A DNA stretch of 64,000 nt, taken from contig CAVXPV010000020.1 in assembly GCA_963763715.1 (NCBI GenBank), positions 78,124 through 142,123 of the forward strand. Reading direction: 5' to 3'. Shown in pieces: positions 1-64,000 of this stretch. This DNA is from an uncultured Solirubrobacterales bacterium (GTDB lineage: Bacteria > Actinomycetota > Thermoleophilia > Solirubrobacterales > Solirubrobacteraceae). Position numbers and translations under genes: made by a program. The notes beneath the pieces were generated by a model. That model had not been told where the DNA came from and searched no databases. It worked only from the letters and a program-made list of their open reading frames with translations. The first letter of the stretch is position 1. The number at the start of each line of letters is the position of its first letter.

Positions 1-396
1 GCTGCGCCCGACGCGCTCGTCGTGCCCACCGTCTTCGACGCCGACACCAAATCCGTGGGTGAGATCGCGCAGACCACACGCGCGCTCGCGGCTCGGGTCC
101 GTGACGGCTCGATCACGCCGGCCGAGCTGAGCGGTGCCACGTTCAGCATCTCCAATCTCGGCATGTTCGGGATCGACAGCTTCTCCGCGGTGATCAACTC
201 GCCCCAGGCCGCGATCCTCGCGGTCGGCGCTCTGCGCAAGCGCCCGGTGGTGCTGGACTCGGGCGAGATCGTGGCCCGGGACACGGTGCACCTGGCGCTC
301 GCCTGTGATCACCGGATCGTCTACGGGGTCGACGGCGCGCAGTTCATGGCCCGGTTGCGCGAGCTGCTGCAGGCCCCCCTCAGCCTGTTGGTCTGA
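1..396 (+). CDS. 2-oxoacid dehydrogenase E2 acyltransferase, C-terminal part (truncated by window start)
   Basis: Catalytic-domain motifs GATFSISNLGMFG, INSPQAAILAVG and DHRIVYG. Confidence 0.9.
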   Translation, partial: AAPDALVVPTVFDADTKSVGEIAQTTRALAARVRDGSITPAELSGATFSISNLGMFGIDSFSAVINSPQAAILAVGALRKRPVVLDSGEIVARDTVHLALACDHRIVYGVDGAQFMARLRELLQAPLSLLV

Positions 397-1528
397 GTCC
401 GGCCCGTGCCCGCCGGGGCGCCAGCGGCCCCTCGGGCCTGCCGGAATCCGGTTGGCAGACGAGCGGGTGCCCGGCTTCCCTTCTGCCTGCCAACCGCGTT
501 CGGCGGCCGGCTTCCCCCCCCCCGACTGGTGGGCTCGGCGCGGCTGCCCGGCCGGGGCCGGCGCCGGCCGCCGACGCGTTGGCGGCCGCGAGCGGGCTGA
601 GGCCGTCGTCGACCTCGGCCTGCTCGGAGACGAGCTCCAGACCCGAGGCCTGCGCGGCCAGTTGCAGCAGGGCGGCGAAGTCGACCTCGTCGCCGGCCAG
701 CCCGAGCATGCCCTGGACGATCTGCTCGGTCGCGGCGGCCAGCGGCATCGCGACGTCGTGCTCGCGGGCCGCCTCGAAACCGAGGTGGAAGTCCTTGAGC
801 AGCAAGGACGGTGTGAAGGTGGGCGTGAAGTCCAAGTTGACGTAGGCAGGGCTCTTGTAGCGGGTGAAGGTCGAGCCCATCACGCTGTCGTTGAGGAAGG
901 CGAGGAAGTCCGCCCGTGAGACGCCGCCCTTCTCGGCCAGCACGGTGATCTCGGCCATGCATTGCGCGACGACCCCGAGCATCAGGTTGTGGCAGATCTT
1001 GACCAGCCGGGCGCGGTCCCCCTCGCCGACGTAGGTGACGCTGCGACCGAGCAGCTCCAGGTAGGGCCGGGCGCGCTGCCAGGCGTCCTCGGGTCCCGAG
1101 ACGACGATGGTCAGCCGTCCGCTGGCCACGACCTTGGGGTTGCCGCTCACCGGGGCGGCGAGCATCGCGACCCCGCGTGCGGCCGCCGCCTCGCGGATCT
1201 CGGCCGCCGCGGTGGGGGAGATGGTGGTCGAGTCGACGATCAGTCCCGGTGCGACCTCCACGCGGGAGAGCAGCCCGTGGGGACCGCTGACGACCTCGGC
1301 GACATCGGCCGAGCCCGCGACCATCGTGAATACGATGTCCCGGTCGGCCAGGTCAGCCGGGCTGTCGACCAGCGTCGCGCCGCGATCGGCGAGCGGCTGA
1401 GCCTTGGCGCGGGTGCGGTTGTAGACGGCGACGTCGTGCCCGGCCTCGAGCAGCCGTGAGGACAGCGCCAGACCCATCCGCCCGAGTCCGATCCAGCCGA
1501 GCCGCATCTGTTCCACGCCAGCATCCAT
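380..1528 (-). CDS. NAD(P)-dependent beta-hydroxyacid dehydrogenase (3-hydroxyisobutyrate/6PGD family)
   Basis: GWIGLGRMG Rossmann motif, APVSGNP, KICHN. ATG at 1528 follows GGAG. The 3' end is uncertain because a poly-C run at ~513-523 may hide a frameshift. Confidence 0.85.
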   Translation of the reverse strand: MDAGVEQMRLGWIGLGRMGLALSSRLLEAGHDVAVYNRTRAKAQPLADRGATLVDSPADLADRDIVFTMVAGSADVAEVVSGPHGLLSRVEVAPGLIVDSTTISPTAAAEIREAAAARGVAMLAAPVSGNPKVVASGRLTIVVSGPEDAWQRARPYLELLGRSVTYVGEGDRARLVKICHNLMLGVVAQCMAEITVLAEKGGVSRADFLAFLNDSVMGSTFTRYKSPAYVNLDFTPTFTPSLLLKDFHLGFEAAREHDVAMPLAAATEQIVQGMLGLAGDEVDFAALLQLAAQASGLELVSEQAEVDDGLSPLAAANASAAGAGPGRAAAPSPPVGGGEAGRRTRLAGRREAGHPLVCQPDSGRPEGPLAPRRARAGLRPTG

Positions 1529-1547
1529 CACGTCACTCCCAGGTCGC

Positions 1548-1561
1548 TGCAATCGTTTGCA
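1548..1561. promoter_or_regulatory. LacI-type operator copy 1 (TGCAATCGTTTGCA)
   Basis: Near-perfect palindrome with central CG, 20 bp upstream of the dehydrogenase start; recurs four times in the island. Confidence 0.8.
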
Positions 1562-1672
1562 GAAATCTACTCGATGTGAAGAGAGGCCGTCAAGCACCGC
1601 CAATCAGGTGCGCGTCGGCGGGGTCCCTGCCCCCACGTTCCAGTAGGCATCGGCCCACCCAGGCGATATGCT

Positions 1673-1690
1673 GCTGCAAACGTTTGCAGC
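1673..1690. promoter_or_regulatory. LacI-type operator copy 2 (GCTGCAAACGTTTGCAGC)
   Basis: Perfect 18-bp palindrome just upstream of the RBS and ATG of the M24 gene. Confidence 0.85.
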
Positions 1691-1709
1691 GACACGGGAG
1701 GTTGAGGCG

Positions 1710-3050
1710 ATGGGCCTGCACAGCTACGGCAGCATGGCGGTCGATTGGGAGGAGCGGATCCGGTTTGACCGGCTGCGCGACGAGCGCCTGGCTCGGATCT
1801 CGAGCCTGCTCGCCGATTCGGAGCTGGGCGCCCTGCTCTGCTTCGACATGGTCAACATCCGCTACATCACCGCGACCCACATCGGGACGTGGGCGGCGGA
1901 CAAACTCAACCGGTTCTGCCTGCTGGCCCGCGACGACGAGCCGATCATGTGGGACTTCGGCTCGGCCGCCCGCCATCATCAGCTCTACAACCCGTGGCTG
2001 GGCGACGGGCGTTCACGGGCGGGCATCTCGACCCTCCGGGGTGCGATGTCACCGCAGTCGGGCCGGGCCGAGGACGTCGCGCACAAGATCCGGGTCGAAC
2101 TCGAGGAGCGGGGCCTGCTCGGCGAGCCGATCGGGGTGGACGCGATCGAGCCCGCGGTCCTGTTCGCGCTGCAGGCCGAGGGGATCACGATCGTCGACGG
2201 TCAGCAGCTCATGCAGGAGGCGCGCGTAATCAAGACGCGCGACGAGATCCTGCTGCTCAACCACGCCTGTGCGATGGTCGACTCCGCCTACGAGGAGCTC
2301 TACCGGGCCATGCGTCCGGGCTTCCGGGAGAACGACTGCGTCGCCCTGGTCAACAAGAACCTCTACGAGGCCGGCTCGGAGTTCGTCGAGGGTGTCAACG
2401 CCATCTCGGGTGAGCGCTGCAGCCCCCATCCACACGTGTTCACCGACCGCGCGCTGCGCCCGGGCGATCCCGCCTACTTCGACATCCTGCACAGCTACAT
2501 GGGCTACCGCACGTGCTATTACCGCACGTTCGCGGTGGCCAGCGCGTCGCGCCCGCTCGTAGACGCCTACAAGCGGTGTCGCTATTACCTGGACGCGGCG
2601 ATCGCCCTGATCCGGCCCGGGGCGACCACCGGGGAGGTCGTCTCGGTTTGGCCCAAGGCTCAGGAGTTCGGCTTCCCCGATGAGGAGGCCGCCTTCGCGC
2701 TGCAGTTCGGGCACGGCGTCGGACTCTCGATCTGGGAGAAGCCGGTGTTCAGCCGGCTGGTCTCATTGGACCACCCGGAGGAGATCAAGGAGGGCATGGT
2801 GTTCGCACTGGAGACCTTCTGGCCGGCGAGCGACGGGTGGTCGGCGGCTCGGATCGAGGAACAGCTCGTGGTAACCAAGGACGGCTGCGAGATCATCACC
2901 CGCTTCCCGGCCGAGGATCTGGTCATCGCCGGCAAGCCGTACTACACGGCCGGCGGCTCACTGTCGCTCGAGCGCGACCCCCAGTCCAACCGCAACACCG
3001 AGCTCAACGCCGACACGCTCGAGGCGACCCCCCGGATGCCGTCCGCCTAG
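1710..3050 (+). CDS. M24 (Xaa-Pro peptidase/creatinase fold) hydrolase
   Basis: Creatinase-like N-domain (NIRYITA), RVIKT, FGHGVG, LETF, RIEE. Start MGLHSYG follows GGAGG/GAGG. Confidence 0.85.
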   Translation: MGLHSYGSMAVDWEERIRFDRLRDERLARISSLLADSELGALLCFDMVNIRYITATHIGTWAADKLNRFCLLARDDEPIMWDFGSAARHHQLYNPWLGDGRSRAGISTLRGAMSPQSGRAEDVAHKIRVELEERGLLGEPIGVDAIEPAVLFALQAEGITIVDGQQLMQEARVIKTRDEILLLNHACAMVDSAYEELYRAMRPGFRENDCVALVNKNLYEAGSEFVEGVNAISGERCSPHPHVFTDRALRPGDPAYFDILHSYMGYRTCYYRTFAVASASRPLVDAYKRCRYYLDAAIALIRPGATTGEVVSVWPKAQEFGFPDEEAAFALQFGHGVGLSIWEKPVFSRLVSLDHPEEIKEGMVFALETFWPASDGWSAARIEEQLVVTKDGCEIITRFPAEDLVIAGKPYYTAGGSLSLERDPQSNRNTELNADTLEATPRMPSA

Positions 3051-3544
3051 ACGTCACCCTCGATCGGACTCGCCCCCATCGGGCCGCCCGAAGCGGCCAC
3101 CGACCGGATCGCGTCGACGATCCCGACGTAGCCGGTGCAGCGGCATAGGTTGCCCGCGATCGCCTCCCGGATCTCGGTCTCGCTGGGGTCCGGAACCCGT
3201 CGCAGAAGCGCGTCCGCGGAAACGAGAAAACCGGCCGTGCAGAACCCGCACTGCAGCGCGTGGTGCGCCGTGAACGCGCGTTGCAGCGGGGAGAGCTCTC
3301 CGCCTGGAGCGCTCAGCCCCTCAACCGTGGTCAACGACCGGCCGTGGGCCTGCACGGCCAACATCAAGCAGGCGCGAACCGGCTCGCCGTCGATCTGCAC
3401 CGTGCAGGCGCCGCACACCCCGTGCTCGCAGCCGACATGGGTGCCGGTGAGGCCGGCCTGGTGGCGGATGAAGTCCGAGAGCAACGTGCGCGGCTCGACC
3501 TCGCCCGCGTAGGCGGTGCCGTTGATCGTCATCGCGATTCTCAT
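3047..3544 (-). CDS. Mo-hydroxylase small subunit, 2x[2Fe-2S] (CoxS/XdhC family)
   Basis: GCEHGVCGAC, QCGFC and NLCRCTGY motifs. Confidence 0.95.
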   Translation of the reverse strand: MRIAMTINGTAYAGEVEPRTLLSDFIRHQAGLTGTHVGCEHGVCGACTVQIDGEPVRACLMLAVQAHGRSLTTVEGLSAPGGELSPLQRAFTAHHALQCGFCTAGFLVSADALLRRVPDPSETEIREAIAGNLCRCTGYVGIVDAIRSVAASGGPMGASPIEGDV

Positions 3545-4395
3545 CGCAGCTCCCTCATGCTGGTTGCCGCGCGCTCACGCGCCCGGGACAGCGCCCGCGC
3601 AACCATCACGGTGATCAGAGCCCGGCGGTGGCCACCATCCGCGGCCGGCCCGGTCACCTCGGCTCCGGCGCGCCGCGCGACCTCCTCGTCGGAGGCTCCA
3701 TCCTGCAGGGCGGCCTCGGCCGCCACGGCTCGCAGCGGCTGGCCGGCCGCTCCAAGCAGTGCGATCGCGGGCCGCGGCCCGGCGGCCACCACGACGGCAG
3801 CGCCGGCGATCGCGAAGTCGCCGTGCGTGCGCGCGTACTCGACGAACGCGGACCCCGAGCCCCCGGGAAGTGCCGGCACATCGATCGCGCAGAGGAGCTC
3901 GTCCTCCTCCAGCGCCGTGGTCAGCGGGCCCTGAAACAGCTGATCGGCGCCGACCGTTCGCTCCCCGCGGGTGGAGCGCAGCCGGAAGCGGGCCCCGAGG
4001 GCCGTCAGCACGACGGGCAGCTCAGCGTTGGGATCGGCATGGGCAACCGAGCCGCCGACGGTCCCGCGGCTGCGGATCGCCGCATGGCCGACGAGGCGGA
4101 TGGCATCGACCAGCAACGGCCAGCCCGCGGCGACGGCCTCGGAGCGTTCGAGCTCCGCGTGTCGGGTCAGCGCGCTTAACGTCAGCGTCCCGTCGTTGCT
4201 CACCATGATCCCGCCCAGCTCGCCCGCCAAGGGGTTGAGGTCGACGAGCAGTTCGGGCCGGGCGAGCCGGAAGTTGAGCATCGGCACGAGGCTCTGGCCG
4301 CCCGCCAAGGGCTTGGCATCCTCGTTGCCGGCCAGCAACTCGAGCGCCTCGCGCAGCGAGCCAGGCGCCGCATACCGAAACGGTGCCGGCTTCAA
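3541..4395 (-). CDS. Mo-hydroxylase medium FAD subunit (CoxM family)
   Basis: KPAPFRY, LAGGQSL, IRSRGTVGGSVAHADP. TTG start overlaps the large-subunit stop (TTGA). Confidence 0.9.
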   Translation of the reverse strand: MKPAPFRYAAPGSLREALELLAGNEDAKPLAGGQSLVPMLNFRLARPELLVDLNPLAGELGGIMVSNDGTLTLSALTRHAELERSEAVAAGWPLLVDAIRLVGHAAIRSRGTVGGSVAHADPNAELPVVLTALGARFRLRSTRGERTVGADQLFQGPLTTALEEDELLCAIDVPALPGGSGSAFVEYARTHGDFAIAGAAVVVAAGPRPAIALLGAAGQPLRAVAAEAALQDGASDEEVARRAGAEVTGPAADGGHRRALITVMVARALSRARERAATSMRELR

Positions 4396-6797
4396 CGCCG
4401 CCGCCCGCGCCGGCGCAGTGCGATCGCCACCACGGCGCCCGCCAGCAGCCCGAGCGCCGGCGCGCGCCAGCCCGGCCGCCTCGCGGCGGGCGCGAACGTG
4501 ATGTCCGGGCCCGGTCGCGGCGCGACCGTCGCAGCGGGCTCGGGGTCCGTGACCTCGGGCTCGGACTCCGCGCCGTCGGGCTCGGGAACCGGGGGAACCC
4601 TCTGCAGCGCCCGCCACACCCGATCCGCGGTGTAGGGCGGATCCAGCCGGTGGCCACCGAGCGCGTCCGCGACTGCGTTCGCCACCGCAGGGAGCGTTCC
4701 TACGGCGCCGCCCTCACCAGCCCCCTTGGCCCCGAGCGGATTCAGCGGCGAGGGGGTCACGACGTCGCCGGTGACGATCGGCGGGATCTCGGCCGCGGTC
4801 AGCAGGCTGTAGTCCAGCAGCGAGCCGGTCGTGTTCTGGCCGTTCTCGTCGAACCGCACCTCCTCGGTCAGACACTCGCCGAGCGCTTGAACGGCGCCGC
4901 CGATGACCTGCCCGTGGACGAGCAGCGGGTTGATCAGCGTGCCGGCGTCGTCGACGGCGACCAGCCTCGTGACCGTCAATGCGCCGGTGCCGCGGTCGAT
5001 CGCCACGTCGGCCACGTAGGCGCCGGAGGAGAAGACGTTCGCCGACTGAAAGCGAGCTTCGGCCCGCAGCGGCGGCCGGCCCGCAGTGACCGCGGCCACC
5101 GTCAACTGGGCCCAGCTGACCCGCCCGGTCGCCCCCGTTTCGACGGCGAAGCCGTGCGGCGAGAGGGTCAGCGCGTCGCCGTCCACCCCGAGCCGCGCAG
5201 CGGCCTGCTCTCGCGCCGTGGCCACGAGTGCATCGGCTGCGACCGCGATCGCCGAGCCGGCCATCGCCACCGAGCGGCTGCCGAACGTCCCCACCCCGGG
5301 CGGGACCGCGGCGCTGTCGCCGGAGTGGATCGTGATCGCGTCCATGCCGACGTTGAGCCGATCCGCCGCGATCTGCGCGAACGTCGTCTCGTGGCCCTGC
5401 CCGTGCGGGCTCGCGCTCGTGGCCACGAGAAAGGTGCCGCCCGGCTCGGACTCGATCGTCGCGCTCTCCCACGCCCCGCCCGCGCGCTCGACGTACATCG
5501 CGATCCCGCGCCCGATGACCGGATCACCGCCGCCGTCGCCGCCTGGGTCGCCGGCCGGGCGGTCACCCACGCCGGACAGCTCGAGGGCAACGTCCAGCAG
5601 CTGCTCGTAGTCACCGGAGTCGTATTCCAGGCCGGTCGCGGTCACGTAGGGGAAGCTGCGGACGAGGTTGGTGCGCCGCAGCGCGACCGGGTCGATCGCC
5701 AGCTGCCGGGCGGCCCGGTCGACAAGTGCCTCGATCATGTACGCAGCGTCGGGACGTCCGGCGCCGCGGTAGGGGCCGGTCGGCACCTTGTGCGTCTGCA
5801 TGCCGGTGATCTCCACCTCCGCCACGGGCAGGTCATAGACGCCGCAGATCAAGGTCGCGAAGGTGTGAGCAGGGATCGGGGTGGTGGTCAGCAGGTAGCC
5901 ACCCAGGTCGGCCCACAGGCGGGCGCGCAGCGCGAGCATGCGGCCTTCGCCGTTCAGCGCCAGCTCGAGGTCGCCCTCTGTCCCGCGGCCCTGGTAGCAC
6001 CCGACCAGATTCTCGAGGCGGTCCTCGATCCACTTCAGCGGCCGTCCGAGCAGAATCGTGGCCGCGGCCATGGCGGCGATTTCGGGCGCGATCACTCCCT
6101 TGCTCCCAAACGCGCCGCCGACGTCGGGGGCGACGACGCGGATCCGCTCGGGATCGCGATCGAGGATGTGCGCGAGCTGCTCGCGGGGGCGATGGGGATC
6201 CTGAAAGGATCCCCACACCGTCAGCGTGTCGCCGGCCACGTTGTGCTCGGCCACCGCGCCCCGGGCCTCCATCGGCACGGCCGCGAGACGCGGGAGGGCG
6301 TAGCGACCACTGACGACGTGGGCAGCGCCCGCGAATGCCGCGTCGACGTCGCCGCGATGTTGCTCCCAGCGCATCAGCACCGTCTCGGAGTCGCGCGGCG
6401 AGATGACCGCATCCGCCGGCTCGTAGTCGACCTCCACCAGTTCCGCCGCGTCCTCGGCCAGCGCCCGGCTGGTCGCGATGACCAGCGCTACCGCCTGACC
6501 CGCGTAGCGCACCTCGCCGGCGGCGAGGATCGGATGGGGCTCGTCAGCGATCTCGGCGCCCGCTGGGGTCATGACCGGGAAGGGCCGGACAAGTCCCTCC
6601 AGGTCGTTCGCGGTGATCACCGCGATCAGGCCGTCGGCGCAATCAGGAACGCGAACGGCCGTGATCGAGGCGCGGGCGTGGGGGCTGCGCACGACCGCGA
6701 CGTGGCCGAGACCGTCGCGCTCGATGTCGTCCACGTAGCGGGTCTCGCCGCGGAGCACCCGCGCGTCCTCGCGCCGTGTGACCGACGCGCCGATCAT
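4392..6797 (-). CDS. Mo-hydroxylase large molybdopterin subunit (xanthine dehydrogenase/CoxL form II-like) with C-terminal hydrophobic tail
   Basis: DVGGAFGSK, PYRGAGRP, HGQGHET, GTFGSRS, GAKGAGEG. ATGA overlap with the upstream hydrolase. Confidence 0.92.
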   Translation of the reverse strand: MIGASVTRREDARVLRGETRYVDDIERDGLGHVAVVRSPHARASITAVRVPDCADGLIAVITANDLEGLVRPFPVMTPAGAEIADEPHPILAAGEVRYAGQAVALVIATSRALAEDAAELVEVDYEPADAVISPRDSETVLMRWEQHRGDVDAAFAGAAHVVSGRYALPRLAAVPMEARGAVAEHNVAGDTLTVWGSFQDPHRPREQLAHILDRDPERIRVVAPDVGGAFGSKGVIAPEIAAMAAATILLGRPLKWIEDRLENLVGCYQGRGTEGDLELALNGEGRMLALRARLWADLGGYLLTTTPIPAHTFATLICGVYDLPVAEVEITGMQTHKVPTGPYRGAGRPDAAYMIEALVDRAARQLAIDPVALRRTNLVRSFPYVTATGLEYDSGDYEQLLDVALELSGVGDRPAGDPGGDGGGDPVIGRGIAMYVERAGGAWESATIESEPGGTFLVATSASPHGQGHETTFAQIAADRLNVGMDAITIHSGDSAAVPPGVGTFGSRSVAMAGSAIAVAADALVATAREQAAARLGVDGDALTLSPHGFAVETGATGRVSWAQLTVAAVTAGRPPLRAEARFQSANVFSSGAYVADVAIDRGTGALTVTRLVAVDDAGTLINPLLVHGQVIGGAVQALGECLTEEVRFDENGQNTTGSLLDYSLLTAAEIPPIVTGDVVTPSPLNPLGAKGAGEGGAVGTLPAVANAVADALGGHRLDPPYTADRVWRALQRVPPVPEPDGAESEPEVTDPEPAATVAPRPGPDITFAPAARRPGWRAPALGLLAGAVVAIALRRRGRRR

Positions 6798-7852
6798 CGC
6801 GCGAGGTGTTCCCGGGTCCAGTCGGCGACGAGCGGGCGGTATTTGTAGGGGATGTTGTTGCAGACGTGGGTGCCGTCGGGGTAGAGGACCCATTCAGAGC
6901 CGGGCACGGCGTCGGCGATCCGTTTGGTCTCGCGCCAGCCGATCACCCGGTCGCGTTCCCCGGTGACGACCAGGCACGGCTGGCGGACGCGCTCGGCGAC
7001 GCCATCGAGGTCCAGCGTCTGGGCGCGTCGGCGCGCCTGCTGCGCATCGGGGGCACCCGTGTGATGGGCGATCGTCTCGCGGGTCAGCTCGGGCATCGCC
7101 TCCCAGTCGTCACCGAACCGGAACGGCCCGCTGATCCCGGCCACCGCGATCAACCGCGGCTCAAAGGCGGCGGCACGGATCACGTAGTGGCCGCCGAGGC
7201 TGACCCCGACCGCCGCGATGCGATCGAGCTCGAGGTCGTTGCGGTGGGCGACGGCGTCGAGGATCGCGGTCACGGCAACCTCATAGTCGTGACGGATGTC
7301 GAGCTGGAGGCCGACTTCTCCCTGCCCCGGACCGTCGAGCGACAGCGTCGCGATCCCGCGTTGCAGGAAGGTCGACTCCCAGTGAAAGAACTCCTCCTTG
7401 GTGGAGTCAAGACCCGGGATGAGCACGACCAGCGGCGCCCGGCGCGCGTCCGCGGGACGACGCAGGTTGGCGACCACGTGACCACCGTCCAGCGGAGCCT
7501 CGATCCGCTCGGCACGGGGATCGAGCAGCTGGAGGGCGGCGTACATGGTGCGGACCGCGGCCTCGGTGTTGCGCCGGTTGCGCTCGGGCTCGAGCACCCA
7601 CACGAACTTGGAGAAGTGGTAGCTGATGGCGGCCCGCAGGTACGCCTCGCCGGCGCTGCGGTGGCGGTTTCGCGTCAGCGCCTCCTCGGCCAGCTCGACG
7701 TGCACTTCGGCCGTCGCCGTCCACGCGTCGAGCCACTGGTCCCAGCGCTCGATGCCGCTCGTCGTCCGGGCGAAATCGTTGTAGTCGATGCCGTTGGCGA
7801 TGAACCGTCCGGCCCAGTGGGTGATCGCGGCCTCAACGCGGGCGTCGGCCAT
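6794..7852 (-). CDS. Alpha/beta hydrolase, 2,6-dihydroxypseudooxynicotine hydrolase-like (FrsA/DHPON family)
   Basis: GLDSTKEE, DGPGQGE, nucleophile GVSLGG, GTHVCNN; family signature recognised from memory. Confidence 0.8.
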   Translation of the reverse strand: MADARVEAAITHWAGRFIANGIDYNDFARTTSGIERWDQWLDAWTATAEVHVELAEEALTRNRHRSAGEAYLRAAISYHFSKFVWVLEPERNRRNTEAAVRTMYAALQLLDPRAERIEAPLDGGHVVANLRRPADARRAPLVVLIPGLDSTKEEFFHWESTFLQRGIATLSLDGPGQGEVGLQLDIRHDYEVAVTAILDAVAHRNDLELDRIAAVGVSLGGHYVIRAAAFEPRLIAVAGISGPFRFGDDWEAMPELTRETIAHHTGAPDAQQARRRAQTLDLDGVAERVRQPCLVVTGERDRVIGWRETKRIADAVPGSEWVLYPDGTHVCNNIPYKYRPLVADWTREHLAR

Positions 7853-8881
7853 GGGCAGGCTCCTCTCTCGCGGTCATGGCCGTTCTCAGCTCGCGGGCGG
7901 CGTTGCCGGCCAGGACCGCGCGTTCGGCCTCGGCTCCGATTCGCGCCGCGCGCACGGTGGCGACCGGATCCGGGTCGGCCATGTCGAACGGGTGGTCGGA
8001 GCCCAGCAGGACCCGGTCGGCGCCAACGGTGGCGACCAGGCCGGCGAGCAGCCCCGGGTCATGGGTGATGGTGTCAAAGAGAAACCGGCTCCTGACCAGG
8101 GCATCGGCGGCCATGGCCGGCTCAGCCGGCGCCGGGCCGGCGGCGGCGACCGCCACCTGGCCGTGGCGCAGACGTCCGCTCAGTCCGAGGATCGCCCCGC
8201 CGGCGTGGGCGAGCAACATGCGCAGCCCGGGGTGGCGGGTCATGGTTCCGCCGAGCACGAGGTGGGCGGCGGCGACGGTCGTCTCCATCGGGTTGCCGAC
8301 CAGATTCCACAGGTAGTGCTCGGAGAACGTGGGTTCGCGAAAGCCGCGCGTCGCCGGATGGACGAATATGAGCGCGTCGTGCTCGGCGGCGGCGCGCCAG
8401 ACCGGATCAAAACGGGGGTCTCCGATCGAGACACCATCCACGCTGGCGGTGACCTCGACTCCGGCGAACTCCCCGGTGCTCATCAGCGCCGCCAGTTCGG
8501 CGGCGGCGAGCTCCGGACCCTGCATCGGGATCGCGCCGAGCACGCTGACCCGGCCGGGCGCCTGCCGGCGCATCCGGGCCAGGCCTAGGTTCTGCAGCCG
8601 GCAGCGCTCGAGTGCCTCCTGGGGTGCGGCCTGCGGATACAGCAACGCCACCCATGGGCACAGGACGACGCCGTCGATCCCCAGCGCGGACCGGTTGGCG
8701 AGGACCGCGTCGAGCTCGGTGAACGGCCCGACCATCGAGCGGATGCGGGCGTCACCGAGGGTCGACCACGGGACGGCCCTCGTCATCCGTCTCAACGCTG
8801 CGGGCGCCACGTCTCGTCCGGTGCGGCGTCCCGCAGGATCTCAGCGACAGCGACGTGAACGTGGACATCGACGGCGTTCAT
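7833..8881 (-). CDS. Amidohydrolase_2 family protein (ACMSD-like decarboxylase/hydratase), frameshift near 8800
   Basis: N-terminus MNAVDVHVH (HxH) lies in ORF 8792..8977; the rest (FVHP, AHAGG, GSDHPFDM) lies in ORF 7833..8810. Confidence 0.8.
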
Positions 8882-8901
8882 ACCAACCGGAGCGAATCCT
8901 A

Positions 8902-8917
8902 CTGCAAACGTTTGCAG
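8902..8917. promoter_or_regulatory. LacI-type operator copy 3 (CTGCAAACGTTTGCAG)
   Basis: Perfect 16-bp palindrome ~21 bp upstream of the amidohydrolase ATG, which heads the amidohydrolase-hydrolase-LMS operon. Confidence 0.85.
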
Positions 8918-9028
8918 GACGCCCGGATCACGGGGGTGGGTTGCAAAACCTCTGAGCCCGAGACGTTTGCCGACCACACCCTGCGGGGGGGGATCAGCGG
9001 GCCGGCCCGACCGCCGCCGGGCGCCGAG

Positions 9029-10056
9029 CTACCGGAACGCGCGCGGCGCCGCCGTCGAGCCCCGCACGACCAGTGACGGATCGAGCAGGATCTCCTCCGA
9101 GCGGGCGTCCACGTCGGCGAGCTGCTCGAGCAGCAGGCCCGCCGCCACCGTCCCGATCTCGCGCTGGGGCACCCGCACCGAGGTCAGCGGCGGGCGGAGG
9201 CGGTCGACGAACGGCATGTCATTGAAGCCGGTCACCGAAACGTCAGCGGGGCAGGCGAGCCCGCGGCGCTCGAGCGCGTCATAGCACCCGATCGCCAGGC
9301 GATCGTTGGCGGCGACGATCGCCGTCAGCGGGGGGGGAGCGCGAGCAGCTCCGCGCAGGCCCGTGCGCCCTCGGCCTCGGTGAACGCCGTGCAGAAGGTG
9401 ATCTGCTCGGGCTCGGCGGCGAGCCCGTGGCGCTCCATCGCCTCCAGGAAGCCGAGGTAGCGCCGGTGGCCGGTGGACACGTTCTGGGGACCGGCGACGT
9501 GACCGATGCGCGTGTGGCCGAGCCCGGCAACGTGGTCGACGGCGAGCCCGATCCCCGCCCGGTCGTTGACCGTCACCGCCGGCAGCGAGCCGTCCTCGAG
9601 GCTGCGGTTGACGAGCACGAGCGGGGCGCCGCCGGCGGCGGCATCGGCGAGCAGCTCGACGTCCAGGCGTGCGGTGGCGGCGATGAAGCCGTCCACCTGA
9701 CGCGCTCGCATCGCCTCCATCTGCAGCCGCTCGCGCTCGGCGTCGTTGTCGGTGTTGACGATCAGCGACGTATAGCCGGCTTCGCCGAGCCCGTCCTCGA
9801 TGCCACGCATGATCGGAGGGAAGAGGGGGTTGGTGAGATCGGGGATCAGTACCCCGACGGTGTAGGAGCGGTTGGTCTTCAGCCCCCGCGCGATCGGATT
9901 GGGCCGGTAGCCGAGCTCCTCGGCCGCTCGGAGCACGCGCTCGGCGGTCTCGGGATTGACCAGGCTTCGCGTCTGCTCGTTGAGCGCGCGCGACACCGTG
10001 CCCGGATGCACCTCGGCCAGCCGGGCCACGTCTCGGATCGTCACTACCGTGCGCAC
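9029..10056 (-). CDS. LacI-family transcriptional regulator (frameshift in poly-G run near 9330-9337)
   Basis: TIRDVARLAEVHPGTVSRAL HTH and YRPNPIARGL; C-terminus TGFNDMPF..PPLTSV is in a second frame. Confidence 0.9.
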
Positions 10057-10087
10057 GCGGGCATTATCCCCCGGCATGCGGGCGCCC

Positions 10088-11713
10088 CTAGCCTGACCGC
10101 CCCGTGCGCGCCGCCGGCCCGGCCATCACGGCGGCCGGATCGTCGCCCAGGTCCGTGAGCATGACCATCGCGGCATTGCGACCTGGGCCGCCCGTGACCG
10201 AGCCGCCAGGATGCGTCGTGCCGCCGGTTTGATAGAGGCCCGGGATCGGCATCCGGTGCTGGGCCCAGCCCGGCGCCGGGCGCAGGGCTCCGCTGTTGGC
10301 CGGCGAGCGGTCACCGCCGTGGAAGGTGCCGTGCCACATGTGCGGGTTCGCGGTCTCGAGATCCACCGGAGAGACGATCAGCTCGGCGAGAATCGTCTCG
10401 TCGACCAGATTTGGAGCCGCCCGCCGCAGGTGGCCGAGCTGCACGGCGGCGATCTCCGTGCGCAGGCCGGCCCAGGTGTCGGCCGCCGACCGCGCCGGGT
10501 CGGGGCGCCAGGGTTGCATGCCGAGGATCTTGACCGTGTGGTGCCCGTCCGGCGCGCGGCTGGGATCGCAGACGGTCGGCGCCGGGAACAGCAGCCAGGC
10601 GCCATCGGTGACCAGCCGTCCCTCGCAGACGTCACGTCCCATGCGCAGGATGTCCTCCGGCCACCCGGAGACTCCGGCCGACACGCATTCGATCGTCCCG
10701 CCGTCGCGCGCCGGGTAGCGCGGCGGCTCGGTGGTCGCGTAGTGGGCGGCGAACGCGCTGACCCCGACGTCATAGGTGTCGATCGCCTCCACGAACTCCT
10801 CGCCCCAGGCGTCGGGCGCGGCCATGCCGATCAGGTCCTTGATGTGGATCGTCGAGAGCACCGCTTTGCCCGCCTCGAAGCGCTCGCCGCCCTCGGTCTC
10901 CACCCCGACGCAGCGGCCGTCGCGCATGACCAGCGAGCGGACCCGCCGGTTGCACAGAACCTCGCCACCGTGCGCCTCGATCACCGCGACCAGCGCCCGG
11001 GCGAGTTCTCCCGAGCCGCCCTGTGGGAGCGTCCAGCTGCGGCGCTGGCGTCCGAAGATGATCGAGGAGACCAGCGGCCCGGAGCCCGCGCTGCCGACCG
11101 GCTGCCCGGTCTGAAAGGCCATCCAGAGCATGAAGGCGCGCACGTGCCGCTCGGAGAAATCGTGGTTGACCACATCCCAGGCGCTCATCGCGCGGCGCCG
11201 CAGCCAGTGGGAGGCGCCGGGGCGCCCCTCGATCCGCTGCTCGAAGCTCGGCCCCCAGCCGACCGGGGTGAACCGCTGGGCACCGAACACGTCCTTGACC
11301 GCGTCATAGTCGGCGAGCAGGCGCCGGTAGGCGGCGGCGTCTTCAGCGTCAAAACGGGCCAGCTCCTCGCAGGTGCGCTCGACGTCGAGCCACATCGTGA
11401 TCGACTCGCCGTCGGGGAACACGACGTGGGCGACCGGGTCGGGCGCCAGGTAGGTGAGCCCATGATCGGTGATCAACCCGAGCTCGTCGTCGGCCAGCAC
11501 CGGGTTGGTCTGGATCAGGGTGTGCCCGGTCGAGCAGGAGTCGAGCTTGAAGCCGGGCAGCAGCAGCTCCTCGGAGGCCACGCCGCCGCCCGGTTCGGGC
11601 CGCGCATCGAGCACGAGGCACCGGTGCCCGGCCCGGGTCAGGTACGCGGCGGCGATCAGGCTGTTGTGACCGGCACCGGCGACGACGATGTCGGCGACCG
11701 GCGCAGCGCTCAC
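10088..11713 (-). CDS. Phytoene dehydrogenase-like FAD-dependent oxidoreductase (flavin amine oxidase superfamily)
   Basis: VAGAGHNSL..AAYL, PQGGSGEL, GLYQTGGTTHPGGSVTGGPGRNAA. GTG start overlaps the upstream TGA. Confidence 0.85.
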   Translation of the reverse strand: MSAAPVADIVVAGAGHNSLIAAAYLTRAGHRCLVLDARPEPGGGVASEELLLPGFKLDSCSTGHTLIQTNPVLADDELGLITDHGLTYLAPDPVAHVVFPDGESITMWLDVERTCEELARFDAEDAAAYRRLLADYDAVKDVFGAQRFTPVGWGPSFEQRIEGRPGASHWLRRRAMSAWDVVNHDFSERHVRAFMLWMAFQTGQPVGSAGSGPLVSSIIFGRQRRSWTLPQGGSGELARALVAVIEAHGGEVLCNRRVRSLVMRDGRCVGVETEGGERFEAGKAVLSTIHIKDLIGMAAPDAWGEEFVEAIDTYDVGVSAFAAHYATTEPPRYPARDGGTIECVSAGVSGWPEDILRMGRDVCEGRLVTDGAWLLFPAPTVCDPSRAPDGHHTVKILGMQPWRPDPARSAADTWAGLRTEIAAVQLGHLRRAAPNLVDETILAELIVSPVDLETANPHMWHGTFHGGDRSPANSGALRPAPGWAQHRMPIPGLYQTGGTTHPGGSVTGGPGRNAAMVMLTDLGDDPAAVMAGPAARTGRSG

Positions 11714-13299
11714 GCTGCGGCGCTTTCCCCGACCGCCCCGCCGAGATACAGCGCGGCGATCTCCGGGTGCTCGAGCACGTCGCGGCCCGAGCCGGTCAGC
11801 CGCACCGTCCCGTTCTCGAGCACGACGCCGTGGCTGGAGAGCTTCAGGCCGGCGCGGGCGTTCTGCTCGACGAGCAGGATCGTCTTGCCCTGCTGGTTCA
11901 TCTGCTCGATCATCGAGAAGACCATCGCGCGCGTCTGCGGGTCCAGGCCCATCGACGGCTCGTCGAGCATGATCAGGGTCGGGTCGAGCATCAGACAGCG
12001 GGCGAACTCGACCAGCCGCTGCTGGCCGCCGGAGAGGCTGCCGGCCTTCTCCTCCGCGCGGTCGCGCACGATCGGGTACAGCTCCTCGACGGCGGCGAGG
12101 CGCTTGCGGACCAGGGCCTTGTCCTTGATCGTGAACGCCCCCATCTCGACGTTCTCGCGCACCGTCATGTCGGCGAACAGGCTGTGGGCCTGCGGGATCT
12201 GCGCGATCCCCTTGGCGAGGATCTGCTTCGGGGTCAGCCCGGAAACGGCCTCGCCGTCGAAGCGTGATCTCGCCCTCGCGGGGGCGCAGCAGTCCGCTGA
12301 TCGTGGCCATCATCGTGGACTTGCCCGCGCCGTTGGGGCCGACCACGCAGGTGATGCTGCCGCGGGGTACCTCGACGACTGACGGACTTGAGGATGTCGC
12401 CGCCGCCGTAGCCGGCCGTGACGCCGCGCAGGCTGAGCAGCGTGGGCGCCTGGCTCTCGCCGAGGCGCTCGCGCTCGCGCACCGGGGTGACGGTCGCCGA
12501 CGCGACGTGAGGCTGGACGGCCTCCTCGGCGAGCTCGCGCTGGGTCGAGGGATCGTCCTCGCCGCCCAGGTAGGCATCGAGCACGGCCGGGTCGGCGCGG
12601 ACCTCGGCCGGCGTGCCCGGCGATCAGCGCCGTGCCCTGGCTGAGCACGGTGATCCGCGCGCACAGGCTCATCACGAACTCCATGTTGTGCTCGACGACG
12701 ACGATCGTCTTGCCGGCCTTGTTGAGGTCGCGGATGCGGTCGGCGAGATGGGTGATCAGGGTGGGGTTGACGCCGCCGGCGGGCTCGTCGAGGAGCAGGA
12801 TCTGCGGATCGGCGACAAGCAGCGAGGCGAGCTCGAGCAGCTTGCGCTGGCCGTAGGAGAGATTGCCGGCCGGCTCGTAGGCCAGACGGGCGATCCCGAC
12901 GAAGTCCAGCAGCTCGAGCGCGCGGCGCTTCTCGCTGGCCGAGCCGGCGCGGCGCAGGACACCCCGCAGCCAGCCCTCGCTGCGCTGGGTGGCGACGAGC
13001 ATGTTCTCGAGCACGGTCAGCCGGGTGAACAGGCGGGTGAGCTGGAAGGTGCGCCCGATCCCGAGCCGGAAGACCCGGTCTGGCGGGGCGTTGGTGATCT
13101 CGGTGCCGTTGAGGCTGACGCGGCCCTGCTGGATCCGCTCGTAGCCGGTGATGACGTTGAACAGCGTCGTCTTGCCCGACCCGTTGGGTCCGATCAGGCC
13201 GTTGATCGCGCCCTCGTGGACCTCGAGTTCGCAGCCGTTCAGCGCCTTGACGCCGCCGTAGGCCTTCGAGACGCCGGCGACCTCGATCACGTGGCTCAT
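11710..13299 (-). CDS. Tandem ABC ATPase, LivG-LivF fusion (three apparent indels near 12615, 12380, 12260)
   Basis: Two Walker A motifs (GPNGSGKT, GPNGAGKS), two signatures (LSYGQ, LSGGQ) and two DEP motifs. The LDAYLG...LLSLRGVTAGYG junction is in one frame. Confidence 0.75.
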
Positions 13300-14392
13300 G
13301 ACGTCACCCCCGAGACGGGGCCCGACATCTTGGCCGCGGGCTCGGCGCTCGGGCTCTGGGCGCGCGCCACACGACGGCGCTCCAGCAGCGGCCGTGATCT
13401 CCGGCACGACCCCGCGGGGCATGATCAGGATGACGGCCAGGAACAGGACCCCGTAGGCGATCAGGTAGATGCCGTTGCCCGACACGCTCTGGGTCAGGTA
13501 CTGCTGCAGTGACTCGAGCACCAGCGCGCCGAGCACCGGCCCGGTCAGCGTGCCCATGCCGCCCAGGAAGCCCATCAGCGCCAGCGAGACGTCGAACAGG
13601 GGTCAAAGCCGAACTGCGGATAGACCTGACCGACGAAGTAGAAGTACAGCCCGCCGACCATGCCGACCGGGATCGCCGAGATCACGAACGCGGTCAGCTT
13701 GACCCGCCGGGTCTTGACTCCGAGGCCGAGCGCTCGGTCCTCGTCGTCGCGGATGGCCAGCAGCTGCAACCCGAACCGCGAGCGCCGCACCGCCCAGGAG
13801 ACGAGCACGGTGAGCGACCAGGATCACCAGCGCCACGTAGTAGAACGGCTGGTTGTAGTTGGCGGACGAGAACGGGGCGAAGGGCAGGGTGATCCCCGAG
13901 GTGCCGCCGGTGAAGCGGAGGTTGAACGCCGCCAGCTGGAAGATGAAGAAGATCGCGATCGTGACCACGACGAAGGTGTGACGGCGGGTGCGCAGCGCAG
14001 ATCAGTCCGACCGGGATCGCGACCAGCCCGGCGACCAGGCCGCCGAACGGCAGCAGCGCGAACACCGGCCAGCCGCCCGCCACGTGCCAGTCCCGGGCGG
14101 CCAGCGCGACGGCGTAGCCGCCGCAGCCGAAGAACACGGCGTGGCCAAGGGCGAGGTAGCCCGAGTAGCCGCTGAAGATGTTCCAGGCCGAGACGGCGAC
14201 CATGAACACGAGCGCGAACACCGCGATCGAGGTCGTCGTCGGGTCCGTGAACCAGAACGGGAAGACGAGCACGATCGCCAGCACGACCAGCCCGCCGAGC
14301 AGCCGCACCGGCGTTCCGACCAGTGGGGCGGGCGAATCAGGAGCGTTCACGGCCGGGGCCTCCTCGGCCGGGGACGGGGTGACCGCGCTCAC
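13296..14392 (-). CDS. Branched-chain amino acid-type ABC permease (LivM-like), several frameshifts
   Basis: WNIFSGYSGYLALGHAVFFG, AIRDDEDRALGLGV and GGMGTLTGPVLGA are spread over 4 ORF fragments. Confidence 0.85.
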
Positions 14393-15273
14393 TGGGCACG
14401 CACCGCCGTGCGGCCGAACAGGCCCTGGGGGCGGAACGAGAGCACGATTACGAGGGCAGCGAAGTAGACCAGTGGCGCCCACGTGGGTGACCAGGCGACC
14501 GCGACGACGTCGTTGATCACGAGCAGGAAGATCGCCGCCGCCATCGCGCCGCCGATCGAGCCCATGCCGCCGAGGATGACGATCGCCAGCAGCCGTGAGA
14601 TCAGGTCATAGCCAGTGTTCGGGTTGAACGAGTTCGTGGCCCCGAACACCATGCCGCCGACCGCAGTGACCGAGACTCCGATGCCGACCGACAGGGTCCG
14701 GACGCGATTGACGTCGATTCCGATCAGGTCCGCGGCCGTGCGGTTCTGCAGTGAGGCCCGCACCGCGCGCCCGAACTGGGTCCGGTAGAGCCCGTAGTAG
14801 AGAGCGATCAGCAGCGCGATGGCCAGCCCGAAACCGATCAGGTAGATGTAGGGGAGATAGAAGCCGAGGATGTGGACCGAGGTGTTGACGTAAGACGCCG
14901 ACAGCTGCTGGTAGTCGACGCCGAAGATCGCCGTCAGCACGCCCTCGATGACGATCGCCACGGCGTAGGTGACGAGGATCGACATCTGCGTGCGCTCCCC
15001 CTCGCGCAGGCGTCGCATGAAGAAGTACTCCATCGCGACGCCGACCACGAACATGGCCGGCGCCGTGATCAGCAGCCCGGGCAGCAGCCCGATCCCCAGG
15101 TGCACCGACAGCGCATAGCTGAGGTAGGCCCCGAGGATCACCATCACGCCCTGGGCGATGTTGATGATGTCCATGACGCCGAAGATCAGCGTCAGACCGG
15201 CGGCCATCAGCGCATATACGCCGCCGGTCAGGATCCCGTCGATGATCGCCTCGACGAGCGTGGTGAACGTCAT
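14389..15273 (-). CDS. Branched-chain amino acid-type ABC permease (LivH-like)
   Basis: GGVYALMAAGLTLIFGVMDIINIAQG and VILGGMGS. Confidence 0.93.
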   Translation of the reverse strand: MTFTTLVEAIIDGILTGGVYALMAAGLTLIFGVMDIINIAQGVMVILGAYLSYALSVHLGIGLLPGLLITAPAMFVVGVAMEYFFMRRLREGERTQMSILVTYAVAIVIEGVLTAIFGVDYQQLSASYVNTSVHILGFYLPYIYLIGFGLAIALLIALYYGLYRTQFGRAVRASLQNRTAADLIGIDVNRVRTLSVGIGVSVTAVGGMVFGATNSFNPNTGYDLISRLLAIVILGGMGSIGGAMAAAIFLLVINDVVAVAWSPTWAPLVYFAALVIVLSFRPQGLFGRTAVRAQ

Positions 15274-15279
15274 CGGTGG

Positions 15280-16557
15280 CTAGCCCTTCCAGGCCGGCTT
15301 GGGATAGAGCGGCTTGGTCGAGCCAGCCGTGGCGGTCGGGATCGACTGCACGAGCTTGTCGTTCTGCCACTGGAAGGTCAGCGTCTTCTGCGCCAGGTTC
15401 TCACCCAGCGAGTCGAACTTGACCGGCCCCTGGACGCTGTCGAACGTCTGGCCGCTGTGCAGGTAGGCGATGATCTTGGCCTGATCGAAGCCGTGGGTGG
15501 CCTGCACGGCCTGGGCGATGACCTGTCCGACCGCGTAGGCCTCGGCCACGTCGGCGTTGACCGAGGAGGCGTCGCCGCCGTACTTGGCGATGTACTCCTT
15601 GACCATCTGCTGGCTGTCGGCCTTCTTGAAGCCGCCGTACCAGCCGTTGGGCACGAAGATGCCGTTCTCGTTACCCGCGCCGACTGCCTTGACGAACGTC
15701 GCTCCCTGGTCCGGACCCGCGGTCGCGATGAACGCCTTGGGGCTGTAGTGCTGCTGGATGAAGGCGTGTGTGAAGGCCGACACGGTCGGTACGTCGACCG
15801 AACCGAGGACGACCAGATCGGCATTGGCCGAGGCCACCTGGCTGGCGATCGGGGTGAAGTCCGTCACCTCGGCCGGGAAGACCTTGGAGAGCACCGTCTT
15901 GACCCCGGCGGCCTGCAGGATCTTCTGGGCGACGGGAATCTGCGGCTGCGTGAACGGGTCGTTCACCGTCGCGTAGGCGGCCGTCTTGGGGCGCTGTGAC
16001 GCCGGCAGTGAGGCGACCCAATCGGCGAACGTGACGAGCGCGTTCTTGACCGGCGTGGTGACGTCAAAGACGTTGTGCAGGCCGGCCCCGAAGACCGCAG
16101 GACCACCGCCCGCACCCTCGACGAACGCGTAGCCGTAGCGGGCCGCGACCCGCGCCGAGGGGACCGTGAGCAGTGTCGAGAAGGGACCGAAGATGAGCTG
16201 GTCGTGGTTTGAGCCGATCAGCTTCTGGTAGTTGGAGACGACCTGAGCCGGGCTCGAGGAGTCCGAGATGACGTCGAGCTTGATCTTGTGACCGAGCAGG
16301 CCGCCCTTGGCGTTCTGATCGGCCGCCCACAGCTGATAGCCCTTCTGGAAGGCTTGACCGTCGGCCGCGAAGTCGCCCGAGAGCGAGAGCGAGGTCCCGA
16401 TCGTGACCGGGCTTGAGCCTCCGGAACCGCCCGAACCGCCCGAACCACCGGAACCACCGGAACCGCTTGAGCTGCTGCTGCTCGACCCGCAGGCCGCCAG
16501 CAAGGCAACGGTCAACACCGCCATCCCGGCGAGTATCCACCTACGCAACATGGCCAT
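15280..16557 (-). CDS. ABC substrate-binding lipoprotein (LivJ/K family)
   Basis: Lipobox LLAACG, Ser/Gly linker, SLSLSG, NAKGGLLG; AG-rich RBS. Confidence 0.9.
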   Translation of the reverse strand: MAMLRRWILAGMAVLTVALLAACGSSSSSSSGSGGSGGSGGSGGSGGSSPVTIGTSLSLSGDFAADGQAFQKGYQLWAADQNAKGGLLGHKIKLDVISDSSSPAQVVSNYQKLIGSNHDQLIFGPFSTLLTVPSARVAARYGYAFVEGAGGGPAVFGAGLHNVFDVTTPVKNALVTFADWVASLPASQRPKTAAYATVNDPFTQPQIPVAQKILQAAGVKTVLSKVFPAEVTDFTPIASQVASANADLVVLGSVDVPTVSAFTHAFIQQHYSPKAFIATAGPDQGATFVKAVGAGNENGIFVPNGWYGGFKKADSQQMVKEYIAKYGGDASSVNADVAEAYAVGQVIAQAVQATHGFDQAKIIAYLHSGQTFDSVQGPVKFDSLGENLAQKTLTFQWQNDKLVQSIPTATAGSTKPLYPKPAWKG

Positions 16558-16603
16558 CTCTCTCTCCTCGGCTCTACCCGCAGCCAGCGCAGTGGCAAAT
16601 GGC

Positions 16604-16617
16604 TGCAATCGTTTGCA
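16604..16617. promoter_or_regulatory. LacI-type operator copy 4 (TGCAATCGTTTGCA)
   Basis: Same 14-mer as copy 1, ~47 bp upstream of the ABC operon start. Confidence 0.8.
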
Positions 16618-16782
16618 GCGGCCACGATACTCCGCCCCCGGCGACAATGTCAACCACGGAATGGTTAGGACGCCATTGGCGTGGCCCGAGCGCGCCCGCC
16701 AGCGTGATATCCCGTTCGTTGTGCTCTGTCTGGCGACCACCGGCGGGTGGCACCCGCCGGCCGGACGGGCGGCGGGGCCAGT

Positions 16783-17406
16783 GTGCCGCTGACCAACCGT
16801 GTCACCCCGCTGGGCGCGGTCATCGCCACCGCGGAGCGTGGCCTCGTCTACGGCAACCGGGGCTGCCTGCACGATCGTCACCGGCGGATCCGTCGTCACC
16901 ACGCCGGGCGCCGTTGGATCGCCTGTCAGCTCGAGTTCCGGGGCTGGCAGCGGGCGCCGCTGATGGCGCCGGGCCGCTTCACCGAGCTCTTCTTCCTCGA
17001 CGAGGCGACCGCGCTGGCCGCCGGGCATCGTCCGTGCGCGCTGTGTCGCTACGCCGACTACCGGCGTCTGACCGATCGTTGGGCGCAGCTGCATCCCGGC
17101 CAGCGCGGCGCGGACGCGATCGATACCCAGCTGCATGGCGAGCGTCTGGGCGCGGCCGGGCAGCGTCATCATCGAGCCGCCTGGCCACGCCTCCCCGACG
17201 GCGCCTTCGTACTCGTGCAGGCCACGCCCTGGCTCGTGCTCGGAGACGCGTTGCTCGCCTGGACCCCTGCCGGGTACGAAAGCCGGCGCGTTCGGCCCCG
17301 GGATGGGCGCGCGACGGTGATCACCCCACCCTCGCTGGTGGCGCTGCTCGCCGCGGGGTGGAGTCCGCTCGTGCCCCTGCTGCACCCCTCGGCGGCGCGG
17401 ACCTGA
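16783..17406 (+). CDS. Conserved hypothetical protein with Ada-like metal-binding motif
   Basis: GNRGCLHD, WIAC, FFLDEATALAAGHRPCALC. Confidence 0.7.
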   Translation: MPLTNRVTPLGAVIATAERGLVYGNRGCLHDRHRRIRRHHAGRRWIACQLEFRGWQRAPLMAPGRFTELFFLDEATALAAGHRPCALCRYADYRRLTDRWAQLHPGQRGADAIDTQLHGERLGAAGQRHHRAAWPRLPDGAFVLVQATPWLVLGDALLAWTPAGYESRRVRPRDGRATVITPPSLVALLAAGWSPLVPLLHPSAART

Positions 17407-17418
17407 GCGGTCGTCGCG

Positions 17419-18282
17419 TCACGCGGTGGCGGCGCTGAGCGCCTCGAACTGCTCATCGGTCAGCTCAAGCTGAGCTCCGGCCACGTTCTCCTCCAGGTGC
17501 GAGACGCTCGAGGTTCCCGGGATCGGGAGCATCACGGGCGAGCGCCGCAGCAGCCACGCCAGGGCAAGCTGCGATGGTCCGGCGCCGTGTTCCTCGCTGA
17601 GCGCCGCCAGCGGCCCACCCGGCTTGGCCAGGCCACCGGTGGCGAGCGGGAACCAGGGGATGAATCCGATCCCCTGCTCCTCACAGTGGTCCAGCAGCGG
17701 CTCGGCGCCGCGATGGCCGAGGTTGTAGAGGTTCTGCACGGTCACGATCTCCGCCGTCTTCTGCGCCTCCTGCAGCTCACTGACGCTGACCTCCGAGAGG
17801 CCGATATGACGGACCTTGCCCTCCTGCTGGAGCTCACGCAGGGCCCCCACGGACTCGGCCACCTGGACCTGGGGGTCGATCCGGTGCAGTTGGTAGAGGT
17901 CGATGCACTCCAGGCCGAGGCGTCGCAGGCTCATCTCGCACTCCTGGCGCAGATACTCCGGGCGCCCGAGTGGATGCCACTCGCCGGGCCCGGTGCGCAG
18001 CAGCCCGGCCTTGGTCGCGATCACGAGCTCCTCGGCGTACGGGTGCAGGGCCTCGCGGATGATCTCCTCAGCGACGTAGGGGCCGTAGGAATCGGCGGTA
18101 TCGATCAGCGTCACCCCGAGTTCGACCGCGCGCCGCAGAACCCGGATCGCCTCGTCGCGGTCGGCCGGCTCGCCCCAGATCCCGTCACCCGTGAGCTGCA
18201 TCGCCCCGTAGCCGAGCCGGGTGACGGGGAGATCCCCGCCAATCGCAAAGGTTCCGGATGCCGCAGCGGCGGGGCGGGTCAT
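17419..18282 (-). CDS. Aldo/keto reductase
   Basis: [34 protein letters not shown]. Confidence 0.93.
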
Positions 18283-18396
18283 GATGGTTTCTCCTCGGTC
18301 GGGCGAGTTCGGGTCGGGGGTTACTCACGGCGATCGAGCCGCGGTCCTACCCCACCGGTGTCCGGCCACGGCGATCCGCAAACGTCCGGTGCGCGC

Positions 18397-19140
18397 TCAG
18401 CAACCGCCGAGCGCGCTCAAGCGACGTCGGTAGATCTGCATGTCTGCGTGGATGAAATCGCCATGCGTCTGGGTGCGCAGGCTGGGAACGTCCTCGTGGT
18501 GGTACGGGCTCGACAGGCTTTCGGCGTGGCCGATCACGTCGCGCACGGGGATATGGAAGCGGCAGCGCAGCCAGTGCACGAGCCGGAGACTGGATCCGAT
18601 CTCGGCCCGGTCACCGAGCACCTGGCCGTCGCTGTAGCCGACATGCTCGATCCCGATCGCCGTCCAGTTCAGGCCCACTGTGTGCCGGGCCATCGTGCCG
18701 AGGGAGACGAGCTGGTGGATCACACCGGTGGTGTCGATCACGAAGTGCGCCGAGGTCGCCGGCAGCTCGTGCAGTTCGGAGTCCGGGACGTCGTTGGCGA
18801 ACGTGTTGTAGGCCGAGCTGTAGCTCGAGTCGGTGTAGTGGATGACGATCACGTGCGGATCGGTCAGGCGCCACGTTGGCTTCAGGAAGCTGCCGTAGTG
18901 GCGACGGACATACGCGGTCATCTGCGCCTCGCGGGTCGGCCCGAACGGAATCGGGTCCCATCGGATGGCTGGCCGTGTGATCGGCGCCGCGGCGCGGTCA
19001 CGCACGACGACGAAGGTGGGCCGGGTGCCGGCGGGTGCGACGGCGCGCGGTGCGCCGGGTTGCGGCGATGCGCCCGCGCAGGCGCTCACGCCGGCGGCGA
19101 GGGCGATGATGGCCAATGACGATGCCCAGCAGCGCGGCAC
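18397..19140 (-). CDS. N-acetylmuramoyl-L-alanine amidase (Amidase_2), probable lipoprotein
   Basis: IVIHYT, SAHFVID, AIGIEHVG, VIGHAE; lipobox-like VSACAG. Start approximate. Confidence 0.8.
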   Translation of the reverse strand: MPRCWASSLAIIALAAGVSACAGASPQPGAPRAVAPAGTRPTFVVVRDRAAAPITRPAIRWDPIPFGPTREAQMTAYVRRHYGSFLKPTWRLTDPHVIVIHYTDSSYSSAYNTFANDVPDSELHELPATSAHFVIDTTGVIHQLVSLGTMARHTVGLNWTAIGIEHVGYSDGQVLGDRAEIGSSLRLVHWLRCRFHIPVRDVIGHAESLSSPYHHEDVPSLRTQTHGDFIHADMQIYRRRLSALGGC

Positions 19141-19211
19141 GGCCAGAGGGTCGCAGATCGGGGTGCGTTCATCGCCGCCGAGGGGCAGCACGAGCCGCAC
19201 CGTCCGGGCGC

Positions 19212-19439
19212 TCAGTCGTTTGTGCCCGCGATGAAGCGCAGCCGCGCGCCGGTCAGGCCATCGCTGGTGAACCCGGCCGTGGCCCGGTTGAGGGTGAACA
19301 CGAGATGAGCGCCGTCCGCGGTCTCGACCTCGAGGCGGCGCCCCTCGCCGTCGACCTGCGTCACGGTGCCGGGCACCGTGGCACCGAGAAAATCCACGAG
19401 CACCTGGCCGCCGACGGTGGGCATGGCACGGCTGGGCAT
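19212..19439 (-). CDS. Small hypothetical protein (beta-rich)
   Basis: Protein-like tail of ORF 19212..19790 (MPSRAMPTVGGQVLVDFLG...), in the gap after the MetE-like gene. Confidence 0.5.
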   Translation of the reverse strand: MPSRAMPTVGGQVLVDFLGATVPGTVTQVDGEGRRLEVETADGAHLVFTLNRATAGFTSDGLTGARLRFIAGTND

Positions 19440-19491
19440 CGGCTGCAGTGATAGCAGTGCCGGAGCAGGGACCGGCACCGCCGCGCGGGGT

Positions 19492-20634
19492 CTATACGCC
19501 GAGCTCCTGCGATGCCATCCGCGTCCCCTCCAGCCTCGCCGCGATCTTCTGCATGGCCACGTCCCGGGCGAAGTCCGGTGAGCCGTGCGCGGGCTTGAGA
19601 TCCCGGCTGAACGGCGAAAAGCCGCAATCGTCGGTGGCGCCGAGCCGCTGCACGGGAATGTGCTTCGCGGCCAGCACCAGTTCGTCACGCACGTGCTCTG
19701 CGGTCTCCACCTCGGGCGAGAGGGGGTTGATGACACCCATGAAACACATCTGCGCGACGCCGTCGGCGTCGTCCCGGCGGTGTTGGCCACACAGCGCGTA
19801 CACCGTCTCGCGCTCGTCCTCTGACGCGCACTGGATCAGGAAATAGCCCGCGTTCATCTCGAACATGTGTTCGAGCAGGAGCTCATAGGGGACCTCTTTG
19901 GAGTGCACCGAATCGCAGTCCCCGCCGGGGCAGGTGTGGATCCCGATGTTCTGTCGTTCTTCGGCCGAGAACCGAGCGAACAGCCGGTTGTTGAGATCGA
20001 TGAATTCCTGGAGCATGTTCTTGCCCGTCCACGGGTTGCGGGCATCGTTCTTGTTGGCCAGTCGGCCCTCGGTGAAGTCCACCGAGACGCGTACCGCGCC
20101 GGCGGCGAAGCACTGGCGGATGTCCTTCTCGGCCTCGTTGACGCAGTCCTCGAGGAACCGCTCGCGCGGATACCCGTCGATCTCGCCGTCGAGCGGATAC
20201 AGCAGCATCATCATCGACGGTGAGATGACCGCCTGCTTGACCGGGTGCGAGGCGATCGCGCGGTTCTTGGTCACGTACTCGGCGGCGTAGGTCTTGTAGC
20301 GGAACGGGCCCTTGGTGATCCGTGGCAGCTGGCGATGGTGACCGTCGTCGAAGATGGCGAAGAACTGCCCGTCTCCGGCGAGCCCGTCGGCCAGGCCGGT
20401 GCCCGCGAGCGTGTCGGTGAGGTTGTAGGTGGCAAAGCTCGACTCACGCTGCTCACCGTCGGTCACGATCGGCTCGCCAGTCGCCTCCAGGCGCCTGATC
20501 GAATCCTCGGCCGCCTCGTCCTGCGCGGCCTGCAGGTCCGCGAAGGCGATCGTGCCGTCGTCGTACGCGGCATACGCCTCCTGCAGCTTGATCGGGCGCG
20601 GAAGCGAGCCGACGACCTCGGTCGGGATGGGCAT
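19492..20634 (-). CDS. Cobalamin-independent methionine synthase-like protein (single catalytic domain)
   Basis: VVGSLPRP, TDGEQR, Zn ligands GIHTC and DDCGF; GAGAGG RBS. Confidence 0.85.
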   Translation of the reverse strand: MPIPTEVVGSLPRPIKLQEAYAAYDDGTIAFADLQAAQDEAAEDSIRRLEATGEPIVTDGEQRESSFATYNLTDTLAGTGLADGLAGDGQFFAIFDDGHHRQLPRITKGPFRYKTYAAEYVTKNRAIASHPVKQAVISPSMMMLLYPLDGEIDGYPRERFLEDCVNEAEKDIRQCFAAGAVRVSVDFTEGRLANKNDARNPWTGKNMLQEFIDLNNRLFARFSAEERQNIGIHTCPGGDCDSVHSKEVPYELLLEHMFEMNAGYFLIQCASEDERETVYALCGQHRRDDADGVAQMCFMGVINPLSPEVETAEHVRDELVLAAKHIPVQRLGATDDCGFSPFSRDLKPAHGSPDFARDVAMQKIAARLEGTRMASQELGV

Positions 20635-20930
20635 GCGGTGTTCCTCTCTGGCGATTTGCCGGATCGGAAGGTGGTCAGCTTGGCGGCGCGAAAACCCTGC
20701 CGTCAGCCCGCGCCCGGCTGACCCATCTCCCTTGCGCTGACCCTACTACGGGCGCCTCGGCACGGTCAACCGCGCCGCGGGGGCACAGCGGTGCGGGCGC
20801 GAGCCTCCTAGGATCGGCACCGATGAGCTGGCGAACCCGAGAAAGCGAGAGCCGAGATGGCCGCCCGAGCGACGACGTCTGAGACCCCCCTGCAATCAGC
20901 GCGTGACGCGGTGACCGCGACGGTACCGGC

Positions 20931-21866
20931 ATGAGCATCACCGTCGTCGGATCGATCGCCTTTGACGCCGTCGAGACGCCCTTCGGCGTCCGTGAGCGGA
21001 TGCTGGGCGGCGCGGCGACCCATTTTGCGCTCGCCGCGTCGTTCTTCGATCAGGTCCGCGTCGTCGGTCCCGTGGGTGACGACTTCGGTGACGAGGAGCT
21101 GGCCGTGTTGCGCACGCGCGGCACTTCGACCGACGACGTCGAGCATGTGGCCGGCGGGCGCACGTTCTTCTGGAAGGGCAAATACGGCTGGGATCTCGCC
21201 ACCCGCGAGACGCTCGACACCCAGCTCGGCGTGTTCGAGTCCTTCTCGCCCAAGCTGTCCGAGCAGACCCGGGCCTCTGACGTCCTGTTCCTGGCCAACA
21301 TCCAACCCGGACTCCAGCTCGACGTGCGCAACCAGTGCGCCGCCGCACGGTTCGTCGCCCTTGACTCGATGAACCTGTGGATCGACATCGCCCGCGAGGA
21401 GCTGCTGGAGATCATCTCCCGGGTCGACTGCCTGATCCTCAACGACGAGGAGCTCCGCCAGCTCACCGGTAAGCCCAATCTGGTCTCGGCGGCTCGGGCG
21501 ATCCTCACCACCGGACCGACGATCGTGGTCGCCAAGCAGGGCGAGCACGGCGCGGCGCTGATCACCGCCGATCAGTTCTTCGCGCTGCCGGCCTATCCGC
21601 TGGAGACCGTGATCGATCCGACCGGAGCCGGCGACACGTTCGCCGGCGGCTTTGTGGGCTACATCGCGCGCCACCTCGCCTCGGGCCTGAGCACCGATGT
21701 GCTGCGCAGCGCAATGGCCTACGGGACCGCTCTGGCCTCGTTCAACGTGGAGGGATTCGGAACCGAGCAGGTCACTGTGGTGAGCGCCGAGGCCGTCGCC
21801 GAGCGGGTCGCCGAGCTGTGGCAATTCACTCGCTTCGAACACGTCGTCGTGGAGCTGGTCGGGTAG
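20931..21866 (+). CDS. PfkB-family sugar/nucleoside kinase
   Basis: VVGSIAFD, GGAATH, DPTGAGDTFAGG. Confidence 0.92.
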   Translation: MSITVVGSIAFDAVETPFGVRERMLGGAATHFALAASFFDQVRVVGPVGDDFGDEELAVLRTRGTSTDDVEHVAGGRTFFWKGKYGWDLATRETLDTQLGVFESFSPKLSEQTRASDVLFLANIQPGLQLDVRNQCAAARFVALDSMNLWIDIAREELLEIISRVDCLILNDEELRQLTGKPNLVSAARAILTTGPTIVVAKQGEHGAALITADQFFALPAYPLETVIDPTGAGDTFAGGFVGYIARHLASGLSTDVLRSAMAYGTALASFNVEGFGTEQVTVVSAEAVAERVAELWQFTRFEHVVVELVG

Positions 21867-21968
21867 GTGGCCGGCGCCGCTGGTGTGACGGGGCGGCGGA
21901 CGTGGCCAGCTGGGCAGTCCTCCTTGAGCCGGAGTTGACCCGGGCCCCGGTGCGCGTCGCGGTGCTGG

Positions 21969-22343
21969 CTAACCCGCGGTGACCGTGATCTCGCCGTCGT
22001 CGATCCAGTCGGGCGAGTCATAGGTCTCAAACAAACCGGCCAGCCCGCTGGCGTGGAGCGCCTGCTCGATCGCGGAGTTGCCTCGGATGAGGAAGCACCG
22101 CTCGCCGCGGCGTTGGCAGCGATGCGCGGCTCTCACGAGCGCGTGGATCCCGCTCGAGTCCACGAAGGACAGCCCGCGGAGGTCAATGGCGACGATCATC
22201 GGGCGCGTCATCAGCACCGAATCGACTTCCTGAGCGAGGCGGGGCTTGCTGGCAAGGTCGAGCTCGCCGAACACGGCGATGATCGTCATCGCCCCGGCGG
22301 TTGTCCGCTCGATACGAAAGCCGGCGTCGGACCCTGACAACAT
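21969..22343 (-). CDS. STAS-domain anti-sigma factor antagonist
   Basis: GELDLAS and DLRGLSFVDSSG (phosphoacceptor Ser). Confidence 0.85.
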   Translation of the reverse strand: MLSGSDAGFRIERTTAGAMTIIAVFGELDLASKPRLAQEVDSVLMTRPMIVAIDLRGLSFVDSSGIHALVRAAHRCQRRGERCFLIRGNSAIEQALHASGLAGLFETYDSPDWIDDGEITVTAG

Positions 22344-22386
22344 GCGCGCGCACGATACCGGAAAACCAAGTCACGTATCCGAGTGC

Positions 22387-22755
22387 GTGAATCAAGGTGA
22401 CGCGGGACGCCGCGCGTTCGTTAAGATCGCCCGCTTGCCGCCGCCCTTCGCGTTTCTCACCAATCATGGTCTGGCACTGCTCTGCATCGCCGAGGATCCG
22501 CGGATCCGTATGCGCGAGATCGCGGTTCGCCTGCGCATCACCGAGCGCGGCGCTCAGCGCATGGTCGCGGACCTCATCCAGGCCGGCTACGTGAGCAGGA
22601 TCCGTGACGGGCGCCGGAACACCTACACGGTCCGCGGTGACATCCCGATCGCGCTCCCCACCCAGCGCGACATCGATCTCAACGCCCTGCTCGCTGTGCT
22701 GCTGCCTGATCGCTCAAGCGACGAGCGCCGCCAGGAGATGGTCGCGGGTCACTGA
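22387..22755 (+). CDS. Winged-helix DNA-binding protein (MarR/AsnC-like)
   Basis: FLTNHGLALLCIAEDPRIRMREIA..ITERGAQRMVADL..GRRNTY. Start uncertain. Confidence 0.8.
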   Translation: MNQGDAGRRAFVKIARLPPPFAFLTNHGLALLCIAEDPRIRMREIAVRLRITERGAQRMVADLIQAGYVSRIRDGRRNTYTVRGDIPIALPTQRDIDLNALLAVLLPDRSSDERRQEMVAGH

Positions 22756-22925
22756 TTGGGTGGCCGGTGCAGTAGCGCTCCGACGATCCCGGTGCAGAAC
22801 AGGACGAGGATGAGGATCGCGAGGACGTCGAGTCCGGTCAGCCCGTAGCGCGAAATGTCGATCGCCGTGAGGGCCCCGAATCCGGCGATGAAGACGAGGA
22901 CGACGACGAGCAGAATCGTGCGCAT
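22749..22925 (-). CDS. Small two-TM membrane protein
   Basis: MRTILLVVVLVFIAGFGAL...; start overlaps the rhomboid stop (TGATG). Confidence 0.65.
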   Translation of the reverse strand: MRTILLVVVLVFIAGFGALTAIDISRYGLTGLDVLAILILVLFCTGIVGALLHRPPNQ

Positions 22926-23695
22926 CAGCGGGCCGCCATGACTCGGGTGGGCGGCACGGCCTTGCGCCGCGAGGCCAGCCAGCGGATCGTCAGCACCCCG
23001 AACACGAAACCGCCGACGTGCGCGAAGTAGGCCACGCCGCCGGTGCTCGTCGAGGTCAACCCGGTCGCTCCGAACACCGCCTGCTCGGCGAACCACAGTC
23101 CGAGCATGAGCAGCGCCGGGAGTTCGATCACGGTGACGAACAGGATGATGAAGACGAGGCTGAGCACCCGAGCCCGGGGATAGAGGACGATGTAGCCGCC
23201 GAGCACGGCGGCGATCGCCCCCGAAGCGCCGATCGTCGGCGCGATCGAGTTGGGGTCCACCGCCGTCTGCAGCCCGAGAGCCGCGATCCCGCCCAGCACG
23301 TAGAAGCCGAGGAACTTCGCCGGGCCCATCGAGTCCTCGACGTTGTTGCCGAAGATCCACAGAAACAGCAGGTTGCCCGCGATGTGGAGGATCGAGGCAT
23401 GCATGAACATGCTGGTCACGACCGTCTGCCACCACGGCAGTCCGGACACCAACCCGAGCTGACGGCTGCAGGCGAACTCGTTGGTCATCGTCCGCACGAA
23501 TCCGCAGTGCTCGCCCGGGTGCGTCAGCGCGTAGGGGATCGCCCCGTAGCGGTAGATCTCGTGAGCATCGGGCCCGCTGATCAGCGAGCCGCCGTGGGCG
23601 ACCGCGAGCAGGTAGACGATGACGTTGGCGAGGATCAGCGCCACCGTGATCAGCGGGAAGCGATCCGTGGGGATGTTGTCCTTGAGGGGGATCAC
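22925..23695 (-). CDS. Rhomboid-family intramembrane serine protease
   Basis: FMHASILHIAGN, catalytic GASGAI and AHVGGF. Confidence 0.93.
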   Translation of the reverse strand: MIPLKDNIPTDRFPLITVALILANVIVYLLAVAHGGSLISGPDAHEIYRYGAIPYALTHPGEHCGFVRTMTNEFACSRQLGLVSGLPWWQTVVTSMFMHASILHIAGNLLFLWIFGNNVEDSMGPAKFLGFYVLGGIAALGLQTAVDPNSIAPTIGASGAIAAVLGGYIVLYPRARVLSLVFIILFVTVIELPALLMLGLWFAEQAVFGATGLTSTSTGGVAYFAHVGGFVFGVLTIRWLASRRKAVPPTRVMAAR

Positions 23696-23750
23696 GCGTC
23701 TGCGCGGGTCACTCGATTGCCGGCTCGGCCGGGCGCAGCGTCGGCCGCGG

Positions 23751-23839
23751 GCCAGGCTAGTGCAGCGGTCGTCACGACACGCTGGTGAACCCCGTGGGGT
23801 GCATCAGCGCAGCCGGGCGTCGCGCCAGGCTAGTGCAGC
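23751..23839. repeat. 16-bp direct repeat GCCAGGCTAGTGCAGC (23751-23766 and 23824-23839)
   Basis: Identical copies; the second spans the stop codon of the Tim44-like gene. Confidence 0.7.
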
Positions 23840-25236
23840 CCGACCGGCGCGGCCACCGCTGTGATCCGCCACGGTTGGTCGGCATCATCGGTGAGGGACA
23901 GCGTCCAGCGCTCGGTGAAGCTCGTCTGGCGGGAGCGACTGCCCGCCACGACAGCCGTCGTATCACGGTTCTCGATGTAGCGCCGGCCTGACAGGTCGAC
24001 CTCGATGGTCATCGTGGGCGGCTCGTCCGCGGCGTCGAGGGCGACGATCCGGATCCGGTTGACGACCGGGCCGCGGACGACCATCCGCAGCGCACCGCTC
24101 GTGTCTCCGGCGTAGAGCAACTCCCGAGCCGCAGCCGGTGTGGCCACCGCACGCAGGGCAGCGTCGTCGCCGTCGACCGCCAGGGCCCAGCCGTTGACCG
24201 CTCGCCGGGCCGCGATCTCGAGCACGTCAGGCGCGAAACGGCCGTCGGCCAGGCTGAGATCGTTGGCTGCGTTCTGGGCGTCGCCCTCGTACTGCAGGTC
24301 GGCCACTTCGGCGATCTTCGTTCCCTCCGGGACCGCGTCGGCGACGGCGCCCTCCAGCAGCGACTCATCGCGCATCGACGTCTCGTCGCCCCATGGGGTC
24401 GCAACGATCTTCTCATCGAGCGCGTGGGCGCCCTCGGCCCCCTGCTCGATGCTGATCAGCATCCAGTGCCCGTGGCGGCGTCCCAGGGTCCAGAACTCGC
24501 GCATCCGGGTCATCTCGGAGAGCTTGCCGGTGCGCTTGAGGTGGCGCCCGTAGCCGTCGACCACGTAGTCGCGGATCCGCGCGTCGATCTTGACCACGAC
24601 GCGGTCGGTGCTCTCGTTGCCGGTGCGGTGCAGGTTGACGTACTCGATCGTCGGCTCGCCGACGGGCTCGACGTGGTTGGTCCAGCCCCGGCGCCGGAAG
24701 TCATCCAGGCGCCGTTCCCACTCGACGAGCAGCTCGGGGCCGACGAGGCGTGACAGCGCCGCGCGGTCATCGCGGTCCCACGCGGTCTCGATCTCGACGA
24801 ACAGACGCTTGGCGGTCTCGCGGACGTGATCAGGTGCGAACTCCGGATCCTCGTCGGCGGCCTCCGCGGCGGCCAGCTCCACGCGCCGCTCGCGCTTGGA
24901 GGTCTTGCGCGGGCCGGGCGTCTTGGACGCCGCCCGCTCGGCCCAGGTCTCCTGCATCTTGGGGAGGATCCGCGTGATGAAGAAGTAGCCCAGCGCCAGC
25001 GCGATCAGGACCAGGGCCCCGAGGCCGTGCCCGAGCAGCGCGATGTGGAAGAGCAGATCGAGGATGAAATACAGCGCGAAGCCGCTGCCGTGGCCACTGC
25101 TCGAGCCGCCGCCACCGCCTCCACTGAACCCGGCCGAACCGCCACCGGCGCCGGCCAGCGCCACCGGAGCGAGCACGGCCGTCACGACCAGTGCCGCAAG
25201 GGCGGCGATAAGGAGCAGTTTGGCTCGAATTCTCAT
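23830..25236 (-). CDS. Membrane protein with tandem Tim44-like domains
   Basis: Signal peptide, Gly-rich segment, TM, then two repeats (FAPD...; MREFWTL..WML and FTERWTL..WRI). Confidence 0.75.
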   Translation of the reverse strand: MRIRAKLLLIAALAALVVTAVLAPVALAGAGGGSAGFSGGGGGGSSSGHGSGFALYFILDLLFHIALLGHGLGALVLIALALGYFFITRILPKMQETWAERAASKTPGPRKTSKRERRVELAAAEAADEDPEFAPDHVRETAKRLFVEIETAWDRDDRAALSRLVGPELLVEWERRLDDFRRRGWTNHVEPVGEPTIEYVNLHRTGNESTDRVVVKIDARIRDYVVDGYGRHLKRTGKLSEMTRMREFWTLGRRHGHWMLISIEQGAEGAHALDEKIVATPWGDETSMRDESLLEGAVADAVPEGTKIAEVADLQYEGDAQNAANDLSLADGRFAPDVLEIAARRAVNGWALAVDGDDAALRAVATPAAARELLYAGDTSGALRMVVRGPVVNRIRIVALDAADEPPTMTIEVDLSGRRYIENRDTTAVVAGSRSRQTSFTERWTLSLTDDADQPWRITAVAAPVGLH

Positions 25237-26219
25237 GCGGAGACGGCCTCCTTGAGGGGCCCCGCGCCGGGTTGGCGCTGAGCGACATGCTGATCGGCGT
25301 GATAGCTGGAACGCACGAGCGGACCGGCCGCGACGTGGGTGAAGCCGAGCTCGTAGGCGGCGCGTTGCAGCGCCGTGAACTCGTCGGGATGCCAATAGCG
25401 GACGATCGGCAGGTGACGCTCGGTCGGGCGCAGATACTGGCCAACGGTCAGGACCTGGACGTGGCTCTCGCGCAGCTGGCCGAGCGCGTCGACCATCTCC
25501 TGGAACGACTCGCCGAGACCGACCATCAGCCCGGACTTGGTCGTCACCTCGTCACCGCCGTACTCCTTGGCGTTGCGCAGCACCCGGTTGGAGCGCTCCC
25601 AGGTCGAGCCGCGGCGGGCGACGGGATACAGGCGCGGCACGACCTCGACGTTGTGATTGAAGACGTCGGGTCGTTCGGCGATCACCTTGGCCAGCGGCAT
25701 CTCGGCGCCACGGAAGTCCGGGGTGAGAACCTCGATCTGGGTCTCGGGCGACTGGCGGCGGATCTGGCGGATGACGCCAACGAAGGCCGAGGCGCCGTAG
25801 TCGGGGAGATCGTCGCGGTCGACGCTGGTGATGACCGCGTGACGCAGTCCCATCTTCGCGACGCTGCGCGCAACCCGGGCGGGCTCCAGCGGATCGTTCC
25901 AGCTCGGCTTGCCGGTCTTGACGTTGCAGAAGCCACAGCGGCGGGTGCAGGTGTCCCCAAGGATCATGAACGTGGCCGTGCCCCGCTGCCAGCACTCGCC
26001 GATGTTCGGGCACGCCGCCTCCTGGCAGACCGTGTGCAGACCCTCGGACTCGATCATCTCCTGTAGCTCGCGATAGCGCGGGCCACCGGGCGCCGGCACC
26101 TTGAACCACGGCGGCTTGCGTGACTTGTGGGGCAGCACGTCGGCTCCGAGTACGGTGAGCACGTCGGCGATCCCGCCGGGATTGGCGCGCGATCGGGTCT
26201 GATGAGTGCGCTCGGACAT
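25233..26219 (-). CDS. lipA: Lipoyl synthase
   Basis: CQEAACPNIGEC, CTRRCGFC radical-SAM motif and RSSYHA. Confidence 0.97.
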   Translation of the reverse strand: MSERTHQTRSRANPGGIADVLTVLGADVLPHKSRKPPWFKVPAPGGPRYRELQEMIESEGLHTVCQEAACPNIGECWQRGTATFMILGDTCTRRCGFCNVKTGKPSWNDPLEPARVARSVAKMGLRHAVITSVDRDDLPDYGASAFVGVIRQIRRQSPETQIEVLTPDFRGAEMPLAKVIAERPDVFNHNVEVVPRLYPVARRGSTWERSNRVLRNAKEYGGDEVTTKSGLMVGLGESFQEMVDALGQLRESHVQVLTVGQYLRPTERHLPIVRYWHPDEFTALQRAAYELGFTHVAAGPLVRSSYHADQHVAQRQPGAGPLKEAVSA

Positions 26220-26787
26220 GGGGTTAACGGTATCGCGCGCGGGAGCCGGGCCCGGAGGGGGGCGTCGGCGGCTCGCGTTGCGGCCCGCCCGCGCCCTGCC
26301 GCGCCCGGCTGCCGCCCTCCATGCCGCCCGCATCAGCCCGCCCCCGTGGGGTGCTCGACAAAGCCTCTGATCCTCAGACGTCGGCCGACACACACGGTTG
26401 GGGCGGTGATTTGTCGTCGCCTAGCCGTAGTGCTGGCGCGCCAGCCCGCCCCGCCGGGCCTCGAGCGCCCCGTTGGGATCGAACTGGTGAAGATCACGGT
26501 TTATATCCACAGCAGCCTCTCTAGAGAAAGGCCTGAACACCCCGCAAGACACCCCCCGCGATCCGGGCGGCGTCGAGACACTCGCCGAGGTCGGCGCGCT
26601 CGGCGGGGGTGGTGCTTTCGTCGTCGTGCAGAGGGACGAACTGCAGCAGCGCGGGCGCGGTCGAGATGCTGGCGCGCCGTGCGGATCACGTAGCGTCAGC
26701 TGACCGAGGAGCGCGAGCGCCTTCGCGCGCTCCTGACCGATCTGCTGGATGCTCCCCGACCGTGACCCTCCGAGTGACCGGCCAGGG

Positions 26788-27498
26788 TCAGACGGCGCTC
26801 AGCGCGACGCCGATCGCTGCCTCGAGCCGGGCCGGCGTGACGATCCTCTGACGATGACCGAGCGCCTGCACGACCCGGTAGGCGACGCGCTTGCGAAAGC
26901 AACGCATCTGCCCCTCGCCGCGGCCGGTCTCCTTGATCAGCGAGGTCATCGCGACGCCGTCCAGCCCGCAGGGCACGATGAACGAGAAGGGCTGCAGGTC
27001 GTTCTCGACGTTGACCGCGAAGCCGTGTGTCGTCACCCCGCGCGCGACGTGCACGCCGATCGAGGCGATCTTGCGGTCCTCGATCCAGACGCCGGTGTAG
27101 TCGGGGCCGTCCTCGGGCCGCGCCCGGGCCGCGACCCCCTCGTCGGCCAGGGCCGCCACCAGCCCCCGCTCCAGCGTCCGCACGTATCCGACGACGTCGT
27201 CGACTCCGACGATCGGATACCCGACCAGCTGTCCCGGGCCGTGGTAGGTGACCTTGCCCCCGCGGTTGGTCTCGACGATGTCGATGCCCTGCATCCGGTA
27301 CCAGTCCTCGCCCATCGGCAGCTCGCCGACAGCCGAGCGCCGGCCGCGCGTGTAGACCGGCCAGTGCTCGAGCAACAGCATCGTGTCCGGAATCGCCCCG
27401 GCCTGGCGGGCGGCCTGCGCGCGCTCCTGCAGGGCCAGCCCCTCGCGGTACTCGATCGTGCCCAGCGAACAGACCCAGAGCTCAGGAGCGGATGCCAT
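26788..27498 (-). CDS. lipB: Lipoyl(octanoyl) transferase
   Basis: EHWPVYTRGR, RGGKVTYHGPGQLVGY, KIASIG, PCG. Confidence 0.96.
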   Translation of the reverse strand: MASAPELWVCSLGTIEYREGLALQERAQAARQAGAIPDTMLLLEHWPVYTRGRRSAVGELPMGEDWYRMQGIDIVETNRGGKVTYHGPGQLVGYPIVGVDDVVGYVRTLERGLVAALADEGVAARARPEDGPDYTGVWIEDRKIASIGVHVARGVTTHGFAVNVENDLQPFSFIVPCGLDGVAMTSLIKETGRGEGQMRCFRKRVAYRVVQALGHRQRIVTPARLEAAIGVALSAV

Positions 27499-27509
27499 CC
27501 CCTCGGAGA

Positions 27510-28806
27510 TTACGCCCCCTCGAGTTCGCGCTTGACGGCGGCCAGGAACTGAGCTGACAGCACGCCATCGAGCGCGCGGTGATCCCAGCTCAGGCCCAGG
27601 ATCGTCATCGGGCGGATCGCGATCGCATCGTTGCCGGCTGCGTCGGTGACCACCACCGGGCGCTTGACCACCGCCTCGAGATCGAGGATCCCGACCTGCG
27701 GCTGGTTGATGATCGGCGTGGCCATGATCGAGCCGTACTGGCCCGGGTTGGTGATCGTGAAGGTGCCGCCACGGACGTCGTCGGCAGTCAGCTCCCGTGA
27801 GCGCGCGCGCCGGGCGAGCTCACGGATCCGCGCCGCCAGACCCTCCTCGGAGAGTTCGTGCGCGTTGTGGACAACGGGCACGATCAGGCCGTCCTCGCCG
27901 AGCGAGACGGCGATGCCCAGGTTGACCGCGTCGACACGCGTGTAGCGATCGCCCTCCAGCCAGGCATTGAGGGCCGGGTACTCGCGCAGTGCGACGATCG
28001 CTGCCCGAGCCACGAAGGCCAGCGCGGTCACCTTCAGCCGCGCCCGCTCGCGCTCGACCCGGCTCATGTCGACCTCGATCCAGGTCGTGCAGGTGGCCGC
28101 GGTCTCCAGCGAGCGCTTCATGTGCTCGCCGATCTGCCGGCGCATCCGGGACAGGCCGCCGCCCTCGGAGCCGACCCCACCCGGAGCCGCCGCGGGCGGA
28201 TCGGGCCGGTACGGGCTCTCGATGTGCAGCGGTGCCTCGGCCAGCAGGCGACCCCGAGCCGTTGCCGTTGCCGTTGACGAGCGCCAGCACGTCCTGCTTG
28301 CGCACGCGCCCATCCCGGCCGGTCCCGGCCACCGAGTCGAGATCGATCCCGTGTTCGGCGGCGATCCGGCGTGACGACGGGGGAGTAGTGGCGCCCCGCC
28401 CCCGGGCGAGGACGCGGATGAGACGATGGAACGCCCCGGCGCCGGCGGTGCGCTGGGACCCGGCGCCGGCGAATCGAGCCGCAGGCGAATCAGCCGCGGC
28501 GAAGCCGCAGCCGCCGCCCCGCCCTCCGAGCCCGTATCGAGCCGAGCCAGGACGGTGCCGACCTCCACCGTCTCGCCGACCGCGACGAGGATCTCGGTCA
28601 CCGTGCCGGCGGCCGGCGCTGGGACCTCGGTGTCGATCTTGTCGGTCGAGATCTCACAGATCGGTCGCCTCGGCGGCGATCGTGTCGCCGACGGCGACCT
28701 TCCACTCCACGATCGTTCCCTCGGCGACTGACACGCCCATCTGGGGCATGGTCACATCGAGCACATCCGTGGCCGCGCCGGCTCCGCTAGTAGTCGAGGA
28801 GCTCAC
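27510..28806 (-). CDS. Dihydrolipoamide acyltransferase E2 (several frameshifts)
   Basis: Lipoyl domain (MPQMGVSVAEGTI, EISTDKIDTEVP), E3-binding GTGRDGRVRKQDV and catalytic DHRALDG, spread across frames. Confidence 0.88.
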
Positions 28807-29751
28807 GGCACGCCTCCCTCACACGATCGACGCCGGGCAGGACGGCCTGCTCGAGCGGGGCGAGAACGGGATCGGCACGTCAGGCGTGGCGACCCGGACC
28901 ACCGGCCCATCGAGGCTCTCGAAGCCCTTCTCGGCGATCAGCGCTGCGACTTGGGCCCCGGCGGCACAGGTCATGTTCGCCTCGTCGACGATCACGACCT
29001 TCGAGCAGCGTGCCACCGAGTCGAGGATCGCCTCCTCGTCGAGCGGTACGAGCGACCGCAGGTCCAGTACCTCCACTGACGCCCCTTCGAGGTCCTCGGT
29101 CGCCGTCAGCGCGACATCCACCATCGCCCCGTACGCGATCACCACGAGGTCTGAGCCGGGCCGCGCGATCCGGGCGGTGAAAGGTGTCTCCCAGACACCG
29201 TCGGGCACGTCGCCCTTGACCCGCCGGTAAAGGTGCTTGTGCTCCATGAAGCACACCGGATTGGGGTCATGGATGGCGTGGTGCAGCAGCCCCTTGGCGT
29301 CGGCCGCGGTGGACGGGGCGACGACCTTCAGGCCGGGCGAGTGCATGAACAGCGCCTCGGGATTCTGGGAGTGAAACGGGCCGCCCGAGAAGCCGCCGCC
29401 CGACGGCAGCCGGACCACGATCGGCACGGCCAGGCCCTGGCGGTAGTGCATCTTGCCGGCCACGTTGACGAGCTGATCAAAGCCGCAGGAGATGAAGTCC
29501 GCGAACTGCATCTCGCACACCGGCCGCATCCCGACCACCGCGGCGCCGACGGCGCAGCCGATGATCGCGGACTCCGCCAGCGGCGTGTCCATCACCCGGT
29601 CGGTCCCGAACTCCTCCGAGAACCCGTCGGTGACCTTGAAGGCCCCGCCGAACACGCCGATGTCCTCGCCCATCACCAGCACCCGCTCGTCGGCGCGCAG
29701 CTCATCGCGCAGCGCCGAGGAGATCGCCTGCAGGTAGGTCATCGTCGCCAT
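28787..29751 (-). CDS. 2-oxoacid dehydrogenase E1 beta subunit (frameshift near 28860)
   Basis: GEDIGVFGGAF, DTPLAE, EMQFADF, HSQ; corrected end LEQAVLPGVDRVREACRELLDY-stop. Confidence 0.92.
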
Positions 29752-30821
29752 CAGCGATCACCGCCCGAACCCGCGAACCCGCTCCAGGGAGCCTGCCCAT
29801 CCCCGAGCACCTGTGCCTCGCCCTCGCAGAACACGCCCTCGAGCACGCCGTCGCCGGCGGGCATCGGACCGGCCAGCGCCTCGACCGCGGCTGCCTCGAT
29901 CTCAGCCGCGACCGACGCCCGCAGCTCATCGACATCGACCCCGAGCGCCCGCAACCGCTTCTCCTGGCGGTCGATCGGATCGCGGGCGCGCCACTCCTCG
30001 ACCTGCTCCTTGGGCACGTACTTCATGTCGTCGTGAGCGGCGTGTCCGTGCATGCGCATCGTGACCGCCTCGATCAGCGTCGGGCCGTCCCCGGCCACCG
30101 CGCGGGCCCGGGCCTCGCGGGTGGCGTCGAACATAGCTTCGGCGTCGTTGCCGTCAACCGTCACCCCGGCGAACCCGTAGGCATCGGCGCGCTTGACCGG
30201 ATCGACCGCGAACTGCTTGTCCAGGGGAGTCGAATAGGCGTACTGGTTGTTCTCGAGCACGAACACGACCGGCAGTCGCTGCACCCCGGCCCAGTTCATC
30301 GCCTCGTGGAAGTCACCCCGGGAGGTGGACCCGTCACCGAACCAGGTCAGCGCGCACCGGGCCTCGCCGCGCAACTTGAACGCCATCGCCATGCCGGTGG
30401 CGACGAGCATCATGTCGGGCAGCATCGAGACCATCCCGACGCATCCGAGTGCGGCGTCGCCGAAGTGCACGTTTCCGTCGCGCCCCGCGGTGATGCCCCC
30501 GGCCCGGCCCATGTACTGGGCGAGGATGCGCGTCGGGGTGACGCCGCGGATGAGGTGGGCGGCAAGGTCCCGGTGCAGGATGCACAGGCGGTCCTCGGGA
30601 CCCATCGCGAAGGCCGCGCCCGCGGACACCGCCTCCTGGCCGTAGCCGTCATAGAAGGAGCCGGGGACCTTGCCCTGGCGGTACAGGCTCATCGCGCGCT
30701 CCTCGATGCCCCGCATGAGGAGCATCGCGCGATGCAGCTCGATCCGGTCGGTCAGCTGCAGATACTCGTGCTCACCAACGTCTCCGTCAGCCGCGGCGAG
30801 CGAAGCCGTGTCAGTCGCCAT
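29751..30821 (-). CDS. 2-oxoacid dehydrogenase E1 alpha subunit (TPP-dependent)
   Basis: GQEA, GDGSTSRGDFHEAMN...ENNQYA, RMHGHAAHDD. Confidence 0.93.
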   Translation of the reverse strand: MATDTASLAAADGDVGEHEYLQLTDRIELHRAMLLMRGIEERAMSLYRQGKVPGSFYDGYGQEAVSAGAAFAMGPEDRLCILHRDLAAHLIRGVTPTRILAQYMGRAGGITAGRDGNVHFGDAALGCVGMVSMLPDMMLVATGMAMAFKLRGEARCALTWFGDGSTSRGDFHEAMNWAGVQRLPVVFVLENNQYAYSTPLDKQFAVDPVKRADAYGFAGVTVDGNDAEAMFDATREARARAVAGDGPTLIEAVTMRMHGHAAHDDMKYVPKEQVEEWRARDPIDRQEKRLRALGVDVDELRASVAAEIEAAAVEALAGPMPAGDGVLEGVFCEGEAQVLGDGQAPWSGFAGSGGDR

Positions 30822-30954
30822 CTGGGTTGTTTCCCTTTCCTCGGTGATCGGCGCGGGATCTCCGTGCGATCGCTGTCTCGAGCGGCGACGGGATCTCCGT
30901 CGGCACTCGTTCCGGAAGCCGATCGTACCTGACTGCCGCGGTTACCCTGAGAGG

Positions 30955-31548
30955 ATGGACGGAGGCCTGCTCGCGCGTTTGCGCTGGCGCCGCAGCGGCG
31001 CCTGGATGTGGCCCACGTTCGTGGTCGTGACCGTGATCGACGGGGTGATTGTGCACACCCGTCCGATGGCGGGGGACGGTCAGAGCCTGATCGGTGGGGT
31101 CGTCATCGCGATGGTCTTCAACGTAATCGCGATCCTGCTGCTGTCACGGCCGTTCGGGGCGCTGGTGCGCCGCCGCCGGACCGACATGCCCCCGATCGTC
31201 GCCCGGGACTACGGCGGGACCGCGGCGGTCGGCCTGGTCACGCTGATCATGCTCAGCGCCGGCTCGCCCACCACGCCGCACTGAGTGACGAGCAGCACAC
31301 CCTGCGCGAGGCGATCGTCCGCGCCGAGGCGTACATCGGCGATCGGGCGCCGGACGCCGTTTCGGGCCATGGCCGGCCACACGGACACGTACACGATCCA
31401 GGCGGGCCAGATCTACCGCACCTGCGTTCCCGACCGCACCCGGACCCGGACCTACTGCGTGATCGTCAAGCCGCGCATGCCGCTGACCGAGAGCGTCGTG
31501 TTTGCGGGGTACGAACCCAATGCGGTGTTCGCCCAGGGCACCAACTAG
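30955..31548 (+). CDS. Hypothetical membrane protein (frameshifted)
   Basis: Three TM segments from MDGGLLARLRW, then a C-terminal part with YRTCVP..YCVIV in other frames. Confidence 0.6.
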
Positions 31549-31952
31549 CCGATCGGCTCGAGCTCGACCGGCAGCCGGAACAGCGAGGCAAAGCGAAGGG
31601 CCAGGAAGGGATCGCCAGTGAGTTCGAAGCGGCCGCTCGACATCAGCTCGGGCCAGCTCGCGACGCCGCCGGCGAGGCGGATGAGATCGTCGGAGGCGAC
31701 CCGCGCCCGCGCGCCCGGCCGGTCGGCGGCCCCCGCGCGGACCCGGCAGGCCCCATCGGCAACCGCCAACGCAAACCGCGCCGGCTCGCCGCCCCGCGGA
31801 TCGGGGATCGCGAGCTCGAGCACCGCCGACAGCGGATCCTCGGGGGCCACGAAGCGCCCCGCGAGCGCTCGCGGCAGCGCCCGCAGCACGATCCGGTGAA
31901 ACCACCCGATCCGGTCCAGGCGCGCGACTGCCTCCATCAGCCGGGCCTTCAC
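31545..31952 (-). CDS. SCP2 sterol/lipid-binding domain protein
   Basis: FALAVADGACRV..GA...DDLIRLAGG..MSSGRFELTGDPFLALRF pattern; GTGA overlap with the SDIMO fusion gene. Confidence 0.8.
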   Translation of the reverse strand: MKARLMEAVARLDRIGWFHRIVLRALPRALAGRFVAPEDPLSAVLELAIPDPRGGEPARFALAVADGACRVRAGAADRPGARARVASDDLIRLAGGVASWPELMSSGRFELTGDPFLALRFASLFRLPVELEPIG

Positions 31953-34292
31953 GACAGCAGGTGCTCCATCGCCTCGGTGGGGTCTGAGAACAGCATCAGG
32001 GCGTCGTCGGTGGCGACCATCCGCCCGTAGTGTGTCGACATCTCGTGCTGGATGGAGTACGCGTCGATCGCGTAGCCGAGCTCCTCGGAGATCTCGTCGT
32101 AGGGGATGACCAGCCGATCGCGGGCCCGGATGTCCCAGAACGCGGCCTGCTCGATGACCTCCGCGCGCGAGGCCATGAACCTGGCCACGGCGTCGCCCTC
32201 GGCCGACTTGGCCATCACGATCCCGACGAAGTCATAGCCGCCCACGTTGTCGGGGGGTGATTCCGCTTGCCGGGCCGACGCGAGCGGGCCGGGCCCGCCA
32301 CTCGCGGCCCGAGACGCGGGCCGTGCGGACTCCGTGACCGCCAGCGCGGCCGCGAGCACCTGCTCGCTGTAGGCGCCGACCCGCTCCGCGGCCGGGTCGA
32401 TCGCCACCGCAGCCGCCCGGGCCGCCGGCAGCCAGTCGGCCAGCCAGCCGTCGATCACCGCGCGGTTGTGCGCGCCGTGGACCGAGTCGGAGACGAGAAA
32501 TTGAGCCCAGGGCCTCTGACCAGCGCCGGGACCACTCCCACTCCTGGGTCGCCGCGCGGGCCAGGACCGGGGTGACGCTATCGCCGTGCCTGGCGGCGGC
32601 CCGGGTGCCGAGCTCGCGGCGGATCAGCGTGCCCACGGTCGGCTCGAAGGCGAGGTTGGCCGCGACCAGCACCTCGCCCCAATCGGGGGTGGCGGCCAGG
32701 CGCTCGAGGAAGCGGCGGGTCGGCTGCCAGGCGGGATCGGTCAGGAAATGCTCGCGCGCGGGGGCGATCGGGAATTCCCGGCCGAGGTGGGCCTCGAGGT
32801 CCATCGCGTAGAGCACGATCGCCTGCGCGGAACGCTGCTTGTGGGCGGCCTGCAGGCACACGCAGGTGGCGACGGTGTCCGACAGGCAGTCCCGCGCCGC
32901 GGTGGCCAGCGCAAACCACAGCCCGTGCTCGACGAAGGCCGGGATCTGCAGCGACTCACCCAAGTAGGTGACCCACTCGGGATCGAGATCGTCCATCAGG
33001 CCCTGCTCGGCGGCGGAGGCCAGGGCGCCCTCGATCTGGTGCTCGACGGCGGTGCCGGACCGATAGAAGGTCCGCTCCCACTGCTCGCCGGGATCGCGGA
33101 AGGCAAACCAATCGGTGCTGCGCAGCGCGGTCGAGGCGTCATTCCAGGTCCCGCGACCATCCTCGAAGGACACCGGCCACCCCCGCGTCAGATGGCGGTG
33201 GATCGAGGGCTGGGTGTCGACGGTCACGTCCTCGTACAGGGTCGCGCGCCGGGCGGCGGGCGCAAACCAGTTGAAGTCGCGCTCGGAGATCGCCCGCTCG
33301 CTCGGTCCCTCGGCCTGCGCGGGCGCATCGGCGGAGGTGGTGAAGCGGTCCTGGAAGATCCGGTCCTCGTCGACGCCGCGGCCGCGGAGCACGGCGTGGA
33401 CGGCATCGAGCATCGGCGGCGGCCCGCACATGTACACGTCGGGGTCAGACAGCTCCTCGTCGATCGCCTCGTGCACGAAGCGCCCGGTCACCGGCGTGTA
33501 GCGAAAGTCGGCCAGCCGCTTGCCGAGCGCGGCGATCTCCTGCGCGCAGAACAGGTCGCGCTGCTCGCGTGCGCCGTAGTAGAAGCGCACCGGGCGCTCG
33601 CACCGTTCGGCGGCGAGCTGGCGCAGCACGCCGAGCACCGGCGCCATCCCCGAGCCGCCGGCCACCATCAGGATCGGACGCGCCGAGCGCCGCAGGTGGA
33701 AGTTGCCGTACGGCCCGGTCACCCGCAGCTGAGAATCCATCTGGATCTGATTCCCAAGTTGGGAGGAGAGTCGGCCACCCGGGTAGCGCTTGATCATCAG
33801 CTCGATCGTCTTCGTGTCCGGAAGGCTGGCGATCGAGAACGAGCGGGTGATGGCCTCGGCGCCTGGCACGTGCACGTCGACGTACTGGCCGGGACGCCAG
33901 CCGAAGTCCGCCGGCACCGCCAGTGTCACCCCGACGATGTCGTGCGTCAGCTCGCGCAGCTCGGTGACCGTCGCTTCCACCTCCCGGATCGCGTTCTCGA
34001 GGCGATAGTTGTCAGGGTCGAAGTGCAGCAGCTCGATGACCAGGTCGGTCTCGGGCCGCGCGCGGCACATGAGCGCGTAGCCGTTGGCGCGCTCGGTGTC
34101 CGACAGCGCGAAGTTGGAATAGCGCTCGAGGTCGGTCGAGCCCTCCAGCACGAAGCACTTACAGGCCGAGCACTGCCCCTCACGGCAGCCGTGGGCCAGC
34201 GCGTAGCCCGAGCGAAAGGCGGCGTCAAGGACCGTCTCGTCCGGGCCGCACTCGATGCTCTCGCCGAGTGGCTCGAAGCGGACGCGGGTCAC
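31949..34292 (-). CDS. SDIMO fusion protein: [2Fe-2S]/FAD/NADH reductase + hydroxylase beta subunit + MmoB/DmpM coupling protein (one +1 indel at ~32506-32508)
   Basis: Reductase: GCREGQCSAC, LMC, RSFS, AGGSGMAP, YMCGPPPM. Beta: RRATLYEDVTVDTQP, WFAFRDP..WER, DWGE, HNRAVIDGWLADW. Coupling: VGIVMAKS..EISEELG..EMSTHYGRMV. About 780 aa after correction. Confidence 0.85.
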
Positions 34293-35914
34293 AGGATCGA
34301 GGCGGCGAGCTCGAACGGCACCGCCCCGTCTGAACTCGGAACGCCGGAGTGGTCGCCGGAGGGCAGCCCGAGCTCTGAGGCGACGCGGATGTTCGGGCTC
34401 TGCAGGATCAGGTCGTGCCTGCGGATGTCCGACAGGGTCCACTGGCGCGGGCCGCCCTCGCCCCGGTGCAGGTGCGGCTGGCCGATCAGGGTCTCGCCGT
34501 CGGTGCGCACAAACCCGAGGTCCTCGATCACCTGGGAGGCCTCCCAGCCGTCGTAGCGGTCCAGGTAGTTGCGGTCGCCGGTGTAGCGCCCGGGGTTCGA
34601 CTCATCCAGCCAGCGGCACTCCGCCGAGCAGTAGAAGCGGGTGCGCTCGCCGACGATCCGGTGGCGGCGGTCGGCCTCCTCCACGCACAGGCCCTGGCAG
34701 GTCCAGCAGAACGGCGGCGCCATGTTGATGAAGTCCAGCGGCAGAAAACCCGAGTCGGGATCGATGCCCCGGCGAAAGGCCTCCCAGAACGCGCCGTACT
34801 TGGAGTACCAGCCCGGGTAGTGGCGCTCGAACCACTCGAAGTCGCGTTCGTCCATCGGGTCAAAGCGCCAGAAGGACAGCGGCCAGGACGCGAAGGCGAG
34901 GATCGCGTGGCGGTGATGGATGCCGTTGACGATCCGCTCGCGGGCGCGCTCGAACATGTCGGTCGGGATGTTCAGGCCGAGCTTTGAGAGCTTGCCGATG
35001 TACGCCCGGTGCCAGTCGTCGCGCACCCAGCGGTCCCACTTGTCCAGGAAGCATTCGGGATCGGTGCGGTCGCGGGAGAAATACTCGATCACCACCGCGG
35101 AGAAGATGTCGATGAAGGCGTGGTTGATCCAGAACGCCTGCTGCAGGTCGCGCTCGATCAGCGGCGCGTTGTGGTCGTCCTGTAGCACCGTGAGCAGGGT
35201 CGCGTAGCCGTTGGAGATGTGGCGGGCCTCGTCGGACTGCACCGACAGGTAGGTGGTCGGCAGCGTGAAGTCGCCGTTGCGGGCGGCGACATCCGGCGTG
35301 GCCACGAAGACGATGTTGGTGAAGGCCGTCTCGGCCACCACCTGCAGCGTGAACGCGCACTGGATCGGGTCCCCGACGATGAAATGGCTGAGCATGTTCA
35401 GCCCCGGATTGGTCAGCACCGAGCCCGACATCGCCTTGGGTCCGAGATGCCAGCCGGCCGGGTCCGGGACGTTCTTGGCGTACCAGCGGGCGAGGGCCAT
35501 CTGCAGCCCGGTGTGGCGGATCTCATCGACGAACTGGACGTGGTAGCCGTTGCGCAGCTCGTTGTTGGGGACCGCGCTCATCAGCATTGACATGCAGCGC
35601 CCGGCCGCGACCTCGGCATAGTTGGTGATCACGATGAATGGCTTGAGGATCTCCAGCCAGCGCTCGTGCGCGGTGTTGGGCATATCCGCGCGGATCGCCG
35701 CGTCGTGGCCGCCGTAGACGCGCTCGTCCTTCTCAAGCTCCATCGGCAGGTACTCGCGCATGATGTGGCGCATCGGGTCCTTGGCCTTGTTCGGGAACCG
35801 GTAGCGCGTCGGGTAGCGGACGGCGGGCTGGTGGTAGTCGGGCTCCCAGCCGAGCTGGGCGATGCGGTCGTGGGTCTGGGTGATGCTCCGGCGGCGGGGG
35901 GCGGTTGCGCTCAT
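34289..35914 (-). CDS. Soluble di-iron monooxygenase hydroxylase alpha subunit (PrmA/MmoX family)
   Basis: Di-iron ligands YAE, DEIRH, VAETAFTN, QSDEARH; FEWFERHYPGW; C-terminal CWTC..FYCS..C; GQPHL. Confidence 0.95.
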   Translation of the reverse strand: MSATAPRRRSITQTHDRIAQLGWEPDYHQPAVRYPTRYRFPNKAKDPMRHIMREYLPMELEKDERVYGGHDAAIRADMPNTAHERWLEILKPFIVITNYAEVAAGRCMSMLMSAVPNNELRNGYHVQFVDEIRHTGLQMALARWYAKNVPDPAGWHLGPKAMSGSVLTNPGLNMLSHFIVGDPIQCAFTLQVVAETAFTNIVFVATPDVAARNGDFTLPTTYLSVQSDEARHISNGYATLLTVLQDDHNAPLIERDLQQAFWINHAFIDIFSAVVIEYFSRDRTDPECFLDKWDRWVRDDWHRAYIGKLSKLGLNIPTDMFERARERIVNGIHHRHAILAFASWPLSFWRFDPMDERDFEWFERHYPGWYSKYGAFWEAFRRGIDPDSGFLPLDFINMAPPFCWTCQGLCVEEADRRHRIVGERTRFYCSAECRWLDESNPGRYTGDRNYLDRYDGWEASQVIEDLGFVRTDGETLIGQPHLHRGEGGPRQWTLSDIRRHDLILQSPNIRVASELGLPSGDHSGVPSSDGAVPFELAASIL

Positions 35915-35982
35915 GCTGCGCACCCTACGCCTGTGTCACGAGTCGAATCTCTGGATTTCGGCAACGACTTGCGGCGGCCGGC

Positions 35983-35999
35983 TTGTCACAATCTGACAA
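35983..35999. promoter_or_regulatory. Inverted repeat TTGTCA-N5-TGACAA, candidate PucR-type operator
   Basis: Lies in the 84-bp divergent spacer and abuts the regulator ATG; a second TGTCAC is at 35934-35939. Confidence 0.6.
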
Positions 36000-37198
36000 T
36001 GGAAGCCAGCATTTGGCGCGCTGAGCAGCTCCCCCCGGAGGCGGTGGCCGCGGTTCGGGCTCAGCTGCCCGTCGTCGTCGACAACATCGTCGCGGCGGTT
36101 CGCGCCGACAGCCCGGTCTACGGCGAGGTGCTCGCCGGACCCGAGGGGATGGCGATCCGGGTCGGCATCGAGCAGGCCCACCGCGCCTTCCTGGCCGCGC
36201 TCGAGCAGGGGCGCCGTCCGGCCGGGGACACCGACGAGCTGTGGCGTGCCCTCGGCGAGGCCGAGTTCCAGTCCGGACGCAGCCTCGACGATCTGCGGGC
36301 CGCGTTTCGGATCGGCACCCGCGCGGCGTGGCGCGGCGCCGCCGAGCTCGCCCTCGACGCGGGGGTATCGGCCCCGGTGGCGATCGCCACCGCCGAGGCG
36401 ATCTTCGTCTACGCCGACGAGCTCGCGGCCGATGTCGTCGAGGGCTACCTGCGCATGCAGTCAGACGAGGCCGGGGAGTTCGAGCGTCGCCGCCGCCGGG
36501 TCGCCGCGCTCCTGCTCGAGCCCGATGGGCACGATCCACAGGCGCTGGCGCATGCCGCCGAGCTGGCCCGCTGGCCGGTCCCGCGCGCCCTCGCCGTGGT
36601 CGCGCTTGACGCCGACACCCCGTCGCCGGCCGCTCGCCGACACGAACTCGGCGCCCTGGCCGGAGCCGACGCCGACGGCGCCTGGCTGATCGTGCCCGAC
36701 CCCGACGGGCCGGGTCGTCCGGCGGCACTGGCCCGCGCCCTCGCCGGCCCGCCCGCCGATCAGGATGGTCGGCCGCGGGTGGCGCTCGGACCCTCGGTCG
36801 CGCCCGCCGCCGCCGCCCGCTCGCTGCAGTGGGCGCGGGCCGCGCTCGCGCTCGCCCGTGAGGGCCTGATCGCCGCCGACGGACTCGTGCGGGCTGACGC
36901 GCACCTGCCCGCGATGGTGATCCACCAGGACCGGGACCTTGCCGCGGCGCTGGCCGCGCGCGTCCTGGCCCCGCTCGACGAACTGCCGGCCGCCGAGCGG
37001 TCGCGCCTACGGGCGACCCTCCGGGCCTGGCTGGACCACCAGCGCCACACCCCGCAGGTCGCGGCCGCGCTGCATGTCCATCCCCAGACCGTGCGCTACC
37101 GGATGGCCAAGCTCTCAGAGCTGCTTGGGGACGCGCTCGAGACCCCGGACGGGCGGTTCGCGCTCGCCCTAGCGCTGCGGGCGGCTGGGCCGCGCTGA
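35999..37198 (+). CDS. PucR/CdaR-family transcriptional regulator
   Basis: C-terminal TLRAWL...VAAALHVHPQTVRYRM HTH; N-terminal GRSLDDLRAAFRIG. Confidence 0.9.
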   Translation: MEASIWRAEQLPPEAVAAVRAQLPVVVDNIVAAVRADSPVYGEVLAGPEGMAIRVGIEQAHRAFLAALEQGRRPAGDTDELWRALGEAEFQSGRSLDDLRAAFRIGTRAAWRGAAELALDAGVSAPVAIATAEAIFVYADELAADVVEGYLRMQSDEAGEFERRRRRVAALLLEPDGHDPQALAHAAELARWPVPRALAVVALDADTPSPAARRHELGALAGADADGAWLIVPDPDGPGRPAALARALAGPPADQDGRPRVALGPSVAPAAAARSLQWARAALALAREGLIAADGLVRADAHLPAMVIHQDRDLAAALAARVLAPLDELPAAERSRLRATLRAWLDHQRHTPQVAAALHVHPQTVRYRMAKLSELLGDALETPDGRFALALALRAAGPR

Positions 37199-37228
37199 CG
37201 CGCGGACCGGGGCCGCCCGGCGCGACGC

Positions 37229-38959
37229 CTACTCGGCGACCGGCGGAGGATAGACCTCGCGCACGTATTCGTCGACCTTCTCGTCGGGCAGGCGGCGGGA
37301 GACGGCCCAGTAGTAGATGACAAGGTTGAAGGCCGCGGACAGGGCAATCCCGCCCCACAGGCCGATCGCGTCGGTGCCGCCCTGGTCGAGGACGTTCTTG
37401 AAGATCCCGATACCGCCGATGATGCCGCCGGGACCGAAGTCGCTCAGGTAGGAGATGACGCCCATGCCGACCAGCCAGGTGAAGATCCACGGCATAGCGG
37501 CCCGATCCATCGTGGGCGCGTGCGGGTTACGACCCGAGCCGATCGAGGAGAAGATCAGCGCGTAGCCGAGCAGCATCGCCACCATCAGCGTTGTGTAGGT
37601 TTGCCAGCCGGAGAACAGGATCACCCAGCCGGCGCCGACGAAGGCGGCCGGCGCGAAGACTCCCGCGGCGGGCAGCCGGTAGGAGCGGGGCAGGTCCGGC
37701 TTCTGCTTGCGCAACGCTCCGAGGGCGATTGGGGCGCCGGCGTACATCAGCACCGACGCGCTGGTCACGATGCCGACGAGCTTGGACCAGCTCGGGAATG
37801 GCAGCAGGAACAGGACGCCGATGAGCGTGGCGACGATCACCCCGAACACCGGCACCTTGGCCGCGTTGACGCGCTCAAAGGCGGTCGGCAGATAGCCGTT
37901 GCGGGCCAGGCCGAACGACAGCCGTGCCGACGAGGTCTCGTACATGAGGCCCGTGCCGCCGGGGGAGACGACGGCGTCGATCCGCAGCACCGTGGCCAGC
38001 CACGCGATCCCCGCGACGCTCACCAGCGTGAAAAACGGGCCGGCGTTGAGGGCGAGGACCTGCGGGTTGGTGTTGGTGGTGCCGAGATTCGTCCAGCCGT
38101 GCTGGGACGCGAGCAGGTGCGGGTCCAGAGCGCCGATGAACGAAATCTGGAGAAGGATGTAGACCACCGCCCCGATCAGGATCGACAGGATTACCGCACG
38201 GGGGAGGTCCTTGCCCGGATTGGCCGATTCCCCGCCCAGCTGGACTGCCTGCTCGAAGCCCAGCAGCGAGAAGATGATCCCGGCCGGCAGGGTGAGCAGA
38301 ATGTTCTTGATCGCGTCATGACTGGTGAAGAAGCCGCCGCCGGCGTGGCCGAAGTTCGAACTGTGGAAGTGACCGATCAGCAGGACCAGGATGGTCACGA
38401 TCGGGATCGCCACCTTCCACGTGGTGATCGCGTTGTTGATCCGGGCGAAGGCGCGGATCCCGAACAGGTTGATGAGCACGAACAGCAGCATCAGGACCGC
38501 CGCCGCGATGTAGCCGGCTCCGTTCAGCGTGCCGCCCGAACCGGTATGGGTGACGTAGAAGTCACGCGCCCAGTGCGCGGTGGACAGGTACTGGATGGCG
38601 GCCAGTACCTCGATCGGGGCGACGCTCGCCGCCTGTAGGTACGAGGCCCACCCGAACGTTGCGCCGGCGAAGCTGCCGAACGCGTAGTGCGGGAAACGGC
38701 TCGTGCCGCCACTGACGGGAAACAGTCCACCCAACTCGGCGTGCACGAGCGCCAGCACGATGATGATGATCGAGCCCAGCACCCACCCGAGAATCGCCGA
38801 GGGTCCGGCGAGGGTCGCGGCACCCAGTGCGCCGAACAGCCAGCCCGAGCCGATGATCGACGTCTCTGAGGCCCACAGCAAGCCAAGGAATCCGACTTGG
38901 CGATTGAGTCCCTCAGCGTCGAGTTGTGCTTCCGGAGGCTTCGGCGCAGCTACGGACAT
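37229..38959 (-). CDS. APC-family amino acid permease
   Basis: SIIGSGWLF, AELGGLFPVSGG, GFEQAVQLGGE; many TM helices. Confidence 0.92.
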   Translation of the reverse strand: MSVAAPKPPEAQLDAEGLNRQVGFLGLLWASETSIIGSGWLFGALGAATLAGPSAILGWVLGSIIIIVLALVHAELGGLFPVSGGTSRFPHYAFGSFAGATFGWASYLQAASVAPIEVLAAIQYLSTAHWARDFYVTHTGSGGTLNGAGYIAAAVLMLLFVLINLFGIRAFARINNAITTWKVAIPIVTILVLLIGHFHSSNFGHAGGGFFTSHDAIKNILLTLPAGIIFSLLGFEQAVQLGGESANPGKDLPRAVILSILIGAVVYILLQISFIGALDPHLLASQHGWTNLGTTNTNPQVLALNAGPFFTLVSVAGIAWLATVLRIDAVVSPGGTGLMYETSSARLSFGLARNGYLPTAFERVNAAKVPVFGVIVATLIGVLFLLPFPSWSKLVGIVTSASVLMYAGAPIALGALRKQKPDLPRSYRLPAAGVFAPAAFVGAGWVILFSGWQTYTTLMVAMLLGYALIFSSIGSGRNPHAPTMDRAAMPWIFTWLVGMGVISYLSDFGPGGIIGGIGIFKNVLDQGGTDAIGLWGGIALSAAFNLVIYYWAVSRRLPDEKVDEYVREVYPPPVAE

Positions 38960-39079
38960 TCACCCTCCCATTGGTTTTGAGCTCGCAGATTGTCGGTGCA
39001 GTGCGTTGCGGACGTGTTAACGACGGCACTCTATGCCTGCATCCGCAGGAAGTGCAAATGGCCTCCCGACCCGATCCTG

Positions 39080-40063
39080 CTACTGGTGACCGGCGATCGC
39101 GTGAGGCTGGTAGAGCTCCTCGAGGCGCTCGATCTCGGCCGGCTCGAGCTCGAGTTGCTCGGCGGCGAGCGCGTCCTGCAGCTGGGGCAGCTTGGTGGCG
39201 CCGACGATCGGCGCGGTGACTCCGGGCCGGGCCAGCAGCCAGGCCAGCGAGACCTGCGCGGTTGGGACGCCGCGGGCGGCGGCGACCTCGTCGGCGCGCT
39301 CGATCACATCGAAGTCGACCTCCGGCGTGTACAGCGAGTCGCCGAAGCGGTCGTTCTGGGCGCGGCGCGTGAGCTTCTCGCCCTCGCGCGTGCGGTTGCC
39401 GGTCAGCATGCCGCGGGCGAGTGGGCTCCACGGGATCACCCCGACCCCCTCGTGGCGGCACAGCGGGAGCATCTCGCGCTCCTCCTCGCGGTAGATCAGG
39501 TTGTAGTGGTTCTGCATCGAGGCAAACGGTGTCCAACCGTGACGTCGCGCGGTCTCCTGAGCGGTCGCGAACTGCCACGCATACATGCTCGAGGCGCCGA
39601 TGTAGCGCGCCTTGCCGGACTTGATCACGTCGTGCAAGGCCTCCATCGTCTCGGCGATCGGGGTCCGCGGATCGAAGCGGTGGATCTGGTACAGGTCAAC
39701 GTAGTCCATGCCCAGCCGCGACAGCGAGGCGTCGATCGAGGCCATGATGTGCTTGCGGGACAATCCCGAGCCGTTCTCGCCCGCCATCGTGGGCATGAAC
39801 ACCTTGGTCGCCACGACGTACTCCTCGCGGTCGCCGAACAGCGTCGGAAGCACACGTCCGGTCACCACCTCGCTCGCGCCGCCGTTGTAGGCGTCGGCCG
39901 TGTCGAAGAAGGTGATGCCGGCCTCGGCGGCGGCCCGGATGATCGGCTCGGCCTCGGACTGCTCCAGCGCCCAGGGGCGGCTCTCGTGAGCGCCGTAGCT
40001 CATCATCCCCAGGCACACGCGCGAGACCCGCAGGCCGGTCGCGCCGAGATTGACGTAGTGCAT
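39080..40063 (-). CDS. Aldo/keto reductase
   Basis: CLGMMSYG, DTADAY, ATKV, DLYQIHR, PWSPLARG. Confidence 0.93.
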   Translation of the reverse strand: MHYVNLGATGLRVSRVCLGMMSYGAHESRPWALEQSEAEPIIRAAAEAGITFFDTADAYNGGASEVVTGRVLPTLFGDREEYVVATKVFMPTMAGENGSGLSRKHIMASIDASLSRLGMDYVDLYQIHRFDPRTPIAETMEALHDVIKSGKARYIGASSMYAWQFATAQETARRHGWTPFASMQNHYNLIYREEEREMLPLCRHEGVGVIPWSPLARGMLTGNRTREGEKLTRRAQNDRFGDSLYTPEVDFDVIERADEVAAARGVPTAQVSLAWLLARPGVTAPIVGATKLPQLQDALAAEQLELEPAEIERLEELYQPHAIAGHQ

Positions 40064-40180
40064 TGCTGCTCTCCCTGCTCGCGGGTCGGTGTCGCCTCCG
40101 GGTCCTCGGTGCGAGCCTAGTCAGGACGCTTGAGTCCAGCGCGTGGCGCCCGCTGCGTCACGCGACTACGCTGCAGGGCC

Positions 40181-41023
40181 ATGCCCTTCACCGCGCTCAT
40201 CACCGGAGCCTCGGCCGGCATCGGCGCGGCGACCGCCCGCCGGCTGGCCCGTGAGCCGGGCGTGCGACTGGTGCTCGTCGCCCGCCGCGAGGAGCAGTTG
40301 CAGGCCCTGGCCGACGAGCTCGGCGGCGCGACGGTGATCGCCGAGGACCTCACCGCCAAGGGCGCTCCCGCGCGAGTCCGCGAGATCATCGCGCGCGAGC
40401 ACGGCGAGCTTCACCTGCTCGTCAACAACGCCGGAGCCGCTTGGCGGGGACGCTTCGGCGAGACCGGCTGGGCCAACGTCAAGCGCCACATGAAGCTCGA
40501 CTTCGAGGCGCCGGTACGGCTCACCGAGGCCCTGCTGCCGCTGCTGCGAGCGACGGCGACCGCGGCCGCCGGCACGCCGGCGGCGCCGGGACTGGGCCCG
40601 GCGCCGGTCTCGATCGTCAACGTCGCCAGCACCGCCGCCCGCGTCTCGCGGCCCAACTCGGGCGCCTACTCGGCAGCGAAGTTCGCGCTCGCGGGCTGGA
40701 CGGACGCACTGCACGGCGAGGAGGCCGAGCATGGCGTCCACGTCGGACTCGTGCTCCCCGGGTTCGTGCGCACCGAGGGCTTTCCCGCCACCGAGCTGCT
40801 GGCCAAACGGGCCACCCGGTGGCTGGTCTCCGATCCGGCCGGGGTCGCCGAGGCGATCGTCGCCACCGGACCCGGCGGGGCGGCCGAGCGCTACGTACCA
40901 CGCTACTACTGGCTTGCCGCCGCGCTGCGGATCCTCGCACCGGCGCTGATCCGCCGCGCCACCGTGGGCGGCGGCCTGACCACGGCGACCAACGCCGACC
41001 CGTCGCAACCTACACCTCCGTAG
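40181..41023 (+). CDS. Short-chain dehydrogenase/reductase
   Basis: TGASAGIG, NNAG, YSAAK. Confidence 0.9.
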   Translation: MPFTALITGASAGIGAATARRLAREPGVRLVLVARREEQLQALADELGGATVIAEDLTAKGAPARVREIIAREHGELHLLVNNAGAAWRGRFGETGWANVKRHMKLDFEAPVRLTEALLPLLRATATAAAGTPAAPGLGPAPVSIVNVASTAARVSRPNSGAYSAAKFALAGWTDALHGEEAEHGVHVGLVLPGFVRTEGFPATELLAKRATRWLVSDPAGVAEAIVATGPGGAAERYVPRYYWLAAALRILAPALIRRATVGGGLTTATNADPSQPTPP

Positions 41024-41070
41024 TCAACTAACCTACCGAGGCGTAAATTCCGACGAGGAGCGAGCCCGAG

Positions 41071-42369
41071 ATGATCGAGACCACGCGCCGGGTGGCGGTT
41101 CTGGGCGGCAACCGGATCCCCTTCGCCCGCCAGAACGGCCCCTACGCCAAGGCGTCCAACCAGGACATGCTCACCACCGCGCTCGACGCGGTCGTCGAGC
41201 GCTTCGGACTCGGCGGCGAGACCGTCGGCGAGGTCGCGGCCGGTGCCGTGCTCAAGCACAGCCGCGATTTCAACCTCACGCGTGAAACCGTGCTCGGCTC
41301 GCGGCTGGCGCCCGAGACCCCGGCCTACGACGTCCAGCAGGCGTGCGGCACCGGCCTGGAGGCGGCCATCCTCGTGGCCAACAAGATCGCCCTTGGTCAG
41401 GTGCAGTGCGGGATCGCCGGCGGCGTGGACACCACCTCCGACGCACCGCTGGCCCTCAACGAGGACCTGCGTGAGTTGCTGCTCGAGGCCAGCCGGACGA
41501 AGTCCAACACCGCTCGCCTGCGCCTGCTGGCGCGGCTTCGGCCCCAGCAGCTCGTCCCCGAGATTCCGCGCAACTCCGAGCCGCGCACCGGCCTGTCGAT
41601 GGGCGAGCACACCGCGATCATGGCCCAGGAGTGGGGGATCGGCCGCGAGGAGCAGGACGAGCTCGCCGTCGTCAGCCACCACAAGCTCGCGGCGGCCTAC
41701 GACACAGGCTGGATGGATGATCTCGTCACCCCGTTCCTCGGCCTGGAGCGCGACCAGAACCTGCGCCCGGACTCCAGCCTGGAGAAGCTCTCCAAGCTCA
41801 AGCCGGCGTTCGGCGGTCCCGAGGGTACGATGACCGCGGGCAACTCGACGCCGCTCTCGGACGGGTCCTCGGCCGTGCTGCTGTCCACCGAGGCATGGGC
41901 CGACCGCCGCGGCGTCCCCGTGCAGGCCGTGTTCGTCGACGCGCAGACCGCCGCCGTCGATCACGTCCACAAGCGCGAGGGGCTGCTCATGGCCCCGGTC
42001 TATGCGGTGCCCACGCTGCTGGCGCGCAACGGGCTGACCCTGCAGGACTTTGACTTCTATGAGATCCACGAGGCGTTCGCCGCTCAGGTCCTGTGCACGC
42101 TGCGCGCGTGGGAGGACCCGGTGTTCTGCCGCGAGCGGCTCGGACTCGACGCGCCGCTGGGCGCGATCGACCGCGACAAGCTCAATGTCCACGGTGGCTC
42201 GCTCGGCGCCGGCCATCCGTTCGGGGCTACCGGTGGGCGGATCGTCGCCTCGCTGGCCAAGACGCTGCATGAATCAGACCCCGAGCGCCCGGCCCGCGGC
42301 CTGATCTCGATCTGTGCCGCCGGCGGCCTCGGCGTCACCGCGATCCTGGAGGCACGCACCAATGGCTGA
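41071..42369 (+). CDS. Acetyl-CoA C-acyltransferase (thiolase, FadA2-like)
   Basis: QQACGTG, EIHEAFA, GHPFGATG, ICAAGG; AGGAG RBS. Confidence 0.93.
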   Translation: MIETTRRVAVLGGNRIPFARQNGPYAKASNQDMLTTALDAVVERFGLGGETVGEVAAGAVLKHSRDFNLTRETVLGSRLAPETPAYDVQQACGTGLEAAILVANKIALGQVQCGIAGGVDTTSDAPLALNEDLRELLLEASRTKSNTARLRLLARLRPQQLVPEIPRNSEPRTGLSMGEHTAIMAQEWGIGREEQDELAVVSHHKLAAAYDTGWMDDLVTPFLGLERDQNLRPDSSLEKLSKLKPAFGGPEGTMTAGNSTPLSDGSSAVLLSTEAWADRRGVPVQAVFVDAQTAAVDHVHKREGLLMAPVYAVPTLLARNGLTLQDFDFYEIHEAFAAQVLCTLRAWEDPVFCRERLGLDAPLGAIDRDKLNVHGGSLGAGHPFGATGGRIVASLAKTLHESDPERPARGLISICAAGGLGVTAILEARTNG

Positions 42370-43774
42370 TCGTTACGCACAGCTCGTCAACACCCCGATC
42401 GGCAAGCTCGTCGCCAAGCAGGTCGGGTTGCCCAACCCGCCGACGTTGGAGCGCTACACCCCCGGCCAGCCGGTCATCTCCGGCCCGGTCCTGCTCGGCG
42501 CCGCCGCCGGCTCGCGGCTGGCCGGTCCGCTGGCCGCGGCGCTGGCCTCGGTCGACGCCGAGCTGGTCACGGCAATGGATGAGACGCTGCGCACTGCGGT
42601 CGCCGACGCGGGCCACGACGCGGCGATCTTCAATCCCGACGCCGCGCCCGCCAGTCAGCGCTTCAAGGCGCTCGTGTTCGACGCCACCGGGATCGGGTCC
42701 AGCGAGGAGCTGACCGAGGCCTGGGCGTTTCTGCACCCGGCCATCCGTCGGGTGCTGCGCTGCTCACGGGTGATCGTGCTCGGCACTCCGCCGGAGGACT
42801 GCACGGTGCCCGCCCAGGCTGTCGCCCAGCGCGCCCTGGAGGGGCTGACCCGGGCCGTCGGCAAGGAGATCCGCAACGGCGGCACCGCCCAGCTGGTCTA
42901 CGTCCGCCCCGGGGGTGAGGACGAGCTTCAGTCCACGCTGCGCTTCCTGCTCTCACCCAAGTCGGCGTTCGTGTCCGGCCAGGTCGTACGCATCGGCCCC
43001 TCGGTCAGCAAGCAGGTGCCGACGATCGAGCCCGAGGTGCCACTGGCCGGCAAGGTCGCGTTGGTGACCGGAGCCGCGCGCGGGATCGGCGCCGCGATCG
43101 CCGAGGTCCTGGCTCGTGACGGCGCGCACGTCGTCGGGCTCGACATCCCGCAGTCCAGCGATGAGCTGACGGCCGGCATGGACGCGATCGGGGGCTCGGT
43201 GCTGGCCCTCGACATCACCGCCGATGACGCTCCCGCCCAGATCGCCTCTCACCTGCTCGAGTTCCACCAGGGCGTCGACGTCGTCGTGCACAACGCCGGG
43301 GTGACCCGGGACAAGACGTTGGGCCGGATGAGCGCGGAGCTGTGGGACCTGGTGATCGCCATCAACCTGGCGGCGCCCCAGCGGATCGACAAGGAGCTGT
43401 TCGCGCGCGAGGCGGTGCGCGACAACGGACGCATCGTCTGCGTCTCCTCGATCAGCGGGATCGCCGGCAACGCGGGCCAGACCAACTACTCGACCTCCAA
43501 GGCCGGGGTGATCGGGCTCGTCCAGGAGTTCGCGCCCGCGCTGGCCAAACGTGGCGTCACGATCAACGCGGTCGCGCCGGGCTTCATCGAGACCCAGATG
43601 ACCGCCGCGATGCCGATCGGCACCCGGGAGGCGGGACGGCGGCTCAACAGCCTCTCGCAGGGCGGTCTGCCCGTGGACGTCGCCGAGACGATCGCCTGGT
43701 TTGCCAGTCCCGCCTCGCGCGGGGTGACCGGCAACGTCGTCCGCGTCTGCGGCCAGAGCCTGCTGGGGGCGTGA
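42362..43774 (+). CDS. Two-domain 3-oxoacyl-ACP/CoA reductase (FabG4-like)
   Basis: N-terminal extra domain with VFDATG, then TGAARGIG, HNAG, NYSTSK, RVCGQSLLGA. Confidence 0.9.
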   Translation: MADRYAQLVNTPIGKLVAKQVGLPNPPTLERYTPGQPVISGPVLLGAAAGSRLAGPLAAALASVDAELVTAMDETLRTAVADAGHDAAIFNPDAAPASQRFKALVFDATGIGSSEELTEAWAFLHPAIRRVLRCSRVIVLGTPPEDCTVPAQAVAQRALEGLTRAVGKEIRNGGTAQLVYVRPGGEDELQSTLRFLLSPKSAFVSGQVVRIGPSVSKQVPTIEPEVPLAGKVALVTGAARGIGAAIAEVLARDGAHVVGLDIPQSSDELTAGMDAIGGSVLALDITADDAPAQIASHLLEFHQGVDVVVHNAGVTRDKTLGRMSAELWDLVIAINLAAPQRIDKELFAREAVRDNGRIVCVSSISGIAGNAGQTNYSTSKAGVIGLVQEFAPALAKRGVTINAVAPGFIETQMTAAMPIGTREAGRRLNSLSQGGLPVDVAETIAWFASPASRGVTGNVVRVCGQSLLGA

Positions 43775-44703
43775 TGGCTGAGCACCAACTGAGCACCGAC
43801 CGAGAGCTCAACGCATCCCCGCGGATGCTGCCGCTGTTCGCCCGCGCGGGGCTGGCGATGGTCCCGGGGGCGTCCCGGCTGCCGTTTGTCGGCGGCGGCG
43901 GTGGCGAGGTCCCGGCGCAGACCCTCGCACTCAGCGTCGACACGGACCGGGACCGTCTCGCCGCCTATGACCGGGTGTGCGGGTTTCCCGTCTCCGACAC
44001 CGTGCCGCTGACGTGGCCGCACATGCTCGCCTTCCCACTGCACCTGGCGCTGATCAGTTCCGGGGACTTCCCGCTGCCGGCGATCGGTCTCGTGCACATC
44101 ACCAACCGGATCGTCTCCCACCGTCCGATCAGCGCAGGCGAGACGCTGGACCTGCGCGTCTGGGCGGGGCCGCTGACCGCCCATCCACGCGGGACGCAGT
44201 TCGCGATCCACACCGAGGCTCGGGCCGGCGGTGAGCTGGTCTGGGAGGAGGTGTCGGTCAACCTGCGCCGCGGTCGGCCTCCCGCGCAGGCCGGCGAGTC
44301 CGACCCGGCCGGTGAGACCGCCCCGGCCTCCGGGATTGACCCACCCTCCAGCGCGGGCCTGCCGATGAGCGCCACCTGGCGGCTGCCGGGTGACCTCGGT
44401 CGCCGCTATGGCGCCGTCTCCGGTGACCTCAATCCGATCCACGTGCATCCGCTGACCGCCCGACTGTTCGGTTTCCCCTCGGCGATCGCGCACGGGATGT
44501 GGACCGCAGCTCGGTGTCTGGCCGCGATCCACCCCCTGCGTCACGACGCGGTCACCGCGGAAGTCGCGTTCAAGCGCCCGATCCTGCTGCCGGCGACGGT
44601 CGCCTTCGCCGAGGCCCGCCGGCCGGGCGAGCTGCGCTTCGGCGTGCGCGACGCCAAGCGCGACACCCCGCATCTGGATGGCCTGATCACCTACGCCGCG
44701 TAG
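43774..44703 (+). CDS. MaoC-like (R)-hydroxyacyl dehydratase (HtdX-like)
   Basis: SGDLNPIH and AIAHGMW; TGATG overlap with the upstream gene. Confidence 0.88.
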   Translation: MAEHQLSTDRELNASPRMLPLFARAGLAMVPGASRLPFVGGGGGEVPAQTLALSVDTDRDRLAAYDRVCGFPVSDTVPLTWPHMLAFPLHLALISSGDFPLPAIGLVHITNRIVSHRPISAGETLDLRVWAGPLTAHPRGTQFAIHTEARAGGELVWEEVSVNLRRGRPPAQAGESDPAGETAPASGIDPPSSAGLPMSATWRLPGDLGRRYGAVSGDLNPIHVHPLTARLFGFPSAIAHGMWTAARCLAAIHPLRHDAVTAEVAFKRPILLPATVAFAEARRPGELRFGVRDAKRDTPHLDGLITYAA

Positions 44704-44765
44704 GTGGTTACCAGCCCGGTCGCCGCGTGGCCGCGGCCTCGACCATCTCGGCGCCGGGCGCGGCC

Positions 44766-45269
44766 TCAGCCGCCCGGGGGCTCGTCCGCGTAGGAGATGA
44801 ACAGCGCCGCGAGCCGGTCAAGCACCGCGGCGGCGGTCAGGAGCTCGTCGTCGGAGAAGTCGGCCAGCGCAGCGTCCCAGCGGGGCTGCAGGCGCGCGCG
44901 GCGGTCAGCGATCAGCCGGCCGCCGGGCTCGGTCAGCGCGACGAGAACGACGCGCTTGTCCCGGTCAGACCGGATCCGGGTGACGAACCCCGCCTGCTCG
45001 AGGTGATCGAGCATCTGGGTGACCGTCGCGGGGCTCAGCTCGGCGAGCGTCGCGAGCCGGCTGGTGGACAGCTCCGGCTCGGCGGCCAGTCCGAACAGGA
45101 GGCTGTACTGGGCGTAGCTGAGCTCGCCCTGCCCCTGACTCTCCCGCCCGCGCAGGCGACGCACGGCGGCCATCACGGCCTTGAACGAGTGGCCGAGCCG
45201 CTCGCGGGCAGGCAGCTCGGTGGCCGCCGGGGGGGAGAGGCCGGCCGCCAGGTCCGCCGTCGTGTTCAT
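44766..45269 (-). CDS. MarR-family regulator
   Basis: LSPATVTQMLDHLEQAGFVTRIRSDRDKRVVLVALT; ATGA overlap with the MFS gene. Confidence 0.9.
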   Translation of the reverse strand: MNTTADLAAGLSPPAATELPARERLGHSFKAVMAAVRRLRGRESQGQGELSYAQYSLLFGLAAEPELSTSRLATLAELSPATVTQMLDHLEQAGFVTRIRSDRDKRVVLVALTEPGGRLIADRRARLQPRWDAALADFSDDELLTAAAVLDRLAALFISYADEPPGG

Positions 45270-46717
45270 GCCGCCACCGCCTCGGCCAGCACCTCGTCGG
45301 GCACCGCCTCGGCTGTTCCACGCTGCCGCGCCGCTTGCTCGGCCCGCACCAGGATCAGCGCGGGGATGATGGCCAGCGCCGTCAGCCCCGCCGCGGCCCA
45401 GAACGCGGTGCCGTAGGCCCCGGCGGCATCCGACAGCGAGTGGGCGCCCGCGAGCGAGCGCTGCAGGATGACCGCCAGCACCGCGGTCCCGATCGAGCCG
45501 CCGACGCGCTGGAGCACGTTGAGCTGCGGCGTGGCGTCGGAGAGCTCGGAGCGCTTCAGCGAGGCGAACGCGGCCGACATCGCGGGCATGAAGGCGAAGC
45601 CGATCCCGAACCCGCGCACGAGCATCGCGATGCTCAGCCAGATGATCGACGTGTGGGCGCCGATCAGGCCGAACGGGATCGTGGCCACCGTGCACAGCGT
45701 GACGCCGAGCAGCGTGAGCGGGCCGCCGCCGTAACGATCGGTCAGGCGGCCGGCGATCGGCATGACGAGGGCGGCCCCGAGCCCCTGCGGCGCGGTCAGC
45801 AGACCGGTGACCACGACGGACTCGTGCCGGATCGTCTGCCAGTACAGCGGCAGCAGGATCATGCCCCCGAACAGCGCCGCACCGACGCAGAACATCGTCA
45901 CCGAGGCGGTGGAGAAGGTCGGGCGCCGGTACAGGCGTAGGTCCAGCAATGGCCGCCGCACCCGCAGGGCGTGGCGGGCGAAGGCGGCGACGAGCAGCAG
46001 GCCGCCGACCAGCGGGCCGAGCACCTTGACCGCGGTGAAGCTCCCGGTCTGGCCGACCTCGGCGAGGCCGTAGGTGATCAGCGGCAGGCCGGCGGCCATG
46101 AGCAGGAAGCCGACGTAATCCAGGCTCTCGGTCTTCTGACGCGCGACCGTGGGCAGGACCCGCCAGGCCGCGATCACCGCGATCACCCCGATCGGGAGGT
46201 TGACGAAGAAGATCCAGCGCCAGGTCGTGTTGTCCAGGATCAGGCCGCCGATCGTCGGCCCGAGGATCGGGGCGAGCATCGCGGGCACGGCGACGATGCT
46301 CATCACCCGGCCCATCCGCTTGGGCCCGGCCGCCTCGGCCATCATCAGCTGGCCGATGGGCAGGATCATGCCGCCCCCGACCCCCTGCAGGACGCGGAAG
46401 GCGATCAGCTCCGTGCTCGAGGTGGCAAAGCCGCACAGGGCGGAGCCAGCGACGAACAGTACGAGCGAGGTCAGGTAGACCGGCTTGGCGCCGAACCGGC
46501 GCGCGGCCCAGCCGGTGACGGGGATGACCGCAGCCAGCGACAGCATGTAGCCCGTCACCACCCACTGGATGTTGGCGATCGAGGCATGCAGTTCACGGCC
46601 CAGGGTGTCGAGGGCGACGTTCACGATCGTGGTGTCGAGGATCGACATGATCGACCCGACGATCACCACGGCACTGATCACCCAGACGTGGCGGGGGATG
46701 CGGTCGTCGTCGTTCAC
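45266..46717 (-). CDS. DHA2 (EmrB/QacA) MFS efflux transporter
   Basis: LDTTIVNVAL, QWVVTGY, RVLQGVGGG, WRWIFFVNLPIG. Confidence 0.93.
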   Translation of the reverse strand: MNDDDRIPRHVWVISAVVIVGSIMSILDTTIVNVALDTLGRELHASIANIQWVVTGYMLSLAAVIPVTGWAARRFGAKPVYLTSLVLFVAGSALCGFATSSTELIAFRVLQGVGGGMILPIGQLMMAEAAGPKRMGRVMSIVAVPAMLAPILGPTIGGLILDNTTWRWIFFVNLPIGVIAVIAAWRVLPTVARQKTESLDYVGFLLMAAGLPLITYGLAEVGQTGSFTAVKVLGPLVGGLLLVAAFARHALRVRRPLLDLRLYRRPTFSTASVTMFCVGAALFGGMILLPLYWQTIRHESVVVTGLLTAPQGLGAALVMPIAGRLTDRYGGGPLTLLGVTLCTVATIPFGLIGAHTSIIWLSIAMLVRGFGIGFAFMPAMSAAFASLKRSELSDATPQLNVLQRVGGSIGTAVLAVILQRSLAGAHSLSDAAGAYGTAFWAAAGLTALAIIPALILVRAEQAARQRGTAEAVPDEVLAEAVAA

Positions 46718-46859
46718 AGCTCGTCTCCATAAATCGTCAGGTACCGAATCATTCGGCGCCTAACGATAGCAATCGCGCGGTGCCAACGGCACGGGCGACT
46801 GCCTGAAGGGAGTGACCGCAGGCCATCGGAGGGCTCCGGCCGTCTATCTTCAAGGGTTA

Positions 46860-48305
46860 GTGACCACTTTTGCCGATCTCGGTCTCTCCGATGACATCCT
46901 CGAGGCCGTCCACGGCGTCGGCTATGACTCGCCGAGCCCGATCCAGGAGCAGACGATCCCGCTGCTGCTCGAAGGCCGTGATGTCATCGGTCAGGCGCAG
47001 ACCGGTTCGGGTAAGACAGCCGCGTTCGGGCTGCCGATGCTGCAGTACGTCGACCCGACCGAGCATGAGGTCCAGGGCCTGGTCCTGACGCCGACCCGGG
47101 AGCTGTGCATCCAGGTGACCCAAGCCCTGCGCACCTACGGCGCAAAGCGGGGCGTCGACGTCGTGGCCGTTTTCGGCGGAGCGCCGATCCGCAGCCAGCA
47201 ATCGCAGTTGCGGGCGGGCGGCCATGTCGTGGTCGGGACCGTTGGCCGGGTCAAGGACCTGATCTCGCGCCACTCCCTGATGCTGCACTCCTGCCGCTTC
47301 GTCGTGCTTGACGAGGCCGACGAGATGCTCGATCTCGGCTTCCTGGAGGACGTCGAGAAGATCCTTTCGCTGACCCCCTCCAGCCGCCAGACCGCGCTGT
47401 TCTCGGCCACGATGCCGCCGGAGATCCGTCGTCTTGCCGACCAGTACCTGTATGACCCGCAGACGATCAAGGTCAAGTCCGCGACGCTGACCGTGGACAC
47501 CGTGGAGCAGTTCGCGCTCGAGGTATCGTCACGTGACAAGAACGAGGCCCTCGTCAACGTGCTCGAGGCCGAACGCCCGGAGCAGGCGCTCGTGTTCGCG
47601 CGCACGAAGATCCGGACCGATCAGCTCTACCGCACGCTGCGCGACCGCGGCATGAACGTTCGGGCGCTGCACGGGGACATGACCCAGGGCGCGCGTGACG
47701 GCGTGATGATCTCCTTCAAGAGCGGCCGAGTACCGCTGCTGGTGGCCACTGACGTCGCCGCTCGCGGACTCGACATCTCGGGGATCTCGCACGTGATCAA
47801 CTTCGACGTCCCCACTTCGCCCGACGTCTACGTGCACCGGATCGGCCGTACCGGGCGCGTCGGTCGCAGCGGGCGTGCGATCACCTTCTACGAGCCCCGC
47901 CAGGCGCGCGAGGTGCAGGCGATCGAGAGCCACGCCGGAGTCAAGCTCTCGCCCTGGGTCAAGGACGCCCGGGTGGCGCCGACCCCCGTGATCGCTCCGC
48001 CCAAGCGGCACTCCAAGCCGAGCGATTCCACCCCGCGCGAGGCGCCGGTCGCCCCCAACGGCGATGGCCGCTACCGCAAGCTGATCGTCTCCGGTGGACG
48101 CGCGGCCGGGATCGAGCCCTCGGACATCATCGGCGCGATCCGCGCCGCGAGCCGGCTCGACGGTGAGGCAGTGCGCAACGTGCGCGTGCTCGAGCATTTC
48201 GCGTTTGTCGAGGTGCCCGGTGACGACGCCGAGCGCGTCGTGCGCGAGACCGGTGGCACCGAGGTCCGCGGCCAGGTGCTGCGCCTCGAGCTCGCTCGCG
48301 GCTGA
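46860..48305 (+). CDS. DEAD-box RNA helicase with DbpA-type RNA-binding domain
   Basis: AQTGSGKT, PTREL, DEAD, SAT, HRIGRTGR; C-terminal SDIIGAI..FAFVEV. Confidence 0.95.
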   Translation: MTTFADLGLSDDILEAVHGVGYDSPSPIQEQTIPLLLEGRDVIGQAQTGSGKTAAFGLPMLQYVDPTEHEVQGLVLTPTRELCIQVTQALRTYGAKRGVDVVAVFGGAPIRSQQSQLRAGGHVVVGTVGRVKDLISRHSLMLHSCRFVVLDEADEMLDLGFLEDVEKILSLTPSSRQTALFSATMPPEIRRLADQYLYDPQTIKVKSATLTVDTVEQFALEVSSRDKNEALVNVLEAERPEQALVFARTKIRTDQLYRTLRDRGMNVRALHGDMTQGARDGVMISFKSGRVPLLVATDVAARGLDISGISHVINFDVPTSPDVYVHRIGRTGRVGRSGRAITFYEPRQAREVQAIESHAGVKLSPWVKDARVAPTPVIAPPKRHSKPSDSTPREAPVAPNGDGRYRKLIVSGGRAAGIEPSDIIGAIRAASRLDGEAVRNVRVLEHFAFVEVPGDDAERVVRETGGTEVRGQVLRLELARG

Positions 48306-48412
48306 GCGGGCGTCGTCAGAGCTCGGACCCGGTCGCCGTCAGGTCCGCGTCAACGATCACGGTGAGCGCCGCGACTTCGCCGCTGGTCAGTGGTTGAAAG
48401 GGGAAAGCCCGC

Positions 48413-49114
48413 ATGCGGGGCCGATCCAACCCGGGAGGTCATCCCTTGCGACTTCGCTCGCTCACCCGTCGTCGTCCATCGGCGGCACTCGTCATCGCCA
48501 GTCTCGCCTTATTCGTCTCGCTCGGTGGCGTCGGCTATGCCGCCGCCACCCTGTCGCACAACAGTGTCGGTGGCTACCAGCTGCGTGATGGCAGCGTGTC
48601 CTACAAGAAGATCGTTCCCGGGGCGGTCGGTATCGTGCGCGCCAACACCGGCCAGCTCCAGGCCCGCGTCAGCGGTTCGTGCGCCAATGGCAGCGCGATC
48701 GGCGCCGTGGACCGCGCCGGCAAGGTGACTTGCAATCCGGCGCTGCCCTCGGAGTTCGCGACCGGCGGCACCCAGACGGTCACCACCAGTTCGACCTCGG
48801 TGGCCACCCTCGGGCTGCCCAGCGGCGCCTCCTATCTGGCGTTGGCCAATCCGACCGCAGACGTCAAGGGCACGAGCACCGGAACGGCCACGATCACCTG
48901 CAGCCTCAGTGACGGTGCCAACAGCCAGACCCGCTCGGCCACCGTGGACACGGACGCTGCGGGCACGACCAAGTCGGTCTCGATCCCGCTCCAGGTTGCC
49001 GGCCCCGCCGGCTCGGCCGGCGTCAGCTGTCAGACCACCGGCACCGGCGCGACGGTACCGATGGTCCGAGTCACGACGGCGATCAATGCGCTGCAGACCT
49101 CGAGCAACAACTAG
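48413..49114 (+). CDS. Secreted hypothetical protein
   Basis: Signal PSAALVIASLALFVSLGGVGYAA; Ser/Thr-rich beta region with paired Cys. Confidence 0.7.
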   Translation: MRGRSNPGGHPLRLRSLTRRRPSAALVIASLALFVSLGGVGYAAATLSHNSVGGYQLRDGSVSYKKIVPGAVGIVRANTGQLQARVSGSCANGSAIGAVDRAGKVTCNPALPSEFATGGTQTVTTSSTSVATLGLPSGASYLALANPTADVKGTSTGTATITCSLSDGANSQTRSATVDTDAAGTTKSVSIPLQVAGPAGSAGVSCQTTGTGATVPMVRVTTAINALQTSSNN

Positions 49115-49186
49115 GCCGGGGGCGGGGCTCGTGCGGGCGCGGGAAAAGGGGGTGGAACGACCGGCCAACCTGGGTAGTACCCGGTC

Positions 49187-49648
49187 ATGTCTACAGCCAA
49201 TATGAACACCACGCTCGGGACGATCGCGCTCGAGCTCTTTGATGATGATGCGCCCAAAACGGTGGCCAACTTCCGCAAGCTGGCCGGAGACGGTTACTAC
49301 GACGGTCTCATTTTCCACCGGATAATCCCGGATTTCATGATCCAGGGAGGGTGTCCCAACGGCACTGGCACGGGTGGCCCGGGATACACCTTCGAGGACG
49401 AGTTCAACGACCACAAGGTGGTGCGCGGCGCCTTGGCCATGGCCAACGCCGGGCCCAACACCAACGGCTCGCAGTTCTTCATCGTTACCGCGGCCAGCGC
49501 CCCGTGGCTTGACGGCCGCCACACCGTGTTCGGTGAGGTGACCGCGGGAATGGACGCCATCGATGCCATCGAGGGTCTCCCCACGGGCGCCCAGGACCGG
49601 CCGGTCGATCCTCCGTCGATCGAGTCGATCGTGCTCGACCCCCGGTAG
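49187..49648 (+). CDS. Cyclophilin-type peptidylprolyl isomerase
   Basis: [32 protein letters not shown]. Confidence 0.96.
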
Positions 49649-49686
49649 CCTTCGGGTTTCCGGATCTACGCCGCAGGAGGAGACCA

Positions 49687-51228
49687 ATGAGCGCCACCCA
49701 GCACGAGCAGGCCGAGACCAACGGTTCGGCCACGCGCACGATCGGGGTCGAGAATCCGGCCACCGGTGAACTCATCACGACGGTCCCGGTGCAGGGCGCC
49801 GACGAACTCGCGGCCATGGCGGTCCGGGCGCGCGAGGCCCAGCCCCAGTGGGAGGCGGTCGGCTTCGAGGGTCGCGGCCGGATCATGCGCCGGGCGCAGA
49901 AGTGGATGTTCGACAACGCGCAGCGGGTGCTCGAGACGGTCGTCTCGGAGACCGGAAAGACCTACGAGGACGCCCAGATCGCTGACTTCGGCTACACCGC
50001 CTCGGCGCTGGGCTTCTGGGCCAAGGAGGGCCCCAAGTATCTGGCGGATGAGCGGGTGCCGTCCTGGAACAACCCGGTGGCGGCGGGTAAGAAGCTCGTC
50101 ATCCGCTACGCCCCCGTCGGGCTGGTCGGCGTCATCGGACCTTGGAATTACCCGATCGCCAACTCCTTCGGAGATTGCATCCCGGCGATGATGGCCGGCA
50201 ACAGCGTCATCCTCAAGCCCAGCGAGGTGACCCCCCTCAGCTCGTTCCTGATGGCCGAGATGCTGCAGGAGTGCGGGCTTCCCGAGGGCGTCTTCCAGGT
50301 CGCCACCGGTGACGGCGGCACCGGCGCAGCGCTGATCACGCAGGTCGACTGCGTCATGTTCACCGGCTCGAGCCGCACCGGCAAGGCGGTCATGAAGGCG
50401 GCCGCCGATGTGCTCGTGCCCTGTTACCTGGAGCTCGGTGGCAAGGACCCCATGATTGTCTGCTCCGACGCCAACCTGGAACGCGCCGCCAACGCGGCGA
50501 CGTTCTTCTCGATGAACAACGGGGGTCAGGTCTGCATCTCGGTCGAGCGCTGCTATGTCGAGGCGCCCGTCTATGACCAGTTCGTGCAGAAGGTGACGGA
50601 TAAGGTCAAGGCGCTGCGCCAGGGGGTGCCGACCCAGGAGGGCACGGTCGACGTAGGAGCGGTCATCTTCCCGCCTCAGATCGACATCGTGGCCGACCAC
50701 GTCAAGGACGCCGTCGACAAGGGCGCCACGGTGCTGACCGGCGGCCACGCCGGCCCCGGCCCCGGCCGTTTCTTCGAGCCGACCGTTTTGGTCGACGTGG
50801 ATCACAGCATGAAGTGCATGACCGAGGAGACCTTCGGTCCGACGTTGCCGATCATGAAGATCGCTGACGCTGAGGAGGGCGTGCGGTTGGCCAACGACTC
50901 CGAGTACGGGCTGCAGGCCAGCGTGTGGACCAGCGACACCGATCGTGGCGAGGCCCTGGCCCGCCGCATCCAGGCCGGGGTTGTGTGCGTCAACGACGCG
51001 CAGGTCAACTACACCGCGCTCAACCTGCCAATGGGCGGCTGGAAGACCTCTGGCCTGGGCACCCGCCATGGCGCGGCCGGGATCCGCAAGTACACCAAGG
51101 TCCAGTCACTGCTGGTCACCAAGCGCGCGCTCAAGCGTGAGCCGTTCATGTTCCCCTACTCGGCGCGGCAAACCAAGCTCCTGCGCACGATGCTCAAGCT
51201 GTTCTACGGTCGCGGCAAGCGCGACTAG
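49687..51228 (+). CDS. Aldehyde dehydrogenase
   Basis: PWNYP, KPSE, FTGS, LELGGKDP, GQVC, EETFGP; GGAGG RBS. Confidence 0.95.
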   Translation: MSATQHEQAETNGSATRTIGVENPATGELITTVPVQGADELAAMAVRAREAQPQWEAVGFEGRGRIMRRAQKWMFDNAQRVLETVVSETGKTYEDAQIADFGYTASALGFWAKEGPKYLADERVPSWNNPVAAGKKLVIRYAPVGLVGVIGPWNYPIANSFGDCIPAMMAGNSVILKPSEVTPLSSFLMAEMLQECGLPEGVFQVATGDGGTGAALITQVDCVMFTGSSRTGKAVMKAAADVLVPCYLELGGKDPMIVCSDANLERAANAATFFSMNNGGQVCISVERCYVEAPVYDQFVQKVTDKVKALRQGVPTQEGTVDVGAVIFPPQIDIVADHVKDAVDKGATVLTGGHAGPGPGRFFEPTVLVDVDHSMKCMTEETFGPTLPIMKIADAEEGVRLANDSEYGLQASVWTSDTDRGEALARRIQAGVVCVNDAQVNYTALNLPMGGWKTSGLGTRHGAAGIRKYTKVQSLLVTKRALKREPFMFPYSARQTKLLRTMLKLFYGRGKRD

Positions 51229-51267
51229 ACGTCCCCGGCGCGGCGGCGCGATCGCCGTCGCGCTCGA

Positions 51268-53325
51268 TCAGCCGGTGTAGGCGTTGTAGACCACGCCGGT
51301 GGTGAACAGCGTCAGCTGCGGGTTGTTGGCATAGCCGAGGCGCGAGAGCGAGAACAGCTGCTCGATGCTGCCCAGCAGCGAGTAGTGATTGAAGTAGTCC
51401 AGCGTGTCCTCGCTGCCCGGCTTGACGTACTTGGACAGCAGCAGCATTCCGAGCTGCCCGCCGCCACCGGTCGCCGTCGTCTGCCCGCCCGAGAGCGGGG
51501 CGGTGGTCGTGGCGCTCGTCGTCGTAGTGGTCGTGGTGGTTGGCGCCGAGGTCGTCGTCGGGGTCGACCCGGCCTCGGTCGTGTTCCCTGGCGTGGTGCC
51601 GGCCGCGGTTGTCGTCGTCCCCGGTGCGGTGCTGGCCGCGGTTGTCGTCGTCCCGCTCGTCGTGGTCGGGCCCGAGGTCGTCGGCGGCACCGGCAGGTTC
51701 GGGTAGACCGGGTTGTTGCAGCAGGCGCTCGGGTCCGCCTCCGGACCACTCTGCGGCGCGTTGTCGGCGGTGATCGCGATCAGCCCGCCGTTCTTGTACG
51801 CCGGCGAGGCCCTGATCTCGGAGATCGTGGTCTTGAGGAATGAGTCGGTCGCTGCGGCCGCCGCCTTGGGGTCCGCGGCCTGGCCGGGGGCGCAGGTCAC
51901 CTCGCTTCCGTCGTCGCACGGGCTCGGGGCGATGTAGGCCAGCGTCGGCGTGGTGCGCTCCTGGCGCAGGTCCTTGGCCAGCTGTTCGAAGCTGACGTCC
52001 TGCTGGGCGCAGCTCGTGGACTCCGTGATGGACTGGAAGTAGACGAACGGGTTGCGCCAGGTGACGTAGGGGCTGGCCGCGGACGCCGTCTGGGCGCTGT
52101 CAGCGGTGCCGAGGTTCGGATGACGGCAGGCGGATTGGCCTCCAGCGGGGGTGGTCCCGGTCGTGCCTGTGGTCCCGGTCGTGCCTGTGGTCGCGGTCGT
52201 GCCTGTGGTTGCGGTCGTGCCTGTGGTTGCGGTCGTGCCTGTGGTTGCGGTCGTGCCTGTGGTTGCGGTCGTGCCTGTGGTGCCGGTCGTGTCCGTCGTC
52301 CCGGCCGCGGGCGTGTTGGCGGACGGGACGGTCGCGCTCGAGCTGGTGCCCGAGGCGGACCCACTCGTGCCGGCGGGCGCGGGCGCCGTGCTCATCCCCT
52401 CCACGTAGGCCTTCCACGTCTGACCGTTGGCGGTGAGCTGATCGGGCAGGTTCTGGGCGTTTGCCGGGTACACGCAGCCGTCGCCCTGCGTCTGCTTGCC
52501 CTTGCCCAGGGTGCCCGGCGTGATCGCCGTGTACTGCGGGCAGTCGAGCATCGTCTGCCGGGTCGGTCCCTGGCCGCTGATCATGGCCACACCGTTGGCG
52601 AGCGGGCTGCCGGCCACGCCGTAGTAGTTGTCAAGCAGTTCGCCCTGCTTGCGCAGTGTGTGGGCAAGATAGGGGAAGGCCGAGCCCGGGCCGTAGAGCG
52701 ACTTGAAGCCCTGGCTGGAGAGCATCACGACGAACACGTGCTTGACCGGGGGAAGCGCGGATCCGCTCGGGGCTGCGTGCGCGGCGGGGCCGCCCCCGCC
52801 TCCGCCGCCACCCGTCGAGCCGCCCCCGGGAGCGGTGATCGTCTGGGCCGCGACGGTCTGCACGACGGTCGTCGTTCCGCCGCCGCCTCCGCCTCCGGAG
52901 CCCGAGCCGCCGCCACCGGTTGACGCGGCCGAGGCCGGTGCGGCGGTCGCCGCCTGAGGTGGCGCGTAGGCGACGATCATCGGCGCCGAGCTGTTGGCCA
53001 GCGAGGTCGCCCCGGATCCCACGACGACCCCGAAGGCGAGCATCGACATCACGGCCAGCGCCGCCGCGCGCGGTGGCAGTGTGGACAGAAATGCTGCGGC
53101 CCGGCTCTCCGCAGACGCAGCGGGGCCAAGGAGCCCGCCCGGCCACGGCACCGGCTCTCCGGCCGCCGCGGCGGCGGCCAGCGCCACCAGGTCCGGGGGC
53201 AGCGGCACACAGCGAGCCCCGCAGTTGACGCAGTAACGCTGGTCCGGGGCCAGCGGCACGCGGCATTCGGCGCACGTCGCGACATGGCGGGAGACGACGG
53301 AGATCGGAAATCCGGGAGCGGTCAC
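51268..53325 (-). CDS. Phosphoesterase/alkaline-phosphatase-superfamily protein with N-terminal double zinc ribbon, TM helix and Thr-rich linkers
   Basis: CAEC..CVNC, TM, then VKHVFVVML, SPLANGVAMISGQ, WKAY, NPFVYF, NHYSLLGSIEQLF. Start approximate. Confidence 0.75.
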   Translation of the reverse strand: MTAPGFPISVVSRHVATCAECRVPLAPDQRYCVNCGARCVPLPPDLVALAAAAAAGEPVPWPGGLLGPAASAESRAAAFLSTLPPRAAALAVMSMLAFGVVVGSGATSLANSSAPMIVAYAPPQAATAAPASAASTGGGGSGSGGGGGGGTTTVVQTVAAQTITAPGGGSTGGGGGGGGPAAHAAPSGSALPPVKHVFVVMLSSQGFKSLYGPGSAFPYLAHTLRKQGELLDNYYGVAGSPLANGVAMISGQGPTRQTMLDCPQYTAITPGTLGKGKQTQGDGCVYPANAQNLPDQLTANGQTWKAYVEGMSTAPAPAGTSGSASGTSSSATVPSANTPAAGTTDTTGTTGTTATTGTTATTGTTATTGTTATTGTTATTGTTGTTGTTGTTPAGGQSACRHPNLGTADSAQTASAASPYVTWRNPFVYFQSITESTSCAQQDVSFEQLAKDLRQERTTPTLAYIAPSPCDDGSEVTCAPGQAADPKAAAAATDSFLKTTISEIRASPAYKNGGLIAITADNAPQSGPEADPSACCNNPVYPNLPVPPTTSGPTTTSGTTTTAASTAPGTTTTAAGTTPGNTTEAGSTPTTTSAPTTTTTTTTSATTTAPLSGGQTTATGGGGQLGMLLLSKYVKPGSEDTLDYFNHYSLLGSIEQLFSLSRLGYANNPQLTLFTTGVVYNAYTG
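52151..52294. repeat. Eight tandem 18-bp units (GTGGTNSCGGTCGTGCCT) encoding TTGTTA/TTGTTG
   Basis: Read directly; in frame inside the phosphoesterase gene. Confidence 0.9.
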
Positions 53326-53428
53326 AAGTCCGCGCGGATTGTCGGACAGCGGGATGGGAAAGTTGTGTCCGAAATGTGGCCGGGTGCGTGGCGCGCGCGT
53401 AGGACGCCGCGTGCGCACGTCGAGCCGT

Positions 53429-53450
53429 GATCACGTCTTGTTAACACCTC
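53429..53450 (+). promoter_or_regulatory. Candidate PHO-box-like 11-bp direct repeat (GATCACGTCTT GTTAACACCTC)
   Basis: 11-nt spacing and similarity to the actinobacterial GTTCAC unit; sits upstream of CATACT (-10-like) in the divergent spacer. Confidence 0.45.
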
Positions 53451-53481
53451 CCCGATCAGGCCGCCCATACTCAGGGCCGTA

Positions 53482-54135
53482 ATGGAGTCCCGCCGACCCC
53501 TACGTGCCGCCTCGGAACCTGACGAGGCGCCCACCGCGGTCCACGAGACCGAGCCCGTCCGTCCCGTGACCGAGCCAGAGTCACTCGCTCCCGCCCTGGC
53601 GACCAGCGACCAGTGCGCCAATTGCGGGTCGCAGCTCGCGCTCGACCAGCATTACTGCCTGGTGTGCGGGGAACGGCGCGGCGCCGCCCGCTTCAACGCA
53701 ATTCCGGCCACCGGCTCGGTCACCACGACGTTCACCGAGCACCGGACGTCGGCGCATCCACCGCGCTTCTCGAGCGCCGCCACACTGATCGCCGGCGTCG
53801 CCACGCTGCTCATCGCGATGGGAATCGGCGTCTACATCGGCGGCTTGGGCAAGAGCAACAACTCCGGCTCAGGACAGCCGGTCCGGGTCCTCACCGTCGG
53901 CGGCGGATCGGCTGCATTCACCGGAACGAGTGCGGCCACCGCCGCAACCGGCAGCGGTTCGGGCGGCGGCAGTTCCAAGCACAAGAAGTCCACGGGCGCC
54001 AATAAGAGCGGCGGAGCGGCCAAGGTTGTGACCACGGTCAAGAATCAGCCCCCGCCGACCGTCACCGTCGGCGCCAGTGGGTCGGGCAAGGGCTTCCAGA
54101 AGGGTAAGTTCACCGGCCACTTCTTCGGTCCCTGA
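53482..54135 (+). CDS. Double-zinc-ribbon single-pass membrane protein
   Basis: CANCGSQLALDQHYCLVCG, one TM, Gly/Ser/Lys-rich tail ending FTGHFFGP. Confidence 0.75.
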   Translation: MESRRPLRAASEPDEAPTAVHETEPVRPVTEPESLAPALATSDQCANCGSQLALDQHYCLVCGERRGAARFNAIPATGSVTTTFTEHRTSAHPPRFSSAATLIAGVATLLIAMGIGVYIGGLGKSNNSGSGQPVRVLTVGGGSAAFTGTSAATAATGSGSGGGSSKHKKSTGANKSGGAAKVVTTVKNQPPPTVTVGASGSGKGFQKGKFTGHFFGP

Positions 54136-54140
54136 TCACG

Positions 54141-54644
54141 ATGGCGATGCGCAACCCCTTCTCCAGCGCCGGCAAGCGCCCGCCCGAGCCCGCCTCGGCC
54201 TATCACGAGCCGTCCTCGGTGCCCGTCGCGCCCCCACCGGGGGCCCAGGGGACACCGGCGCCTCCCGCCGGGGGGCTGCCGCCCCGCAGCCGCGACGACA
54301 GCCGCTCGATCGACCTCGAAAAGCGCCGTGAGCAGCTGACCGCCCGCGTGGCCGAGCTGCAGTGGGACCTCGGTGGCCTGGTCTATGAGATGGCGACCCG
54401 CGACCGGATCAAGATCGATGTGATCGTGCGCCGCGCCGCGCTGTTGCAGGACGCTGACGCCGAGCTCGGCGAGGTGGAACGGATCCTGCGCATAGAGCAC
54501 ACCGGCAGCGCCGGCACCTGCGTCAACTGCGGCGCCCCCCACTCCGGAGGGGCCGTGTTCTGCTGGCAGTGCGGGCAGTCGCTGCTCGAGCAGGTCCCCA
54601 GCGACGCGATCGGGGGCGACACCCCGTCCCCCGCGCGCAGCTGA
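54141..54644 (+). CDS. Coiled-coil protein with C-terminal double zinc ribbon
   Basis: ELQWDLGGLVYEMA helical region, then CVNC..CWQCG. Confidence 0.75.
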   Translation: MAMRNPFSSAGKRPPEPASAYHEPSSVPVAPPPGAQGTPAPPAGGLPPRSRDDSRSIDLEKRREQLTARVAELQWDLGGLVYEMATRDRIKIDVIVRRAALLQDADAELGEVERILRIEHTGSAGTCVNCGAPHSGGAVFCWQCGQSLLEQVPSDAIGGDTPSPARS

Positions 54645-54698
54645 CGCGGCCGTTCACCGCGTGACGGCGGGGTACGACGCCCCGACCGCGGTCCCCAC

Positions 54699-55585
<887 letters not shown>

Positions 55586-55589
<4 letters not shown>

Positions 55590-56497
55590 CGGGCGAGCTT
55601 CCTCCGGTTACGGGCGAGCAGGGCACGGGCGGCGAAATTGGTCAGCAGGATCATCAGCAGCAGGACGAGCGCGGCCCCCCACGCGTGGGAGATGCTCGAC
55701 GAGTCCGCCTGCTCACTCTGGGTGAAGATATAGAAGGGGATGTTGGGGATCCCGGAGTGCGAGAACGGGTTGAGCTGGATCGCGTCGGGATTCCAGACCG
55801 AGTCCAGCGCGATCAGCGGCGCGGTTTCCCCGGCCGCGCGGCCCAGAGCGAGGATCGTGCCCGTGACGATACCGCCGATCGCCTCGGGCAGGATCACGCT
55901 GATGACGGTTCGCCAGCGTGGGACACCGAGCGCGTCGGCGCCCTCGCGCAGGGTGGTCGGGACGAGCAGGATCACCTCCTGGCTGGAGCGGGCGATCAGC
56001 GGCAGCATGATCACCGCCAGCGCGATCGAGGCGTCGATGCCCGCCTGACCGTTGCCCTTCACGAGCAGGCCGAAGAACAGCAGTCCCACGATGATGCTCG
56101 GCAGTCCCTGCATCAGGTCGAGCACGGTGCGCAGCGCAGCCGCGACCCGCGGACGGGCGAACTCGGTCACGAACAGAGCCACGAGCACGCCGAGCGGGGT
56201 CGCAATCACGGTGGCCAGCCCACAGATGACCAGCGTGCCGAGGATCTCGGGAGCGATGCCGCCCCCGGGACCGCCGATCGTCGGGTTCTTGGTGATGAAG
56301 TCGAGGTTGAGTGTGCCGCCGCCCCGCTTGGCCACGGAGTAGATGACGACCCCGAGCACCGCGAGCGCCAGCACCGCCGCGGCGCGGGCCGAGCCGGCGA
56401 ACAGGCGGCTGACCCAGTGACGCCGGCGCAGGTTGCCGCTCGGGCGCAGCGGAGCGCTCGGATCAAACAGGGGCTGCGTCGGGGCCTCGACGCTCAT
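55586..56497 (-). CDS. pstA: Phosphate ABC transporter permease
   Basis: [27 protein letters not shown]. Confidence 0.93.
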
Positions 56498-57468
56498 ATC
56501 CGCCGTACCCGCCGGGTGTCGAAGTGGCGTCCGATGTACTGAGCCAGCAGGTTGACCGTGATTCCGAGCACGAGCAGCACCAGGGCGACGTAGAACAGCG
56601 CCGAGGTGTAGAGCGGGTGATCACCGGGGAAGTTCTCGGCCAGCCGGCTGGCGAACGTGTCGCCGGTCTGAAACAACGACGGGTGGATCGACGTGCCGGC
56701 CCCGATCACCTGGGTGACCGCGATCGCCTCGCCCAGCGCCCGCCCGAGCCCGAGCACAGAGGCGGCGATCACGCCGGGGGCGGTAGCGGGCAGAATCACC
56801 CCGCGGATCACCTCCCAGCGCGTGGCTCCGAGCGCCGCGGCGCCGTCCTGGAGCTCTCGCGGCACGGTCAGAAACAGATCCCGGCTCAGCGCCGCGACGA
56901 TCGGCACGACCATGATGGTGAGGATCAGCCCGGCGGTGAACACGCCGGCTCCGTTGGTCTGCTGGGGTCCGAAGATGGGAATGAAGCCCAGCGCGCCGTG
57001 CAGGGCGGGCTCGAGCGCCGAGTGCACGAACGGGGACAGGACGAGGATTCCCCAGAGTCCGAGGATCACCGTCGGCACGGCCGCGACCAGCTCGACCAGC
57101 GGACCGACGATCGCCCGCGTCCGGCGGCCGGCGAGCAGGCTGAGGTAGAGACCGATGGCGACCCCGATCGGCACCGCCAGCAGCAGCGCCATCGACGAGC
57201 TGACCACGGTCCCGAACAGGAGCACCGCCGCGCCGTAGTGATCGAAGTTCGGCGCCCAGGCCTGATGCAGTAGGAAGGCGAAGCCGAGCTTTCCGATCGC
57301 GAGGTTCGCGCCGGTGACGACTTGGTAGATGACCTCGGCGATCACCGCCACGGTGATCAGCGCGGCCAGCGAGCAGAGCCCGAGCAGGATGCCCTCGCCG
57401 AGGCTGGGCGGGCCGCCACGCGATGAGGAGAAGGTGGGCAGACGGAGGGTGCGCGAAGTCGCCGACAC
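56494..57468 (-). CDS. pstC: Phosphate ABC transporter permease
   Basis: ELVAAVPTVILGLWG, ALGATRWE, GRALGEAIAV. Confidence 0.93.
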   Translation of the reverse strand: MSATSRTLRLPTFSSSRGGPPSLGEGILLGLCSLAALITVAVIAEVIYQVVTGANLAIGKLGFAFLLHQAWAPNFDHYGAAVLLFGTVVSSSMALLLAVPIGVAIGLYLSLLAGRRTRAIVGPLVELVAAVPTVILGLWGILVLSPFVHSALEPALHGALGFIPIFGPQQTNGAGVFTAGLILTIMVVPIVAALSRDLFLTVPRELQDGAAALGATRWEVIRGVILPATAPGVIAASVLGLGRALGEAIAVTQVIGAGTSIHPSLFQTGDTFASRLAENFPGDHPLYTSALFYVALVLLVLGITVNLLAQYIGRHFDTRRVRRI

Positions 57469-57672
57469 GGCGCGGCAGCGTAGAGGAACGTATCCCGTGC
57501 CAGGGCGCCGGCTCAGCTGCGTTCACACGATTTCTCAATCTCGATCACGAATGCGTTACAGGACTTCGTCTCGCCTGCTCGATGCTTGGCGCGCTTCCTG
57601 TCATGCGGCAATGCCGTGCGGGGGCGCAACGGCCGGAAACAACCCGAAGCATTTACCCAAAGGAGTTTCGTC

Positions 57673-58686
57673 TTGCCTCGCAAGAAACTTGTCGTGCTCG
57701 TGGCAGCACTCGCCACGGTCATGAGCGTGGCCACGGCGGCTGCCGTCGCGGCCAACTTCACCGGATCGGGCTCCACGCTCGTCCAGCCCCTGATGGCCCA
57801 ATGGACGCAGGACTACGGCCACCGCACCGGAACCCAGATCACCTATGCGGGCGTCGGCTCCGGCCAGGGCATCGTCAACGTCTCCACCGGCGTCACCAAC
57901 TTTGGCGCCTCCGACGCTCCGCTCACGCCCACTCAGGCCGGCAGCTGCCAGGGCTGCGTCCAGATCCCCTGGGCCCTGACCGCAACGGCGATCGGCTTCA
58001 ACCTCAGCGGCGTCAAGAGCCTGCACCTCAGCGGGCCGGTACTGGCGCAGATCTATCTGGGTCAGATCACCAACTGGAATGACGGCCGGATCAAGAAGCT
58101 CAACAAGCACACCAACCTGCCCAACGAGAAGATCACGCCGGTGTACCGCTCCGACGGTTCGGGTGACACGTACGTGATCACGGACTTCCTGTCGCGCACC
58201 TCCAGCGCGTTCAAGAGCCGGATCGGTAACGCGACCGCCGTCAGCTTCCCAACGGGAACCGGCGCCAAGGGCAACGCGGGCGTCACCTCGACGATCCTCT
58301 CGACCCCCGGGTCGATCGGCTACGTCGCCGCCTCCTACGCGATCACCCACCCGGTCCAGGTGGCCGGACTGGCGAACGCGGCCGGGAACGTCGAGTACCC
58401 GAACCTGTCCAACATCTCAGCCGCCGCGCGGTCCGTCTCCCGCGTGCCGGGCAACAACGAACTGCACATCGTCAACCCGGCGTCGACCTACGCCGCCGCG
58501 TACCCGATGTCGACGTTCACCTACGCGATCGTGCCCACGGGCTCGAGCGTCGGTTCGTCGATCGCAGCGTTCATCCGCTACGCGGTTTCCTCGGTGGGCC
58601 AGAAGTTCGGCCCCGCGCTGGACTTCGCGCCGCTGCCGGCTGTAGTCCACAACGCGGACCTCAAAGCCGCTAAGAAGATCCATTAG
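57673..58686 (+). CDS. pstS: Phosphate-binding protein
   Basis: GSGSTL, GSGQG, FGASDAP, RSDGSGDT, GSIGYV, YPMSTFTY; TTG start after AGGAG. Confidence 0.92.
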   Translation: MPRKKLVVLVAALATVMSVATAAAVAANFTGSGSTLVQPLMAQWTQDYGHRTGTQITYAGVGSGQGIVNVSTGVTNFGASDAPLTPTQAGSCQGCVQIPWALTATAIGFNLSGVKSLHLSGPVLAQIYLGQITNWNDGRIKKLNKHTNLPNEKITPVYRSDGSGDTYVITDFLSRTSSAFKSRIGNATAVSFPTGTGAKGNAGVTSTILSTPGSIGYVAASYAITHPVQVAGLANAAGNVEYPNLSNISAAARSVSRVPGNNELHIVNPASTYAAAYPMSTFTYAIVPTGSSVGSSIAAFIRYAVSSVGQKFGPALDFAPLPAVVHNADLKAAKKIH

Positions 58687-58717
58687 CCGCACCGCCTGAT
58701 CTGACTGACCAGGGGAC

Positions 58718-58746
58718 GAGCCGCTCGGCCACGTGCCGGGCGGCTC
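58718..58746. terminator. GC-rich hairpin between convergent pstS and the lipoprotein gene
   Basis: GAGCCGCTCGGC-cacgt-GCCGGGCGGCTC, a 12-bp stem with one G-U pair. Confidence 0.65.
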
Positions 58747-58775
58747 TTCGCCGTTCCAGGATCAGCTAGAGGTCC

Positions 58776-59216
58776 TCAGCGGCTCACGCACGCGGGCACC
58801 CGCAGCGCCCGCCAAGCCGTGTTGGCCCGCAGCTCGGATCCGGCCAGCTGCTGTTGCAGCGTCTTGATCGCGACGACGGGATCGTTGCCGTCCCGCAGGC
58901 CCTTCAGCGAGGAGCGCAGCGCGGCGAGCTCGGCCTGCATGGACGAGACCGCGATCTCGATCGAACCGTGATCGCCCAGGCTGCGCAGGGTCCGGATCTC
59001 GGGCGAGAGCACCGCGATCCCCTGGGCGAGGAAGCGCCGCCCATCGCTCGGCACCTTCGGGAGCCGGATCGCCGCGCTTTGGTCAGCCGCCCGATCGCAG
59101 GCCTGCGTGGCCCGGGTGCGCACCTGCGCCGCGGTCAGGCCGCCCCCACAGCCGGCCACGTTGAGGACGGCCAGGACACTCAGCGCGATCAGGACGCTGA
59201 GGGTCCGACGCCTCAT
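58776..59216 (-). CDS. Hypothetical lipoprotein
   Basis: MRRRTLSVLIAL...VAGCGG lipobox; helical body with two Cys. Confidence 0.7.
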   Translation of the reverse strand: MRRRTLSVLIALSVLAVLNVAGCGGGLTAAQVRTRATQACDRAADQSAAIRLPKVPSDGRRFLAQGIAVLSPEIRTLRSLGDHGSIEIAVSSMQAELAALRSSLKGLRDGNDPVVAIKTLQQQLAGSELRANTAWRALRVPACVSR

Positions 59217-59845
59217 CGTAGGTTGACGGACAGCAGGCGCTGCAGTTCGTCGATCGTGTCCTCGGACCGGCGATGACGCACCGTGGCCATGCCGATCGCC
59301 GCCGCGGGCTTGAGATTGAAACCGAGGTCGTCAACGAACACACAGGCCGCCGGCGCCAGCCCGATGCGCTCGGCGCCCAGGCGGTAGATCTCGGGGGTGG
59401 GCTTGCGCATCTTGACCTCGCCGGAGATGACCGTGCCGTCGAACAGCTCATCCAGCAGCGCGCGGTCATAGCTGCCCGCGCCCCACGAGTTGGAGATCAT
59501 GCCGGTGCGGATCCCGGCCTCGCGGGCGCGGCGCACCGCTGCGACCATCGCTGGCTCGAGCTGTGACGCGGCGAAGATCCGCGCGATCAGGTTCTCAGGT
59601 GCGACGCCGAGTACCTCGGCGAAGCCGACCTCGAACTCCCGTTCAGGCAGGCTTCCATCCTCGAGGCCGGCCAGCAGATCCCGGCTCGCCGGGTCGTGGC
59701 GGAAGCGGTCGCGGACCGTCTCGGCCGATAGTCCCTCGGCCGCGCAGAAGGCCGCGAAGGTCGCAAACACGTCGGTGGTCATCACCCCGCCCCAGTCGAC
59801 GAGCAAGCCGGTGCGAGCCCCGGTCCCCGGCGTCTCGGGTGACAC
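59213..59845 (-). CDS. HAD-IA family phosphatase (ACAD10/epoxide hydrolase N-terminal-like)
   Basis: VDWGGVMT, ISN, MRKP, FVDDL..N. Confidence 0.85.
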   Translation of the reverse strand: MSPETPGTGARTGLLVDWGGVMTTDVFATFAAFCAAEGLSAETVRDRFRHDPASRDLLAGLEDGSLPEREFEVGFAEVLGVAPENLIARIFAASQLEPAMVAAVRRAREAGIRTGMISNSWGAGSYDRALLDELFDGTVISGEVKMRKPTPEIYRLGAERIGLAPAACVFVDDLGFNLKPAAAIGMATVRHRRSEDTIDELQRLLSVNLR

Positions 59846-60921
59846 TAGAACCCGTTGCGGGTGACGTCTCGGGCCCGGTGGGCGAGCTCGAGGACGCCCT
59901 CGCCAAAGCTCTTCAGATACGGATCGTCGGTCGAGCCCGACACCGCACGCTTGTAGTTGCCCTCCATGAAGGCGACCGCCTTCCACATCGCCAGAGCCAC
60001 GTACCAATCCAGGGCGTGCATCGAGCGCCCCGAGCGCTGCTCGTAGCGCGAGACCATCTCTTGCCGGGTCGGGAAGCCGTCGCGGACGGTGACACTCTGC
60101 AGGTTGAAGCGGCTGTCGTCGGCGTCATCGGCCTGTCGCCAGTGCAGCATCATGTAGCCGATGTCGGCGAGTGGATCCCCGATCGTGGCCATCTCCCAAT
60201 CGAAGATCGCGATCAACCGCGCCGGAGCTTGTGACGCGACCATCGTGTTGCCCAGGCGGTAGTCCCCATGCACGATCGTGGCCTGCGGAGACGCGGGCAT
60301 GTTGTCGGCCAGCCACGCGCTGACCTCCTCGAACTCGGGGATCTCACGGGTCTTGTTGTGCTCCCACAGCCCGTTGAAGCGCCGCAGCTGACGCGCGAGG
60401 TACCCGGTGGGCTTTCCGAACCCGTCCAGTCCGAGTCCCTGCCAGTCGGCGCCGTGCACCTCGACCAGCGCGTCGATCAGCTCGTCGGCGATCCGCTCCC
60501 GCTGCTCGGGCGTGTCCAGAGGGTCCGGGATCGCGTCGGTGATGACCGCACCGTGCATCTGCTCCATCACGTAGAACGGCGCGCCGATCACCGCCGGATC
60601 CTCGTTCACCGCCAGCACACGCGGGGTGCGGACGTCGGCCGGCTCGAGCGCACTGAGCAGACGCGCCTCGCGCAGCACGTCGTGAGCGCTGGGGGGGAGG
60701 GGTCCCCGGGGCGGGCGGCGCAGCACGACACCGGTGGACAGGCCGAAGGTGACGTTGGAGTGCCCTTCCGTGAACGGCACGGCGGTCAGGTCATCGGGCG
60801 CGTCGAGCCCGTGGGCGGTCAGAAATCGTCGCAGCGGTTCGAGCACCAGCAATGGCTCGCGTTCGTTGGCGGCGCCCTGAGCGTGGGTCTCGACGATGTC
60901 GTCGGCGGCGGCGGTCGTCAT
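59845..60921 (-). CDS. APH-fold phosphotransferase (ACAD10/11 kinase-like)
   Basis: GHSNVT, VLRRPP, SAHDVLRE, HGDYRLGN, DWEMATIGDP. Confidence 0.9.
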   Translation of the reverse strand: MTTAAADDIVETHAQGAANEREPLLVLEPLRRFLTAHGLDAPDDLTAVPFTEGHSNVTFGLSTGVVLRRPPRGPLPPSAHDVLREARLLSALEPADVRTPRVLAVNEDPAVIGAPFYVMEQMHGAVITDAIPDPLDTPEQRERIADELIDALVEVHGADWQGLGLDGFGKPTGYLARQLRRFNGLWEHNKTREIPEFEEVSAWLADNMPASPQATIVHGDYRLGNTMVASQAPARLIAIFDWEMATIGDPLADIGYMMLHWRQADDADDSRFNLQSVTVRDGFPTRQEMVSRYEQRSGRSMHALDWYVALAMWKAVAFMEGNYKRAVSGSTDDPYLKSFGEGVLELAHRARDVTRNGF

Positions 60922-61010
60922 CTGACCGGGCAGCCTATCGCCGGGCTCCGGCGATCGGCGCGCTCGCGCCGATCGCGTCGTGGCGCAAGCGCGCGACTTG
61001 GATCGGCGGC

Positions 61011-61310
61011 TCAGGCCGCGACGGGCGGCTGCGCGCCCAGCTCGCGGTCAAACCGCCAGCCGTCCAGCTGTGCGCGGTCGCCCACCAGACCGACGACGGT
61101 GGCGCCCGTGCGGCGCTCGATCGCGGCCAGCAGCATGGCGAGCCGGTCGCGCAGGGCGTTGGACACGTCCCAGCTGTCGCGGGTCAGCATGTGATCGTCA
61201 CCGATGACGAGGATCGTGACCCGGTCGGGGCGGTAGGCCGCGATTCGGTTCAGGATCTCGGCGTCGCCAGTGGTGTCATCGGATTCGAAAACTGCCAGTA
61301 GATCGCTCAT
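61011..61310 (-). CDS. Small hypothetical protein (possible USP-like alpha/beta fold)
   Basis: MSDLLAVFESDD...VTILV...VVGLVGD; fills the gap between flanking genes. Confidence 0.5.
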   Translation of the reverse strand: MSDLLAVFESDDTTGDAEILNRIAAYRPDRVTILVIGDDHMLTRDSWDVSNALRDRLAMLLAAIERRTGATVVGLVGDRAQLDGWRFDRELGAQPPVAA

Positions 61311-61439
61311 GAGCGGGAGTCTCGGGCGCGGGCGTAAAGGAAATCTGAAGCCGGCTGAATGATTCGGCACGGGGTTGATGTGCGCCGTACGTGGGACTCC
61401 GGGTGGGGGTGTCCACTAGGCTCAACCTCCGAGACCGCG

Positions 61440-62285
61440 ATGCCTGAGCTGCCCGAAGTCGAGATCACCGCCCGCCGTATTGGGGCCGCCGTGGCCGGAG
61501 CGGAGGTCGAGTCCGCGCTGAGCCCCAGTGTCAACGCATTGCGCACCTTCGATCCGCCGCTGTCGGCACTCGAAGGCCGCCACATCACCGGAGTCGGCCG
61601 TCGCGGAAAGCTGTTCCTGGTTCGGTTCGAGGGCGATCTGACCGCGCTGGTGCACCTGATGTCCGCGGGGCGGTTACAGCTCTTCGACAAGCGCGCCTCG
61701 CTGCGCGACCGGACATCGCGCCTGCTCGTGCGACTCACCGACGGCCGCGAGCTGCGGCTGCGCGAGTTCGGCACCAAGCAGGCTGCGTGGGTCAAGCTCT
61801 ACCGGCCCGAGGGCCTGGCCGAGGAGACGATGCTCACCACCCTGGGTCCCGAGGCGTGGCCCGATCCGCCGCCGCTCAAAGCGCTGCTGTCCGCAGCCCG
61901 GCCGCTGCACGGCATGTTGCGCGACCAGCGCGTGATTGCGGGCATCGGACGATCGTGGGTGGACGAGATCCTGCACGAGGCGATGTTGTCGCCGTTCAAG
62001 CGCGGCAACGATCTCTCCCCGGAGGAGGCCGAGCGACTGCGCGCCGCGATCGTCGATCGCCTCGGCTTCGCGCTTGAGCACTACGAGCAGACGATCACCC
62101 TGCCGATCCCCGACAAGCTTCCGATGCCGCTGCGCATTCACCGCCGCAACGGCGAGCCCTGCCCGCGCTGCGGGCACACGATCGAGGCCGTCTTCTACGA
62201 GGACTACGTCATGTGTTACTGCCCGCATGACCAGACTGACGACAAGCTGCTCAAGGACCGTCGGCTCTCCCGGCTGCTCAAGTAG
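61440..62285 (+). CDS. Fpg/Nei-family DNA glycosylase
   Basis: MPELPEVE, RRGK, HLMSAG, H2TH DQRVIAGIG, zinc finger CPRC..CPHD. Confidence 0.93.
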   Translation: MPELPEVEITARRIGAAVAGAEVESALSPSVNALRTFDPPLSALEGRHITGVGRRGKLFLVRFEGDLTALVHLMSAGRLQLFDKRASLRDRTSRLLVRLTDGRELRLREFGTKQAAWVKLYRPEGLAEETMLTTLGPEAWPDPPPLKALLSAARPLHGMLRDQRVIAGIGRSWVDEILHEAMLSPFKRGNDLSPEEAERLRAAIVDRLGFALEHYEQTITLPIPDKLPMPLRIHRRNGEPCPRCGHTIEAVFYEDYVMCYCPHDQTDDKLLKDRRLSRLLK

Positions 62286-62336
62286 CACCGGGTCCGAAGG
62301 ATGCAGCCAGGAGACTGATAGCGTCCACCCAGCGGG

Positions 62337-64000
62337 ATGAAGGGGGGCACTCCGATCCGGCGGGTCGTTCAGCGGGGGGTCCGAGACTCCTTCGGCCGGC
62401 TGCCCCGTGTCCGTTTGGCGCCGGGTGAGGCGACGGGTCTGCGGCGACGCCCAGGCGACCCGTGGCTCGTCCTCTTGACCGGCTTGCTTGCCGCGTTGCC
62501 GGTGATTGCTTCAACGAAGCGCGCAATTGCACTCGGCTGGACCCCGAGCTCGGACGATGGCGTGATCGCTCTCCGCGCGCTTGACGTATTCAGCACCCAT
62601 TCCCCGTTGGTGGGCCAGTACTCCCAGTCGTCTTCGCTCATCAGAGCTCCTGTTTACGCCCTCGGACCGATGTTGTACTGGCTCATCGCGGTGCCCGCGC
62701 GTATCGGACCGGCGGCCATCGTCGCGACGATGGGAGCCATCAGCCTGTTGTCGGTGCTGAGCATCGTGTTCGTGGCTCATCGCCGCGGTGGCCGTGGCCT
62801 CATGTTTCTCACCGCGGTGGGAATGGTGATGACCCAGCGCTCTCTCCCGGCCGAAGTGCCCTATGAGCTATGGAATACATGGGCTGGACTGATGCCGTTC
62901 ATCGCCCTCATCTTCATCGCGTGGACAGTCGCCTGCGGGGATTACAGGCTTCTCCCGCTTCTCGTCCTGGTGGCCAGCTACGTCGTGCAGTGCGACCTGG
63001 CCTATGTCGCCCCGGCCCTGGGCTGCGTGGTGCTAGCGGTCGCTGGATTTCTGTTTGAGCGGCGAGGGCCGAGCGGAGGCGGCAGCCCGTTCAGGATGGG
63101 AAGGTGGTTGGTCGCGACGCTCGTCACGCTGCTCCTCTGCTGGATCGCCCCCCTGATCGACCAAGTGACCGGTTCCCCGGGCAACCTGGGTCTCGTCGGC
63201 CGACTTGTCACATCCGGATACCGGATCTTGGGGCACCGCGAGGCGGTCTGGGCGATCGCTCGAGCCGTCGGCCTTCCGCCGCTCTGGCTCGAGACGCCCA
63301 GAACGCCGGTCGAGGACTTTCTCGGAGTCTTTCGCGGGCCACCGGTGTTCACAGACCTCAGCGCACTGTTCGTGCTCGCGTGTGTTGCGTCGGTGCTGCG
63401 CTTGAGCCTGCGGCGAAGGCGTCGCGACGTCACCGCGGCGGCGACGCTTTGCGTCGTGCTCCTGCTGGCGGTCGGCGCTGACGGTGCTGCGCTCCCGGCC
63501 GGCGGTCTCGGATTTGCCGCGAGCGTCTACGTCTTGAACTGGACGTCCCCCGTCGGAATGTTTGCCTATCTGGTCATCGCGTGGTCCCTCTTCGAACTGC
63601 GGCGACCACGCCAGGATCCCGTGTTCACACACACGGTGGCCAGGTGGCGAGCTGGCGCCGCGGGACTCTGCATCCTGTCGGTCCTGGTGGCAACCCGGAC
63701 CGTGGATGGCCCCAACCGGCTTCCGCCACGCCTGGGACGCTATGACGAGATCAGGCGGGTGACCAGCAGCGTGGTGGCGGGAGTCGACCGCGGAGGGCCC
63801 GTGCTTCTTGACGTGCCCAACGCCCTCGGGCAGGCCAGCCTCACCTTCGACTCGGCCTTGGCGTACGCATTCCGTCGTGACGGCATCAGGTTCGCTCTGC
63901 CGCCGCGCGTGTCTACGGCGATGGGAGACCAGTATTGCCCACGGTCCGGCACGTACCGCGACATCGTGCTCATCTCAGAGGGGAGCGTCGCACCCGAACG
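62337..64000 (+). CDS. Multi-pass membrane protein, possible GT-C glycosyltransferase (runs off window end; absent from the ORF track)
   Basis: I translated it by hand: open from ATG 62337 to the end, with TM1 followed by WTPSSDDG, then GPMLYWL, WNTW and about 10 hydrophobic segments. Confidence 0.7.
   Translation, partial: MKGGTPIRRVVQRGVRDSFGRLPRVRLAPGEATGLRRRPGDPWLVLLTGLLAALPVIASTKRAIALGWTPSSDDGVIALRALDVFSTHSPLVGQYSQSSSLIRAPVYALGPMLYWLIAVPARIGPAAIVATMGAISLLSVLSIVFVAHRRGGRGLMFLTAVGMVMTQRSLPAEVPYELWNTWAGLMPFIALIFIAWTVACGDYRLLPLLVLVASYVVQCDLAYVAPALGCVVLAVAGFLFERRGPSGGGSPFRMGRWLVATLVTLLLCWIAPLIDQVTGSPGNLGLVGRLVTSGYRILGHREAVWAIARAVGLPPLWLETPRTPVEDFLGVFRGPPVFTDLSALFVLACVASVLRLSLRRRRRDVTAAATLCVVLLLAVGADGAALPAGGLGFAASVYVLNWTSPVGMFAYLVIAWSLFELRRPRQDPVFTHTVARWRAGAAGLCILSVLVATRTVDGPNRLPPRLGRYDEIRRVTSSVVAGVDRGGPVLLDVPNALGQASLTFDSALAYAFRRDGIRFALPPRVSTAMGDQYCPRSGTYRDIVLISEGSVAPE

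Follow-up and report, generated by a model that had tools for sequence, protein, structure and literature searches.

A di-iron monooxygenase (SDIMO) of the group 5 type quite probably operates in the bacterium analyzed here from two catalytic genes rather than four. One gene encodes the alpha subunit, and the other encodes a single chain of ~780-800 amino acids in which a reductase, a beta subunit, and an effector (coupling) protein are joined through two flexible, low-complexity tethers. Both genes are found on the minus strand of a 64,000-nucleotide stretch of DNA (the window) from an uncultured Solirubrobacterales bacterium. Sequence comparisons indicate that the fusion is real and conserved in the source organism, a soil actinobacterium, and in its relatives. 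A two-gene SDIMO with a tethered reductase and effector had been proposed in an original prediction from the DNA sequence, and this proposal is now supported by conserved single-frame copies, by purifying selection, and by unfused orthologues in sister families. No prior description of a reductase-beta-effector fusion was found in open-access papers, in bioRxiv, or by a search for terms in a 2025 review of the SDIMOs (PMC11825192).

Organization of the Fusion Gene

The features of the operon and its surroundings are listed in Table 1. The minus-strand open reading frame at 32232-34442 actually starts at GTG 34292. Pfam places Fer2, FAD_binding_6, NAD_binding_1, and the Phenol_Hydrox domain of beta in this single stop-free frame, in accord with the original prediction of a single frame running from a reductase into an SDIMO beta subunit. 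The three reductase domains each exceed their Pfam cut-offs and constitute a plant-type [2Fe-2S] and FAD/NAD(P) FNR-like module. The motifs CREGQCSACKC/LMCRA, RSFSIAS, GGSGMAP, and MCGPPPM were located within this module, and the Cys motif, RSFS, GGSGMAP, and CGPPPM are invariant across 51 homologues. The Phenol_Hydrox domain occupies residues 372-596 of the fusion ORF, and the beta profile aligns to MmoY, TouE, TmoE, and the beta chains of phenol hydroxylases.

Table 1. Features of the SDIMO Operon and Adjacent Regulator in the Window
Feature	Position	Strand	Details
PucR/CdaR-type transcriptional regulator	35999..37198	+	399 aa from Met at 35999; divergent; weak NCBIfam CdaR/PmfR matches
SDIMO hydroxylase alpha subunit	34289..35923	-	544 aa; di-iron center; Pfam Phenol_Hydrox E 2e-48
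Fusion gene, first reading frame	32502..34292	-	597 codons: reductase, linker, and beta; Pfam, motifs
Reductase domains of fusion	Fer2 34050-34271; FAD_binding_6 33696-33974; NAD_binding_1 33396-33668	-	Pfam
First linker of fusion gene	33285-33338	-	18 residues, Ala/Pro/Ser/Glu
Beta part of fusion	from ERDFNWF (33284) on	-	
Single surplus nucleotide	32501..32508	-	+1 vs three relatives; MAFFT DNA alignment with L013, L014, and L015
Fusion gene, second reading frame	31949..32500	-	183 codons and stop: beta C-terminal helices, linker, and effector
Second linker of fusion gene	32237-32326	-	Pro/Ala/Gly/Ser
MmoB/DmpM effector domain	about 31991-32236	-	Pfam MmoB_DmpM E 3e-16
SCP2 (sterol-carrier-like) protein, third operon gene	31545..31952	-	135 aa; Pfam SCP2 E 8.5e-7

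Past ...WSEALGS the first frame encodes Arg/Gly/Pro-rich junk, and beta resumes in the neighboring frame as FLVSDSVHGAHNRAVIDGWLADW... The C-terminus of beta, a linker, and an MmoB/DmpM domain had been predicted for this second frame, and the Pfam match to MmoB_DmpM (59.8 bits against a cut-off of 25) agrees with that assignment. The stop codon at 31949 follows this domain. All five of the domains anticipated by the original prediction were therefore found by Pfam, over two frames in the window. When the protein of a relative (P0005) was used as the tblastn query, its residues 617-800 were covered by the second frame with 85% identity. The frame-corrected product of the fusion gene is 780 amino acids long. 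Junction 1 (33447-33226) and junction 2 (32457-32234) are free of stop codons in all three frames of the minus strand, as had also been claimed. The suggestion that beta is devoid of its usual N-terminal arm was not upheld, since the alignment of beta with MmoY begins at about residue 26. The helical core of beta is preceded by some 45 residues that are highly conserved, and the linker replaces only the first ~20-25 residues of the unfused beta orthologues.

Conservation, Selection, and Predicted Structure

A search for the same architecture in other genomes, which the original prediction had recommended, demonstrated that the single-chain fusion recurs: 112 of the 120 best database matches possess all five Pfam domains in one protein of ~750-910 amino acids. 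The best matches are 65-90% identical to the fusion and originate from NCBI, JGI, ENA, and Logan assemblies; those with a named source are from Solirubrobacteraceae or Actinomycetota MAGs. Using tblastn, one frame was found to extend over residues 3-800 in the related loci L002-L008, L013, and L014, and single-frame fusions were also identified in genomes G089, G128, G162, and G055. The uninterrupted fusion is present in at least 11 sampled genomes from two genera, with the continuous copies belonging to the same genus as the source of the window and to one genome of a second genus. Clustering at 50% returned one full-length representative only. Odd-length matches from the search of 1.8 billion proteins (P0123-P0128, P0250, and P0270) were considered as independent fusions in other lineages and rejected, since they are fragments of this family or copies of it that carry frameshifts, and P0226 is an unrelated reductase-DUF2336 protein.

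All three modules are under purifying selection. The dN/dS values were determined to be 0.17 for the reductase, 0.17 for beta, and 0.05-0.13 for the effector (against close relatives); the value for the second linker is 0.3-0.4. In the AF2 model the FNR, beta-core, and MmoB modules are confident, pLDDT falls below 50 over residues 338-403 and 675-705, and the modules are predicted to be joined by disordered tethers. Among the homologues one linker ranges from 12 to 50 residues and the other from 47 to 128 residues.

The Surplus Nucleotide at 32501-32508

The alignment with three relatives places exactly one extra base within CTGGGCTCAATTTC, and an independent GC3-phase scan detected a phase switch at C20:110627, which is position 32504 of the window. 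The surplus nucleotide would most parsimoniously be an A, at either 32502 or 32501. The original prediction was that the removal of one G at about 32506-32508 mends the frame. The loss of a single base does restore the frame and the 780-residue product, but the deletion of one A gives ALGSFLVSD, which is closer to the ALASFLISD of the relatives than is the product of the G deletion (AL-AQFLVS).

This 1-nt frameshift is probably an assembly error in an indel-rich MAG and not biology. A direct three-way comparison of the DNA with that of relatives identified 7 indels that are specific to the window and shift the frame of coding sequence between 28.2 and 32.5 kb, including the one in the fusion gene. 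The remaining 6 are in three neighboring genes within the same 5 kb; a 197-aa gene contains a compensating pair 91 nt apart, and the genes for E1-beta and E2 are also broken. Frameshift-like phase switches occur genome-wide at 80-156 per Mb, compared with 15 per Mb in a finished relative of lower G+C (66% vs 70%), and are thus about 5-10 times denser. A second Pfam spot check confirmed that the genes for an acyl-CoA synthetase and FtsH are split. The indels in the neighboring genes and the broken ftsH argue for consensus errors rather than the selective decay of the fusion gene. The raw Viterbi counts from the GC3-phase scan (567 and then 207 sites) included many false positives and were unusable because none of five sites in the first Pfam check was a split gene. 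Two other flagged sites in the window correspond to a normal gene boundary and to a Thr/Gly repeat.

Alpha Subunit and Assignment to Group 5

All six di-iron ligand positions of MmoX (E114, E144, H147, E209, E243, and H246) are kept in the alpha subunit, as determined from a phmmer alignment to 1FYZ chain A. The other components expected of an SDIMO are also present: the noncatalytic beta subunit, the cofactor-less MmoB/DmpM effector, and the [2Fe-2S]/FAD/NAD reductase. The alpha subunit shares 51.4% identity with ThmA of R. ruber YYL across 97% of its length and is 41-42% identical to the alpha subunits of group 6 (PH-06 and NBB4). Group 5, which includes the propane-2-/acetone monooxygenases PrmABCD and MimABCD of Gordonia, Rhodococcus, and Mycolicibacterium, is characterized by an alpha identity to group members of at least 40% and by an operon of four separate genes in the order alpha, reductase, beta, and coupling protein (PMC11825192). 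The domain order in the window is that of thmADBC (alpha, reductase, beta, effector), whereas the group 6 records have alpha, beta, coupling protein, and reductase.

A maximum likelihood tree was constructed from 16 alpha subunits with a midpoint root and one characterized group 5 reference. The alpha subunits from the fused operons form one clade (99/99) that is sister to the unfused Solirubrobacterales orthologues and then to ThmA. The node that joins the fused and unfused Solirubrobacterales alpha subunits to ThmA has moderate support (83/82), and the group 6 pair is well apart (100/100). From the 51% identity to ThmA and the grouping with ThmA, the SDIMO in the window is assigned by sequence to the group 5 type. 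It is a variant and not an ordinary member of the group because the reductase, beta, and effector share one reading frame, the 1-nt surplus in the window aside, rather than being encoded by separate genes.

None of the components reaches the cut-off of any NCBIfam equivalog, those for MimABCD/propane-2-monooxygenase (NF045941 and relatives) included, and no NCBIfam model matches the alpha subunit from the window at E 1e-5. The close relative P0005 scored 64.6 bits with the MimD model against a cut-off of 150 and 120 with the MmoY model against a cut-off of 700; the best NCBIfam match of its effector domain is MimD, below the cut-off. The substrates of group 5 enzymes include propane, acetone and other ketones, THF, and dioxane. 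Since no equivalog is above the cut-off, the substrate is not transferable from MimABCD or ThmADBC.

Origin of the Fusion

The orthologues from other families are three separate genes for the reductase, beta, and effector, and in the unfused genome G028 these occupy three frames. In the unfused genomes G038 and G030 the stop codon of the reductase and the ATG of beta are in frame and 3 codons apart, and the first junction can therefore be explained by the loss of a stop codon between adjacent prmB-like and prmC-like genes. The second fusion event would have been a frame-merging change between the genes for beta and the effector. The linker of G055 retains the ancestral N-terminus of beta.

Proposed Mechanism and Alternative Interpretations

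In the proposed enzyme the beta domain would pair with alpha to form an alpha2(R-beta-C)2 hydroxylase, and electrons would be transferred from NADH to FAD, to the [2Fe-2S] cluster, and then to the di-iron site. The C-terminal effector would dock on alpha and gate both the activation of O2 and the access of substrate, with the reductase and effector domains taking turns at the alpha surface. Since both partners are tethered to beta, the stoichiometry would be fixed at 1:1:1:1. The fullest form of this proposal is a natural, self-sufficient SDIMO of two polypeptides, in which the tethered ferredoxin and effector of an intact alpha2(reductase-beta-effector)2 alternate on the same surface of alpha in each cycle and the SCP2 protein delivers the substrate, a role so far unrecognized. 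We offer it tentatively, with the chances a little short of even.

The frameshift at about 32502 could instead be a genuine mutation of the strain, and the fusion would now be a pseudogene or re-split into a reductase-beta chain, lacking the last ~50 residues of beta and ending in a ~90-aa junk tail, and a 169-aa beta-tail-effector from GTG 32458. The extra base is present in the assembled sequence, and the in-frame GTG opens an ORF that spans the whole MmoB domain. Two close relatives (P0003/L015 and P0006) have independent frameshifts at other sites in the same region, where beta passes into the effector, and either errors in the GC-rich linkers or a junction that is easily or repeatedly undone could account for them. 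A genuine mutation is nevertheless unlikely, given that the downstream effector is strongly constrained and has no further lesions, that conserved C-terminal helices would be missing from the truncated beta, and that the conserved neighboring genes and the essential ftsH elsewhere in the genome are broken as well. The two frames are long and overlap, and each encodes a portion of a single conserved protein, so that programmed ribosomal frameshifting at 32501-32508 might also join them in vivo. This is extremely improbable because relatives at 88-91% identity encode the same residues in one frame, unshifted at this site, the shift site is absent from L013, L014, and L015, the frameshifts of other relatives sit elsewhere, and the assembly has many other indels. 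It is scarcely credible that all of the fused ORFs are artefacts of assembly or gene calling and that the real genes are separate, even though the sequences are mostly from MAGs and metagenome contigs. The same continuous frame is seen throughout a set of more than 100 nonredundant clusters whose projects and assemblers are independent of one another (short-read megahit contigs, JGI, Logan, and multi-Mb contigs). The junctions are stop-free in every frame. Neither a start codon nor an RBS-like gene boundary is found in the linkers, and these show systematic differences from the unfused outgroups.

A different question is whether the ~800-aa chain stays in one piece. It could be a polyprotein that is translated as a single unit, in the service of co-translational assembly and fixed stoichiometry, and is then cut in the linkers to release free reductase, beta, and effector. 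Linkers that are long, disordered, of low complexity, and poorly conserved would be open to proteases, and the free N-terminal tail of the sMMO effector, which matters for activity (PMC9628860), would be blocked in an intact fusion. We consider processing to be quite improbable, however, as no cleavage motif is conserved in the linkers, which vary freely in length and sequence, and the operon has no conserved gene for a dedicated protease in the gene tables of the relatives (L013-L015). Multidomain redox fusions, such as the self-sufficient P450s, usually function intact.

Comparison with Known Systems

The closest annotated alpha subunit found is ThmA of the group 5 system ThmADBC (Rhodococcus ruber YYL pYYL1.1; Pseudonocardia). 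This system resembles that in the window in the order of its components and in having neither a gamma subunit nor a Rieske ferredoxin. It differs in that the reductase (362 aa), beta (346 aa), and effector (117 aa) are encoded, with alpha, by four separate genes, whereas the last three are one chain in the window. The neighbors of the Thm genes are aldehyde dehydrogenases and IS elements, rather than an SCP2 protein and a PucR-type regulator. PrmABCD and MimABCD likewise have the same component set and gene order (PMC11825192), but their components are separate while three of the four are fused in the window. The automatic annotation by JGI labels the fused chains 'propane monooxygenase reductase/small subunit/coupling protein'.

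The closest solved structures are those of sMMO, which also serves as the template for the mechanism. The alpha subunit matches MmoX with E 5e-88 and has identical di-iron ligands, the beta of the window family aligns to residues 26-359 of MmoY, and the reductase aligns to the FAD and Fd domains of MMOR. The reductase and effector of sMMO share or compete for the same hydroxylase surface. The effector of sMMO binds in the alpha/beta canyon (PMC9628860). In sMMO the genes are ordered differently, a gamma subunit is present, and the components are free and used at non-equimolar ratios, whereas the system in the window has no gamma subunit and a covalently fixed ratio.

In P450 BM3 and CYP116B/P450-RhF a flexible linker likewise connects the redox partner covalently with the oxygenase system; the partner in CYP116B/P450-RhF is of the phthalate-dioxygenase-reductase type with FMN and [2Fe-2S]. 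PDB chains of self-sufficient P450 fusions (6laa and 6kbh) match the FNR-like part of the fusion profile. However, these P450s are from an unrelated oxygenase family and have the reductase fused to the catalytic subunit, whereas in the window the reductase is on the noncatalytic beta, the effector is fused too, and the catalytic alpha is separate. In the engineered 'mini-sMMO', an MMOR domain is linked to a truncated hydroxylase alpha, with MMOB tethered nearby via Gly-rich linkers (PMC11116448). The idea of tethering the partners is shared, but the 'mini-sMMO' is man-made from truncated parts on a ferritin scaffold, and the present fusion occurs naturally, is full-length, and has been conserved within a bacterial lineage.

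The ~800-aa proteins currently named 'MmoB/DmpM family protein' or '2Fe-2S cluster-binding protein' can now be annotated correctly. SDIMOs, among them sMMO and the propane, THF/dioxane, and alkene monooxygenases, are valued for the oxidation of alkanes and pollutants and are hard to express and study, and they require three or four separate proteins in the right ratios. The way in which the hydroxylase surface is shared between the reductase and effector is a matter of continuing debate, and we know of no solved structure of a hydroxylase-reductase complex for an sMMO-type enzyme. A natural fusion, with the stoichiometry fixed and both partners held at the hydroxylase, would offer a ready system for trapping and imaging the reductase-bound and effector-bound states, and would lower the number of catalytic genes for heterologous expression from four to two. 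The family also illustrates a route from a multicomponent to a fused enzyme, stop-codon loss between in-frame neighbors, for which the intermediates are visible in relatives.

Operon and Neighboring Genes

The stop codon of the alpha gene overlaps the start of the fusion gene as GTGA, and the SCP2 gene is translationally coupled to the fusion gene through a GTGA overlap of its own. The SCP2 gene is found at the equivalent position in L013, L014, L015, and G055. The gene tables of the relatives list no GroEL-like chaperonin or alcohol dehydrogenase up to about 8 kb from the operon, and NCBIfam gives no acetoin, pyruvate, or branched-chain specificity for the nearby E1/E2 2-oxoacid dehydrogenase genes. 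The orthologues of the divergent regulator belong to the PucR-like_N/HTH_30 Pfam families and occupy the same position in the relatives, and the regulator is 83% identical to its L013 orthologue by tblastn.

Architecture of the Fusion Gene

In the window, the reductase, beta subunit, and MmoB/DmpM effector of a soluble di-iron monooxygenase (SDIMO) appear to be encoded by one gene that follows the gene for the alpha subunit. From the GTG start of this gene, a single stop-free frame was found with Pfam to encode Fer2, FAD_binding_6, and NAD_binding_1 domains, followed by a second Phenol_Hydrox domain that corresponds to the beta subunit. Past ...WSEALGS this frame turns to Arg/Gly/Pro-rich junk until a stop codon at 32232, and the adjacent frame reads FLVSDSVHGAHNRAVIDGWLADW..., a 30-residue linker of Pro, Ala, Gly, and Ser, and the MmoB/DmpM domain. 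The original prediction of one frame from reductase to beta, with the effector in the neighboring frame, is correct in its domains and frames, as is its statement that neither junction (33447-33226 and 32457-32234) has a stop codon in any of the three minus-strand frames. It had also described a beta domain without its N-terminal arm. This is unsupported: the beta profile aligns to MmoY, the beta subunit of soluble methane monooxygenase (sMMO), from residue ~26, and ~45 strongly conserved residues lie ahead of the helical core.

Alignment of the DNA with three relatives' loci (L013, L014, and L015; ~90% identity) places exactly one surplus base in the fusion gene, inside CTGGGCTCAATTTC. Removal of one A at 32502/32501 gives ALGSFLVSD, in agreement with ALASFLISD of the relatives. 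The G deletion proposed originally does restore the frame, but with a poorer fit (AL-AQFLVS).

Features of the SDIMO operon and its neighborhood (window positions)
Feature	Position	Strand	Description
SDIMO alpha subunit	34289-35923	minus	544 aa, Pfam Phenol_Hydrox; 3' end overlaps fusion start (GTGA)
Fusion gene	31949-34292	minus	GTG start; 780 aa read through the frameshift
Reductase-beta linker	33285-33338	minus	18 residues, Ala/Pro/Ser/Glu
SCP2-domain gene	31545-31952	minus	135 aa; start overlaps fusion stop (GTGA)
Conserved membrane-protein gene	30952-31545	plus	197 aa; between SCP2 and E1-alpha genes
E1-beta + E2, 2-oxoacid dehydrogenase	27513-29751	minus	frame-split: E1-beta at ~28861; E2 indels at ~28664, ~28369, ~28244

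On one side, the operon (alpha, fusion, SCP2) faces genes for a PucR/CdaR-type regulator and an APC-family permease. Downstream come the 197-aa membrane protein, the 2-oxoacid dehydrogenase complex, LplA, and a radical-SAM protein, probably lipoyl synthase; L013, L014, and L015 share this order. No gene for a GroEL-like chaperonin or an alcohol dehydrogenase was found in the immediate neighborhood. The SCP2 gene also follows the fusion in the relatives (L013 10474-10905, L014 4577-4966, L015 10385-10780, and L058 of genome G055) and is translationally coupled to it in every fused operon examined. The unfused cluster of genome G030 has no SCP2 gene downstream and carries a GMC-oxidoreductase-like gene there instead. 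Possibly, the SCP2 protein is an accessory for substrate handling that only the fused clade has. The GMC-oxidoreductase-like gene (L011 3943-4866) itself appears to shift frame at ~4250, and G030 may carry indel errors too.

Conservation of the Fusion

A search of 5.8 billion proteins was limited to lengths of 327-1042 residues, and the best 120 matches (65-91% identity) were taken. All five Pfam families are present in one chain (~750-910 aa) in 112 of these 120; the other eight comprise the frameshifted copy from the window itself, two frameshifted relatives, partial fragments at contig ends, and a few short entries. Those of the best 120 with a named source are labeled Solirubrobacteraceae or Actinomycetota MAGs, and the fused proteins derive from assemblies of NCBI, JGI, ENA, and Logan, some of them on contigs 1-5 Mb long. 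In tblastn with P0005 (802 aa), the intact homologue closest to the window, residues 3-800 were recovered in one frame from contigs L013 and L014 and from seven genomes, all of the same genus. When 200 genomes representing 51 genera were sampled across the family, three more members of this genus were added, along with a genome from a second genus (G055), whose ORF was verified to run unbroken from the start of the reductase to the stop of the effector. When 1.84 billion representatives of 50% clusters were searched exhaustively, one full-length representative was found to cover the whole fusion family, which argues that the fusion is one tight clade; the remaining strong matches are single components or fragments. 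These sequence comparisons bear out the original reading of a fusion with tethered partners, and we conclude from them that the fusion is real and conserved.

When 51 full-length homologues were compared (62-92% identity to P0005), no variation was seen in the four Fe-S cysteines or in the RSFS, GGSGMAP, and CGPPPM motifs, and most of the effector domain and much of the beta core were likewise invariant. The first linker ranges from 12 to 50 residues, and the segment from the last conserved helix of beta to the effector from 47 to 128. The pairwise dN/dS values between the window, read through the frameshift, and close relatives are 0.17 for the reductase, 0.17 for beta, 0.05-0.13 for the effector, and 0.3-0.4 for the second linker. 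The AlphaFold2 model built on the 51-homologue alignment has confident FNR (100-337), beta-core (404-674), and MmoB (706-802) modules, with pLDDT <50 at residues 338-403 and 675-705. The former segment comprises the linker and the conserved N-terminal arm of beta, and the arm would be expected to order only against alpha. The low pTM (0.45) fits a beads-on-a-string arrangement. All six di-iron ligands of MmoX, the sMMO alpha subunit, are conserved in the alpha subunit of the window.

Source of the Frameshift

The window comes from a MAG (G000) of 30 contigs, estimated to be 72% complete. In a three-way alignment with the relatives over ~17 kb of synteny, the window alone showed frameshifting indels, at 32502, 31354, 31263, 28861, 28664, 28369, and 28244. 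In the membrane-protein gene, a 1-nt deletion at ~31263 breaks the frame and a 1-nt insertion at ~31354 restores it, with ~30 codons misread, including a TGA at 31282; the relatives read uninterrupted through ...LAHHAALT.EQHTLREAIVRAEAFIGD.... The alpha, E1-alpha, LplA, regulator, permease, and SCP2 genes are intact, and E1-alpha and LplA flank the split E1-beta/E2. Genome-wide, same-strand GC3-phase switches were counted where no stop occurred within 100 nt in the upstream frame. There are 80-156 of these frameshift-like switches per Mb in G000 (for example C17:213752, C19:89085, and C17:150921) versus 15 per Mb in a finished single-contig relative, and since the scan gives many false positives, weight is put on this ratio (~5-10-fold) and on direct confirmations. 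In a Pfam spot check of G000, the genes for an acyl-CoA synthetase (AMP-binding/AMP-binding_C) and for FtsH (Peptidase_M41) were confirmed to be split, and an ATP-grasp gene turned out to be truncated. A Thr/Gly-rich repeat run at ~52100-52500 on the minus strand (...TTGTTATTGTTATTG... in the protein), inside an ordinary ORF, skews codon-position GC and mimics a frameshift in such scans.

A genuine lesion of the fusion gene in this strain is unlikely, because the neighboring genes share window-only indels, one pair of them compensating, and because the switch excess and the split FtsH extend the pattern to the whole genome. The frameshift at 32502 is probably an artefact, and the window's copy of the fusion is most likely intact in reality. 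The indel excess may also contribute to the completeness estimate. Two other close relatives, P0003 (locus L015) and P0006, have independent 1-nt frameshifts elsewhere in the beta-effector linker (L015 ~9980-10010), with gene calls of 683 and 705 aa, and the gene table of L015 lists a separate 88-aa MmoB protein too. Most simply, these are errors in GC-rich low-complexity DNA; otherwise they would represent a recurrent undoing of the second fusion.

Classification and Proposed Mechanism

Among annotated alphas in the plasmid collection, the best match is ThmA of the tetrahydrofuran monooxygenase from Rhodococcus ruber YYL (51.4% identity, 97% coverage). Its cluster encodes alpha, reductase, beta, and effector as four separate genes; the order in the window is identical, but the last three are fused. 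The group 6 alphas of M. dioxanotrophicus PH-06 and M. chubuense NBB4 are 41-42% identical to that of the window; in these two clusters alpha is followed by beta, effector, and reductase, and a GroEL gene lies a short way downstream. In a 2025 review (PMC11825192), membership of group 5 requires an alpha identity of 40% or more and four genes arranged in one operon as alpha, reductase, beta, effector, and a subgroup with many Actinomycetota MAGs plus ThmADBC is noted. Based on alpha identity and gene order, the system is therefore filed as a putative group 5 SDIMO that departs from the four-gene definition. NCBIfam matches were all below threshold (MimD, 64.6 bits versus a cut-off of 150).

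By analogy with sMMO and the group 5 enzymes, the beta domain would pair with alpha in an alpha2beta2-type hydroxylase, and electrons would pass from NADH through FAD and the [2Fe-2S] cluster to the di-iron site. The window operon has no gamma or ferredoxin gene. In sMMO, the reductase and effector surfaces on the hydroxylase overlap. With both partners tethered to beta, the stoichiometry would be set at 1:1:1:1, and docking would have to be intramolecular and alternating. The effector domain would be expected to dock in the alpha/beta canyon, as in sMMO (PMC9628860).

A term search of PMC11825192 returned neither "fusion" nor "fused", and no natural SDIMO fusion of this kind was found described in open-access papers and bioRxiv. 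The engineered mini-sMMO is a precedent for tethering the partners (PMC11116448), whereas the window fusion is natural; self-sufficient P450s are natural analogues of a tethered redox partner. With this conserved and apparently undescribed natural fusion, the interplay of SDIMO components and their simpler expression become directly testable.

Origin of the Fusion

Orthologues in other families of the order (genomes G038, G030, and G028) have separate genes. The reductase of G038 and G030 terminates as ...FTTSADA...*, with beta starting three codons on in frame with it and the effector in a different frame; in G028 no two of the three genes share a frame. Since reductase and beta are in-frame neighbors in unfused relatives, loss of a stop codon explains the first junction. 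The reductase-to-beta linker of G055 retains the ancestral beta N-terminus (...GPSAPVKRFERGAGQPAGDDAERRFQWY versus MATGPPVKQVGDGKGRRGDEPERSFQWY in G038). The second junction requires a change that merged the frames where beta ends.

In a tree of 16 alpha subunits, those of the fused operons are monophyletic (99/99), with the unfused Solirubrobacterales orthologues as sister (99/99) and ThmA next (83/82). Elsewhere in the tree are the group 6 enzymes and an additional paralogue, unfused, from the same genus. This second SDIMO cluster is present in some genomes of the genus (G022:C54:30441-32318, G009:C114:24549-26452, and G024:C12:149692-151600), with 47-49% identity in the reductase and ~41-43% in alpha. 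Its alphas from G022 and G009, the two placed in the tree, group with a Prm-like enzyme from a Methylocella tundrae plasmid and not with the fused clade.
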